From NCBI GenBank assembly GCA_023920165.1, contig CP089279.1, positions 248,001 through 312,000 on the forward strand: a stretch of DNA of 64,000 bases. Direction: 5' to 3'. This document shows, in pieces, positions 1-64,000 of the stretch (positions within the stretch are counted from its first letter, which is position 1; every line of letters begins with the position of its first letter). The notes beneath the pieces are model-generated. The model ran no database searches and was not told the DNA's origin. It saw nothing but the letters and a program-made list of their open reading frames with translations. Position numbers and translations under genes: made by a program. The stretch comes from Curvularia clavata (Eukaryota).

Positions 1-1
1 C

Positions 2-241
2 ACAAGACCACAGCCGCTAGAGCTGGAGAAACACCACACACCAGCCGGATTGGAATCCCCTCTCGCATATGGATCGGCCGACCCTAATCGCAGCCAGGCT
101 TACGCATCATTCACGCCCAAATCCGCGCCTTTGCCATCTTCGACTGAATCCAGGGACAGGGATGTCCGCATGGAAGGAGTCGAAGAGACCCAGGCACGAA
201 CTACGACACCTCACTCGTTCAAAGACACAGTTGGCATATAA
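2..241 (+). CDS. 3' end of an upstream gene (hypothetical protein, truncated by the window edge)
   Basis: The frame is open from base 2 to TAA at 239-241 (...ETQARTTTPHSFKDTVGI*) and is followed by AT-richer 3'UTR-like sequence. No family recognised. Confidence 0.55.
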   Translation, partial: TRPQPLELEKHHTPAGLESPLAYGSADPNRSQAYASFTPKSAPLPSSTESRDRDVRMEGVEETQARTTTPHSFKDTVGI

Positions 242-3200
242 CAGCGTTTCCTTCGTCACAAAAGCAACACACGGCGGTAATCTTGTTTTGAAAGCGTTCC
301 GTCTACGACTTTAGTTATGCACTCACGATGATCTTTACGAGCATGCTATCATAGAAGTATGCTCTGCCAGTTTCGCGCACGCATCGTTCATCCTGCTCAT
401 ACTGTTATTTTTGCTTTGGGGTTGTTTGTTACCCAAGCACACCATCATTATCTTCTCCTTCAGGCTCATTTCCTTGTCAAGACCTGTTAGTTCATTTCTC
501 GCTTGACTGCATGTTGACACTCTACGAAGGTTAGGATATGACATGGCACCTTTACTTAATGTCTTACAGTTGCCGTCTTAACGAGTCAAGAGTTTTGTAT
601 CTTTCCTTCTTTCGGCATTGGAACGCTCTCCCCGGCCGGTTTCTTTATCGCGACGTGTACGATAGATGGTTTCTCAATCAGTTTTGCATCACGGCCTTTG
701 TATCCAAAAAGAAAAACATCTACGAGCAATAGCATCAATCTTAAACCCGACCGTGGCCAATCAGCATGCAATTCTTCCGTCATTTGGACAGAACAGGTCT
801 TGTACCACGTAGTACTACGCTTCTATACATCGATCTGGGTGTATCCTGTCCATATAAGTGTCATAGATGAGGCTCTCACAACGTAGACTCACTGCAGGCT
901 GACGGAGAAGGTAGCATAAGAAGTGGTTGGGAAGACAACTCGGGCGGGGCATCACGGACGCCCGCGGGCGATACAAGGGACGGGTTTCGTTTCACCAGAA
1001 ATATCCCGCGAACTCTGGTACCACTATCGCCCACTTTTCCATTCGACATGCATGACCAAAAATACAGGAGTTTTTTTTTTATCGCGACTCCGCGCAAGAA
1101 AATTCGGCGAACTGCATCTAAGCGCCCTCTAGAATACAACCCCAACCCGGCAATCAATGACATCTAAGAGTCCCAACCGCGATCAGCCATTTCACTAGAA
1201 AAAGGAGGTGGTTGGGAAGACTGGAACAAAAGGGCAATAGGTATTGGTTGGGCGGCTGGCGAGCGAATGACTAGGTGCAGGTTTATGGCCACAAATTGAG
1301 GCTTGCCGACGACAGCTGCAGCGAAAAGGGAGTGTACATGCCGCCAATGCATGCACGCATCGACCACATCCCAACGCCGAAAACCAAAACAGACGCTTGT
1401 TGTCCAACCAACTTAGCCTGTACAAAATGATTACAGTTGAAACCTGCGGATCCGGCCCATTGCCATTATCGTGGGAGTAAATCGTCCTCGCAAACGCTAC
1501 CTCCCTGGCACGATGATAGAACACGGCAAACACTTGCTTATCATGATTCATTTACTTCCTGGGACCCACTGAACCGTTCCTCATCTGGTCTCCAAAAAGT
1601 GAACAGTCCGCCCGGATCGGCAATTGAATGGCCCCAAGTTTAGAAAGAAAAGAAACACCAGTTTGCTAACCAAACAAATGAGGTCTCGGCGCGCAAAAAC
1701 ATGCGTGCGATCGGGCCGTGAGAAACGGCCGGTCGAAATATTAAAAGGAAAACTACTAGTTCGGGCGAAATGAGCGCAAGATTTTTATTTTTTTGTTTCT
1801 TTATTTTTCGAATTTCCTGACGTATACAACGGAGTTTCTGTTAGGCTCAGTCCTAACACACCGGGCTTGCAGAAATCAACAAGAACACTTCATGCTTGCC
1901 CTTCTGAATAGCCCAGTCTTTCTGAAAAGCTAACAATCTTATTTCAATTACGCATGTTGGGTATTCCGTTTCCGCGTCACGACCGGACTTTCATCCAGAA
2001 AACGTAATGGAAGTCCGAGAAAGAGACGCAGAGGGAAGGAGAGCGGAAGATGAATTGACGCGTATGCACGGACCATAGGTTCTTCTCACCCACTCGGGCT
2101 TCCTATATAGGCGGTATTTGCGAGTTGAAAAAGTTACGGTCTGTAAAGGGAATTTATGATACTACTACAGAGTATGTGCCATCCTCAATACTGCATTTGC
2201 AGTAGAAACCGGGCCGCAGCATGCTAGGTCTGTATCGCAATACAGAAACATAGTAAACAGCATCATCACTATAGTATTATGACCCATCTGCCGCCCTCGT
2301 TTCCCGTTGCGGTCGTCGCCGTGCATCTGCCTGTTCGCGTTTTCATCCCGCGCTTACCTACCAATCGCGATGCCAAAGCTCTACACAGCGGGCTGAAACA
2401 AATCTTAACAGGCAGTTATTATGGCCTAGCTTTTCCATCCTTCCGCCTTCTCCCGCCCTTCCTTAGCCCACACACCCCCCTTTCCCTTTCCTTTTCATAC
2501 GCGACGATCATATAAACGCTGCCCGTATGCAGTTTAGTCCACATGTGTATTTAGGCACGACCATCCGACCCGTCTTTTCCTCGCTCCCCGCGCCCAATGC
2601 CAGATGTGCATACTTGGTCGTCACGTCATTATTATTAAAGGCTTTTTTTGTACATATAGCTATAGCCCACATTTCTCAACAGTCAATCCATGTACTTACC
2701 CTTACTTGCCGATGCTGACATGCCCGGCCTTCCGAAACGATAGGTCATGCCACGCGCTTTTTAAATACGGCCGTAGGATCGGACTTACCTCCGGGGCACA
2801 TACGCACGTAACATTTGAGTTTTGGTGCTTTGTGGGTATGTGAGGTGATATGGAGGGTGTGCATGGGTTCCTCGGTTAGACAAAAAAGCTATAGAGTGAC
2901 GTGATAGAGGCGAGTGCATGTTCTTGTCACCTTGGAACAAACATGAGAGAGAGGAAGAGTAGAGTACGGGCATGTAGGTGAGTTGTCTAGCTAGAATGAG
3001 ATTCAGTGCCAGAGAGTCGTGTTGTGTTGTACCTGCATTAGTAGGAGGATGCAAGTGAGATTTTGTGTGCATCGGTACCCATGCAGGAACAGAGAAGTAT
3101 CACTGTGGACGTGCAAGCGAGATGAGCAGTGTTGTAAAATCAGTGTGATCTAGGAGTACCAAAGGGGGTATTCGCCACATTCTAGAAGCATGACAGTGAT

Positions 3201-3923
3201 CATGCGGATAGTGCTATGGACAGGTGTGTATGGAAGAAAAGATATCGAGGGGCAGATTACCCAAATGGCTTTTTGGGGGCTAATTTGGCTGAAAAGAGGA
3301 AAATTTGCGGCGGGGATGAGGGAACGGGTAAAGGGCGTAAAAGGTGTCAATATCAAGTGTATTATATGCTATGCACGGGATAATGTGGATGTGATAGTCC
3401 GCTAAAGCGAGGACCTGATTATACAAGATTAGGCTTAGATTAAAAAATTCCATGTATGAAGACTCCAGAGAAGTGTAATGCGGTTTTTAATCAGATTTGC
3501 ATTCCATCTCCATGTGGCAGGCTGAGCACGATGGCCTCCCTAAGTGACTTACCATGCTGTACATAAAGAACGTGTCCATGAGATAGATGAAATAATGAAT
3601 TCCTTCGCACATGCATATGAACCTAGCGGGATCCGTTGCACACTTCTCGAATCTAGGAAACTGTAGCCAATGTGCTGCCCGCGGTATATTCGAAAATTGC
3701 ACCTTCGCATGCTTGGGTACCTTGTGGACTCGAGCAAACGCAAAGCAAGAATAATAAGGGTATCGAGTGAGCAGCTTTGAAGCAATCATAATATGAATAG
3801 ACACAAGCAAAACTGTACGTGACTCGATAGCTCAAAATGCATTACCAGTTGAATGGGAAGCCGATCCAATATAGGAAACAACGCCCTGCTTGGACTGAAC
3901 ACAAATCTGGATGAATAGAAAGG

Positions 3924-5965
3924 CTAGCCCATTTTGCTAGACTGGTCTCTGCAGTCGTTGCAAGTCCATATTCGAGATCCCGCAGGAACTATCGGTGACC
4001 GATATCCGGTGTGCTTCTGTACACAAGAAATATGAAAATAGCGCCTTATGCAGTCCTAATGAAACAGACATCAGTCACCGCTACTTTTGCTCTGGGGACT
4101 GAATGACTCACGATATTATTACAAGCAATCATGCCTGATGTGCCAGGGTTTACTGATGCATCTTCACCACAGTAACACTCATCGTATGGTGGATCAACGT
4201 CTTCGCCGTGCTGGACGTTCAGCTCAGCTAGCTGTTGAGAAAGATGGTTGCTTTCCGCGGTGCTCTTCTTTTGAGCATTGACAATCTCAATAGCTTTGGT
4301 ATGTACCTCCCTCGATATCACATCGTCTTCTAACAGCTCGTTGAGCTTCTTTGTGAATTCATTGACGACCTCATCATACCATATGCAGGTTTTGCATTTC
4401 GCAAAGCGGATAATTGCGTCTCCCGCATGGATATCCGCGTGCAGACTTTCCTCATGCATAAAATCGTCAAAAGCTTTCAGAAATTGGCGTGCAGGTCCAG
4501 AGACGCTGAGCTGATCAATTTCAGCATGTTTGCGAGAATACATCCAGCCTTCATTCAACTCGTCGTCGCTTTCACTGATCTCTTCGCCTGGCTGTAGAGG
4601 TCTTTTGCTCAACGACCTGAAGAATGTAATCCCACGGGGTGCTTTCGGTACAACAAAAGTCTTCTTCTGTTTCTCTGGTCTTTCTTGAACAATTTCTGGG
4701 AGTTTCCGTTGTCTCGGTGCGGGGTTTGGGATGAAATCCACCGTTTGTTTTCGTTTTGTATATTTGGGGTGCTTCTCGATCCTGGCGGCACGTTGGTACC
4801 CATCATCACCGTCTAGGAACCTCTGTTTGTCAAAAGGACAATCTGGAGCGACTACGCGTACATCGCGAGGATCTTCGACGCGATCACTTGCTCGTTGATC
4901 TGCCTTAGAATCGGCAACTTCGCTAACAAATCGCCAGTGTGCAACACCATTCTCATCAGTCCCTGCCGGCATCAGTTGATAGGCAAAGTTATCATGCCAG
5001 GCATTCAAGTGCATCTCAAGATCGCTGATCTCCTTCAGTCTCCTGCCCTTGGAACAGTGCAAGCAAACAAGATCTGACCGCTCCAGAGTCTCGTTTCCGT
5101 AGACATAGGTTAGTTTGTAGCGTGGCGTCAGATCACGGGGCGGTGTGGGATACGAGCTCTGTGGCTCTATGGTGCTTTTGAGATTTCGGTTGTGATTTGC
5201 GAGTATCGAGTCCCCTGTTGCAGCACTGTTCCAATACATGCTTATCTCTAGATGAATGCCAAGCGGCTTGCCAGCTGCTTTTAGTGGTAGGGTTATCCTA
5301 TCCTGCGGACACTTAAGGATATTTGGAAAAGAGGTCGATATATATGTAGCTGATTCCGCAGTAAGACCCATATAATTGTACAACTCTTGGGCGTCCGCTT
5401 GACTTGCAAAATTGACGCTCAACATCATTCTGTATGTATCACGGGCGTCGATCTTTCCTGGCTCTGCAGAGATGTCCCTAGGCTTGAGAACGATGGGACT
5501 CATGTCGACTGAGGCTTCCCGGTGGCTCCTGTCTGCGCCTCTCAGGATGGCCTCGCGTGAAAAAGAGCCTGTGGCCGGCATATCAGATGGCGGGATGATG
5601 GAAACCCGTATGGTACTCGACAGCCGCAACAGAACCCGAACCTTATTGGTCGGGTTGTCGCGGTTTGTCTGTGTGGCTGTCCGGCCATTCTCCAAGGTGA
5701 TGGCATGTGCTTTCAGCGTAAAAGAGCCTTTCTGCTTCTCATGGTCCATCATCGTTTCGAGTTGATCGCTAGACGGGGGCTTCCACTGTGAACGAAACTG
5801 AGAATCTGACGTTCTATGCCGGCTTTTAGTGACCCCTTTTAACAGACTTTCATGAGCTTCTAGGATCTGCGTTAGGTTGCGATCCAGAAATATTGGTGCC
5901 CTTTTCTTTGACAGATATTCGTATAGTAGTATATTTCCTGAAAATCTGTCTTGCCTTCCAGGCAT
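3924..5965 (-). CDS. Polycomb Su(z)12-like protein (zinc finger + VEFS-box) with a C-terminal PHD finger
   Basis: Long ORF with a CLHC...H...H zinc finger and a VEFS-box-like segment (FFRSLSKRPLQPGEEISESDDE...FLKAFDDFMHEE). Intron 4056-4111 (GTGAGT...CATTAG) joins MIACNNI to DCIRRYFHISCV...WTCNDCRDQSSKMG*. First ATG at 5965. Confidence 0.8.
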
Positions 5966-6601
5966 GCTCTGCCAGCACACGAGATCAGAGATGATTCGAG
6001 CACAGATCCAATGAAGCCTTGAGAAACTTACATGATGTACACTCGCTCAGTTGCATTCTAAGGCAACTGAGAACTCAAAGCAGAGGCGCGCATTTGGTGA
6101 GTTCAGGCCGATTTGTAGCAACTGCAGAAAGCGTGCTTCGCGTGCAGCCTATATTTGATTGGCGATGGTAGCAGTGCAGATGAAGTGAAAGCAGAAGGGC
6201 GATAGTAAACAGATGCTACAGAAGTGCACTGTATATTTGTTTATTCCGGCCTGAAGCAGACAAAGAAAGTGTCTTTCTGCGGAGTCGGCGTCGGCGTTGG
6301 TCTCAGTTTGTTGTGATCTGAATGAGCACGTGACATGAGCGGGAGCCAACCTATGTTGGGCTAGCGGTCGGGGATGATCTCATGGGTTGCTGTCTTACCT
6401 CCGTAGTCCATATGCATCCCCCGAGTTCACCTTTACACCACGAACCAGCGATCACAACATTTGGGGAAACTGTTTTGAGACACTCCATGCACTCAAAAAG
6501 CTACTTCAGAAGGCTGAGGTGCCTGGTGTAGGCCCAGACCGCAACTGATCCACAATCTCATCTAGATTCTTTGAGGTTACTCGAGCCTGATTCTGTACGA
6601 C

Positions 6602-8921
6602 ATGACTGTGACACTAAAGCGGAAACGAGTTCCCATCTCTTACAAGGAACCGAGTAGCGACGATGGCCTTTCCGAGAGTTTCAGCGACGAACACACCGCT
6701 CAAAAGCGATCCGTTCCCTCTCGCCGATCAACTCGTCGGACGCAACCAATCGATCGAGTCTCTAGCGAAAACAAGCATGCCTCACCAGAGCCTGTTTCAG
6801 TACAGCGACAGCGATCCTCTCGAAATATAGGAAGGCGGGGAAAGCGAGCCATTTCGTATAAAGATATTAGCTCAGATGAAGATGACGAAGGTGCCGATGC
6901 GGACTTTGAGTTGGAACCAGAGCAAATAATAGCGGTACGGACAAGGACACGACCGAGCGTACCATCGTCTTCTGAGTCGCAAACAAAGCGAGGAAAGAAA
7001 GACAAGAACCGTCGGCGTAAAGCTGTTCTAGGTGCACCGCTGGCGCCGAACAAACAAGCACAGGTTGAGCGACATGAGATAGGCATTCCTACAGATGGAT
7101 ACGTACCCGTAAGTTTGTGCTTGCTGCTTCAAGACCAGCTGCAGGACACTCTGGTCATGTTGAGGGTTCACATCATGCTAACACGCTACTGTTCAGGCAT
7201 GGACTTCCCTACCATACCACGTACTCCTCCAAATCTTCGTCTACGCATCACATCCACTCCATGATGAGAACATGAAACCTACTTCTGCAATAACATGGCT
7301 TGTAAAAATGGCAAGAATGTGCTCCGCATTTGCGAAACCAGCTTTGACCGCGCTTTATCGCAATCCACCTATATTTGCCACTCGACAGACGCGAAAGGAT
7401 CTTGTCCGCCACCTCATCGCGCCTCCACCCGGAGCATACGATGACTACCGCGTCATGGTAAAGAGATTAGAGCTGGATGCTACACAGATGACTGCCCTTA
7501 CTGATGCCAACAATAGCGTGGCAGATCTCGCGGCTCTTATCCAATCACTGACAACGTTACGTGAGATTGACATTTTCGACCCTATGGATAGACCTCCCTT
7601 TCGAGAACGGCTCCGGCGAATCCGTCGGTGGGTATACCCAAACGAGCTTTTTGACGCTCTGCACCAAACCAATCTGCATTTGAGAAGTTGGCGATGGAAC
7701 AGAACTTTCTGCAACCAAGGCCCTCAATGGATGAGAAGCATTCACACAAGCAGCGCATTTCAGAGTCTTCGAGACGTGACCTTCACGAAATTTCACCCTG
7801 AAATAAATCAAGTTGACAGCGATGATGTTCCAGCTCAGCCAACGACAGAAGAGTTGTTGGCGTCTGCGCTGGCTGTTCTTCCTCATCTGAGGAGTCTGTC
7901 ATTTGAGACGTGTGGAGTCGTTAGTGGGCGACTCTTGCCTCTGTTGCCGAACAACCTTGTCAGTCTGAACATAACGAACTGTGGCGAGCTACTCTCGGAT
8001 GCGCTTCAAGCGTTTTTGATTACGCATGGCTCACAACTGGAAGAGTTGGTGCTCAATCATAACCAAGCTCTCGACCTTTCTTTCCTGGTCGACCTCAAAC
8101 GCTCATGTCCTAAGCTCGAGGTCTTGAGGATGGATACGACGTATTATAGCTCGCTGGCCATGTCTTCTGACAACGAACCCCTCTATGAAACTCTCCTGGG
8201 TGAGAGTGAGATTCCCACTTGGCCGTGTACGCTACGAACGATAGACCTCCAGTACTTACGAAACTGGAATTCGACGTCGGCTACCAACCTGTTCAATTCG
8301 TTGATTGATTCTGCCGAGGATCTACCCTGGCTTCAAGAAATTACCATCATAGCAATGGTAGATACTGACTGGCGACAGAGGGCAGAGTTCAGGCAGAAGT
8401 GGAGTGCGAAGTTTAAGAAAGTGTTCGCGAAGAAGTGGGAGGCGCCGAGTCCCCATCTTGTCTCCTTGCGGGCATTTAGGGAATGGAAGGCGCAAATTGA
8501 TGACGACGACAAGGTCGATTCTTTCATCGAAGGCGTGGCGGAAAAGCCATCGGGGGAGGTTGATCCTGTCACGATCAACCACGGCAGTGAGAGCGATAGT
8601 GATGCTCCTTTGCTGCGTCGTACGCCAAAGCAAGATGAGCGCTGGGACTCGAAGCGATTGCGGTCTCGCGCAAGAGCAGCAATGAGCTACGATGAGGAGT
8701 CTGGCGATGATTCTGGCTCGGAAGATGGCGCAGCCTCAGCAGAAGACGACAATCTCTTTGTGCAAGGACGGTGCCACACGGTTGTTTTCCGCATCGACAA
8801 CTTCCGCCCACGCGAAGAGATCTTCAATGAGGCCGACTTTCTTGACGCTGAGCCTAGCGACGACGAAGAATGGAACGGAAACGAAGATCAGGATCACGAC
8901 GGTGGCGGATATGCATGGTGA
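6602..8921 (+). CDS. F-box-like / RNI-type leucine-rich repeat protein with a basic-acidic disordered N-terminus
   Basis: Intron 7109-7196 (GTAAGT...GCTAAC...CAG) joins ORFs 6602 and 7272 in frame. It creates an F-box-like motif (WTSLPYHVLLQIFVYA) followed by LRR-like repeats (LRSLSF, LVSLNI, LEELVL, LEVLRM). Confidence 0.8.
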
Positions 8922-9539
8922 TTGGCGGTTTGATATTTTCATAAGCATCTTGGGTCTGGGGCGTAAGGGAAATGGCTGGCAGGTCACTACGGCGTACGAA
9001 AAGGGCTCGCACTGCGAATGAAGACTAGGCAGGCGTTGGATGGGGTGTTTAGTGAGATATCCGTGTATTAGTATTGGGCCTGGGTTGGGCTCGTAGGTTG
9101 GGCAGCGGCTCGGTTGTCGTTGGCGGTGACGACAGGGCGTTGTCTCAGCCACATGTGCATACAAGGCGGCCAGAACAGGCGCTGTTGGAAGAGGCCGTTG
9201 GGCGTAGTTAACTGCATGGGGAATCTGTATGTGTTCAAGTCAGCTGAAAGTCGCCCGCCCGCGCCTGCAAACATGCGTCACTTGTCGAACTGCGCGTAGT
9301 GCACAGCCTCGCAGAGCATCCCAGCATCCTGGCCAATCCCCACTACAACCGCTAACAAGGGCCACTCGCCCATGGCTGTTCGCACGCCTGGCCTGGCATA
9401 TAACCGCTCATCTGCAATGTCTTGACAACCTCTCCTGCCTCTGTCTCCACTCTGATTATTGCCCTTCTCCTTTGCACGCCCTCTTGCGTCTCACCGGTCT
9501 CTCCCCCTCATCCCCGCATACCATCTCCACAGCGGCATC

Positions 9540-11052
9540 ATGGCCGTGCCGACTCCCCCAATCCCGCCAGTCTCGCCAGACTCGGGCCCTACTGATCCTA
9601 CGCTACCCAAGCTCCCTGCCGGATGGACAGCCCAGTGGGATAACACGTACGTCTCTCTTGTACTCGCGCAAAGTGCTGCTGGGGCTGCCCCGCCATGCTT
9701 CACATGCCCCGCGACACAGCTAACAGACGCATAGATCTCGAAAGTACTATTGTACGTCTTCATGATTCATAAGCATTCCATACCCGCGCATATGTTGACT
9801 CGTCACAACAGATGTTCAGATCAGCACCGGCGTCTCGCAATGGGAGCTTCCCACCAGCGAAGCACCCATCGGCGGTAGCTCAAACCACAGCACGCCCGCA
9901 CAGCACACGAACCCATACAGCAGCCCAGAGGGCACTTCAGGCCCAGATGCCGGTAATGGAACAAGAGGCATGGGCGACGGCCCAACAGGAGACAGAGCAG
10001 GTGGACTTGGCGTATGAGATACTGTCGGGCATCACCTAGGCGACGCTGACAAATGGAACAGGGCTTCGCAATGAACGCGCTCATGGGAGGCGGCAAGCAA
10101 AACAATGGTAGTCATGGTAGCGGCGGCGGCGCTGGAAATCTTGTTGGCCAACTTGCCGGTTCCTTGCTCGGAGGCGGAAAACAACATGGAAGCTCTTCTG
10201 GCAGTGGCGGAGGCGGTGCTGGAAACCTCGTTGGCCAGCTCGCCAGTGGCCTGCTAGGTGGTGGAAAGCAACACGGCAACTCATCTGGAGGACAGCATGG
10301 CAACAACTCTGGCCATGGCTCGAGTGGTGGTGGTCTCGCGGGCGGCCTTGGCGGCATGCTCAGCGGCGCATTAGGTGGAGGAGGATCTGTACGTGACTTC
10401 AGTTGAGGTTCAAGTGTCCCATGCTGACAGACTATAGCACAACAAGCCGAACAACGATTACGGCTACAGCAACTCTGGTGCTCCGTCAGGTGGATCGTAC
10501 ACTGGCACTGCACCGCCATCCTCCTACAACCCCGGCGGCCACCACAGCAGCGGTCCTCCAAGTCACTCAAACTACTCACCCGCTCCCGCACAGTCGTACG
10601 GCCAAGGTCAAGGTCAAGGTCAAGGCCAAGGCCAAGGACATGGGGGCTACGGCTCACAACAACACACTCCACAGCCACAGCAGGGGCATGGTTATGGCTC
10701 TCAGGCCGGTTTCGGTGGACAGTCGGGTTATGGTGGGCCAGCTCCTGGCTACGGCCAAGGACCGCCATCTTCAGGCCCTGGGGGTTACGGCCAGCAAGGT
10801 ACGAAACTTCTTTTTCATAAAAAAACACAAGACTAACAACATCTAGCCGGATACGGAGGCCCTGCGTATGGCGGCCCGCCCGGCCCCTACGGCGGCCCAG
10901 GAAACTACGACAACCACCAGCACAACCAGTATGGTGGGGCCCCAACACACCAAAACCAATACGGAGGCCAGCAGTATCCTCCACCTCCGGGTCATGCAGG
11001 CGGCTATGGCGGCTCGCAAGGTCACCACCCACCCCAGCCTGGCTGGCAGTAG
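9540..11052 (+). CDS. WW-domain protein with a Gly/Gln/Tyr/Pro-rich low-complexity tail
   Basis: Six exons (9540-9646, 9735-9751, 9812-10011, 10062-10388, 10438-10798, 10847-11052), all GT-AG and phase-consistent. The spliced WW domain reads LPAGWTAQWDNTSRKYYYVQISTGVSQWELP. Confidence 0.85.
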
Positions 11053-11564
11053 ATGCTGCGTGATGGTCTCGGGTTGAAAATGTAAGAAATAGCTGAACAG
11101 GTTGTGTCACCATGCTTGACCGGAGAACATGAGGTGTCAAAATGAGTTTTAGCGCTGGAGGTTTATTCTTAGATTCTTTCCGATCTGCAAATCCGGGGGA
11201 ATGTGTTGCAGCTTTTACAGAGACATGTGTGCTCTTTGCTCGAAATTGTGTAGGCTTGAATGGCTACTGTCATTTTCCCCTTCCATGTATCCTCTACTTT
11301 TTAGTCTCCCGTTTGCGAGTAATTTCTCGCTTCGTTTCTGATGCGTTTCGTACTGTGCGACGTCTGCCATGGATGCGTCATCCAAGGGTGCAAATCGTAG
11401 CTGTCTCCGACATGCACTCTCTGTGTTCGATGAGATCGAGCGCTTGACACACACCCACACACACACATGCACTTGGCCTGTCCCTCGTCAAGATCAGTCG
11501 CGGTTCCATCACCATCAGACGAAGTATTCCCAGTCCCTACTCCACCCTACCCATCTCTCCTCGC

Positions 11565-12113
11565 TCAACCAAACATATCCCTCCCATCACCACCCCCAAC
11601 CATTCCCAAAACCCCACTCTGCCCTCCGACCCTCCACATGACAGCCACCCTCCCCCGCCCCTCCCCTACATCTTCCCCCTCCACGCTTCCCACCCAACTA
11701 CTCAGCGCCGCCTGCACACCCCTTGCGTCCTGTCGCGGCACCCTGATCCACACGTCACGGCCTGCTGTTTTCAATATGTCGATTGGTATCGCGGCACCCA
11801 TTGTGCCCAAATAGGCGCGCAGCGCAGATGTGAGGAGGGGCGAGATGAGGAGCGGAGAGAGGTCTGGGGCGGAGCGGGGTGTGGTGGAGGCGGAAGCGCT
11901 GGTGAGGGTGAGGTGGAAGTAGGACCAAGGGAGTTTGCGGAAGGTGGATTGGTGGAGGATGTGTGGTTCCTTTTCTTTTGCTTGGGGAGTGGAGTTGGGG
12001 TTGTGCGCGTGAGTGTCGGCGGAGGCATCGGGCATGGAGGTGTCGGTGTTGGCAGAGGTATTTGTGTTTTCTAATGGGGTAGGCGCAGGGTTGGTGGTGA
12101 TCGCTTGGGCCAT
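11565..12113 (-). CDS. POP8: RNase P/MRP protein subunit Pop8
   Basis: The motifs PWSYFHLTL and ALRAYLGTMGAAIPIDILK...VWIRVPRQD...ALSSW match the fungal Pop8 family as I recall it. Single exon. Confidence 0.75.
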   Translation of the reverse strand: MAQAITTNPAPTPLENTNTSANTDTSMPDASADTHAHNPNSTPQAKEKEPHILHQSTFRKLPWSYFHLTLTSASASTTPRSAPDLSPLLISPLLTSALRAYLGTMGAAIPIDILKTAGRDVWIRVPRQDARGVQAALSSWVGSVEGEDVGEGRGRVAVMWRVGGQSGVLGMVGGGDGRDMFG

Positions 12114-12509
12114 AGCGACTGGAGGTTTTGGTTTTATTTGCGCGCTGAACTGACAATGTTGAAATATGGTTGCTATCTACTTTAAAGCTTCTGGAGGTGA
12201 CGCGCGAAACCTTTTGGCGGAGTTAACTAGTGCACCTGGCTTACCTCCGGGAGACCCTTTGTCGATTGTACTGATATATTAGTCGGAATAAAATTGCACC
12301 CACCAACTCCAATGACGCACTTTCTAGCTCTTAGAGACACAGGGCAGATCTGAATAGATAATAAACTGTTGAAATTATATAGCTATCACACCGGGGGTAT
12401 CATGTATCACGAGATTTGAAATCCTGGAGAAAAAAAACCCCTCCTATAAATCGCATAGTAAACTTCAAGATCAGCCGTAGTACGCTGTGAACATATAGTA
12501 TTGTGTGTG

Positions 12510-12536
12510 TTTTTTTTTTTTTTTTTTTTTTTTTTT
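12510..12536. repeat. poly(T) homopolymer of about 27 nt (poly(A) on the minus strand)
   Basis: Seen directly, about 20 nt downstream of the stop codon of the coiled-coil gene. Confidence 0.9.
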
Positions 12537-12558
12537 GAAAAGGAGATATTAGTATCTT

Positions 12559-15434
12559 TTACTTACTCCTAGCTGTTTCTTCCTCAGCACCTGCCCTAGA
12601 CCCTTCAGCGAGGGTTGGAAGATAGCATTCCCAGTCGAGCTTCAGTGGCGTGCCGGGCAGATTTTGATTGAGGCTCTCAGCAACTTGCTGAAGTTGCGCC
12701 AAGACACCAAGGACCGTGCCAAACAGACCGAAAAAGTCACGGTTAGGCTCAATGAGTGTGTCCCTCATTGTATCGAAATCACGGCGATGCTGATATGCTG
12801 CAGCTTGCATCTCAGCGACCTGTGCTGCAATTTGAGAGACCTGTTTCTGAGTCTCTGTTTCAGCTTGCTGAGCCTGCAACAGGCGCACTTGTGCGTCAGA
12901 AAGGGCCTGCTTGATCTTTTCTTGATTTTGCGTAGAGTATTGTTGAGCAATGGCTTGCAGTTGCGCACCGTGTTTACACAAATCGCGTAAAACTCCTGAG
13001 TGATTTCGAACCCATAAAATCTCGTTGCAGTAGTTTTTGAGCCGGGTGACGTCCTGTTGAAGTTGTGTTGTGTCTCTTGTCAAGGCTGCACTTGTTGGGT
13101 ACATTTGCACAAACCAATGGACCATCTTCTGATGCATCTCTTCAGTGCTGATGTTCTGGTATCGGTGCTCAAGGTCTTTCAATGCAAACGCAATGCTGTC
13201 CACTTGCTTTGCCACAGTCTGTACGTCAGCTTTTATTGTCTGAGCTTGGGCATTGGCTGCGTGTGTGTCGACGAATTCTTTTCTTAACTTTGCAAGGGCA
13301 ACATCATGCGCGTCCAATTTGCCATTGACTCTATTGAACCGTTCGTCTATTGTATTTTTGAATGGGTCGAATTGCTGGCGGAAAAGTTCGGGGACTTGGT
13401 TTTTGATGACAGCAATAGTGGCAGAGTGCTCGTAAATCTTCTGGCCAGCTTCGTTGAAATCATCAGACAGCGAATCCAGTTCAGTTTGTATATCATTCAT
13501 GCGAGCCAGGACAACTGCTGTCGTGGTTGCCAAGGCCGGATCACTGTTTTCGCCTCCTGCAGGTGCGTCTTCGGACGGAATACTCGACTGTTGCATTTGG
13601 ATATTGGTGATTTTGCTATCCAGATTGATCTGTAGAGCGTGAAGTTCCGATAAGATGCGTTGGTGAAATTCAGTATGACTGGCCTCTAGAGACACAGCAT
13701 GAGTTTTGAGCGCTTCCAGCCCTTGTAGGTTTTGCTCAAGAGCATCAAGTCGCTTGATAACATCTGCCAACTTCGACTCCGAATCCCTGAATTCTTGTTG
13801 AGTATGCTTGAGGCTTTTGAAATCTTTGGCAAGCTGCTCCACGCTTCTAGTGAGCGTATTCACACTGGCTGAAGAAATGGTTGGTGTGCTGGATCGATTG
13901 GATTCAGAGCCTTGTTTCGTTCTCTCAAGTTCATCTACACGCATAGTAGGGTTGCCAATATCGACCGACCCAACTGCTGATTGCCCCTTGGTTGATCTTA
14001 GCAAGGCGGCTTCCTCAGCTTCACCGAAGACCTTTTCTGTGGGCTTATTCTGGTCGCGCATGCTCTGCTCAAGCTCTCTCAGACGCCAGGTTATATCCTC
14101 ACTTGCTTTCTGAAGGGTTGGCAACTCCGTTTGTCGAACATGTACACGAAAGTCGATACAATTGTCCATTTCATCCTCAAGCTCCTTGATCCTCCTTGTG
14201 TGCTGATGGAGATGCAGTAAATCATCTTCAATTCTTTCCACTTTAGAGTTTGTGCTGTCCACGTCTAACTCGATGTTGGTGACACTCTTGCAGATGTCGG
14301 CCAGCCGTTGGGGAAATTCTTGGATTATTGCTTCTAAACTTTTCACATCCTTGGCTTTGCTGGAAGTATCCTGAAGTGACTGTTCTACACTGGAAATACG
14401 CTGGTCTAGCCGTGCTTCTACCTCCGTAACTTCTCTGCGTATCAATGCCGTGACCTCCTCAATATTTTTCGTGATCTTGTCTGTGGCTAGTGTAGTCAAA
14501 TCGTCAGTAGAGGTCTTGGGCTGATAGGTTTTCCAGGTGTCTAGCCTAGCAATTTCCTTCTTCTGGGATTCCTGCGAGCGCTTCGACATGGCCATTTCCT
14601 TTTCTAGAGCCGATGTCTTTGCCTCAGCTCCGATTGCCGTCTTCTGGAGCTCCGAAACCAGCGAGGAATTCTCAAGCGCAGTCAAGCGGGTCAGCAAAGG
14701 TTGTAGGTCTTTTGAAGAATCTTGTTGTTGTTGCTTTTGCTCGTCCACTGAACGGCTCAGATTATTCAAAGAAGTTTCCATTTCTTTTAACCGCCGTTCA
14801 AATTCATCTCTCTCCTTTCTGAGTTGCGAGATCTCCTTTTGTTGGGCTTTGAGTTTGACTTCCAGTTGATTGGATGCTAAGGCAGGTCCATTAGTCGAGC
14901 TGGCCTGTGCCGCTATAGCACGTCGCCTGTCTTGGAGCTTTCGCAGTGACTGCATGCCAAGGGGAAGCTTTTCATTGATAGTTTCGTCGTTGCCCTGCAC
15001 AACATTGGCATACTCCCTTGAATCCATGGGCAGCATGGAAGGGGCGGGTGGTGCACTGCGATGGGTGGGAGTAGATGCTCCGCTGCCTGAACGATGAGAC
15101 ATGGCCGAAGCAACTTGTCTGGACGCTTGGTCGCTTCGGCCAGGCACCTCTTGTGGCCGCTCTTTCCCATGGGCAGAGTCGACCGGCCTGTTGCGACCAG
15201 AGACTGGTTTAGGGCTGTCTGGAACGACATTTGACAGTCCAGCGCCGGAGGGTTTCCGCGATGGCGGTGGGCTTGGTGCAGCGGCGTGCTGTTCTCACGT
15301 TAGCCTCAAACAAAATAAATATGGGCAGGGTGCAGCGGACGAACTTTGGCTTGCAGCGGGCGACTCCGCTTGCCGGCAGGGCTGTTGCCGCGAGCCCGCG
15401 GATCGAGCGGCCGCTTAGCAGCACCCGAGCTCAT
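12559..15434 (-). CDS. large coiled-coil protein of unknown function
   Basis: 862-codon heptad-rich ORF. An upstream exon (ATG 15434, MSSGAAKRPLDPRARG...) is joined in frame by intron 15289-15344 (GTTCGT...GCTAAC...CAG). Confidence 0.8.
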
Positions 15435-15951
15435 GAAGGACTGGTGTGCAGGTAAATGGAGCGATTGGATTTATCGAGAAGTCAGGTAAAGGACGACGAG
15501 GCATACATATTTGTGCCCCACTCCTGCGTGACGCCAAGCACGACGGGAATGAAGGCAGTAGCAGGTAGCAAAAAGAAGGAAAGCGTGGGGAAAAAGCAAG
15601 CAAGCAAGCGCTTAGGAAAGTGTTTGTTCTGGACGTTAGAATCCAGGCGAGCTGATAGGCCGTGTCAATGAAGCAGCACGGCGGGCGGCATAGCGCATGT
15701 ACGTGGGAATTGTGTGTATAGACTGGAGTAGTTTGTATCCTGTTAGTCGGAGCCGGATGGGACGCTAGTAGAGGCCGTCACGTGCCACATCGGGGAAAGC
15801 GCGTGTCGACGCGCTGCATCTACGTCCGACTAGAGCGGTGATTGGCCCGTGCGCCCTTAGCCAGCAATCGTCGAGCTTCAGTCTGCGCGCCCGCCGCGAA
15901 ATGTTGCTGTAGCATACCCAAGCTCCCAATCACCCCACGACACACATCACC

Positions 15952-17526
<1,575 letters not shown>

Positions 17527-18544
17527 TTGGCAACCCCTTTTTTCTTTTCTTGGATATGTGGCGTACAACAGGTCTCGGATGGCTCTAGCGTTTGGACGTG
17601 TGGCTGAGCGAATCCATGTATAGGTAGAGCAAAAAGCATGGCATGTAATAACAGAGGGTGCCCTACAGCGACAGAAGAGTCGCCCTTTCAAGGCTGGCTT
17701 GATGCGCACGTGCATATTATAACGACAGGGCTGACGGAGACAGCCTTTTCAAGAACGGAGAAAAAAAGTGGTTCTCGATGTGCAAATTAGCGATGACGAG
17801 GCCCTGCTATTTCCGGCAAGGACGCATGCGACATCATGATGGATATGAACTAGCAAAACCCACTATGCGCCACACATTCGGCCGTTATCAACTGCGGCCG
17901 CGTAAGTATACGTCGATTGGTTAGACATGTCGTTGTACAGAGGAGAAGGCAGTGTTCAGAGCTGACAGACACATGCCGCCACTGGAGTCGCAGGAGTAAG
18001 CCGGACAGGCGTAGCACTGACAAACGTTCTGTGCCAATGCTGAGGCATGTAGTCTTCCAAGTGGATACTATCCTTCTGGCACGGCTCCACTATTATATCC
18101 GGAATCGACATCTCGGTCGCTTCCAACGGTGCCGATTTCCGGGGTAGGATGGCGGCAGGCGGCTATGTCTGAAGCTGAAGCAAGGCAGGCCAGGGCACAA
18201 GTGGACACGGCAGGCTCCCCAATGCCGCGTAGGTGCGTGTATGCGTCATCTCATCTTATACATAATCCTTTTGGCCCTGTCCTGGCCTGATGTGAGCCCC
18301 CGTTTTTCTTCCTTGTCTTCTTCTCTCCACTGTATATGTCGATCGTTGAAGCCACGAGCACGCGACCACCTTCCTCAATTGCATCCGACCTCTCTATACT
18401 TGACATACCCTCCTTTTGTGGCCTGCTTGTCGGCTCCCAGTAGTATAGTCTAACGGAGTGTTCGGTACATGCGATAGTCGCCTTGTTTTCATCCGAGATC
18501 GCCACCGAGGGATACCTTCCCAACAGACATTGGCATACTTCGCC

Positions 18545-19624
18545 ATGCGTTTACCCACATGCGCATCTGCTCTTGCAACAGCATCTCTCATTGTGTCTTC
18601 TCTCGCTGTGCCAACTCCAGAAGTCGAATCTTTGGTGAAAGAGTCACTGGCCCATCGAGTTCAAGCCCGCAACACCGACACAAAATACTTTCATGAGCCA
18701 GGGTAAGCAAACACTGTCACTGCAGCTCCGTCACACAGAAATTTTGAAGCCCTTGGAGCCGCAATTAACAATCCTTCAGAAGCGATTTGACACTTGGTCA
18801 CTATGACGAGCGCTACTTCAAGGGCGTGGTATCAGACGAAGACCGGACTGATACCCAAAAGCACATGATCCGCGCCTACTTGAACTTTTTCCGTGAGAAC
18901 GACATGGATACCTGGATTGCGCATGGAACCTTGCTGGGTTGGTGGTGGAACGGAAAGGTGCGCTTGGCCTCAGTCAGATGGGATGTATCCGCTTACACCT
19001 ACACAGCGTCTTCCATGGGACTTTGATCTCGACACACAGGTCGCCAATGCTACACTGCAGCACCTAGGCAAGGTATTCAACCAAACCAAGTACTCATATG
19101 TATCCTACGACGGCACCGTGCAGCGAGAATATCTCCTCGACGTCAACCCATGGATCTGGGAGCGCGAGCGCGGCGACGGCGCCAATATCATTGACGCCCG
19201 CTGGATCGATACTCGGAACGGGTTGTTCATCGACATCACTGGACTGGCGGAGACCCATCCCGACGAACGTCCAGGCGAGTGGGTTTGCAAAAATTACCAC
19301 AGGTACCAAACATCCGACTTGTATCCCATGCGGGAGACGGTTTTCGAGGGCGTCGTGGCAAAGGTGCCGTACAACTACGACAAGATTCTTGTGACAGAAT
19401 ACCAAGAAAAGGCGTTGACCGTGACAGAGTTTAATGGGTAGGTCAAGATATGTATTTGTCTTGGCGAGTGCGTGGTAGCTGACAGTGACTGTAGACACGA
19501 GTGGGATCCGGCCAGGCGAGAGTGGGTCAAGGCGAGAGCACTCCTGGAGAAGGAAGAAGAAGAACGCAAGAAGAAGGAGGAAGAGGAAGCAATGAAGGTG
19601 GCCGAGGTTGCGAAGCTGGATTGA
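18545..19624 (+). CDS. LicD/fukutin-family phosphotransferase (MNN4-like), secretory
   Basis: Signal-like N-terminus; motifs KYFHEPG, GHYDERYF, TWIAHGTLLGWWWNGK-RLPWDFDLD and IIDARWID...GLFIDITG. Three GT-AG introns. Confidence 0.88.
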
Positions 19625-20440
19625 TATACGAATCGGCCCTGAACAAGGGGAGGAGAAGCGCATATCACGTTTGATTACTGGATTGTAACTTGAGCATAGC
19701 CTGCGCATGGTTATTTACGGCAGCATACGTTTTGATACCCATTGGAGTAACGATCAAGCATTTGAATGTATATAAATGGTCACATGCATATTCTGGGGGA
19801 TACTTGCGTCTGTGTGTTTTCCGGAGATTCCACCGAACGCTGAGGCGTGAGTTGATGGGCGGTTCGGTGGTGAAGAAAGATGTCATCATTCTCAGGCACT
19901 CGGCGATGGCAGCTCTCAGTACTCTGAGCCTCGATGTCTTCTTCTGCACTATAGCTCGGACGATGAATAGGACGATGGCGTAGCTGTCGACGGAGCAATA
20001 TGTCCCAAGTAGGAGCCCTCACGGGTATGATTGACGATACTTTTTGGTGGCAGTATATAGTACTATGAAAAAAACAATATCGTGTCAAAGACAGTACCTC
20101 ATGTGGCTAGCAGTCTCAACTGAAAGTCCTTAGATGTTCGGCAACTCGACGCGCATGCGCTTCACGAAGTGTAATCGACTCTTGGTTGGCCGAGAAGTCT
20201 AAGCTGGAGCTAACCCATGTCGCGGGGCAACTGGTTCATTCTTGGCGATGACAAATGGCCGATGGCAACGCATCACTTTCGTGTAGGCAATTGTAGAACT
20301 TCACCGAAGCAGCCAGCGGCTTATAGCTCAGCCACACGCTGCGAAGCAATACATCTTGATCACTGCTAACCTGACCACTTACACTTGCAGACTGTACAAC
20401 AGACATCTAGAAACTTATCGCCATCGTCAATAACCCAACT

Positions 20441-21481
20441 ATGGCGGAAGCGGATACCTCGGTGCCCTCGACTGCTGGCGACGACATTCAAATCACCCTC
20501 ACACATCACGGGAAAGCGATCACGTTGTCATTCGAAAAGGACGCCACCATTTCTGATCTCTCACAACGCGTAGAGGCAAACCTCTCTATACCGCCCTCGA
20601 ATCAAAAGTTCCTTGTTGGTGGCAAGATCGGGTTGCAGAAGCCGCCCTTCAAAGATGCAGCTCTGCCACTTACCGAGCTCACCTCCAAGAAGATAACATT
20701 AATGGGAAGCACGAAGGAGGAAGTATCGTCCCTCAATAGCACTATATCTGCTGCCTCGGCACCACGCCGACCTGGCCCTGTCAAAGCCGCCACGCCAGCG
20801 CGGAATCGAGACTACAAAAGGATACAAGAAGAAGCACAGTACACCTTTCATACGCTGCGGCCGCTGCCCTACCTCCCGAACCCCGAACGCTCCCTGCGCT
20901 TCCTCGAGCGGCTGCGCGACGATGCAGGCATCAAAGCCGCAATGCGTACACACAAGTTTAGCGTTCCGTTGCTTACCGAGATGGATCCTGCCATGCACAC
21001 AACACAGGAGTCGCGCACACTGGGGTTGAATCGAAACAAAGGAGAAGTCATCGAGCTACGGCTGAGGACTGATGCATATGACGGCTACCGTGATTACAAG
21101 ACGATTCGCAACACGCTCTGCCACGAGCTCGCGCACAACGTCTGGGGCCCCCATGACCGCAACTTTTGGAACCTGTGCAAGCAGATTGAGCGCGAGGTGG
21201 CTCGCGACGACTGGAAGAGCGGCGGCAGAAGCGTAGGTAACGAAGAGTTCTATGAACCTACTGGCGAGGAGGAAGTACACGACCATGGAGGTTGGACAGG
21301 TGGAGAATTTACTCTGGGGAGTGCGAGTGGAGGTGGAGACACTGTGATTAGTAGTGCAAGTGGGGGAAGCATTAATGCGGGTGGGATGAGTAGAAGGGAA
21401 ATACTGGCACGAGCGGCGGAAGAGAGAATGAAGAGGACGAAGAAGGCAGAGGAGGAGACAGATGGAACTGGAAGTTCGTAA
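20441..21481 (+). CDS. ubiquitin-like domain + WLM (Wss1-like) zinc metalloprotease
   Basis: N-terminal UBL (ITLTHHGK...IPPSNQKFL...ITLMGS) and WLM motifs LGLNRNKGEVIELRLRT and CHELAHNVWGPHD. Confidence 0.9.
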   Translation: MAEADTSVPSTAGDDIQITLTHHGKAITLSFEKDATISDLSQRVEANLSIPPSNQKFLVGGKIGLQKPPFKDAALPLTELTSKKITLMGSTKEEVSSLNSTISAASAPRRPGPVKAATPARNRDYKRIQEEAQYTFHTLRPLPYLPNPERSLRFLERLRDDAGIKAAMRTHKFSVPLLTEMDPAMHTTQESRTLGLNRNKGEVIELRLRTDAYDGYRDYKTIRNTLCHELAHNVWGPHDRNFWNLCKQIEREVARDDWKSGGRSVGNEEFYEPTGEEEVHDHGGWTGGEFTLGSASGGGDTVISSASGGSINAGGMSRREILARAAEERMKRTKKAEEETDGTGSS

Positions 21482-21868
21482 TGGTTGATGTTTCATATGT
21501 GCGTATATACCCAGTAACTGCGCAGGCTAGATTATGACGAGTTGAAGATGTGTATATGGAGTTCCCGCTGCATCATGATACTTACGCCTACAGAATCTTA
21601 CGTCGCACTTGTGTTTGCACAAACTTAGATATAGATATGCATCGAATGAGCAACTTTCTTCTATAAGATTCTCCATGTTCTCACCGCTAGCCAATAACAC
21701 ACCATGAAGTCCGCCGGTGGATGCCAGCACGCAATGTTTACCGGAGCCGATCTTGAGCGCATAGGCTAACGCCATTCAAGACCATTCGCCCGCCCCACAA
21801 ACATCTCGACAGCGACGAATCTAACTTGATCTCGAGCCCTCCCCGGTCGACCCTCGTCTGGAATCGCA

Positions 21869-21897
21869 TAGTTCGCCTAGTTGGCCTAGTTCGCCTA
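21869..21897. repeat. 9-nt tandem repeat (TAGTTSGCC x3) upstream of the flavin oxidoreductase gene
   Basis: tagttcgcc tagttggcc tagttcgcc ta, read directly. Confidence 0.8.
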
Positions 21898-22180
21898 CAT
21901 CTGCCGAGGCAGTTCTGCCGAACATTAGATCACCGCGTGGTTCCATGACGTCGTCATGGGTCTCTCTCGGACGAGTCTGCTACTTTTTTCTATAGCCGAC
22001 TTAAGAGACGCTTAGAAATACAGTACTGGACAACACTGACGACTTGTTTATAGACTAGAAGTTTCCGCATACTCAGACATCCATATTTAATATCCTCTTC
22101 AACAGTTTATTGTCACACCAATCACATACGCAATTTTCATTTGTATTGATACCCCGTAGCCTCTTTCCAATACTTCCAAT

Positions 22181-23524
22181 ATGGCACCACGAAGATACGA
22201 AGCAGAGCACAAGGACCCTGCCCCATTGGGCAAGCCTCTCGACTTTGTCTTCTCCAAGAGGACTGCGCAAAACCGATTCCTCAAGGGCGCCATGACAGAG
22301 CGTCTGTCGTCCTGGGATCCCGAGAATCTCGAGGCTCGCGGTGTACCGTCCAAGGAGCTTGTTAACGTGTACCGACGATGGGGCGAGGGCCAATTCGGTA
22401 TCATCCTGACTGGAAACATCATGATTGAGTACGACCACTTGGAAGCCGCTGGCAACCCCATTATCCCCCGGGGCTCAAAGTACGAGGGCGAGCGATTCGA
22501 CATGTTCAAGGAGATGGCGACACAGTCTAAGAAGCATGGCTCTTTGATCGTCGGTCAGGTCTCTCATCCCGGTCGCCAGGTGACCGAGGACATCCAGAAG
22601 AACCCCATCTCAGCCTCCGATGTGCAGCTCCAGGGCAACATCATGGGCATGACCTTTGCCAAGCCACGCGCCGCCACAGAGGAAGATATCAAGAATGTAA
22701 TTGAAGGCTTCGCTCACGCAGCCGAGTACCTCGAGAAAGCTGGATACGATGGTATCCAACTGCACGGCGCCCACGGCTACCTCCTCGCACAGTTCCTCTC
22801 GCCCACCACCAACCAGCGTACTGACCAATACGGTGGCTCTCTCGAGAACCGGGCGCGCCTGATCACTGAAATCGGCCAAGAAATCCGCAAGCGGACATCT
22901 CCCAACTTCATCCTCGGCATTAAGCTCAACTCGGTCGAGTTCCAGGACAAGGGATTCGGCACTGAAGAAGCAGCCACGCTGTGCAAGATGCTCGAGTCCA
23001 ACTCCTTTGACTTTGTCGAGCTCTCGGGCGGAACCTACGAGCAGCTCGCCTTTGGACACAAGCGCGAATCGACCAAGAAGCGCGAAGCTTTCTTCCTCGA
23101 GTTCGCCGAGAAAATCACGCCCGAACTATCTCAGACCCGGACGTACGTCACTGGCGGCTTCAAGACTGCCGCCGCCATGGTCGACGCCCTGCAGACAGTC
23201 GATGGCGTGGGTCTCGCGCGCCCTGTGACTCTCGAGCCCGAACTCCCGCGCCAGATCCTTGCGGGCGAGGTCAATGCCGCCATCAACCAGTTGACAGACG
23301 ACAACGACTTTGGCATCACGAATGTTGCGTCTGGAACGCAGATTCGTCAGTTGGGTAAGGATCAGCGCCCAATTGATCTTAGTGACGAGAAGAACTTTGA
23401 GGCGTTTAAGAAGGATATGGCGGCTTGGGCTCAGGGCCTGGCACAGGATAAGAAGAAGTACGGGTTTGTGGATATTGAGAGTGTGCCTGGTGTGCCGTAT
23501 GGCAGCACGGTGGAGGAGCCATAG
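22181..23524 (+). CDS. NADH:flavin oxidoreductase (Old Yellow Enzyme family)
   Basis: Motifs NRFLKGAMTE, QVSHPGRQ, GYDGIQLHGAHGYLLAQFLSPTTNQRTDQYGGSLENR and FVELSGG. Single exon with strong codon bias. Confidence 0.95.
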   Translation: MAPRRYEAEHKDPAPLGKPLDFVFSKRTAQNRFLKGAMTERLSSWDPENLEARGVPSKELVNVYRRWGEGQFGIILTGNIMIEYDHLEAAGNPIIPRGSKYEGERFDMFKEMATQSKKHGSLIVGQVSHPGRQVTEDIQKNPISASDVQLQGNIMGMTFAKPRAATEEDIKNVIEGFAHAAEYLEKAGYDGIQLHGAHGYLLAQFLSPTTNQRTDQYGGSLENRARLITEIGQEIRKRTSPNFILGIKLNSVEFQDKGFGTEEAATLCKMLESNSFDFVELSGGTYEQLAFGHKRESTKKREAFFLEFAEKITPELSQTRTYVTGGFKTAAAMVDALQTVDGVGLARPVTLEPELPRQILAGEVNAAINQLTDDNDFGITNVASGTQIRQLGKDQRPIDLSDEKNFEAFKKDMAAWAQGLAQDKKKYGFVDIESVPGVPYGSTVEEP

Positions 23525-24587
23525 AGGGTTAATGTGTGTACAAGTACATAGATATGACATGAAATGAACGAGGCATATGACTTGATCAATGAATTCTGAA
23601 TTTGTTTGACTTAAGACTCTCTATTTTCTGCTCCTCTTTTTGATGCAGTACTGTCTTGGGGCAAAGTAAACACTGCACACGTATGACGTTTCAACACCTG
23701 TCCATTCTGCACATTAACTAGCAATTCTTGACGACACGTTCATCTCAACTGAAAAAAAAACATACTATTCCTTCTTTCCTTTCTCAAGTTCCACGATCAA
23801 GCTTACTTTCCTAATTCGAATCCCAAGCTAACAGTGCCATTGGCAACCCAGTCCCTTTATCCCGATCACGTAAAGACCATGCCTTCATCCTTTCCTTCCC
23901 TGTATACCGTAGGCACGTTGCATTAGCTCTGCCCAGAGGACCCCAAAGCATGAAAAACCCCCGAGACGAGCGGGAAGACGCACGCACTTTGTTTCGCCTC
24001 GGGCCCGTCCGGGGAATAGACCATGTGTTCGCGGACTAGAGTGAGTTTACCACTAGGCAACAATAGGTAACTTTTGTACAAGAAAGCAAAATATGGATAG
24101 AGAAAAAGGGCTGACCAAGTGTACACGCAACACAGTGGTGGCGTGGGTCTGGGAACGTAGTCAGAGGGACGGAGGTAATGGCTGAGACGTGCTTGCGTAT
24201 GTGCACTCGTGTATGCTAGGAGTAAGGGAGGGGAAATGAGTCGAAATGACACTAGGTTCATAACTAGAATGGAAGCAACTGGATGGTTGGATGGCATTTT
24301 TTATGTAACGTGGTACGAATAAGTCTAGGCAAAGGCAACAAAAAAAGGCAACAAGAATGCCTACCTACGCATAGCCTACTAGCGTCTGTGTGTACTCGAG
24401 TATCCCCGAAAAAGCAAAGCCATGTCACTTTTCCTACTTGATCCTTCGGGAAAAAAGATTCCGCCTCATCTTGGGTTACCTTATCTTCTCTTCCTCTATC
24501 CGTTTGCCGGGATTATGGGGATTTACTTGCCTGTTTCTGCTTCTTACCACGTGTGTGAGGTGAGCCATCGTCTCAATCGAGTAGTCC

Positions 24588-24650
24588 AAGAGTGAGCCAA
24601 ATAGCCTAGAAGAGTAAGCCAAATGGCCTAGAAGAGTGAGCCAGTAGCCC
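24588..24650. repeat. 22-nt minisatellite, about 3 copies
   Basis: aagagtgagccaaatagcctag / aagagtaagccaaatggcctag / aagagtgagccagtagccc. Confidence 0.85.
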
Positions 24651-27191
24651 AAAATAACACCAGATATGTACGGCTGCCTTGCCAAATGATCCCAAATAGG
24701 ACTGGATTGGGTAAGGAGGGAACAGCTGACAATGCATCCCAAAATACACCACAGCTGCAGCGACGACGCTTCGGTCGCGCCAATGAGGAGTGAGATGGCT
24801 GGAATAAGGCAGCGGAGTTGCTGCATTGGGCGAATGCGCCGTCATGTCAGCGGACCATGGTGGTGTCAGCCCTACAAGCGCTTGTCGCGCTTGTTTGGAG
24901 GTTAGTCACAGGTTAGAGGGGAAAGAGGGAGAGGTACTATTTTTGGGGGCTGTGTAAGGTGTGAGCCTGCAGACTAGTCGTGTGGTTGAGCCCACCGCCC
25001 ACCCACGTCATATTCTAGCCAAGCTGGTATCTTGCGAGATGGGCGCGTAGGAGGAGTTCGGTCATGTACAGCATGGTGTTCGAAAGCGGAAAAAAATAAG
25101 ACCATGGTAACCGAGGAGTCGGTAGCCAAGGGTTTCCGTAGGGATGGGTGTGTACCGATGACCATTATTACTGGGATCGTTGGGCTGTCCGTTACCTGCT
25201 GCTTCACATTGTGCGTACATTGCCCTTTTTGTCATTTTTACATATGGAGATGACGCAGCTACACCGTGCGATTTTGCTATTTGGCTGCGGATTGGCCTTG
25301 GGTTTGCTGAGTTCCCTGCATACCTACATTGCTTGTTCCCAATGCATTGGATACCGGTGGTGATCAAGGCCGAGTCATGGCCCTCAAGGATTCTCGTTGC
25401 CATGCTGTTGGTGAGACTTTCCCGGCTTCTCGGGCCAATGCCATGGCTCTTGCTGGGCCATCCGAACATGGCGCATTTCCCAATGCCGAGGGGCCGGGAA
25501 GTCGAAGGAACGTGTGTGAGTATGCAAGATGTATTGGATATGACTTAGATCAAGCTTTGAAACACACACACCGTTGCTTTGCTGCATTTGGCATGTGTTC
25601 AAGGCCCTGCGGGTATTCTTCCCTACCCGGCCGCTTTCCCAGCTCTGGTCGGGGGGTGAATCCTCTGCAGCACACTAGTGGATACACAGCCCATGCTTTC
25701 AGCAGATGAGGTACCAGGCAAGCATCTGTTCCTGCGTCCTAAAATACCATTGCGGAGACGTCTCCGGCTCGAGCTGATTCCTGACAACGGCAACTATGCC
25801 TGATCGAGGTATAACGTAACACACTATGGCATTAGTTTGTGGTTTTGCAGCACAGCTGTGCAATGTGCGCTGAAGTTCGGGTCGCCATGCGGCCGCCGGC
25901 AAGGGCTGTACAGGCCGCTGAAGGTTGCAAGTCGAATGCTACCGTCGCTATTGTTAAGGCACCAGCGCGAGGTCTGCGAGTAGGAGTAGAGGAGACTTGA
26001 CAGGGTCAGGCATAGGGGTGTGCGGGTAGGGCTCAAACACTCGGCCCTGCATCCTATCTCTTTGACTAGAGTAGGGCAATGAATGGGTCAACTGGGTGCC
26101 TGAGGTTTCCCCCGAAGCTCTTCTCTTGGGTCCGCAAGCGGCACCATGCAACGTTGCGCGATTGCGCAGACCAAATTCGCACTTGAAATTCGGCTTGCAC
26201 GATGACTTATCACGGCGTGGCTTGCTCGCAAGCGGCATGTTGCAAATAAAAAAAAACATGACCTGTCGTGGTAGGATTCCTGGCGTGGAGTAGGTAGGTA
26301 CACAGAAGCAAGATGAAACGAAGAAGAGCAACTAGCGATGATGCTGCGAAGACGTATGACTGTATCGAACCGTCCAATACCATGGAAGAGCGTGCCGATG
26401 GCTTAACGATACCGTTGAGGCGCCATGGCATGGGTCGCAAGGGGGATAGCGTGAGGTGGAGCGGAAGCGGGACGTTGGAAGAGGAATATGGTGGTAGCGG
26501 ACTCCGGCATGGGCTAGTCGAGGGCAGGGTTGGTAGGTAAGCAGACGGTTGGAGCATTCTCTGGCATCTTCTGCCCTGGCTGTGACGAATTACTGTGCAT
26601 CGAGTGTGACTGTGGTTGCTGCTTTGCAATCGCGTGTTTGCGTGTCATACTGTGTCCAATGGGCGGTCGGTCTGTTGTGTAATCCGCAGCCAGATTCATC
26701 AGCCACGCACTTGGACACACCCACATGCACATTCACACAGCCACCCCTGTCATTCACCACCCCTGCACGTCCGTGCACACTACCTTGGCTTGCATATTGC
26801 GGCTCTCACCCGTGCATCCTTTAGTCACTGCCACGCATCCCACCCACTGGCCCTGGGACTTATTCCTGTCCACGACGCAAATGCCATGGTGTGCTGCGCA
26901 TTCGCCGGCGACTAACGGCCTAGCATGACCAGATCGTGGCTTGAACCAGGGCCGGCCGCCACTGCTCCGCGGCTGTGGTTGGGTGCGTGAGCCTGTCTAG
27001 GAGAGCAAAACCATGGCCTGTGCGTATAAGGACGGTTCGAATGCCTAGCTGAAGTCTTGGGAGAGCAGTAACAGAAGCACGACGCAGTCACCAAAACACC
27101 CGAGCGCCCTTTTTCCTTTCCTTCCGTTTCCCGAGTCTGCTATTCCCGTTCTATTTTCTGCAATCTTGTGTATCTCTTGGATCTTGTTTCA

Positions 27192-27260
27192 TATAAGTCG
27201 ACTCTCTCCTTCGTCTTTTGTTTCAGTCATCCTTTCATCCACCCATCCATCCATTCTGTT
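27192..27260 (+). promoter_or_regulatory. TATA box followed by a CT-rich initiation region
   Basis: TATAA at 27192-27196 followed by a pyrimidine tract, typical of strongly expressed filamentous-fungal Pol II promoters. Confidence 0.55.
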
Positions 27261-27475
27261 ACGCCTTGCTTCAGTCATACATCGTCAAAGAGTGTGTCTT
27301 GTTTCACTCTAGAATACATCACTCGTCACTCGGACAAATACCTTCAGCCACATACACGTACTTTTTGTCACATCGATCAGCACTGTTACATCCAAACACC
27401 CACCACTCCAACAAAACTCTCGTCATCATTTACGTCCAGTATCAGACGTTTGGATCGACATCAACCGACTCAATC

Positions 27476-27535
27476 ATGTCACCACCCAACCCCCAGGAGG
27501 ACTCTGCCAACTTGGGTCGTGGCGGCTACAACTAA
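27476..27535 (+). CDS. putative 19-aa microprotein MSPPNPQEDSANLGRGGYN
   Basis: First ATG downstream of the TATA box, in good context (CAATC-ATG-TC, A at -3). Codons are mostly the preferred type (AAC CCC CAG GAG GAC ... GGT CGT GGC GGC TAC AAC TAA). A long U-rich 3'UTR-like tract follows. Confidence 0.6.
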   Translation: MSPPNPQEDSANLGRGGYN

Positions 27536-28390
27536 GTTCGACGGAGTCTTCCCGTAACATCTACCGGGGTACTATTTGAAACATCTGCCATCGCTCGTAC
27601 CGTTCTTAGTCACGACTCTTCACGCTATACCACGACTACTTCAACGACCACCCATCAACGATGAACGACAATTTCACCGACGAGTATCGAAACGTCTTTT
27701 CATCCCACGTCTTTCACCACCATTCCTCAAGGCCCTGGTCCTTTTGTATTTGTACTTTTCCTGTTTTCTCTCATATTCCCATTTTCCTCATGTACTTGTA
27801 CGACCATTTCTTCTTCTTTTCTCCTGCTTTTAGTCATTGCCGTCTTTTTTTTATTCACTGTTTTGGCATAGCAAGCGACGGAGTTTGATATTAGGCAAGG
27901 ATCCTACACTGGAAAGAGACGGGAAAGCGGGGCTACCCACGGGTGTATCGTTTTGGAGAATTTTGTCTGTCTTTGCAACAGATGTATGGCATTGCTAGGC
28001 GTTTTTTGTTCTCGACCTTCTTGGTATGCAAGAACAGAGTATTGGGATACCCCTTTTCTTTTAGACAGTTGCTATGCTTGACTACACGAAAAAGCATACG
28101 GGTATTGGGTACAGCACATAGATTTTTCTGGTTGGCTGGGTGTTTCGGAGTTGGTTGTATTTTACAAGAGGCTTGGTTTATACTCTCTCAATTGATCTTT
28201 AGACACTCAGTTGTTCTTTGTCCTGCTTATGCAACGTCCAATCGGGACAACAGTTCTGCTCAGTACTCAAGTAACCTCAGGCTGCCAAGTCCGCAGACCA
28301 AGAGATGTTCCACCACCCACACTATTGAGACATTCTCTTTTGTACGATTGCCGTTGTATTTGTGGACCGTCCTGACGTTGCAGTCGCTTG

Positions 28391-30686
28391 TTACTTTCCG
28401 ACACAGAACCTACAAGCACGTGATGTCAGCGAGATATCCACCAAAACTTCCCCACAAACAACCACCCGTAAGGCGACGGTCACCATGCAGTGGCCCAAAC
28501 CATCCGTGTGTGATGTGCCACAATCGATACAGCACAGGCAACATGCCGCTGTAAGCGTTGTGGCGTCCCCAGCACAGATTCTGCTTAGCCCCCTTCAGAG
28601 CCCAAAATCAGAGTCTCGGGGGGCCAAAACCAAAAGACGCCTTGCCGGCATTTCCAGAATGTCGCACCAAATCATTACACAGAAAACAAGAAAAAGGAAA
28701 ATATTAGCGTAGACTTACTTCTCGAATACGACGCCCAAGACCTCCTCTACATCCCCGCTGTCACCTCGGCCCGTGATGCGGGCCAGTGCGTCAGCTGCGG
28801 ACCGCAGACACTCTGCAGCGACCACAATATCCACTTCGTCGGTATCATCCATCATGTCTTCACCGGTCGGAGAGGTACCTGGCGTCGGGCCCTGGACAGT
28901 TGTGAGAAAGACGGAGAGGTGGCTGAGACATTCCGACAGGAGAAGACGTTGACGCTCGGTTGCACCCAGGGATTCCTGCCAGATGCTTGGATCAGGGTCC
29001 GAATCGGGGACTAGGGCTGCCGTCATGGATTGGAAGGTGTCTTGCAAGGTGCTGAGGAACGATGGTATGTTGCTGTCGGCCCCTTCTTTGCAGGAGATGA
29101 AGCATATCCGGTCCTCGCCTAGGCCCAGCGCAGAGTGAACTTTGTCCTTCCATGTTTGGTGAGCGATGTCGAGGGGAGTCAGCTGATCGCTTTTGTTGAC
29201 AGCAACTATCACGTTGATGCCCAAGTCAACACACTGCTTCGCTGTCTCCATGACCTCAGGATCCATGTCGGCCGTCGCATCCTGGACGACGATCAAGACG
29301 TCCGATTCTAAGGCCCTTTGCTTGGCACGTCTTATGCCTTCCTGTTCTACGGCTCCGACCACATCGCCACCTACCAGGCCAGCCCTGCGTAAACCAGCCA
29401 TGTCTCCGACCTTGACAAGCCATCCACCCAGGTCTAGCCCTATCTCGACCACATCTCGCGTTGTGCCGGCCTCTTGGGAGACGATAGCAGCGTCTCGTCC
29501 AACGATTCGATTTAGCAAGCTACTCTTGCCTGCATTGGGTGCTCCAAGAAGCGCAACACTGATGCCATTGCGCAGTAACTCTCCACGAACCGCGTTGGAT
29601 ATATGGGCTTCCATCTGTTCGCTCAAGACCTGAACTTGGGACGCGACCGAGGCGCAGAGCTCCGCTGGTGATTCATCAAAATGCTGGTCTTCCGAGAAGT
29701 CAATCAAGGCCTCTAGCTCACCCCTTGCCTGCAGCAAGAGAGCGCGCCAGTGCTCATACCGCAACGCCAGCGAAGATGTGGTACCCCTTACAGACAGCTT
29801 TCGTTGCTGCTCGGTAGAAGCTGACAAAGTTTCACCGAGTGATTCAATCTGAGGCAGATCCATGCGATTGTTGGCAAATGCACGTCGCGTGAACTCTCCA
29901 GGCTCAGCATATCGGATTGGCGTGGGCGCGGACGCCAGGGCTCCTGATTTTCTACTACACTCAGGTATGGCTGCCAACACTGCGCGCACAATTGCTGGAC
30001 CGCCGTGTACATGTAGTTCCAAAACATCTTCGCCAGTCACAGTATTGGGCGCGGGAAAGTGGAGAACAAGGGCACCTGAGTCGAGTATCGTCGCAGGCGA
30101 AGGTGGTAGGTTTGGGGTATACAGTTTTCGGAGCGTTGCATATCTAGGATTTGGGAAGGCGGCAGAAGGACAGAGACCTTCGTATATCTGGTCGGTGTTC
30201 AGCCTTATGCTATATACAACATGATATGGCGGGGCGCATGTCACCAACCTGCTTGCATGCTGGGCCGGAAACGCGGATGACGGCTATTGCAGCCCTCCCG
30301 GGAGCCGTGGATAGGGCATATATGGTGGAATTGTCGCGGTCTGCGTGGTACAGACGTCGCTGGCCATCTCTCAAAGTAGGCCGGACATGATGGAGGGGTG
30401 CGCCGTGCAATGCTCTAGTCTGCGGGTAGCTGAGAGCGGAAAAGCAATGGCGAGGTAGAATTGAATGTGTCCACACTCTATGGTGACATGTGCGACTGAG
30501 AGCAGCGACGATGGCTCTCATACCGAGCTGAGTTGGCGCATTATGGGCATGTTCAATGTCTTGACATAGGACGATAGCTGGGCGGAAGAATGAATGGCTC
30601 CACACACCTCCGCAGTGGTCTGTGCATGCGCTAAAATAATTTCTTGAGATCGTCGCAAGTCTGCGCCTGCTCACCAACCTGTTCAT
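28391..30686 (-). CDS. MSS1: mitochondrial tRNA-modification GTPase (MnmE/TrmE family)
   Basis: Motifs TIYALSTAPGRAAIAVIRVSG, TGEDVLELHVHGG, GAPNAGKSSL, GTTRD, DMAG and NKSD. The terminal FCVGK* lies on a 19-nt last exon (28391-28409). Introns 30188-30248 and 28410-28718. The start could alternatively be ATG 30755. Confidence 0.93.
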
Positions 30687-30823
30687 CCTGCGCCAGACAA
30701 GTGAGCTACTTTTCTTTCGCAATCTACGTGCGGCTTTGCTCAAATCGCAAGCCATATCACGCTTCTGCGCTCGCTACATAGAGATACGAACAGCATCCTC
30801 GGCGACGCGCCACCCACAGCACC

Positions 30824-32072
30824 ATGGCGTCCGACGACCTTGTCTGGTCCATTATCGGCACTGATTTTTGTAGTTTCAGTAGGTATTCTGTACGGCTGTA
30901 GGTAGAGATGGAGATGCTGACTACTTCAGAGCTTAAAACAACTAAAGACCAAACCTTTTGCAGAAATGAGCACAATGTATCTGGTTACTGCTCAAAGCAA
31001 TCCTGCCCCCTCGCCAATTCTCGATACGCCACCATCCGTTCAGACCCTGCGACTGGAAACTTGTACTTGTACATCAAGGCGATTGAACGCGCTCACCTTC
31101 CGTCACAGTGGTGGGAAAAGATAAAACTTCCCAAAAACTATGCTCAGGCGCTTGAGCTCGTAGACCAACACCTTGCCTACTTTCCCAAGTTCCTGGTCCA
31201 CAAGAACAAGCAGCGCCTGACTCGTCTGACCCAAGTAAACCTGCGAATAAGGCGGTTAGCCAAGGAAGAGGAGCGTCTGGGAGAAAGGCTTGTGCCTAGG
31301 CTCGCACCCAAGGTCCGCCGACGAGAGGAAGGCCGAGAGCGCAAGGCACTCGCTGCCGCGAAGGTCGAGCGCGCGATTGAGCGAGAGCTCATTGATCGTC
31401 TGCGCAGCGGCGCATATGGTGACCGACCGTAAGTTCAATCCTTCCTTTCTTCTTGCCTTTACTGCTGTGATTATCACTTTTTAACCCTGAGATCCACGAT
31501 GAGGATCAAAAACCGCAACAACACTCTAATTTTTTAATGAGCATCAACACATATGTTCTAGTACTTATGACCATGTCTTACACGGACACTGACTTGAGCA
31601 CAGGATCAACGTTGAGCCTAATATCTGGAAGCGAGTCATGCGCGGCCTGGAGAAGGAGGGTCAACTCAAGGGAGACGAAGACCTGGATGAAGGTATCGAG
31701 GACGAGGATGAGGAAAATGAGTACGAGCAAGAGACAGAAAAGGGCGTTGGAGAGGTCGAGTATGTCAGTGACATTGAAGGTGAATCAGACGACGACCTGG
31801 AGGACTTTGAAGACTGGATAGGAGGCCAGAGTCCAGATGAAGGCACAAGTGATGAAGACGAGGAGAGTGATAGCGACGAAGCTGAAGACGAGTCTGAGGA
31901 TGACGACACTGAGGCGCTCAAGAAGACACTGGCAAATCTCAAGCGCAAGCGCCCTGCTGGTCCACCACCGAAGCCCAAGAAAAAGCCGTCAAAGGACTCC
32001 AAGGGCCCGAAACGCAAGATCGAGTACGAAATGGAGAGGGAGCCTGCTGCAAGAGAGGCTATGCGCATATAA
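30824..32072 (+). CDS. MAK16: 60S ribosome biogenesis protein Mak16
   Basis: Motifs [11 protein letters not shown]...[49 protein letters not shown], an acidic tail and KIEYEME. Introns 30879-30929 and 31429-31603. Confidence 0.95.
31463..31543 (+). ncRNA. intronic box C/D snoRNA (snR47/U36-like guide plus a second 18S guide)
   Basis: Terminal stem TGC/GCA; box C GTGATTA (31467), D' CTGA (31487), C' ATGAGGA (31499), D ATGA (31537). The guides CTTTTTAAC and AACACTCTAATTTTTT are complementary to conserved 18S rRNA sequences recalled from memory. Confidence 0.8.
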
Positions 32073-32233
32073 TACCCATATGGTTGTCCTGTTGGCGTCT
32101 GGGTTTTGCCATTGTGAAGAGGAGGAGCGCATTGTGCGCCTTGTTTCACAATGCAGATGAATATAAATAACGAGTTTTTCGAGACACCATTCCCCAATTC
32201 ACTCTTGGACTCGAGTCCTTGTGATCGTTTACT

Positions 32234-32890
32234 ATGTCGAGCTGCGCAACTCCCACACCGTCTATTCTAGCGAGACCTTGGGGGGACATCGTATCGAGTG
32301 TCGATTGCGATGTGGTGACTGGTGCATTGTTTGCATTGTTTGTTCAGCATGCCTGGGACGGTGACGAAAAGTCATCAACACTGTTGTCGGATGAGTGTTC
32401 TGTTCCTTGTTTGCCTACCATGCAGCAAACAGGAATGGCCAAGGCAGACGAAGAAGTTTGCGACTTTGTCGGAGCCTCGGCTGGTTTAGGCAAGCTACCC
32501 GTCTACAACACTGCAGAGGACCTTGACCAGACCCTCGAAGTGTTGAATGCTCACTCTGTTCCTGAGTTGCAGACAGGCCTCTTCCTTGGTGTGGGTCTCG
32601 TCTCACCAATATACGCTACGGTTGATATATCGATGCGTACGATACGTCGGGCTGGCAAATCGGTTCTTCGAAAGAAGATTTTGAAAAGGGAGAAAATGGC
32701 CTCAGATGCCGCGTACAATTACAATTATTTATACGGGCGAGAGCCAAATGAAACCTGTGAAGACCGTGAAGTTTTTGCGCATCGTGAGGCTGTTGGTGAC
32801 AAGTCGTCGGCTGTGATGCCTAAAACATCCGACAGGCTTTTGGAACGAGTCATGCGGCCCGTTTCTTTTTCGCAGGCAGAGTCAAAGTGA
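32234..32890 (+). CDS. orphan ORF of 218 aa (hypothetical or degenerate gene)
   Basis: ATG-initiated 657-nt ORF with protein-like composition, no recognisable motif and weak codon bias. Confidence 0.35.
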   Translation: MSSCATPTPSILARPWGDIVSSVDCDVVTGALFALFVQHAWDGDEKSSTLLSDECSVPCLPTMQQTGMAKADEEVCDFVGASAGLGKLPVYNTAEDLDQTLEVLNAHSVPELQTGLFLGVGLVSPIYATVDISMRTIRRAGKSVLRKKILKREKMASDAAYNYNYLYGREPNETCEDREVFAHREAVGDKSSAVMPKTSDRLLERVMRPVSFSQAESK

Positions 32891-33627
32891 TGCGACGGGA
32901 CGTGGAGATGGATGAGATCATTGTGGAGGAAGGTGAAATCTGGGAATGTGGATGACACGACAGTGCAAGTTCTGTCTTTCTTCAGCTATTGCAGATGTAC
33001 AGTCTCATCGATGCAATTTGAATTTTGAAATGCTCTAGAGTAACAGTGACCTATGTTTTGAATTTGATTTAGTGACTGCCCAGGCATGTAGCCTCGTCTC
33101 GGGGTGCAGATATATTTGCTAATAAGCGCTTTGGTAACACAGCAGGGTGGCAGGCATGATGCGTTGAATGTGGTCCAAGCGGTCAAGGCAAGCAAAAAAG
33201 TCACGATAGTCACATTCTCTAGTCAAATGAAGCATTCCCCACAGACTCCAAGGTTACCCTGACCCACACTCTCTCCATGCAAACCGGGAGCGTATCACGC
33301 GGTCTGTTCCCTGAAGATTCCCGATCTAACCGTCCAGCCAGAACGCAAATGCCGCCAGCCATTGGGCCCGAACAAGTTTCGAAGCTTCGACGCGTCTGTC
33401 TCTCCCTGTGTCGGTACTTGGAGGAGAGATATACAGGGCGGCCTACGCCTTTTGGCATGCCGACAAGCAATTTCTCAACTGTGCCGAAGCTTCGGGGCCT
33501 CTCTCGGCGATGCTGGGTCCGAAAGTTAACCCTGCCTTGATAGCCTCAGGGTGCATCAGCCATGTCCGACATCATCGCATGTGCGGCACTGCCCGATGCG
33601 GCAACCCGGTCAGCAATTCAAACGTCT

Positions 33628-33786
33628 CTGGGGTAGCTTGAGCGAGAAAACGACAAATCACAAAGGGGAAATGCTTGCCGCCCCCAGATAACCGGGTAGC
33701 ATCCTACTCCGCACGCCAAACTCCACGGGGTTTGGGAACGATCCATGCTCAACCACCAAACGTCATCCCCTCTGGCAATTGTGGGG
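33628..33786. promoter_or_regulatory. cluster of SYGGRG (CreA/Mig1-type) motifs upstream of the sugar transporter
   Basis: CTGGGG at 33628, CCCCAG at 33682, CTCCAC at 33721 and GTGGGG at 33781. The motif is short, so chance occurrence is possible. Confidence 0.3.
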
Positions 33787-34028
33787 ATGACGCCGGTCAA
33801 CATGGCACTGGTGGCTCGGATGCTGGCGACAGGGTGGGCATATGCCTCCAAGACTGGCTTCTGCAGCAGTCTTTATTAAGAAGTGACCGTCGCGCCCGTT
33901 GTCGTACATACTCTTCAACGCTTCTCGCTGCATTTCTCAAGCGAGCGCCTGTATTGCCTGGCCATTATTGCCGGCGCTATTTCCAGTCAAGACGGATATA
34001 GCATTTCTCATCGACATCGCTGTCCACG

Positions 34029-35870
34029 ATGAAGAAGTTTTACGGCCTCAAGGGCACCCAGCTCAACATTGCTATTGCTGTCATAGCAGGCACAGATTTT
34101 GCTCTTTTCGGCTATGGTAGGTGGCTTTCGAATGGTTCCATTTTGATTCGGTTTTCCAGACTGACCCTGCATTAGACCAAGGTGTTATGGGCGGTCTGCT
34201 CACATTGAAATCCTTTGTGAGATATTTCCCTGAGATCGACAGCGTCAACCCGCCACCAGGAAGCTCCACGAGCCATGCTGCAACCATTCAAGCCATCACG
34301 GTCGGTGCATACACCCTCGGCTGCTTCTTCGGCGCTGTTGCGACCATCTGGCTTGGAAACATGCTTGGACGCAAGAAGACTATCTTTATCGGCTCTGCTA
34401 TCATGATTGTCGGCGCTATTCTCCAAACTACATCTTACGGACTTGCCCAACTGATCGTCGGACGATGGATCACTGGCTTCGGTAACGGCATGAACACGAG
34501 TACAGTTCCAACATGGCAATCGGAAACATCCAAACCGCATCGCAGAGGTCAAATGGTCATGATCGAGGGTTCTTTGATCGTGTTCGGTGTCATGATAAGT
34601 TACTGGCTCGATCTCGGCTTCTCTTTCTTGGAGCCCAGCAGTGTCGCCTGGCGCTTCCCCATCGCCTTCCAGATCATCCTGGCTCTGTTTATTCTTATTT
34701 TCATTCCAGGCCTTCCTGAAAGTCCGCGTTGGCTGGTGCTCAAGGGACGCGAAGAAGAGGCGCTAGAGGTGCTGGCTGCGCTGAGCGACCTTCCCCCGAC
34801 AGACAAGAAGATCGAGGCAGAGTTCCAGGCTGTAAAGGATGTCACTACGGAAATGTCAAAGGGCGGTTTCCGCGACTGCTTCAAGCGCAACAAGAACCGC
34901 AACTTCCACCGCACCGTGTTGGCGTATGTCAACCAGATGTTCCAACAGGTAAGTTGAGCGAGTGAAGGGTCGCGTGTGATGTTTTTTTCTGACAATCTCT
35001 CCTAGATTTCTGGCATCAACCTCGTCACTTACTACGCTGCTACCATCTTTGAAAACTCCATTGGTCTCTCACCCTTCCTGAGTCGTCTGTTGTCTGCCTG
35101 CAATGGTACTGAGTACTGGATTGCCAGTTGGATTGCCATTTTCACCATTGAAAAGTTCGGTCGTCGTTCCTTGATGATCTTCGGTGCGGCAGGCATGTCA
35201 ATGTCTATGGCTGTCCTAGCTGGTGCTACTAGCAACATTGGCAATTCGAGCCTGGGATTGCTCGCGGTACGTTACCTTGTAACTAGACGTGTAGTGTACG
35301 GAACTGACATGAGCAGACTGTGTTCCTCTTCGTTTTCAACTCCTTCTTCGCTGTTGGATGGCTAGGCATGACATGGTTGTATCCTGCTGAGATCACTCCA
35401 CTGTCCATCCGTGCCCCCGCCAATGCCATCTCCACCACAGCCAGTAAGTCCTTCTTTACACAGGTATTTCTTTGTCATTAGTACTAACTTCCCTTTCAGA
35501 CTGGATCTTCAACTTCCTCGTTGTCATGATCACACCCCCTGCTTTCGCCAACATTGGCTACCAAACCTACATCATCTTCGCTGTTATCAACGCCGCCATG
35601 GTTCCCTCGGTCTACTTCTTCTTCCCCGAAACCGCATACCGCTCGCTCGAGGAAATGGACGAAATCTTCCACAAGACTACAAACGCTTTCAATGTCGTCA
35701 AGATCGCAAACGAATTGCCACATCGCTACGGCAAGCGCGGTGAGCTGCTCATCGACTATGCGGATACAGAGCAGGCGCACGAAGCAGAGCGCCGCAGGAG
35801 CTCGGTTGTGGGTGCACACCAGAACGGAAAAGTATTGGAAAAGGAGACAGAGACGCGTGAGCGCGTGTAG
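34029..35870 (+). CDS. MFS sugar porter, STL1-like (sugar/glycerol:H+ symporter family)
   Basis: Motifs LFGYDQGVMGG, GRKK, VPTWQSE, PESPRWL, QQISGIN, EKFGRR and PETAYRSLEEMD. Introns 34117-34175, 34949-35005, 35267-35316 and 35444-35499. Confidence 0.93.
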
Positions 35871-36384
35871 AATAGAGATGTATTGGGTCGAGAAAGACTG
35901 CTATCAGTCTATATGTCCCGTTCGTGGTAAATATATCATATTACTACTTTCCAATTTTGAATTTTGGTTGTCAAGTATCGAGATTGTGAATACCCTCCAA
36001 AAGTGCAGCAAATGAAGGGACATGGGATACCGGATATTCCCTTTCTCTCAGAATTTCTCTATAGTTCCTCCTTTCCAATCTACCTCTATTGACGAACCCT
36101 AGATCTTAAACGCACCAAGTCCTTCTCTTTTACTTGTCTCTCCAGGCCCTATCCGCCACCACCACACAGGCGCTCAAGGTTCCCCTCTCTGGCCCCAGAT
36201 CCGATGCGATCAGCCTTCCATCCGCGCCATCCGTCCGCCTCCGTTTCCCCGCCCTGTGTCGCACCTATACAATCCTCTTTCTTACTTCTCTCCTTAAAAT
36301 ATTATCTAAAACATACATCATACTTCATTCCACTGCTTTGCAACACATTGTCCTTCCCACTCGCACGCAATAGGCAAAAAGACA

Positions 36385-36636
36385 ATGTTTTTCATTCCTT
36401 TGGTCATCTTCCTCGCGCTCGTCTGGGCAGCGCTGGGTGTGCTGCTGGCCAAGTGGCTTAAACAGTCAGGGCACGCGCGCCCGTTCAGAGGGAAGGCATG
36501 GAGGGATAGCGAATTGTATGGTGCTGGGGTGGGAGTTGGGCGGGTAAAGGGTATGGGCGAGAGTAGTAGTGGTGTAGGAGGAGGAGAAAGGAAGAGGATG
36601 TTGGAGTTTGGGAGCGGGAGGGTTAAGGGGGTGTAG
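36385..36636 (+). CDS. small single-pass membrane protein (83 aa), hypothetical
   Basis: ATG in ACAATG context after a CT-rich leader. Hydrophobic N-terminal helix (FFIPLVIFLALVWAALGVLLAKWL) and a basic, Gly-rich tail. Confidence 0.45.
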   Translation: MFFIPLVIFLALVWAALGVLLAKWLKQSGHARPFRGKAWRDSELYGAGVGVGRVKGMGESSSGVGGGERKRMLEFGSGRVKGV

Positions 36637-36894
36637 GGTGAAAGAAAGGGGGTTAAAAATCAGGTGGGTTGCTTGGGGCATTTGGCTACGTGGTTGAGAG
36701 GGTTGGATTGGATGACGGGGTAGAGGCATGTCCGGAATGTCGGTGCAGATAGAGTTGAAATTTAGTATTACATGCTCTTGGTAACTTGAATGACGAAGCA
36801 AGCATGTTTGTTGCATGCCTTGCTGAGATGTTTTACTTTGTTCTCTATAAAATGGCGCTACGTTCCGGGTCGCACGCACAACATATGCCATAGA

Positions 36895-38172
36895 CTACGC
36901 GCTGTAAGAACTGATAAAGTACTGTATGCAGATGAGTCTCATGCGTTACACAATAAGCAAAAAGCAGACTTACTGTCAAAACCGATTCATCCTCGCCATT
37001 GTCATTAGGCAAGTAAACATACAAGATCAAAGCATGCTCGTGGCAGAAGCCTGTCCAAAGTCAGCACGACAACGGTCAACAACGCTGCAGAAACCCGACA
37101 CCTACACGCAATGACTCGTCCTCCTAGTCTGCCTACACTCATAACCTTACTCCAGTCACGGCCGTCAATGCGCACCACGGCCCAGCCTTGGTCGCTTCGT
37201 CCATCAGCACTCCCGAGCTGCTTCATACGCGTGCTGGGATGTTCGGCAATGCCATCCTCGCCACCCGCCACATGACCTGGATCCAGCTCCGGGTTACTGA
37301 GATCAGTCCATGTAGATGATATGCTCATAGCATCAGATCTGATACTCATCTTCAGACACCCATGCATGTTTGCCGCTATTTCCAAGCGCGTTCTCGCCGT
37401 CGTCATGGCGCTACCTGCCTTTGTATCTGCGAGAGCCAACTTGGTAAAGCGGTCGCTGATACTCTTGAGTTGCATCAGAGGCGGTAGTATGATGTGCACG
37501 TCTGGCTCTCGACACGCTGGCTCATGTAGATGGGCTACTGTGTCTGGCGCAAGCACTCGTACAGGTATCTCTTGCGTGACAATTGTTTCGCGGTTTCCTC
37601 CGCCAAAGTCACTGTCAAATGTAGCGTCGAAACCATCATGGTTGCCCGCAGGAAAGGCGCTGTATGTGTTGGACGATGTGGTGGTGACAATGGTTAGGGC
37701 CAATACAGGAATATTGTCCTTCTTGGTAAGGCGTATTTGAGCTGAAGTTGCATTGAGCGCTGACTTGAGAGCGCGATTGAGCGACGTCAGGGGCACTTCA
37801 AGGTTGATTACATTGTTCGCTGCGGACTGTACGCTGATAGTCTCAAAAATGGCATCCTGCATCGCCATGTTAGGGCTTGATTCTTGCCGACTTTGACTCG
37901 CGCAAGCTTACAATCGAAAGAACGCTATAGATGGTTAAAAACGAGGGAGAAGAATGCACTGAGACCATCGACTCACGCCCATACTTGGGTGCCCTGTTCT
38001 GGTATGATTGTGAAGCATACTTGCTCCTCGCTGAGTTTGACCCACGCAAGCGGACCGAGCGAATTGAGCGATGCTGTGAGCTCTGTGGTTCTGTCAGCGC
38101 CGGTCACTTTTGGGGTATCGCAAGCCTACTCGTGAAGGTTGTGACGTTCTGTATTGAAGCCTTGAAGCGCAT
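36895..38172 (-). CDS. HUS1: 9-1-1 checkpoint clamp subunit Hus1 (Mec3)
   Basis: MRFKASI start; motifs GTQVWA, SAANNVINLE, IRLTKK, QEIPVRVL, CHEHALILYVY, and terminal LTYFISSYSA*. Five GT-AG introns, with a 13-nt exon at 37912-37924. Confidence 0.9.
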
Positions 38173-39551
38173 GCTGGCTATCTGTTGCTGGCAAGGTGGC
38201 GCGACGCGTCGGAAAGTTAGGAAGGGAAGTGCGCGTCATGCAGCAGCCTCTGAACACCATTTCTCATCCCTCGCCACAACACCTGCACCCAACACTGTGA
38301 GCAGACGGTAATTCTCCCACGCCTTTGCATCATACTCAATGATGAACTCCTGAAGATGATTATTACATGGCGGCTACGACTCGAGATGTATCCCTGCATC
38401 TATTCAGAATGACCGATCCTCCTAGTGCCCCTAGCACTTGATATACATTTTATTCAGAGAAGTTACAAAAGGGTTGCTGTGACGATTGAATTCCACGTTC
38501 CTATGTAGAGGTGTTCTACTCTTTTTGCTTCTGCCAACCCCTTCTCCTAATCGAGCTATCCCCTCATGCTCTTCCAGCTGTTGAGATGGCAAGAACTTCG
38601 ACTCCTCAGACCACATAGCACACATGGCGTACCCTGAGCATGGGACTTTTGAAGCCTAGCAGTCGTTGCCTAGACACCTGTCCCTGACGAAGCAGCAGGT
38701 CCTTTTACGAAGTTGTGTGCGACCCAAGTAGATTCAACGGCATAACAGAGTGGGCTGAAGACATTTGTCGGCGATCGGTTTGGAGCCTTAGCTTCTCTTT
38801 CTCACATGTTTCTTGTTCTGGGTAATTTTTCGTTTTTCTCACATCGTAGCTTTGCTAGCTGAAACCTCTGCGCGCGTGGAGACAATTAGTACAAGCTTCG
38901 CTAACCATGGCGACTACGTTGTCAGATAAAAGGGACACTCATTGCAACGTACGTTAGATGTGCCTTGTTATATCCCGCGCATATTTGAGAATGTCGTTGG
39001 TTAGGCGGCTGAGCTATTTGGTGGATATCAGGCGCAGTACATCAAGAAGCGATAGAGTTGAATGATTAAGCATTATACTGAGGGCTAGCTCACTGGTTTA
39101 TGTGTATGTATGAAGGTAAATTTGGCAGAACAAGATAAAGTTATGTTCTTCGCTTTAAGAATCGAAATGATACCTGGCTCTGGCTGATCAAATGTGCAAG
39201 CTTGGTATGAATGATATACAGTACTGTGATAGAAGATATTCCCGAGAATGGTGTGGATCTACAATGTTGGTACATGCTGGGCTGGTAGGAAAGTCATTTG
39301 GTGTGTCGATTTCGTTCGGAACAAAGGAAAGAAATGGAATGCAGTCTCTTATGCAAGCCGTTCGCTCTTAAGTACAGAATCGCTGTGCGCTCTCGTTATC
39401 CAAATGAGTCGCGCAGATAGGTTCCCTATACGCACAATCCCTGGTCGTTTGGCTGGAGCCGTTGTCTTTGTGGATGGGCGTCCGTTTGCCTTTAGCTTTG
39501 AAGCAGAACATTTGTGTGTAGCCCTGCACAGTTTTATCTTGTTCGTGCCGA

Positions 39552-41289
39552 CTAGGCTCTTGGGCTGCTCACGTATTTCGAGTCACTCTCCAAAAAGATA
39601 GCAGGAAAATCTCCGCTCCTTCCTTCTTCCTCGGAGAAAACACGAATCTCTGTTTGCTGGGTGGCTGTCTCTGCTTCGCCCTCTCGCTCTCTTACTGGTT
39701 GCTCGACGATTTCCGCCAACTCAGTTGCGCCGACTCGTGTCAAGTCTGTGTTCTCCTGTGTGTTGCCAAATTCAGGCGAACTCTGTGAATAGTATGTGAA
39801 ACCGCTGAACTGTGACCAGTCGCTTGTCCGGCGTGTGTCGATGGTATAAGTCGTCGAACCAGAGAAACGCGAAGTCGGGCATGGCTTTCTCAGTTTACGT
39901 GGCGACCGGGTAGATGGGGCTTCAATGTCGAAATCGAGGTTGGACTCGTCGTCGTGAAAGCGCGTAATACCGGTGTTGTTGTAACCTGAAGGAAAGTAGG
40001 CAGTATTTGGGCGATACGTGATTGTTTGGACAGAGTCACGATATTGCGATTTTGGTTTGGAGCCCCCGTCACGGCCAGCGCTGAAGATTGAGTCAACATC
40101 ACCATGTGAGACGTGGACTGCACTCCCCGCTACGGGACTAGAGATTTTGGGAACTGGGCGTGAGGTCTGGGTCGCCGCCTTGGGTGTCTTCGAGACTCCA
40201 CCAAGGGGTATCAACGTTCCAAGGTTTACAGCTATGATGGCTGTCATGAGTTCGACGGCGCCCCAGGTCATGAACACCAAGTCGTATCTACCTCGATCCC
40301 CAATCTCAGCCCAGGAAGTCATGACCATTCCGACTCGGACTACGGCGGCGACACATGAACTGTAAGGCAATTAACTAAAATTTAGGCGCTTTTAGAGAGC
40401 TTGAACGTACAAAAGCCCTACTGCAGTCACTGCTGTGAGATACAACCTGGCGCCAGCTTTGAATGACGGGTCGAGAACGGTAGGGATTGCGCAAAAGACC
40501 AGTACGAAACTAGTACATGCACTGGTCACTATTACACAGCGTCAGTATGATTTTGACTAGGCTAGCCAAGTACAACTCACCATGATTCGCCATAGCCCAG
40601 TGCTGGGATTCCGTTTGCGACATGCATGTCACATTCTCGCTATATGAAAGATCCCAAACTGCGGAAAGAGGTGCGCATTGAACAAGAAGCGATGCGCACC
40701 ATTCAAGCGTTTGGCACACGACGACGACTGTTCACGTCAGCTCTTGTCTTGCCGAGTCTGTTTGCTATTGTGTAAGACTTACAGGTAGTTCCCATGATCA
40801 GGATTCCACGACAAATGTACACATATGCATGCAACTTTGAGTTAGACTCGGGTAGAAGAGTAAAAGCAGCCGATAGCTTCAAGAGCCCGAGCCCGAAGAT
40901 AGTAATGGATTTTAATGCTAAAACCCATGGTCCTATTTCCTTGCTGTTGCTCGCTGAGGACGCGACGTCTTCATACTTTTGTCCTAGTCCTAGCTCCACA
41001 GATCCAGTGAACACGATAAAAATGCCGACCGCGCATAGCTGCCAAAAATGTCAGTTATGTGTTGTTTGTGTAACTGACTCAGTGAACATACCGCAGCTAG
41101 AAACATGAATACATCGTCAAGGCCAAACGAGCGAAGCAGCCTTACACGCGTAAACACCCTTAGCGAGTATATCACAAGCGCGATCAAGATGAGGGTGACG
41201 ATGATGGCAAGGTGAAGTGGTCCTTGGTCTTGGGCGAGCGAAGCATGAGGCAGTGCTGAAGATGAGACTGCTCTTGCATCCCCACCCAT
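39552..41289 (-). CDS. PTH11-like (fungal rhodopsin-type) integral membrane protein with a Ser/Thr-rich cytoplasmic tail
   Basis: Motifs LRVFTRVRLLRSFGLDD, GLLKLS, LLVQCAPLSAVWD...C, AAVVR and WGAVELMTAIIAVNLGTL. Four GT-AG introns. Confidence 0.8.
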
Positions 41290-44200
41290 GGTGTGATGAG
41301 AAGCTAGTGGTGTACTGATGTTTCCTCGAGGTCACCCAACTTCACAGAAGAGGTCGTGGAAGAGGCGGAATCGCGAAACGAATGTTTGGAGAGAAGAAAG
41401 GAGCGTGGGTGCGTGAAGTCGAGACGGAGGGACCAGGGTGTCGAGGAGAGGTTATCGTGCAAGACGTCTAGCAATATGGCGTTTGAGACCCCCAGTTGTA
41501 CCGCAGACGCATGGTTCACAGCTCCTCGCCGAGGCTGCTAGGACAAACCCTGGAGCAGAATATGCACTGTGCGTACCATATACTCGCTCGGCGTCTGCAT
41601 GCGAGATACACGAGTGGGGGAGCCGTGTGTTAACCTCTGGCCTGTAAGGTTTGTGCCTTGTCTACAGGGTCGTTAGCGTCTCATACAGCCACATGGACAT
41701 TGTCCTGATGGTGCTGCATTTCGGCATGGGATTGGGTGGTGTTCCATGTCCGAGGTTGCTTTTTGTAGTTGCGTGCTTTTCCGCATGGCCCACCTTCGAT
41801 GTCCACCTAGCGGCATGTCCATGGGTAGCGCTTTCTAAACCAAAGCAAACGGTCTGCTTTTTGGACCTAATTATCACAGACCAGCTTTTTTTAATTCCTT
41901 CACCGCTGCAGCGACAGGATTTTTGGTTGAAGAGACAAATCAGCTGACCCGCTGTCACTGAGTGGAAGTTGGGATCCAGATTATGAGAGCGATACCAAAT
42001 CTGCCACACCGCGCCACCCGATCCTAGTAGTAGTATGTCGATACGAATGGTGGCTTGTGGGCTTCCACCAGACAGCTTAGGTGGTACAGCTTCCACCGAA
42101 CAAACAAAAAACAACAGATTGAGTGGAGCGTCATAAGCGGCTCACTTCGCCCCTTGGAAGAGCCGGGCGAGCGAGGTTTTGCTTTTCTTTAACTAGATCA
42201 GCGGGCTGACGAACAGGTAGGTATCACGGGGTCCCAACACCATGACCACAAACGAGTTGCACAAGGGATGGGTGAGCTCTCCGCTACTTTTCAGATGGAC
42301 TCGAGATGCTTCTCGGGTTTAGACACATCATCACGCAAATCATCCAAGCTGAACTAGGTATGATAGTACTGGTGATCGTAAAATGGCGTTGTGATGAAAC
42401 ATGCTCCTGGAAAAAGTAACGCGTAGGATTGCGTGCCTGTACTATCCCGTTAGAGAAATCATCAGATCACCCTTGTTATCTATCGCGGGGAAATCAGTTT
42501 ACACGTAGCACAGTATACGCTTTTCCGTTAATGGGAGAGGCTGGCAAGACGATGGCAGCGGGGGAGTCCTCGTAGTTCCTCTTGGGTGAGTCTTGGCACG
42601 CTACTTAGGTCTGGTCAACAACACCCGCACATCCGCTCCTGGACCATCGCACTTCAACAATTCTATCGTATTTGAGCTCTCGGAGAATAGTAAGATTTGG
42701 GAATCTCTGGTAGTCTCGGAATCTTTTGCGATCAATCCCTCCTGCTTAGGCCACGTTTAACAGCATCCCCGAGCCGAGTCCAGTCATCAAATCCCCTGAG
42801 TAATAGGGCGCGATTGCCACGGCTAACTGTGTGGAGATGACTGCATCTGTGGGACTGTGGAGAAACACCACTGTCACACAATACAAGCCATGCGGATATC
42901 GAGTACACGAGCCGAGCGGCACGCTTCAGCTGCTCTAGATCGTCCCACAAACACGGAAGCCATCGAGTCAGTCAGGACAATTTCAAGGCTAGCACTATCA
43001 TTTCTTTTTAACGTGCTCCTTCGTAACATAGGGTTGTTGGACGCCAAGTGCGTGCTTGAAAGTAACATACTAACTGCCGAGATTGTGCCATCACCGCGGG
43101 TTGCTCTGCCGTGGCGTGCATGTATGCATATCTGCACACCTAAACCCTTCCTGGCTCGTCTTGCTTAGGTTTCCAGCCCCCATAGCGCTGATTGCAGGAT
43201 GATACGCGCTACTTGTACTTCAGGATTGCGGTACCGAAGATTACCGCGATGACGAATGGTACGGGTCGCTGCATATACAAGCTGCATCATGCAAAGTATG
43301 CTAAATATGCCACAGTGACCCGGTCTAGGAGTCAAAGCCGTGAAAACGTATCGCGTGTCTGGTTCAGAGAGTCGACCGACCTGGTTCAATCATTTATTGA
43401 CAATCATGGACTCGTGGAAAGGAAAATGTCTCGGGCACCATACAAGTGCTTCTATTTGGCCAAGTCCAGGAACTCGATCGTATCGATCACGGAGATTGCC
43501 GCCTTGCACGGACGCCATGAAGGAAAGTGACTACAGGGAGCTGATGACGTTCTTGGTGGCTTGATACGCTCTTACAGGTCTTGGGGCTAGGTGTTCGCAT
43601 CGTTGAGCTGACAGACGTAGCCCCAAGAGTCGTCAACTATCCAGCAAGATGATAAACAAAATCTTCTCGGTCACTTCGTGGAATTCTGATCGTAACTAAG
43701 GCCGATAATATCGATCTGGGCTAGTAGGAGCGCAACAGGGTACACTCTTACTTGGCGAAAGATCTACAGCAAGGCGCAGCTCCAGACGATTGTCAGTCGA
43801 ATAGGCCCCATTTTTCAATTCACGGAGAAACGCTCCTTCAAGCGTCAGCTCGCATTCCGTCACTCTCTCGGACACTGGAGCTCAAACCGCGCGACAACCC
43901 GAATCGCTGGTCCAAAGATGAATGCCACCTTATCCGTACACGTTGCTAGTTTTACAGCTTGTATCCGAGTATCCTGCTGGTGCTCAGCAGGACGGTTAGC
44001 CTTGACATTGAAGCGCGCTTTTTCAATGCAAATACTCAGATGGTCAATCATGACTAGTACACCCGCTCCTTCAAGAAGAGCAGAGCCTCTCCAGGTCTTT
44101 CTCTATACCTCACCAGCACCGTTGGCATCATCGACTCAGACCTTCCTGGCCCAACCAGCCTTCCTCATCTGCACACCTATTACGAGACTTGCTTTGAATC

Positions 44201-44603
44201 TATCAGCGAATGGCCTGGTGCATGACCCTCGCCTAAAAAGCGATCATCAGCAGTTGCATCCGCTATTTTGAGAAAATTTGTGGCAACAGATATTCACCAT
44301 AGGCACAACATTCCCCAGATAAAAGACTCTGATAAGAAAAACATCAGTGTCAAGAATCCTCTGTCGCGTATTCGTCCAGTGAGATGCCAGACTCCGGAGA
44401 ATCTCGGCACAAGGTTCATCCCCGGTCGTACTCTAGTGGAACAGCAATTTTGGTTTCCAAGCTATGCCCCACCACAAGAAATCCTCACTAGCAATTCAAT
44501 TCTCAAGATTTCTTCCAGCTGGCAAGCCCTTCGTTGTCTTTTTTTCATATGGTCATATACAATCTAAAACAATCATCTTCCATCAAATTACTAAGCAACC
44601 ACT

Positions 44604-44687
44604 GGCCTAATGGCCCAATGGCAAGGCGCTTGACTACGATTCACATCCGAAATCAAGAGATTCCAGGTTCGACCCCTGGTTAGGTCA
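44604..44687 (+). tRNA. tRNA-Arg(ACG) with a 12-nt intron (44640-44651)
   Basis: Acceptor stem GGCCTAA/TTAGGTC, anticodon stem CTTGA/TCAAG with ACG at 44636-44638, T-arm CCAGG-TTCGACC-CCTGG. Confidence 0.93.
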
Positions 44688-44718
44688 CAGAGTTCACTCA
44701 GTTGCTTTCCCACCTTTA

Positions 44719-44825
44719 GCATCGGTGGTTTAGTGGTAAAATTAGCCGTTGCCATTCATCTGTTCCATTCAAAGAGCAGTTTGAGCAGTTTCGGCTAGCC
44801 CCGGGTTCGATTCCCGGCCGATGCA
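44719..44825 (+). tRNA. tRNA-Gly(GCC) with a 36-nt intron (44755-44790)
   Basis: Acceptor stem GCATCGG/CCGATGC, anticodon stem AGCCG/CGGCT with GCC at 44751-44753, T-arm CCGGG-TTCGATT-CCCGG. Confidence 0.93.
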
Positions 44826-44828
44826 TTC

Positions 44829-44833
44829 TTTTT
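44829..44833 (+). terminator. Pol III oligo(dT) terminator after tRNA-Gly
   Basis: TTTTT immediately after the tRNA-Gly 3' end; it is the first run of 4 or more T after the start of tRNA-Arg. Confidence 0.7.
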
Positions 44834-45162
44834 GCGACAGCGAGGTGCTGGGTGTGTATATATTGTGGTCGTGGTGTTGGCTGTAGTGTTGGTTGGGCGG
44901 GAGTGAAGGCCAGCGGGGTAGATGCTGTTATTTTTGGGTAAAGCCGCAAGAGAACATCAAACTCGAACGCGGCTGACATATCACGAGTACATACACATCC
45001 ATTCGATTAGGGAGACAAATTCGCAGTCATGAACGCTGCTGACTGGTAGATGTTGACTACACAGCCTCTCTGCTTGGCGCTGTCTAACTGGCACTAAGGT
45101 AGCACTCACCTTATCCCTACAATTCAACCTTGTTCTAGTACGGCCACAGCTCGAGCTATACC

Positions 45163-47076
45163 ATGAGACTACTGAATGCACACACTTTGAAGCTGCAAGA
45201 GTTTCTAGACGACATTCCTAGCTATGCCATCTTGTCGCATACCTGGGAGGAGGAGGAAGTTCTTCTCGCAGACTTCCAGGACATGACACGCGCAAAGAAG
45301 AAGAAGAAGGGATTCGACAAAATCAACAAAACGTGTGAGCAAGCGATATGCGATGGCTTCGACTGGTGCTGGATTGACACTTGTTGCATTGACAAAACTA
45401 GTACGTCGTAGCACTGGGAACTTCTGTTGCTATAAAAGCCACGCTGACATGTTTGGCCCCGCACCAAAGGCAGCGCAGAATTAAGTGAGGCTATCAACTC
45501 CATGTTCACCTGGTACAAGCAGTCTGCCAAGTGCTATGCATATCTCGCTGATGTGGGCAAGGGAGAGGATCAAGAGCAGGAAGAGCCGGAAGAGCATCAA
45601 CTGGGAATGCCATCAATAAGGATCACTCGTCCCCATTCGGGTGGAAACGTCGTGATACTCAACAAGCTTAATGAGGAAGTTAGAAACAGCAAGTGGTTCA
45701 CTCGAGCATGGACGCTTCAAGAGCTGTTGGCACCGAGTAGTGTTCGAAGGGGCGCAGAACCGGGCCAGGAGTTTGTAGGCATGGAGTTTTTCTCTGCCAA
45801 ATGGGAGAGCCTGGGGAGCAAACTGGAACTCAAGGACATAATATCCTCTACAACCGGCATTGCAGAGGATTACTTGACTGGTTCAAGCAGCCTGGGCTCA
45901 GCAAGCATCGGTATGCGCATGTCTTGGGCGGCCGCGCGACAAGCAACACGTCCAGAAGATATTGCCTATAGCCTGCTTGGTATCTTCGACGTTAACATGC
46001 CTCTGCTGTATGGTGAAGGCAAAGTCAAAGCATTCCGCAGGCTCCAAGAAGAGATCATGAAGGTATCAGAGGACGAGACGCTATTTGCTTGGGAAAGCAG
46101 CGAGCTTACCGCCAATCCAACATCTGGTGATGCGTTGGCTAGCGATCCACGAGACTTTAGCGAAGCAAGAGACCTCGTCCCTTTTGTTTCTGATGATCCG
46201 GTCATTCCCTACACATTGACAAACCGCGGATTGCGGATATGGCTGCAGATCCATGAGTATTCAAAAGACATACGCCCAATCCGCTCCCCAGTCATGATCC
46301 GCTCTCCGTTTACGCTCTACGCAGCAGTGCTGAGATGCCATGTCTCACACAATTTCGATAGCGTAGTCGTCATTCCTGTGCGACGAATGACAGCCAATCT
46401 CTACCTTCGTGACACAACGACCAGCGTCGGTCTGCTACCTTTGCGGCTGCTATCCCAGTTCCCGCCGCTTAGCGAAGTTTATATCAGAAACAGCCTCATC
46501 ACATCAATGTCGCACAGCATGCGGCGACGCTTCGGCTTCCTTATTCGCAGCCTGCCGCACGGTCTAAGAATTGCCCGCGCCTTCCCCAGGGAGTCTTGGG
46601 ATCGCAAAGACCGTATTTTGCAGGGCGAGCCCAGCGAGCAAGGCCGCCGCTGGTGGAACGCCAGTCTCGAGCTCGCCATGGATGAGACGCCACCGCTGCC
46701 ATCCAAGCACAGCGCCTTTCTCAGTTTGGGCTGCAGACAGGAAATCAACGATAGTGAGGTAAAACACTGGTGCCATCTGGACGACGCAGTGTGGCCGGAT
46801 AGCGAACGCGATCTTGATGACTTCAACACCAACGCTTTTCAGCGACCGGCACGATCAGAAGTGAGCCGCTTTCGCGACCGCAGAGGCGCCTCGTATCATG
46901 CCCTACTCCAGGTCAAGATAAAGCGGGAGAAGCTGTTCGGACAGCAGATGTTCATAGTTGATGTTGAGTTCGCCTCGAAAGAGAACTTGACAGTTACCTC
47001 ACAGCGCATGCAGGACGAAGATGGGCGTCGTCGTGTGAAGTTTTCCATGAAAGACACCTTAGCGGTTACAGAGTAG
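45163..47076 (+). CDS. HET-domain (heterokaryon incompatibility) protein
   Basis: Motifs MRLLN...YAILSHTW, WCWIDTCCIDKTSSAELSEAINSMFTWY...CYAYLADV, SKWFTRAWTLQELLAP and RMSWAAARQATRPEDIAYSLLGIFDVNMPLLYGEG. Intron 45401-45469 with an AAG acceptor. Confidence 0.93.
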
Positions 47077-47401
47077 CGTACGCAGGGCGATCATGGTATT
47101 GTGGTGTAGAAGTTTACTTGTCTATAAAAAAAACATGCTGTGCGAACAGCTGACTCTATAGGAACTACATAATAACAAACCGTAGCAAGGACGCTTTGCA
47201 TAAAAGTCATGGTATAAACGCATCGCATCGTAACGCAAACCGAAATGTCTATATGCACGCTATGCAACCCCAATCCCGTTATTCGACTTCTCAATCTGCC
47301 TTTCCCCTTTCCGATTTATGAACCAGATATCTTGTCTTCACCCAGTGGGTATCTATCATTGCGCTGCTGTTGGCGCCGACGATAAGAAATGAAGGTATAT
47401 C

Positions 47402-48226
47402 TCATTTCCACTGCTTCCTTGGGGGAACAGACATGACTGTTTTTAACTGCATATTCCGCATCCCTCTCTCCACCCCTGTCTCTGAATCGCTCAAAGGAGG
47501 CGACGGATGAAGCAGCGACGAGCCCTTGCGCGCAGGAAAGAGGTCCTTTCTCCCGAATAGAGGCGAGATCGGCCCTACGTTCATTGTCGCAGCCTGGTTC
47601 TCTGCCGATATCACTGGAGGCGATGGATGTAGCAACGTTGATCCGCGTCTCCGTTGTGGCTGCAAAGGCTTCACATTGTCGCCAATTATAGAACCCCATC
47701 TTGTTGTCTCGGTGCAAAATTCGGTTGGGTGACCTGTCCACAGTTCAATCTGTCCCATGGCGGAATCGGTAGACGTCCTGCGTAAGAGTTCCTTCTTGAG
47801 ACTTGGTCTCCATCCGGATCTACGCTTCGTCGAGGTGTCTTGGTTCATCGTAGCTGCGCGGTACCTGCTGCGCAATTTTGGAACGACCGTGATTGTTTTG
47901 GGGGAAAGCGGTGGCGACACGGGATCTGGATCTGAGTCGCGGTCTTCATCGTCTTCTAAATCGCAAATAACAAGACTTAAACGTGGCGGGGCTTTGGTTT
48001 CTCGTTCATTGGTTGAAGCGCAATGGCTGCCTGCTCCTCGTGCGGCAACGCCGCCTCTTCGTCCGCTTTCGCAGATAGTACAGTTGTGCATCGGCCCAGG
48101 ATGTTGTTCTTGCATGTGGTATTGTGTGTATTTGCTAGCTTCTGCTGAAGACGTCTTAGTGTGCCGATGCTTCGTTGGACATATATGCGCATGATACAAT
48201 GGAGTATCCAGAGCCCTGCTAGTCAT
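47402..48226 (-). CDS. hypothetical disordered protein with a duplicated R[RK]GS[TS]LLHPSPP motif
   Basis: 274-codon ATG ORF. A TATA-like element lies upstream (CTATATAC on the minus strand near 48365). The internal duplication is visible in both DNA and protein. Confidence 0.55.
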   Translation of the reverse strand: MTSRALDTPLYHAHICPTKHRHTKTSSAEASKYTQYHMQEQHPGPMHNCTICESGRRGGVAARGAGSHCASTNERETKAPPRLSLVICDLEDDEDRDSDPDPVSPPLSPKTITVVPKLRSRYRAATMNQDTSTKRRSGWRPSLKKELLRRTSTDSAMGQIELWTGHPTEFCTETTRWGSIIGDNVKPLQPQRRRGSTLLHPSPPVISAENQAATMNVGPISPLFGRKDLFPARKGSSLLHPSPPLSDSETGVERGMRNMQLKTVMSVPPRKQWK

Positions 48227-48954
48227 TCTTATGTTGTCTGATATTTCGGATGAGGCGGCAGTGTATCAAAAGTGGTATGGATGCGTTACGATCCGATCGC
48301 GGCGTCACAAAGGCCTGTGCAAGGTGGAACAAATGGAATGGAAATGAGGCGAGGCCCTGTTTGTATATAGCGACGTGGTTACAATGAACGTGAAGTGAGT
48401 ATGATTAGTGACCAGCTTCTTCGCATCCGGACCAACGGCCGCTATATGTAAAGCCCATGTCAACATTCACACGCACACGCTCGGACTATGTGCAAAAGCG
48501 AACGCATAGACAGAAAAGCACATGCATATGTATGTTCACCGAAATAGTCCCAACAAAGGGGCGTGCTCACGTGCGTAATCTGACTCTGTTCGCACCGCTA
48601 GGACGGTTGACATAAGCGACACAACGGGTTCACCTTGTCAGCAAATGCTGCTTTACTGTATGTAGTGCAAATTTCGCGGGTTGCGCTTGGACTGTCGTCG
48701 AAAATTGCCTAGTTCTAGAGAGAATGCGTACGATGTCGGGGAGCCCTTCTTGTTGTGGGCCAATGCGAGTGCCTCAACGGACCGACGAACAAGCCCGGTT
48801 GGCCTACTCAGCAAGGGATCGAGCCTTGCTCTATGAGTCAGGATGCGCCCGTGAGTGTAGAAGTTTCGATGGTTGTGTTCAACGGGTGTCGTGTGCTTCA
48901 CCGCTTTCGGTAGCGATGGTGTTTATGCAAGGGTGCCTTGTATGGCGAAAGCCG

Positions 48955-50033
48955 TCAAAACACTTCCATCTCCTCCGTCACGCGCTTACCGAACCAATCG
49001 ACGAGTTCATCGCCGGTTGTCTCGTTTTTCCCGTTAAAAAAATCGGTCATGCGCATGTCATTGCCATCGTCTTCAGTAGGCCAATCGATGGTGACCCCTG
49101 CCTTCTTCCCTTCAAGCAGCTCTTTGGTTGTGCCCCAGGAAAAGCGAGTCTCGTTACCCCAGCCAAAGAGAGGATCCATGTTCTCCTTGAGCCATGCTGA
49201 TGTCCTCGTGTCTGACGGATATCCGGATCCCCAGGCAACTCTGACTTCTGCACCATCTCCGGCTTCTGAGTCGCGGGCGTGATACGGCTCGTAGCAGACA
49301 TCGAGTGCCGCATCGCGAGTGACTTTAGCGCAGACTGATGCTGCACTTACGACTGGGTATAGACTGTCGGCTTTCTTTGCAACTGTGATGCTGATAGTAG
49401 GCCATATCCTTTCGAGCTTCTTTTGGTAAACTTCTGGCTTGCCGATGGTGTCGATGTATATCTCTTTGACGTTGACGCCCTTGTCCAGCACCTCTTGAAT
49501 AAGACTGATCGTTGCATCCATGGCCTGGGCGTTGAGGTTGTATACGGATGGTTGGAGCATGTGCGCTGAGATGTCTTGTGCTGATAGTAGCCGTGTTGCC
49601 CAACCACCGGCTTCGTAGAGATCCGAGTCTGGTGTGCAGAGCATGCGCATAAGATCGGACCGGACTTCGGGCTTCAAGACTTTGGAGTCATCAAAGCCAT
49701 GGGTTTCGGCGAGGAGCGAGCGATGGAGCTCGATGGGCAGGTAGAAGAGGGCGTACACCATGGGTCCTGAAAGTGTCAGTCACGGACATGGTCCACCATA
49801 GCTAAGATGACGGTACCCAAGACGGGGCCTCGTCCTGCTTCGTCGACGCCCAGTACTACTTCGCGGGTCATGTCATCAGCAATCTGCTTTGGAATGGGCG
49901 AGAAGTGCGAGTAGGACCGGCCGCCCAAAAGATCCGGCTTGGAAATGGATGGCGCCATGAAGACGTCTGAAGGAGGGGTTTCTTCCTCAATGCCCTGGGT
50001 GTCCATATCAACGTCGTCCCGTGGCTCTGCCAT
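48955..50033 (-). CDS. RNH201: ribonuclease H2 catalytic subunit A
   Basis: Motifs VLGVDEAGRGPVLGPMVY, FDDSKVL, YIDTIG, KKADSLYPVVSAASVCAKVTRD, GSGYPSD and RFSW. Intron 49767-49816. Confidence 0.96.
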
Positions 50034-51904
50034 AGTGGTGAATCGTGTGTTGGCTCAATGTGGTAGCAAAAGTGGTTGGTTGCGAGACGCGACGCGTTCC
50101 ACTTTCGGCGGTTTGGCACGCGATTCCCCGAGGCCCAGATAGCACAGCAGGGGCAGGCTAAGTAAAGCAAATAGAATCACCCAAGGCGCCCTCACGTAAG
50201 TAGGGAAACCTAGAAACAAGAAAACATAGAACTAAAATCTTACTACCATAATCAAGTACTTTTTGCCATAAAAATACCATGACCAGTATGATGATAAATC
50301 CGTCCACTCTTTCGCACCTACGGAATCCAACCTTACCATCACATTCTACCTTGTTATCGCAAACAGCTTGCTCCTATTATAAAAGTCTGCCACCACTGAT
50401 GGTCTCGACTTATTGCGATGTCAGCTACAAGATTCATGTGTCCTGTGTCCATCGTTGCCTTCTGGCAACTGTGGGGTACTTGGTTGGTCATCCAACCTTC
50501 ATATTCCATCAAGGAGAGAGGCCTTCTTGTCATTTGTGAGACTATGGGGGTGTAGCTTTGATGTCATCGGACAAACCGAGTGTATTTCAGCAGGTCCTTT
50601 TAAGTCGACATATTTCTTCGCATCGTATCCTCTGTCTTGCCAAATCACCTCTACCCATTCGCCAGCCTGGGCATGGATTATTAACTTATTCGTGAGCTGG
50701 TTAGAGGATGTCCTTATAGAGGGCTAGGGGAATGTCGAGCCGTTCACTTCTATCAGGAGCCTGGTGCCAGGCCCCTGTTACATTGATAATTTAGGTGTTG
50801 ACTTGGGCCCTAGGGCGTCTAATTTTATGCGAAAATTGGTAGGAGACTGGTTGGTTGCGTCTTTTCTAGTTGCAGTAACTTGGTGGCAGAGGACGAAGCT
50901 TCTCGCACTTGATTGGCATCAGTAGTAAGCATGTCGCGCCACCTACTACCTACATGCTTGCGCCAACAATGGCTCTATTTTAGTAGATCGTATTTACTAT
51001 GGCTTTTGCGTAATCTCCGATACTCCTAGTTTGACCTAACATAGTCCCACTTCACTACAATCCGGTGCTACTTCGATTCTACTTTCTCGTATTACGAGAA
51101 TTCGGAACACTCGTACTCCCCCATGTAGTGGCTCAGGTGATCAGATTTCTTCACGTTTTTAAATCCCTAGATTTGTTAGTAAGGGAACCGATGTTCAAGC
51201 TAACGTGACATCCAGTGAAGCTTTTCGCACGCTTCTCCTTCCTGAAACATTGATCAACAAATTGTCTCTGCATTCGTTTGTGATCTTCTTCGAGAACTTG
51301 GGCAGTGGAAGGACGGAGCGTCTAGCGCGTGTTTGCGATGTGAATCTACTTTCCTATGCACACAGTCTTATCAGCGCCAGTCCTGATACTTACCTATACA
51401 GCTCAGTAGGCTGTGTTGTGTTCAGTGATAGTTAGAACCATTCACTATGAAGAAACGCACAGTGCGCAATTGTTGTACAGAGTCTGTACAGGGCATCTAT
51501 TAGGTTCAAGCTAAGTCAATTGCATATGTGTTACTAGGTGAATTAAGAACTATCGTCCTAAGCACTTTGTTTTGTCTACCTTTCGTATATAGGCCTAACT
51601 TGGTTCCTGGTGCATTCAGAGTGAAAAAGACAGGGAAGGTGACCAGGGGCCGAAGAAAAGGCAAGTACCCCCACTCACACCACGGCACGTTGCATGCAGC
51701 ATTTGATGCTTTTTCCTCAACCTACTTAAAGCGGTATCTCGGCCTCGGCCACTCGTGTCCGTCTCATCCTACTCTTACGAATACCGCCGAAAGCTGTGCT
51801 ACATGCCATAACACCCACTATTACGACCAGCTTAACCCCATCTCCTAACAACTGGCCTGCATATACTCAATACATTGCTAAACCACTGATATGAACGTCC
51901 CGGA

Positions 51905-53086
51905 TTACTGCGCAGATTTGAGAATCAGCTTGCTGACATTGCTCCGAACGCTCTCCTGTACCCAATTCGGCAATGCCCTCACCAAGGGTGCCCCACTGCT
52001 ACTCGGCAGTATGACCTGTCTGCCACTGCAACTCATAATGCTCTCGGCAATGGCGTCTGCAACCACTGCCGGCTCAAGGATAGGCGCTCCGCGTTTCTGG
52101 AGTTCGTCCTGGAGAGGCGTGAGGAGTGGCGTGCGCACCCAATGCGGATGAATCGATGTGGTGAGTACGTTGGGGCTGTTGTAATGCAGCCTGAGCTCCT
52201 GGTTAAGTGCTATGCAACAAAGTCAGCATCTTTCTGTTTCGAAGCAAGGACCACGAAGAACAGACCTTCGTGGAAACTCAGAATCGCCGCTTTGGTGGCG
52301 TTGTAATCGCCCATGCCAGCCACGCCAACAAAACTCGCCAGGCTTGCAACGGTGATAATGTGGCCCTTGTTCTGCCGCACCATGTCGGGTAGGAAGGCCT
52401 TGACGGTATACCAGTTGCTGAGCACGTTGACATCGAATATCTTGCGCAGATACTCATCTGACGTATTCAAAATGGTGTGCGACTCGAGAATGCCAGCATT
52501 GTTAACAAGAATGGTAGGCGCGCCGAGCGTAGCTTTGATCTGCTCTGCGGTCGAGTAAACCGCATTTGGGTTGGTAATGTCGCAGGCAAAGAATTTGACG
52601 TTCGCAACTGGAACTATCAGCATGCAAAGCGCGTAGTAGGACGAAGCATGACGGCTTACAGCCTTGGAGACTCGGAGGTAGCTGGCGGATGTCCAATATC
52701 GCAACCCGGATTCCCTTGCTGATCAATCTCTTGACTGTCAGTTCACCAATTCCGGAGCAGCCTCCAGTGACGACAGCGACCTCGCGGCTCCAGTTCCACC
52801 TTGCTTTTTCGCTTCGAAACCTTCCAGAATTCAAGGCTACGTGGTTCATTTGCTTGTTCAAGACAGCCGCCGACCCCAGTGCCAAGCACACCTTCAATGC
52901 GTTTACAATCTGCGCATGACGTATGGGATCTCGAAGTATTGCGATCCTATCTGTAATCCGACCATGGAGTTGCGGAGGTGCTTTAGTCAAGACCCAGAGC
53001 AGGGCGGCTGTAACAATTGGGTTCAGTACTACATGTCTGGTAGACCGCGCGACGAGGTTGACCAAGTTTTGTAGTGCTTCAGACAT
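51905..53086 (-). CDS. membrane-anchored short-chain dehydrogenase/reductase (retinol/17beta-HSD-like)
   Basis: Motifs VVTGGCSGIG, CDIT, LVNNAG, the catalytic YNATK and HPHWVRT. Introns 52608-52659 and 52210-52265. Confidence 0.92.
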
Positions 53087-55313
53087 GTCTATCGGGAAAG
53101 ACAGGTACGCGCGACATCCAACGGTGGGTGCTAGGCTGCAGAAATATAGCTGGAATACAAGTATGCGAGGGTTGCTGTCATACAGCTGAAGCGTGCGGAG
53201 CCGGTGGCGCCAGGAGAGGGGAATGGTTGCACGCGTAAGCTGAATGGTGCGTCCATATCCAGACCTCGGCTTTGCTTGAATGGACCGTCACCGTTCAGCT
53301 CATGATATTGAGGTAGTTTAATCTAACACAAGTCGACGACCTTAAGACGGATGTGGAGAATCGTGCTTGTTTTGGCATAGTCTGGATGTAGTGTGCAGCA
53401 ACATGGCAAGTGAGAATTGCGGTACTCGCTGGAAGCATGTTAACGATACACAACACTTTCTAAACTAAGCCAATTTTGGTGCTGCGAGAGTTGTGTGTAC
53501 TCCGCATGTTACGAATAGTCTTTCTGTTCCCTTTGCAACCTCGACTATGCATGTACCTAGACTTTACCACAACCGGTACCCTGCATCGATCCCGGGGGCA
53601 GCCTGCACGGTTTCTTGGAGGTAGGACGAATACGAAAGGATTCCGCACATGCCTACATAGACATGTACATACATGCCGTACATGCAGTTGTTAGACAAGC
53701 ACTGGGTGACAGGAGTGATGGCTCGATTAGGTTAGCGTCGCCTTCCTACCATGAAGAACTCGATGAGGACATCCATCAAACTCTCGCCGACCCAAAGCCA
53801 TGCACAGCCAGCCCTTTTTCGACAGCATCCTCCGTATGCGGAGGCGGCCACAGATGCAGTCCACGCTGTTTAGCCGGTTCTACGGATCCCACTCTGTACA
53901 CTATCCCCCTTGCCGATGGGGAGATGCGAGGCGTGCGGGGAAATGGCTGGCCTTCCAACCTGAAACGAGAGCGGTCAGGCCTTCTTACTACCCACATCGG
54001 CTTTCTCCAGGCAGATCGACATTGCCATTGTGTGCGCGACGAGTACCTATAGCAGCGTATCATGGTCTCTCATTGCCACAGCGGTAAACTGGCATGCTGA
54101 TTGTCTGCCTGCCTGGGCAGCTCTGCTCTCCCCGCCCGAATTTTTGCAAGTTGGAGTACACCAAGACACGGCTTCCCAGGTCGAGTAGCCCTGGATCCGC
54201 CTACTGGAGTACTCCAACCTCTCGTCTTCTCGTATGCAGACGATGTGCAGGGCGGCATGCACCCGTGTCCAGCCGTGGAAAGCTGCACTGCCCCTCATTG
54301 CGTGTAATGCGGACCGGCTGGCGACTGCAGTCATGACTGGTTGGGCTCTCGTTGCGGTCCTCAAGCTGCCGGATGACGTGAGGGGATGCAACGTCCTCGA
54401 CCGACCGGCACGCCCATCCCACGCCAGGGGCCTGGAACTCGCTGTCGAACAGCAATCAGAGGCACGTTTGCCGCGCATGTTGGAGCACAAGTGGGTCGTG
54501 TTATATCATGGGAGGCTGTGACAGTGACAGTCAAAGCGAGCCCACGCAGAGCCCAATATCAGTCGCCGTAGTAGCTGAGGGCCAGCAAGAGAAAGACCAC
54601 ACTGTGACGACGCCGCAGCCGCGTCTGCCCCTAAGCAGCGAGTGCGTCTCTGGCGCGCGTGCATGCACAGGGTTTTTGCGGGAACTGGAGGGTCCAAAGA
54701 CGAGCGTGATACGCGACCAAGCAGAAGCGCAACGTATGCGGAATCGAATCGCACCAAGCACCGCTAGCTGGGCGCGCCACAGCCTCCCCTGATGGACCCT
54801 GACCTGGGCTGCGAAGCCGACGCTCCACCTCTGCTTGCTTGGTTGCTCGCTGCTGGCTGGCTGGCTGGCTCTCTGGACTCTGCTCTTTCGGCGCTTCACG
54901 TCTGAACGGGTGGCCAATACTGCCACTCTTCCCCAAGCCTTGTCTTGTCCCGAGCCACGACTCGCTCTGTGCATAGGCCATCCAGTCAGTGCACGCTGCT
55001 GCGACCCGCACTACAGCGACCTCCGTTCCTGCCATACGTGCCGACCCTCACCATCGTTTCCGTCCCATCTCTGTACTAAACGACCACGAGCAGCAGGCTA
55101 GTCGAGGCCAGCGAGGGCATTTGCCCGGTGTACGAATTATCTTGTATGTAACTCCATCGCCGTACTCAAAGGGGGGGTTGGTTGGAGGGGACCGAGGGGA
55201 CAACCGCCGCGGCTCCCATCCCCAACACCACACCGCCCGCCAAACCCCCACACCAGCTTCGACGACGTTCGCGCTGACGTGAAGACCAGTGTATTTCTAG
55301 TTTTCCAGTCAGC

Positions 55314-58300
55314 ATGGCCTACCAAGGCATGGGGGGAGGCAGCGGCCTGAGATCTCCACGCGAAGAGGCGTCCTTCTTTTCCTTGAACCGCGCTGCTCAG
55401 AATGGCGACAGCCGCGCGACCCTGCACCGGCGCTTCACCACCAACAACATCCCAACCCTGAGCACTCCTTTGTCTCCTATCGGTCAGCAACGTAGACAGG
55501 CGGCAGAGCCGACCGAATTCACAACAGCGGTATGTCGACATTCTCGTACAAGTATGCGTGGAAGAGCTGGAACTGGTGCTGGTACTGGTGCCGGTGGTGA
55601 CATGCATGTCAGAGCCGCACAGCTTTCACAGTGATATAGGCCGACTTGGGTGCCAGTCGCGATCCTGCATCGGCATTCTGAGTATTGTGCTTTTTTTTGG
55701 CCGAGTAAATGCGTGGTGAATAAGAGTTGGGGCTAACGACTGATATCATGACAGACCTATCACAAGCTCCAAGTGGTAAGTCTGCCCTCACCGAGCCTTT
55801 AGTATCTTCTTACGCGAGACCCTTGTTTTCCTCGTGGACTGCCGTCATCGTCACCGCTCACTCCGTTTGCTTGGCGAGATTGCGACCCCATATTTTGATA
55901 TCTGCCTTCACCTCCGCTCTGTCCCTCGCCTAAACTCAACAAACACTCCTTCCCCCAAACCCCAAATCCCCATCTTCTCAGCATTGCTAGCGCTATCACT
56001 GTATATCTCTCCTATCACTTTCGGACACTCATTGCCTACCTCTATTCGCATCTGCCATTGCTTTCGACGGACTGCGTTGGGAGCGGCGCGGTTGCCTCGC
56101 GCTATACATCTTGGTTTGCCTGACCATCAGCTAACCAGCTCCCAGCTTGAAAGAAAGAGAATCGAACACGAGTATCTGAAAGAAGCAAAGCGGCGCTTCG
56201 ACGCTGAGATGGAGTTACTCAACCTCCAAGCTCAGCACGGCGAAGGCGATCCCAACCGCTTCTCGAGCGAGGGCGCTTACGGCGGTCCCGCACATAGCCA
56301 GCCAACGACGCCGCCCGAGTACAACGAGGGAAATGGCTTCCCGTCTGCGCTTTCGCGCCCCAATCGCTTCAGCATGTCGAGCATCAATCCAGCCATGACT
56401 ACTCGCAGCAGCCGTGCCAACTCCCAAGTCACGTCCCCTCCTGCTAATATCCAGGGCGGCAATGGCACCAATAGTGGCAACTTTCCTTCGCAATCTATGC
56501 CAGGTTCTCGCCGCAACTCCGAGGAGGACCATGACGACTTCGAGAATGACGATTTCACGCCGCTGAGCCCTGCTGCACGCAAGTAAGTTTAGCTCTATTC
56601 CACCTTTCCCCCAACGACCGCTGACCATATGCAACAGGAACAACCGTATGTCAATGCCTGTAACTCGCATGGACTATGGCAATCGTCCAGGTCTTCCGGA
56701 ACTTGCCACTGTCCTGGGACACATTGACACTGCCGGATATCTGTTCGGACAGGACGGCAGATCCAATGCTTCGCAAGACCGCAACGGCTTTCTTCAGATG
56801 GGCAACACCGAAGACGACTTCCCAGTCCTAGTTCGTCGCGACGGCGCAGGTAATGGTACGAAGCCTTCTGCATCTTCCGCTGCGCTTGATTTGGCCCTTT
56901 CCCCATCCCCTGGCCCGGACACCCAGTTCTCCGGCTGGAATGGCTACCGCCATCGTCAGGCTCAGCAATCGCTTCCTGCTAACACGTTCCGCGCAGCCCC
57001 GCAGATTGAGGACTACGACTCCGGTCGATCCAACGGCAATGGAAACGTTGATAGTACCCCCAAGAAGACGTTGGCCAACAACCGTCGCTCTGTCGAGTTC
57101 AGCTTTGCCAGCCCCACGAGTGCTATGCCGAAGTTGACTCAGTCGTACTCCACCAACGACGTCCCGACCCTGAAGAATAGCAACGGCATGAACGGAGCCG
57201 GGGGCATCGGCTTCACGTCCCATGCTCAGCAGCACTTTCACAACCATAATGCTAGCCTTGGCCGCATTCCGCAGAACACCATATCTAACAATCGTAATAG
57301 CCGCGATCTGTCCATGGGAAATCGCGAGTCCGAGTATCACGCTACGTCAAACAGCATGCATACAAGCGCTGCCCCCTATGGCCCTGCTGCTAACTCGGTT
57401 ACTTCTAACGGCGGAAGCTTGGCCAACGCCGGCCCGCCGGCCATGTCGCAGTACTCTGGCACTGCAGCCACCAACCCTGGACAGTACGGTTATGGAGTAT
57501 CGATGCTGAATAACGCCATGAACAACCTAAACCTGGGACCTGGATCAGGACCTGGACCTCACTATGGTGGACCCCAGTACGGTGGACCTCCCGGCTATGC
57601 TTCCAACGGCATGTATGGCAATGCACAAACATACAACCCTTATGCCACGTATGGACCAGGCGGTCGGGTTCAAGACAGTCAGGCTCGTGTTATTCAGAGT
57701 CGTCGCATGCAGAACGATGCTAACAAGTACATGAACTACGACTTGAAGACGATGCCGCGCCAGGAGATCTACAACCTGTGCAAGGACCAGCACGGATGCC
57801 GCTTCTTGCAGAAGAAGCTTGAGGAGCGCAACTCTGAGAACATCCAGATCATCTTCGATGAGACTGCTCCCCACGTCGTCGAGCTCATGACTGATCCCTT
57901 CGGCAACTACCTCTGCCAGAAGTTGCTCGAGTTCTGCAACGACGAGCAGCGGAACACGCTTGTTCGCAACGCAGCTCCCGCCATGGTCCAGATTGCCTTC
58001 AACCAACACGGCACTCGCGCCCTGCAGAAGATGATTGAGTTCATCTCGACCGACGACCAGACGCAGATGATCATTCGTGCCTTGTCTGGACAAGTCGTTG
58101 ACCTCATCCAGGACCTCAACGGTAATCATGTCATCCAGAAGTGCCTGAACCATCTTAAGTCGACCGATGCACAGTTCATTTTTGACGCAGTCGGCGAACA
58201 CTGTATCACTGTCGGTACCCACCGCCATGGCTGCTGTGTCTTGCAACGTTGCATCGACCATGCTTCCGGCTTCCAGAAGGTCGACCTCATCCGTCAGATC

Positions 58301-59020
58301 ACGGCACACAGCTTCCACCTTGTGCAGGATCCGTTTGGTAACTACGTTGTCCAGTACATCTTGGACCTCAACGAAGCCTCGTTCACGACGCCTATGTGCC
58401 AGGGCTTCCAGGGCAAGATTTGCGAGCTCTCTAAGCAGAAGTTCAGCTCCAACGTCATTGAGAAGTGCATCCGCTGCGCTGAGCCACAGATCAAGGCCAT
58501 GATGATTGAGGAGTTGCTTGACGTTGAACAACTCGAACAACTTATGCGCGACTCGTATGGCAACTACGTGATCCAGACTGCTCTCGAGTTCGCGCCTGCC
58601 GAGTTGTGCATCCATCTCATCGAGGCGATGCGTCCAATTCTGCCAACCATCCGCCAGACTCCTTACGGTCGTCGCATTATGAGCAAGGTTGCCGAGCGTG
58701 AGAGCCGTCTTGCCGCTTACACGGGTCGCAACGGACAGACGTCTCCCAGTGCAGCGCAAGGCGCTTCTGAGTCGACAGCGTACGGTCCCCAGTACCAGCA
58801 GGCGCCCATGTACACGTCCAATGCCAGCTACGGACCCAACATCCTTTCTCCGCAGCCACACCGCCAGCCGCACCGCTTGAGCAATCCCGCTCCCCCTCTA
58901 CACCTGCAGAACAACAACTCCAACCAGAGTTATCAGTCGCAGCCACAGCAGTACGGCATGGCACAAGCTAACGGTGGTCACGGCAACGGCGGTCACGGAG
59001 GTCATGGCCAGTGGTTCTAG
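55314..59020 (+). CDS. Pumilio/PUF-family RNA-binding protein (Puf4/Mpt5-like)
   Basis: Eight PUF repeats (KDQHGCRFLQK, DPFGNYLCQK, NQHGTRALQK, DLNGNHVIQK, HRHGCCVLQR, DPFGNYVVQY, QKFSSNVIEK, DSYGNYVIQT). Exons 55314-55529, 55755-55775, 56146-56582 and 56638-59020. Confidence 0.93.
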
Positions 59021-59534
59021 ATAAGGCGGCTTGGATGCTGGACGACATTTTATGACTTGACGAAGCATACTACGTTCGAAAGCACTCGAAAAAAGCACCT
59101 AAAAGCACTCAAAAGCTTCGATGCTCAAAAGCTCCAGCACCTGGCCGGACAGGATTTGCATCTGTCTATTGGGCTGCAATTCGGCTTTTTCCTTTTCTGT
59201 CAACCGGTCTTGTCTGTAAGGCAGGGGTTTGGTTGGATATATTCCTTGGATGGATGTATTCCTTCCCTTCACCACGTCTTGTTATGGGCAGATTGGTTTT
59301 GTATACTACGGCTACACGATCATCATCAAGGAGCGTAGGCATTCCTTGGCATCTTACGGCGCATGGATACGAGGCACGGCGGAGTTTTTTTTCTTTTCCT
59401 TCTTTCATCCCCTTGCTTTGATCCCCTTCCTTTCGATGGACTTGTATTCTACCCCTTCACTTTCCCCCCACGTTGCTTTGGTTGCACGGATGGTCGAAGA
59501 ATGACGGCACCTTGGTGCAACTAAAAGAAACGCT

Positions 59535-59589
59535 GAGCATGAGCACAAGCACAAGCACAAGCACAAGCACGAAGCATGAGCACGAGCAC
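59535..59589. repeat. hexanucleotide microsatellite (AAGCAC-like) downstream of the PUF gene
   Basis: gagcat gagcac aagcac aagcac aagcac aagcac gaagcat gagcac gagcac. Confidence 0.85.
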
Positions 59590-60230
59590 TGTCGCCACGT
59601 AGGCGACCCTTTCCCTTTGATTGATTCAAGCACGGTACAGTTTGGCGATGGCTACTCGTCGTGAGCCTGGAGCTAGGTGGCACGTCTCAAATAGACACTG
59701 AAATGAATGAATACTATGTAGAATTATGCATGAGTGTTTTTGGCTCGGGTGATGGTTTGTTTCTTGGCTCACTGAGAGAAATCACATGATAGATATGAGG
59801 TCATACAGAAGCTGTGTGTAAGTGAAGTCGGGCCGTTGGTACAGGTGAGGTCAGAAGATGTGTGGTTGGTTGAAGGCGAGTGTGGCGAGAAATGACGAAG
59901 GGCGACGAGTGGACGAGTCCAGCGCTTGGTCCCGGACGGCCATCCGAAAGAGACTCGGCCTTCCGCTTCTGGAACCAACGTCTCTGCAACATGAAACACC
60001 TTCCTCGTTATTCCTAGCCTACATAATATCCTCACCTGGGACACGTACATAGCCGCTGACACACCGACTGCACTGAGAAGCCTGCGGTAATCCCTCAGCG
60101 AACCGATAGTCCGACTACAAACTACGCCGCCTAGGAGCGAAGGGCACGTCACCTCATAGCGATCGCCTCGGCACGCAAAGCACCACCACCCGCTCTCCTT
60201 AACAAGGCTCGACTGGGAGACTGAAGCAAA

Positions 60231-60640
60231 ATGCGCTCCGTTATCCTCTCACTTCTTGTTGCGCTCCTCGCGACCCTCGCCATGGCTGCCGCACCACAGC
60301 GCAGCGTCATCATCAGCTGGCCCAACGACACGCCCGACGACATTGTAGAGCAGAGCAAAGAAGCCATCAGGAAGGCCAAGGGTAAGCACTCGAACTACCC
60401 GTTCTCTTTTTTTCCTTCTTAGTTTTCTTTTCCACGTTTCTCCACCGGGGATGCATGCTTTTTGAAAGTGAGGCTAACGACATGGGCCTAGGTGTCATTA
60501 CGCACGAGTACAACATCATCAAGGGGTTCGCGGCCACGGCTCCCGCATCGGCGCTCGAGATGGTGTCGGCGTTGAGCGATGTGTACAAGTGTGAGATTGA
60601 GGAGGATGGCATTGTCACGACGCAGAACAACAAGGAGTAG
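60231..60640 (+). CDS. small secreted peptidase-inhibitor I9 / subtilisin-propeptide-like protein
   Basis: Signal peptide MRSVILSLLVALLATLAMA, then VIISWPNDTP, AIRKAKGVITHEYNIIKGFAATAP and IEEDGIVT. Intron 60382-60491. Confidence 0.85.
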
Positions 60641-61345
60641 GGCGGTGATACAAGGGGGGATAGTGGTACGGTATGGTAGGGGGATGAAGGGCAGACTGAC
60701 TGCACGATGCACGAGTTTCGATGCCTCACTTTGGGCTCTGGGTTATGGCGCTCTGGAGTTCGGGGACGGGCTCTGTTAGTGGTTTTTGAATACGGTCTTG
60801 TCTGTACTAGGTCTCTGGTCCCATGTGTGATGTGCTGCTCTGATATGTAAATGTACGGTACTCGATATCTGATCTGTGTAGACGACAGCATGGTGGAGCC
60901 TTGCCGCGGCCCCTTCCCCGCCATGGCTGCTCTGGGCCACACCCCCCAAGGGGACGTGCATGTCGCCTGCGAGGGCCCGACGCCATGATGCGCGTCATGT
61001 GTCGACGACTGTACACGCCTACACTCTGAAAATCGCCATCCATCGTCAGTGCCTTGGCCGCCGCCGTCGTCGTCGCGATCCGAGCACACACAGCGGTGAA
61101 GGCGGCCCCGCGGGAGTGTGAGTTGTATTCCGGCCTAGCGCTGGGAACACCCAACCTCACCCTCAACGCGTCGACACGTCCTTGCTGCCAGGAAACAGCC
61201 TGTGCGTGGTGGAGCAGCGCCCTCTACAAGTCTCTGCATCACGCCTCGAAATGCGACACTGCCACCCCAATCTCTGCCCACACCTACTCCTTGACAGGCA
61301 CACACGCGGCTAGTCAAGCCCCGCGACCACCGCACCGTCCTCACC

Positions 61346-64000
61346 ATGGACGACTTCAAGCCCGAGCTGCTCAAGGCGCTCCTAGACTGGGTACGCCTCT
61401 TTCACGTCTTAGGCCCGTTTCGAGCAGTGCCCAGCTGATGCTTATTTTTTCTTGCTGCAGGTCAATACCTTCGACCTGCCCTATAGAATCACCTCGCTGA
61501 GCCAGCTCGAAGACGGCCAGATACTCTGGCAAATCCTCGCCGACATCGACGCCGACTACTTCAACGAGTCGCTGCCCAATTTTGAAGAAAACCACCGCCG
61601 CCAGTCGGACAATTGGATCCCACGATGGCAGAATCTCAAGCACATCGAGCGCACTACCTCGACATATATCCGCGAAGAATGCGAGCAGCTGCCCGTCCTC
61701 ACAAAACGCATGATACCAGACCTCAAGACAGGTGCAAGAGATGGATCCACCATGCTCGTCGCAAAGCTGACAATGGCCGTGCTGCTCGCTGCCTGCTTCT
61801 CACCCCGCAGCAACCAGCGAATGCTCCAGGTCATGCCCAAACTCGGCACCAAGACGGCTGAAACCATTGCCGAAGCCATTCAGGAAATGCAGGCCCTCGA
61901 CCAGCGCATGTCGGAACTCGGCGTCGATGCAGAGTTGACTTCGGACCCCATCCTCCCCGGCTATCGGACGCCCACCCGCGCAGCCTCTGGCCAACCACCC
62001 GCCCCAAGCAACGAACTTGAGCAGGAAGCACAGCTTTTTGAGGCCAACAAGGACCGACAGGCATTGAAGGTGCAAGTTGCGAAGCTCAGCGAGGAGCTCA
62101 AGGCTTCGCGAGAGCGCATAGCCAAGCTCGAGGAGGAAGTTGCCGAAGCAAGCGCCTACCTCGATGTCCGCGCTGGTCAAGCACAGCGAGCAGAGTCGGA
62201 TGATGTCGAAAACCTACGCAATGACTTGCTGCGCGACCGCCAGTACATTGATCAGCTTGAGCAGGACCTGGCTAGTGCGAGGGAGATTATGGACAGCCAG
62301 AAGCGCCGCCTCGATCGGTTACAGGCCGAGGAGGGATCAAAACAAGAGCTGCGTGACCAGCTACAAGTAATCAAGGCGGAGCGCGACGAGCTGAGCCAAA
62401 AGGCGAAAGCAAACGAAAATCTCAAGAAGAAAATCGAGTCACTGACCAAGGAGACGAAGCAATTAGAGGCCCTGCGGGAAGACCACCAACAAGCACGTGA
62501 GCGGCTGGCACAACTGGAGAATGTCGAGGAGAGAATTGAGGTTCTGCAAAATATCATCAAGGAGAACGGCCAAACACTGGCTAATGGCGAGCAAGCCATC
62601 TTCGAAGAGAAGGGTAAGCGGACACGAGTCGAGCACGAAAACCTGATGCTCATGAAGCAACTGGAGCAAACACGCGAGCTGCAATACAAGGCCGAGGATG
62701 CTAAACAAGAGCTCGAGGAGCGAATTCGTGAGCTGGAGTCGGCAAACCATGCGGACCGTGGCGACACCCTGGAAGACGAGCTCTCACAAGACGACAACGC
62801 AAACCAAGAATCAGAAGTAAAGCACACAGAAGGACGCATCAGCGCAGACGCCATTGCTTTGCAACAAAGAGTCGACATTCTCACTGCCCGGTTAAAGTCC
62901 CTGGAAACCGAGACGCTCAAGCAGATGCAGGAAAACCTGGGTCTGCGATCTGATATGATGGCGGAGAAGGATGAGAACAGTCAAAAGTAAGACAATGGTT
63001 GTAAATGCTTTGTTACAACGCTGACATAGTCTCGAACAGGCCCTTCCTTGAGCAGAACGAGAAACTCCAGACAGCTCAGGCAGAACTCGAGGAACTTCGC
63101 CGACGGTTACGAGAGCAGGACCTTCAGATGGCTGAGCTTCGTAACGAATTGAACAGGAGTATGTGACTTGACTTTTTTACAGTAAAACAAACAAGCCAAG
63201 CTAACTTCTCGGTAGAAGCTGATATTGATGACGATGTCCGCGCGGCCAGTATGCAGAAGGAGCATGAACGTCTGCTAGTACTGCAAGAGAGAACCAACGA
63301 CCGACTGCGGGAATTGGAACTTGCAAATGCAGAAAAGGCAGGCCTTTTGCGAGCAGCGTTGCTCGACCGCGAGAACCTCCCGCCAGAACTCCTCGAGCTC
63401 AAGCGGGCAGAGACAATACAGCAAATGCGTGAACGGATAGAGTCAGTTATTAAGGCACCTCCAGAAACACAACCCAAAGTTCTGGACGCGACCAGCTCAG
63501 AGATCGCCGAGACTGTACTCTCGTCGGAAGCGGCCCTGGACAAAGCGAAGAAGGTAAGCAATGAACAGGTCTCTCATGCCAAATCGCCTTCCTCAGCCTT
63601 TGACGCTGCTGTCACTACCATGAAACGATATCGACTTGAGTCTTCGTTTACTCTTGGTACTCCGGTGTTTTCAGCTTCGGCGCAGAGAAGCCACCCTGGG
63701 AAGAAGAAATCGCCCTCCGAGGAGTCTACTTGGACGACGGTCACGGGACAAACTGCACTGGATCGTATGGCGCGGGCAGCCTTGCTGGAGATGAGCAAGC
63801 CGTCAGCAACGTACGATACCGAGTACTACATGGAAGATCCACTTAGTGACTATGTGGCAAGTTTGTCCCTGGCTTGGCTGCCTGAGTATACTTGTCTTGG
63901 CGACATTCATTTTCTTCTCCATCCTCGCACTGCGTTCAAGAGCCTAGGCTGACTGGCATAAACAGGACCTTCAAGAACAGCTCGACATGAACGAATCACT
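61346..64000 (+). CDS. Hook-family dynein cargo adaptor (runs off the window)
   Basis: N-terminal Hook domain (ALLDWVNTF...SLSQLEDGQILWQILADID...WIPRWQNLKHI) followed by long coiled coils. Introns 61391-61460, 62987-63039, 63159-63215 and 63554-63965. Confidence 0.88.

Follow-up and report, generated by a model that had tools for sequence, protein, structure and literature searches.

A 19-codon open reading frame ending in GRGGYN, tail-to-tail with MSS1 in Curvularia clavata, as a probable member of an undescribed family of small fungal genes

The locus and its RNA-derived sequence

The window analysed here is a 64,000-nucleotide stretch of the Curvularia clavata genome (contig CP089279.1, positions 248,001 to 312,000), and all positions given below are those of the window. 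On its plus strand we found a short open reading frame (sORF) of 19 codons, which begins with ATG 27476 and stops with TAA at 27533-27535 (Table 1). The sORF is convergent with MSS1/MnmE, which we take to be the mitochondrial tRNA-modification GTPase gene, and 855 nt separate it from the MSS1 stop at 28391. The main exon of MSS1 contains the Pfam domains MnmE_helical, TrmE_N and MMR_HSR1. A previous reading of this DNA, made from the sequence only, had ended this right-hand coding sequence at 28715; a joint between 28407 and 28717 (CT..AC, cut +2), present in X1, X23 and X10, moves the true end to 28391, through a minus-strand intron of 309 nt that leads to a terminal micro-exon.

Table 1. Features of the sORF unit and of the adjoining end of MSS1 (window positions)
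Feature	Position	Strand	Basis
Conserved region, putative promoter of the sORF transcript	26825..27086	+	blastn and MAFFT invariant blocks
Conserved TATA box GTATAAGG (relatives GTATAAAG)	27024..27031	+	core invariant in window, L001, L003 and L006
ATG-free, G-poor 5' leader	27087..27475	+	covered by contigs X9-21 and X23-16
Conserved leader block TCTTGTTTCATATAAGTCGA	27182..27203	+	near-invariant in window, L001, L003 and L006
Dead upstream mini-ORF remnant	27371..27394	+	aligns with the MGRGGYN-stop ORF of L001 and L006
sORF MSPPNPQEDSANLGRGGYN-stop, 19 codons plus TAA	27476..27535	+	ORF reading, coding score, orthologues
GRGGYN core, the hexapeptide defining the family	27515..27532	+	149 exact copies, 42/80 related loci
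CGG-N6/7-CCG element, possible stem-loop	27541..27555	+	window and 7 relatives
3' region, T-rich from about 27700	27536..27914	+	X9 contigs to 27914; X23-16 to 28407
Terminal micro-exon of MnmE/MSS1, …K FCVGK-stop	28391..28409	-	splice joint and sequence reading
MnmE/MSS1 intron, 309 nt, GT..AG	28410..28718	-	splice joint

The X9 contigs, from a run classed as RNA by an automated guess alone, are 100% identical to the window from 27087 to 27914 (at least 828 nt) and show no joints inside the unit. Record 16 of X23 is colinear with the window over 27186-28407 and must be RNA-derived, since it carries two spliced minus-strand introns. The sORF is therefore not spliced into a longer coding sequence, an outcome that would have refuted the sequence-only reading. 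All these contigs are unstranded; the conservation of the ORF, of the TATA box and of the Kozak context suggests that the sORF transcript is read from the plus strand. The X23 contig unites the sORF unit with the spliced MSS1 exons, and a long 3' UTR of MSS1 could account for part of the RNA cover. The gaps in the cover give a hint, and no more, that the sORF unit and MSS1 are separate transcripts: X9 lacks MSS1 and MAK16, X10 lacks 27087-27914 yet covers 28220-28407, and in X1 no cover of 26991-28218 was found, though a word share of 0.55 would fit the presence of the unit. X23 differs from the window at one site in 27186-27982, at 7 sites in 27983-28407 and at 23 sites in the 1471-nt MSS1 exon. 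The composition of 3' flanks was too noisy to serve as a test of strand, most long ORFs not being final exons.

The region upstream of the cover is 66-68% identical over 400-446 nt (blastn) to the sequences lying 5' of the sORFs in L001, L003 and L006, three related loci of the survey described below. It includes a TATA box in the context GTATAA(G/A)GACGG, about 60 nt before the first RNA-covered base, 27087. This box is probably the promoter of the sORF transcript, with a putative start site near 27087, placed by the contig end only. The sequence-only reading had instead assigned this role to a TATAA at 27192. That motif is present and conserved, being kept in two of three close relatives (the third reads CATTTAAG) within the leader block TCTTGTTTCATATAAGTCGA, which also holds one TGTTTCA motif; it lies, however, inside the RNA-covered sequence, so that the proposed promoter and start site, like the proposed 3' boundary at 28260, were misplaced. 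For the same reason the leader, correctly described as devoid of ATG, measures about 390 nt by the contig start and not 280 nt. The ATG-free run before the sORF extends over 435 nt (27041-27476) and is the second longest on the plus strand of the window, and only 0.95% of 2000 dinucleotide shuffles of 27016-27475 gave an ATG-free outcome. The CT-rich character noticed earlier is also evident, the plus strand containing 10-18% G and being C/T-rich between 27100 and 27900. Further copies of TGTTTCA are found at 27219 and 27300, and the complement TGAAACA at 27577, so that 4 of the 14 copies in the window fall within 400 nt; we rejected this cluster as a family-wide element because it is restricted to the closest relatives.

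Past the stop, the CGG-N6/7-CCG element follows the last sORF at a distance of 4-13 nt in the window and in 7 relatives, and the rest of the 3' region cannot be aligned to relatives. The inner pairs of its possible stem are invariant; the outer pair is A-U, G-C or G-U, with A·C in two relatives, and covariation support is unconvincing because only this pair varies. In RNA folding, 27087-27914 was not unusually structured on either strand (z +0.74 and +2.40), which makes a highly structured non-coding RNA unlikely. The Rfam scan of 23400-28900 returned only a chance-level ES222 match at 26041-26121 (22.9 bits, where the gathering score is 62), and the idea of a telomerase template was dropped, as neither CCCTAA nor TTAGGG occurs in the sequence.

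The coding signal of the sORF is strong. Its ATG is the first after the ATG-free run and has A at position -3, as expected from the good context ascribed to it before. Among the 344 ATG-initiated ORFs of 15-30 codons on both strands of the window, the sORF ranks first by coding log-odds and ninth by CAI, which bears out the earlier remark on its codon usage. The label "highly expressed" is unsupported, since contig depth cannot rank expression. The hydrophilic N-terminus (MSPPNPQEDS…) does not resemble a signal peptide when judged by eye, and the C-terminus, …GRGGYN-stop, has no CAAX motif, both in agreement with the sequence-only reading; the 19-residue peptide has a single GRGGYN core, the only one in the 64-kb window, and no dibasic site. 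A protein database search with the 112-residue stop-to-stop frame gave no matches at near or shorter lengths, and Pfam recognised no family in any of the 12 longest ORFs of the gap. Downstream of the sORF, the 75-codon ORF at 27661-27888 has no Pfam match, is not kept in relatives, differs non-synonymously at 27689 in run X23 and lacks one nucleotide, at 27845, in run X9. Considering the gap ORFs, Pfam and the relatives, there is, as the sequence-only reading had claimed, no credible main ORF 3' of the sORF; the contigs show no joint to a further exon.

Conservation of the GRGGYN motif across fungi

With the adjacent MnmE/MSS1 gene as anchor, we collected 80 fungal loci from metagenomes. GRGGYN copies were gathered by an amino-acid regular expression, so that the invariance of the motif is built in and the unbiased evidence consists of synonymous spread, stop-codon variety and positional specificity. 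Exact GRGGYN was found in 149 copies at 42 of the 80 loci; where at least 1800 nt of flank were available, it was present in 35/47 loci and absent from the spot in 12/47. All copies lie on the strand opposite to MSS1, tail-to-tail with it and at most 3.5 kb downstream, and a six-frame reading of 637,618 nt gave none outside this convergent spot. The linkage is kept across MSS1 identities of 49-82%, with stop-to-stop gaps of 100-1057 nt. No other conserved neighbour, be it a partner, a processing enzyme or a receptor, emerged from the 64 ORFs scanned out of 129 upstream ORFs at 20 loci: Hus1, GST, permeases, ankyrin, dehydrogenase and similar products were recognised, differing from locus to locus.

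The coding sequence of the hexapeptide takes 66 different forms (18-mers), that of the window included. In 86 distinct copies, codon positions one and two vary only at Arg (CGN in 70, AGR in 16), and third positions take all bases. The 38 distinct copies that are terminal are followed by TAA (27), TAG (6) or TGA (5). Over the whole 19-codon ORF, pN/pS is 0.08-0.23 (window, L001/L002, L003 and L006), and change is thus biased towards synonymous sites, as the sequence-only reading had predicted for a real gene. That reading also implied conservation beyond the flanking DNA, and this is what we observed: blastn islands of 80-82% identity lie exactly over the sORF, next to a 3' flank that is unalignable. 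The sORF and its promoter are the sole conserved islands of the gap.

The 31 distinct architectures of the relatives differ in the number and length of their ORFs. The closest ones have MSPPNTQEESANMGRGGYN-stop together with an upstream MGRGGYN-stop, others have two ORFs of 7-8 codons each, and distant ones have single ORFs of 54-312 residues with 3-8 repeats (7-8 in proteins of 312 residues). The proteins of the MSS1-linked relatives begin with M(x0-2)GRGGYN, and GRGGYN, the C-terminal part emphasised by the sequence-only reading, is the only part kept across the family. Of the 12 distinct tandem loci, 10 have an ATG-free spacer, so that the first ATG met past the stop of the first sORF is that of the next GRGGYN ORF. 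Internal copies of the fused forms are preceded by E, A, Q, K, L and other residues and so lack a uniform cleavage site, and it is not evident that a single defined peptide would be released. Defining the family by one or more ORFs with GRGGYN, usually C-terminal, convergent with MSS1, we find its signature in the window at 27515-27535.

The ORF of L042 is identical to a hypothetical protein of Aureobasidium pullulans, and another protein, P0025, is from Hortaea werneckii; the named family members found are all longer forms, and all are annotated "hypothetical protein". GR[GS]GYN repeat proteins with N-termini that by eye resemble signal peptides occur in Aspergillus homomorphus and Mycena vulgaris, and P0016, P0023, P0026 and P0028 are GR[GS]GYN proteins with such N-termini. 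P0024, which is not MSS1-linked, has KR-EEE spacers, and a Hypoxylon protein of 505 residues has about 17 repeats. Pfam gave only sub-threshold chance matches for six fused forms, and the ESM Atlas gave only leads at scores below 0.9. The degenerate pattern SANLGRGGYN had no match in metagenomes; it was too strict, since relatives read …(A/S)(N/S)MGRGGYN.

The window retains traces of a second unit. At the place of the relatives' upstream mini-ORF (ATG GGT CGC GGC GGT TAC AAC TAA), it has ATC instead of the start and CAA instead of the stop. The lineage of the window may have gained the conserved, acidic and Pro-rich N-terminal extension of 12-13 residues, and its species would then have lost both the upstream mini-ORF and the internal Met, now Leu. 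Given these losses, the copy in the window could be on its way to decay.

Proposed explanation and its rivals

We consider it probable that the plus-strand segment is a genuine small protein-coding gene of an undescribed GRGGYN fungal family, tail-to-tail with MSS1/MnmE. The sequence-only suggestion of a microprotein or peptide-precursor gene missed by gene finders is supported by conservation at the peptide level and by unspliced, RNA-derived contigs. An RNA of about 0.8-1.2 kb would start near 27087, downstream of the TATA box; ribosomes would scan through its 390-nt leader, which has no AUG, and make the 19-residue peptide. Where relatives have two mini-ORFs, reinitiation past an AUG-free stretch of about 100-150 nt may give access to the second. 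One short peptide containing GRGGYN would be the active product, working in trans as ligand, regulator or precursor, because function evidently survives the reduction from eight fused units to a 7-mer; multi-copy and tandem layouts would only raise the dose, like tal/pri peptides or multi-copy pro-peptides. A bolder extension, which we regard as possible though unlikely, is that GRGGYN or a modified derivative is a diffusible peptide signal conserved widely among fungi and serving as an autocrine, quorum-type or intercellular cue, leaderless in the MSS1-linked Pezizomycotina genes and placed behind signal peptides in other fungal precursors.

It is rather doubtful that GRGGYN serves as recognition sequence and core for a remote modifying enzyme, whose target might be Tyr, Arg or the C-terminal Asn, as in RiPP or cofactor-type precursors; in that case a modified peptide or small molecule would result, and the ORFs with several copies would be typical multi-core precursors. 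The last core usually sits at the exact C-terminus of such multi-core ORFs, the signal-peptide-like proteins and the KR-EEE spacers described above would suit a precursor, and bacteria have short precursors with a critical C-terminal residue (MccA, MftA, PqqA). Yet no modifying enzyme is kept beside the gene among the neighbour ORFs scanned; Pfam found no UstYa/DUF3328, tyrosinase or prolyl oligopeptidase in those 64 ORFs or in the gap of the window, whose peptide has no MSDIN-type leader or Pro framing, and precursors of 7 residues leave no leader for enzyme recognition. The motif is also absent from the text-form supplements of two surveys of fungal Kex2-processed repeat proteins (see below). 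An action in cis, in which nascent GRGGYN stalls or tunes ribosomes at termination on a long non-coding or antisense RNA, in the manner of MAGDIS or the arginine attenuator peptide, and so decides the fate of a convergent transcript overlapping and regulating MSS1, would explain why the two genes stay tail-to-tail at such short distances over so wide a range of MSS1 identity. It would also suit the X23 contig that unites both units, the conserved element directly past the stop, and the resemblance of these tiny peptide-conserved ORFs to known conserved-peptide uORFs. Nevertheless we judge it improbable: there is no main ORF downstream, termination-coupled stalling is inapplicable to most copies of distant relatives, the motif being internal there in ORFs of 54-312 residues, and the relatives bearing signal peptides favour a peptide product.

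The long forms with 7-8 repeats in a Ser/Pro-rich context, the Hypoxylon protein, the loss of one sORF in the window and the occurrence of GRGGYN in the RGG-type PY-NLS of yeast Hrp1, in the available text of PMC8140498, could also mean that the mini-ORFs of Sordariomycete-like relatives and the 19-mer are functionless, decaying fragments of an ancestral disordered, multi-repeat protein of low complexity (RGG/Tyr), for example an RNA-binding or condensate scaffold. This is very unlikely, considering that many distinct lineages keep the mini-ORFs intact, with only synonymous change, strong starts and spacers that lack ATG, that the 19-codon ORF has the low pN/pS given above, and that the unit is near-invariant between the window and X23 while the adjoining sequence differs. 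Even less credit can be given to the absence of any gene, with the region being transcriptional noise or just an extended 3' UTR of the MSS1 mRNA on the minus strand, and the 19 codons a chance frame. The unstranded X23 contig, running from 27186 through the spliced MSS1 exons, would fit; the period-3, amino-acid-level conservation on the opposite strand at 42 loci and the TATA box and promoter conserved 5' of the ORF in plus orientation argue against it, as does the purine richness of the minus strand, a composition that the window's three clear 3' flanks do not share. Finally, a tiny ORF starting with MSP… on an RNA of roughly 1 kb with long untranslated regions and clustered TGAAACA (Ste12-type) motifs recalls a degenerate a-factor-like lipopeptide pheromone precursor. 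This has almost no probability: CAAX is absent from the window and from all the 31 relatives' architectures, the conserved part is GRGGYN-stop, and the motif cluster exists only in the closest relatives. The earlier exclusion of a classical pheromone precursor was thus correct.

Known systems and significance

The closest likeness is to tarsal-less/polished rice/mille-pattes of arthropods, in which several tiny ORFs with one short motif (LDPTGxY) are carried by a non-coding-looking RNA, and whose peptides act in trans, through Ubr3 and Shavenbaby. At the DNA level, GRGGYN relatives have either two 7-8-codon ORFs or a short ORF followed by one of 19-20 codons; ORF number and length vary by lineage while the motif stays, and a trans action would be shared. 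The motifs differ and have no sequence relation, and the GRGGYN family is fungal. Its units go down to 7 codons (mlpt peptides have 10-32 residues in the available part of PMC6428570) and are fused into a repeat ORF in other lineages, whereas the window has one live sORF and one dead. Conserved-peptide uORFs, such as those of the arginine attenuator peptide and the AdoMetDC MAGDIS hexapeptide, control a downstream main ORF. They are similarly tiny, with the amino-acid sequence itself kept and the stop codon in a defined context; here no main ORF follows, and GRGGYN also occurs inside longer ORFs. The bacterial MccA of microcin C, encoded by 7 codons (MRTGNAN), needs the adjacent adenylyltransferase MccB. 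It offers a precedent for a real 7-codon gene, and its heptapeptide also ends in Asn, but it has no sequence relation to GRGGYN, and no MccB-like neighbour was found in the 64 ORFs scanned.

Kex2-processed repeat proteins (KEPs), described in the available text of PMC7329392 and PMC6339444, and alpha-factor-type pro-peptides also have several copies of a short core per precursor. The likeness of KEPs is limited to some GR[GS]GYN proteins, namely those with signal-peptide-like N-termini (P0016, P0023, P0026, P0028) and P0024; the MSS1-linked family, including the window, has no signal peptide or regular dibasic sites, and its units can be separate ORFs. GRGGYN was not found in the text-form supplements of these two surveys. 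The a-factor-like precursors of the mfa-1/ppg2 type (available parts of PMC3068285 and PMC10569646) share a very short ORF on a far longer RNA, missed by gene finders; with 19 codons and at least 828 nt of cover, the window falls within this type's format of about 20-40 codons on a longer RNA. The GRGGYN gene differs by the lack of CAAX, by its conserved part and by a synteny kept across classes. A full-text literature search for GRGGYN gave no fungal peptide family, returning the Hrp1 NLS, an "RGGY-NH2" artefact and otherwise titles unrelated to fungal peptides.

These results correct the local annotation, since MSS1 ends in a terminal micro-exon and the "gene desert" is probably a promoter, and a GRGGYN-stop convergent with MSS1 offers an easy rule for further searches. 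With the same unit occurring in separate mini-ORFs, in one short extended ORF or in fused repeats, the family offers a natural experiment in micropeptide evolution, and these layouts inform on micropeptide translation by scanning and reinitiation. An ORF of only 7 codons, invisible to gene finders and yet conserved in its amino acids between fungal classes, would rank among the smallest conserved eukaryotic genes. The family is a concrete candidate for a new fungal peptide regulator or signal, and if the signalling reading were true, the peptide would derive from some of the shortest protein-coding ORFs of eukaryotes.

The GRGGYN reading frame and its probable transcript

The sequence-only reading had proposed a short ORF (sORF) ending in GRGGYN, opened by the first ATG after a leader without ATG, and the sequence reads in this way. 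The sORF carries the single GRGGYN copy of the 64-kb window, and its ATG is the first after an ATG-free run of 435 nt (27041-27476), the second longest on the plus strand of the window; when 27016-27475 was shuffled 2000 times with dinucleotides preserved, 0.95% of the shuffles were without any ATG. The plus strand is C/T-rich between 27100 and 27900, with only 10-18% G. The two window strands hold 344 ATG ORFs with a length of 15-30 codons; of these the sORF ranked first by a coding log-odds score, for which nine long window ORFs served as training set, and ninth by CAI. The residue before GRGGYN, which is Met in the relatives (fungal metagenome loci fetched through the neighbouring MSS1 gene), is Leu (TTG) in the window, and therefore the upstream ATG is the sole start. 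No credible main ORF lies downstream, as had been claimed: the 75-codon ORF at 27661-27888 gave no Pfam match, is unconserved in the relatives, and differs non-synonymously in one sequencing run and lacks 1 nt in a second. The 12 longest frames of the gap were all without a Pfam family.

The RNA evidence consists of unstranded contigs, from which strand, ends and level of the RNA are unreadable. A 2983-nt contig of run X23 holds both introns of the minus-strand GTPase gene (MSS1) in spliced form, hence derives from RNA, and is colinear with the window over 27186-28407. Three overlapping contigs of run X9 cover 27087-27914 and are window-identical except for one T fewer in the T-run at 27845, explained either by a length polymorphism or by misassembly at low depth. 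No joint falls within 27087-28407, which excludes splicing of the sORF into a longer CDS. Between the X23 contig and the window there is one difference in 27186-27982, against seven in 27983-28407 and 23 in the GTPase exon of 1471 nt, which argues that the sORF unit is locally more constrained than the neighbouring CDS. Short contigs of runs X1 and X23 are also found in the ORF-poor upstream gap (23791-24209, with a depth of 25.5 and about 3% divergence from the window, 24917-25181, 26282-26547 and 26896-27092), and may represent low-level transcription or DNA carry-over.

The TATAA at 27192, previously taken as the promoter, does exist and belongs to a conserved block, TCTTGTTTCATATAAGTCGA, but this block lies inside the leader, and the TATA box is found further upstream (see table). 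Three copies of the Ste12-type heptamer TGTTTCA lie in the leader (27185-27191, 27219-27225 and 27300-27306) and one of its complement TGAAACA after the sORF (27577-27583), so that 4 of the 14 window copies fall inside 400 nt; the cluster is common to L001, L003 and L006 only. These copies are possibly DNA sites, or complementary RNA segments on either side of the sORFs. An upstream mini-ORF, intact as MGRGGYN in L001 and L006 and reading MGRDGYN in L003, is dead in the window, as its altered start and stop indicate. A CGG-N6/7-CCG element is common to the window and seven relatives, in which it lies 4-13 nt past the last sORF stop; no real covariation was seen among these sequences and, the inner pairs being invariant, a structure is unproven.

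Features of the sORF locus and its neighbours (window positions)
Feature	Position	Strand	Basis or remark
Oxidored_FMN (old-yellow-enzyme type) gene	22160-23524	+	left neighbour
TATA box GTATAA(G/A)GACGG	27024-27031		conserved; X9 cover begins about 60 nt further on, at 27087
Remnant of upstream MGRGGYN mini-ORF	27371-27394	+	aligned with relatives; start ATC, stop CAA
sORF MSPPNPQEDSANLGRGGYN	ATG 27476, TAA 27533-27535	+	sequence reading
CGG-N7-CCG element	27541-27555		5 nt past sORF stop codon
MSS1 micro-exon …K/FCVGK-stop, 19 coding nt	28391-28409, stop 28391-28393	-	sequence reading
MSS1 terminal intron, 309 nt, GTAAGT…TAG	28410-28718	-	sequence and contig joints
MnmE/MSS1-type GTPase gene (TrmE_N, MMR_HSR1, MnmE_helical)		-	right neighbour; Pfam
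MAK16			beyond GTPase gene, to the right

Conservation next to MSS1

Contig joints in three runs jump 309 nt with CT..AC ends, and the GTPase CDS ends at 28391, not at 28715; a gene model ending at 28715 would miss the conserved CxGK end of MSS1. The micro-exon lies 222-416 nt downstream of the main exon in close relatives, directly after it (+18) in most distant ones and 71-594 nt downstream in others.

A first attempt, a degenerate-pattern scan of metagenome contigs, gave no match. When the GTPase exon was used as anchor, 197 stretches matched; a relative is encoded by 138 of these, from which the best 80 (49-89% identity) were retained and turned so that MSS1 was on the plus strand. Comparison of window 26500-28450 with these 80 loci by blastn gave three kinds of islands only, namely the sORF (27470-27544, 80-82% in L001, L002, L003 and L006; 27513-27558 in L009), the region upstream of it (26825-27257, 66-68% in L001, L003 and L006) and the GTPase micro-exon. 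An island thus sits on the sORF itself, which is conserved beyond its flanking DNA. The relatives' frames read, each up to a stop, MSPPNTQEESANMGRGGYN in L001 and L002, MSPPTNPQEESSSMGRGGYN in L003, MSPPTPQEESSNMGRGGYN in L006 and MGRGGYN in L009.

Exact GRGGYN was found in 149 copies in 42 of the best 80 of 138 loci. A flank of 1800 nt or more is available at 47 loci, of which 35 have it and 12 lack the gene at the spot downstream of MSS1; L060 has the variant GRDGYN. All 149 copies are on the strand opposite MSS1 and at most 3.5 kb downstream of it, and no copy occurs elsewhere in 637,618 nt (six frames). No conserved neighbour other than MSS1 emerged among the relatives' neighbouring ORFs scanned. 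Upstream of the GRGGYN gene the closer relatives L001, L006, L008, L009, L011, L016 and L022 resemble the window, in that no ORF with a Pfam family lies within 4-5 kb. The locus seems to have kept, as a conserved feature, a large stretch free of genes on this side.

The copies were collected by amino-acid regex and the invariance of the motif is therefore built in; synonymous spread, stop-codon variety, ATG-free spacers and strict positional specificity are free of this bias. In fact, GRGGYN is spelled by 66 distinct 18-mers, and across 86 distinct copies codon positions 1 and 2 are invariant, Arg excepted (CGN 70, AGR 16), while every base is used at third positions. The 38 distinct terminal copies stop with TAA (27), TAG (6) or TGA (5). 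Mini-ORF starts, judged by eye, mostly have A at -3 and G at +4. Twelve distinct tandem loci were compared, and in 10 of them no ATG of any frame intervenes between the stop of the first sORF and the start of the next GRGGYN ORF, 18-146 nt on; the exceptions are L013, with an intervening ATG, and L016, which gave no reading.

Architectures and range of the family

We compared 31 distinct architectures. The closest relatives have a 7-codon MGRGGYN ORF (MGRDGYN in L003) followed about 100 nt on by a 19-20-codon ORF; a mini-ORF pair, MGRGGYN or M(A/S/E)GRGGYN, is found in a middle group with 72-78% identity in MSS1; and L034, L054 and L057 are mixed, combining MGRGGYN with an ORF of two units. 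In distant relatives, whose MSS1 is about 50-58% identical, there is one ORF of 54-85 residues with 3-6 units, which opens M(x0-2)GRGGYN and mostly closes with GRGGYN and stop (e.g., L029:7422-7676:- and L055:4360-4524:-), and L070-L077 encode 312-residue Ser/Pro-rich proteins with 7-8 units each.

Pfam gave no family for six fused forms, and the 312-residue form has six database relatives, each unnamed. A phmmer search with the 85-residue form against 1.84 billion representatives gave 21 matches at E ≤ 0.001; those named are all 'hypothetical' or 'uncharacterized' and come from Aureobasidium pullulans, Hortaea werneckii, Hypoxylon sp., Aspergillus homomorphus and Mycena vulgaris. The L042 ORF is identical to the A. 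pullulans protein. Matches P0016, P0023, P0026 and P0028, with GR[GS]GYN repeats, have by eye a signal-peptide-like N-terminal segment, and P0024 has KR-EEE in front of every unit; these five may form a branch of this kind of peptide that is secreted. Repeat proteins with such N-termini include those of A. homomorphus and M. vulgaris. GRGGYN is present in the yeast Hrp1 PY-NLS table of PMC8140498, and one further full-text occurrence was an artefact; it was not found in the text supplements of two surveys of fungal Kex2-processed repeat proteins (PMC7329392, PMC6339444).

Possible function and competing explanations

The locus holds a conserved coding unit with a conserved promoter, present in unspliced RNA-derived contigs. 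Transcription would start near 27087, scanning ribosomes would traverse the AUG-free leader as far as 27476, in tandem-ORF relatives reinitiation would serve the second ORF, and the product would be a short peptide acting in trans. GRGGYN, usually at a free C-terminus, persists as eight fused copies, two 7-mers or one 19-mer, which argues that its function is independent of multivalency and of the sequence outside the motif. It may serve as a ligand, as a regulator or as a precursor, with copy number affecting no more than the dose, as in tal/pri peptides and multi-copy pro-peptides. The relatives bearing signal peptides make an extracellular role conceivable, and internal copies without uniform cleavage sites call for caution.

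The leading rival to a trans-acting peptide is a RiPP- or cofactor-type precursor. After it comes an sORF that would stall ribosomes in cis, carried by an antisense RNA with a regulatory effect on MSS1: the stop codons of the two convergent genes are 855 nt apart in the window and 100-1057 nt in the relatives, two separate 3' UTRs of usual length do not fit this gap in many lineages, and transcript overlap may be the reason for the long-lived synteny. Less favoured is the view that a low-complexity protein of RGG type left a decaying relic here; pairwise pN/pS over the whole 19-codon ORF is 0.08-0.23 (window, L001, L003 and L006). A mere MSS1 3' UTR and an a-factor-like pheromone are effectively excluded, the latter in agreement with the initial view that this is not a classical pheromone precursor. 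For the standalone peptide gene, the observation is confirmed and its interpretation supported, with corrected boundaries. The locus stands for a family of predicted fungal micropeptides that is widely conserved and previously undescribed.
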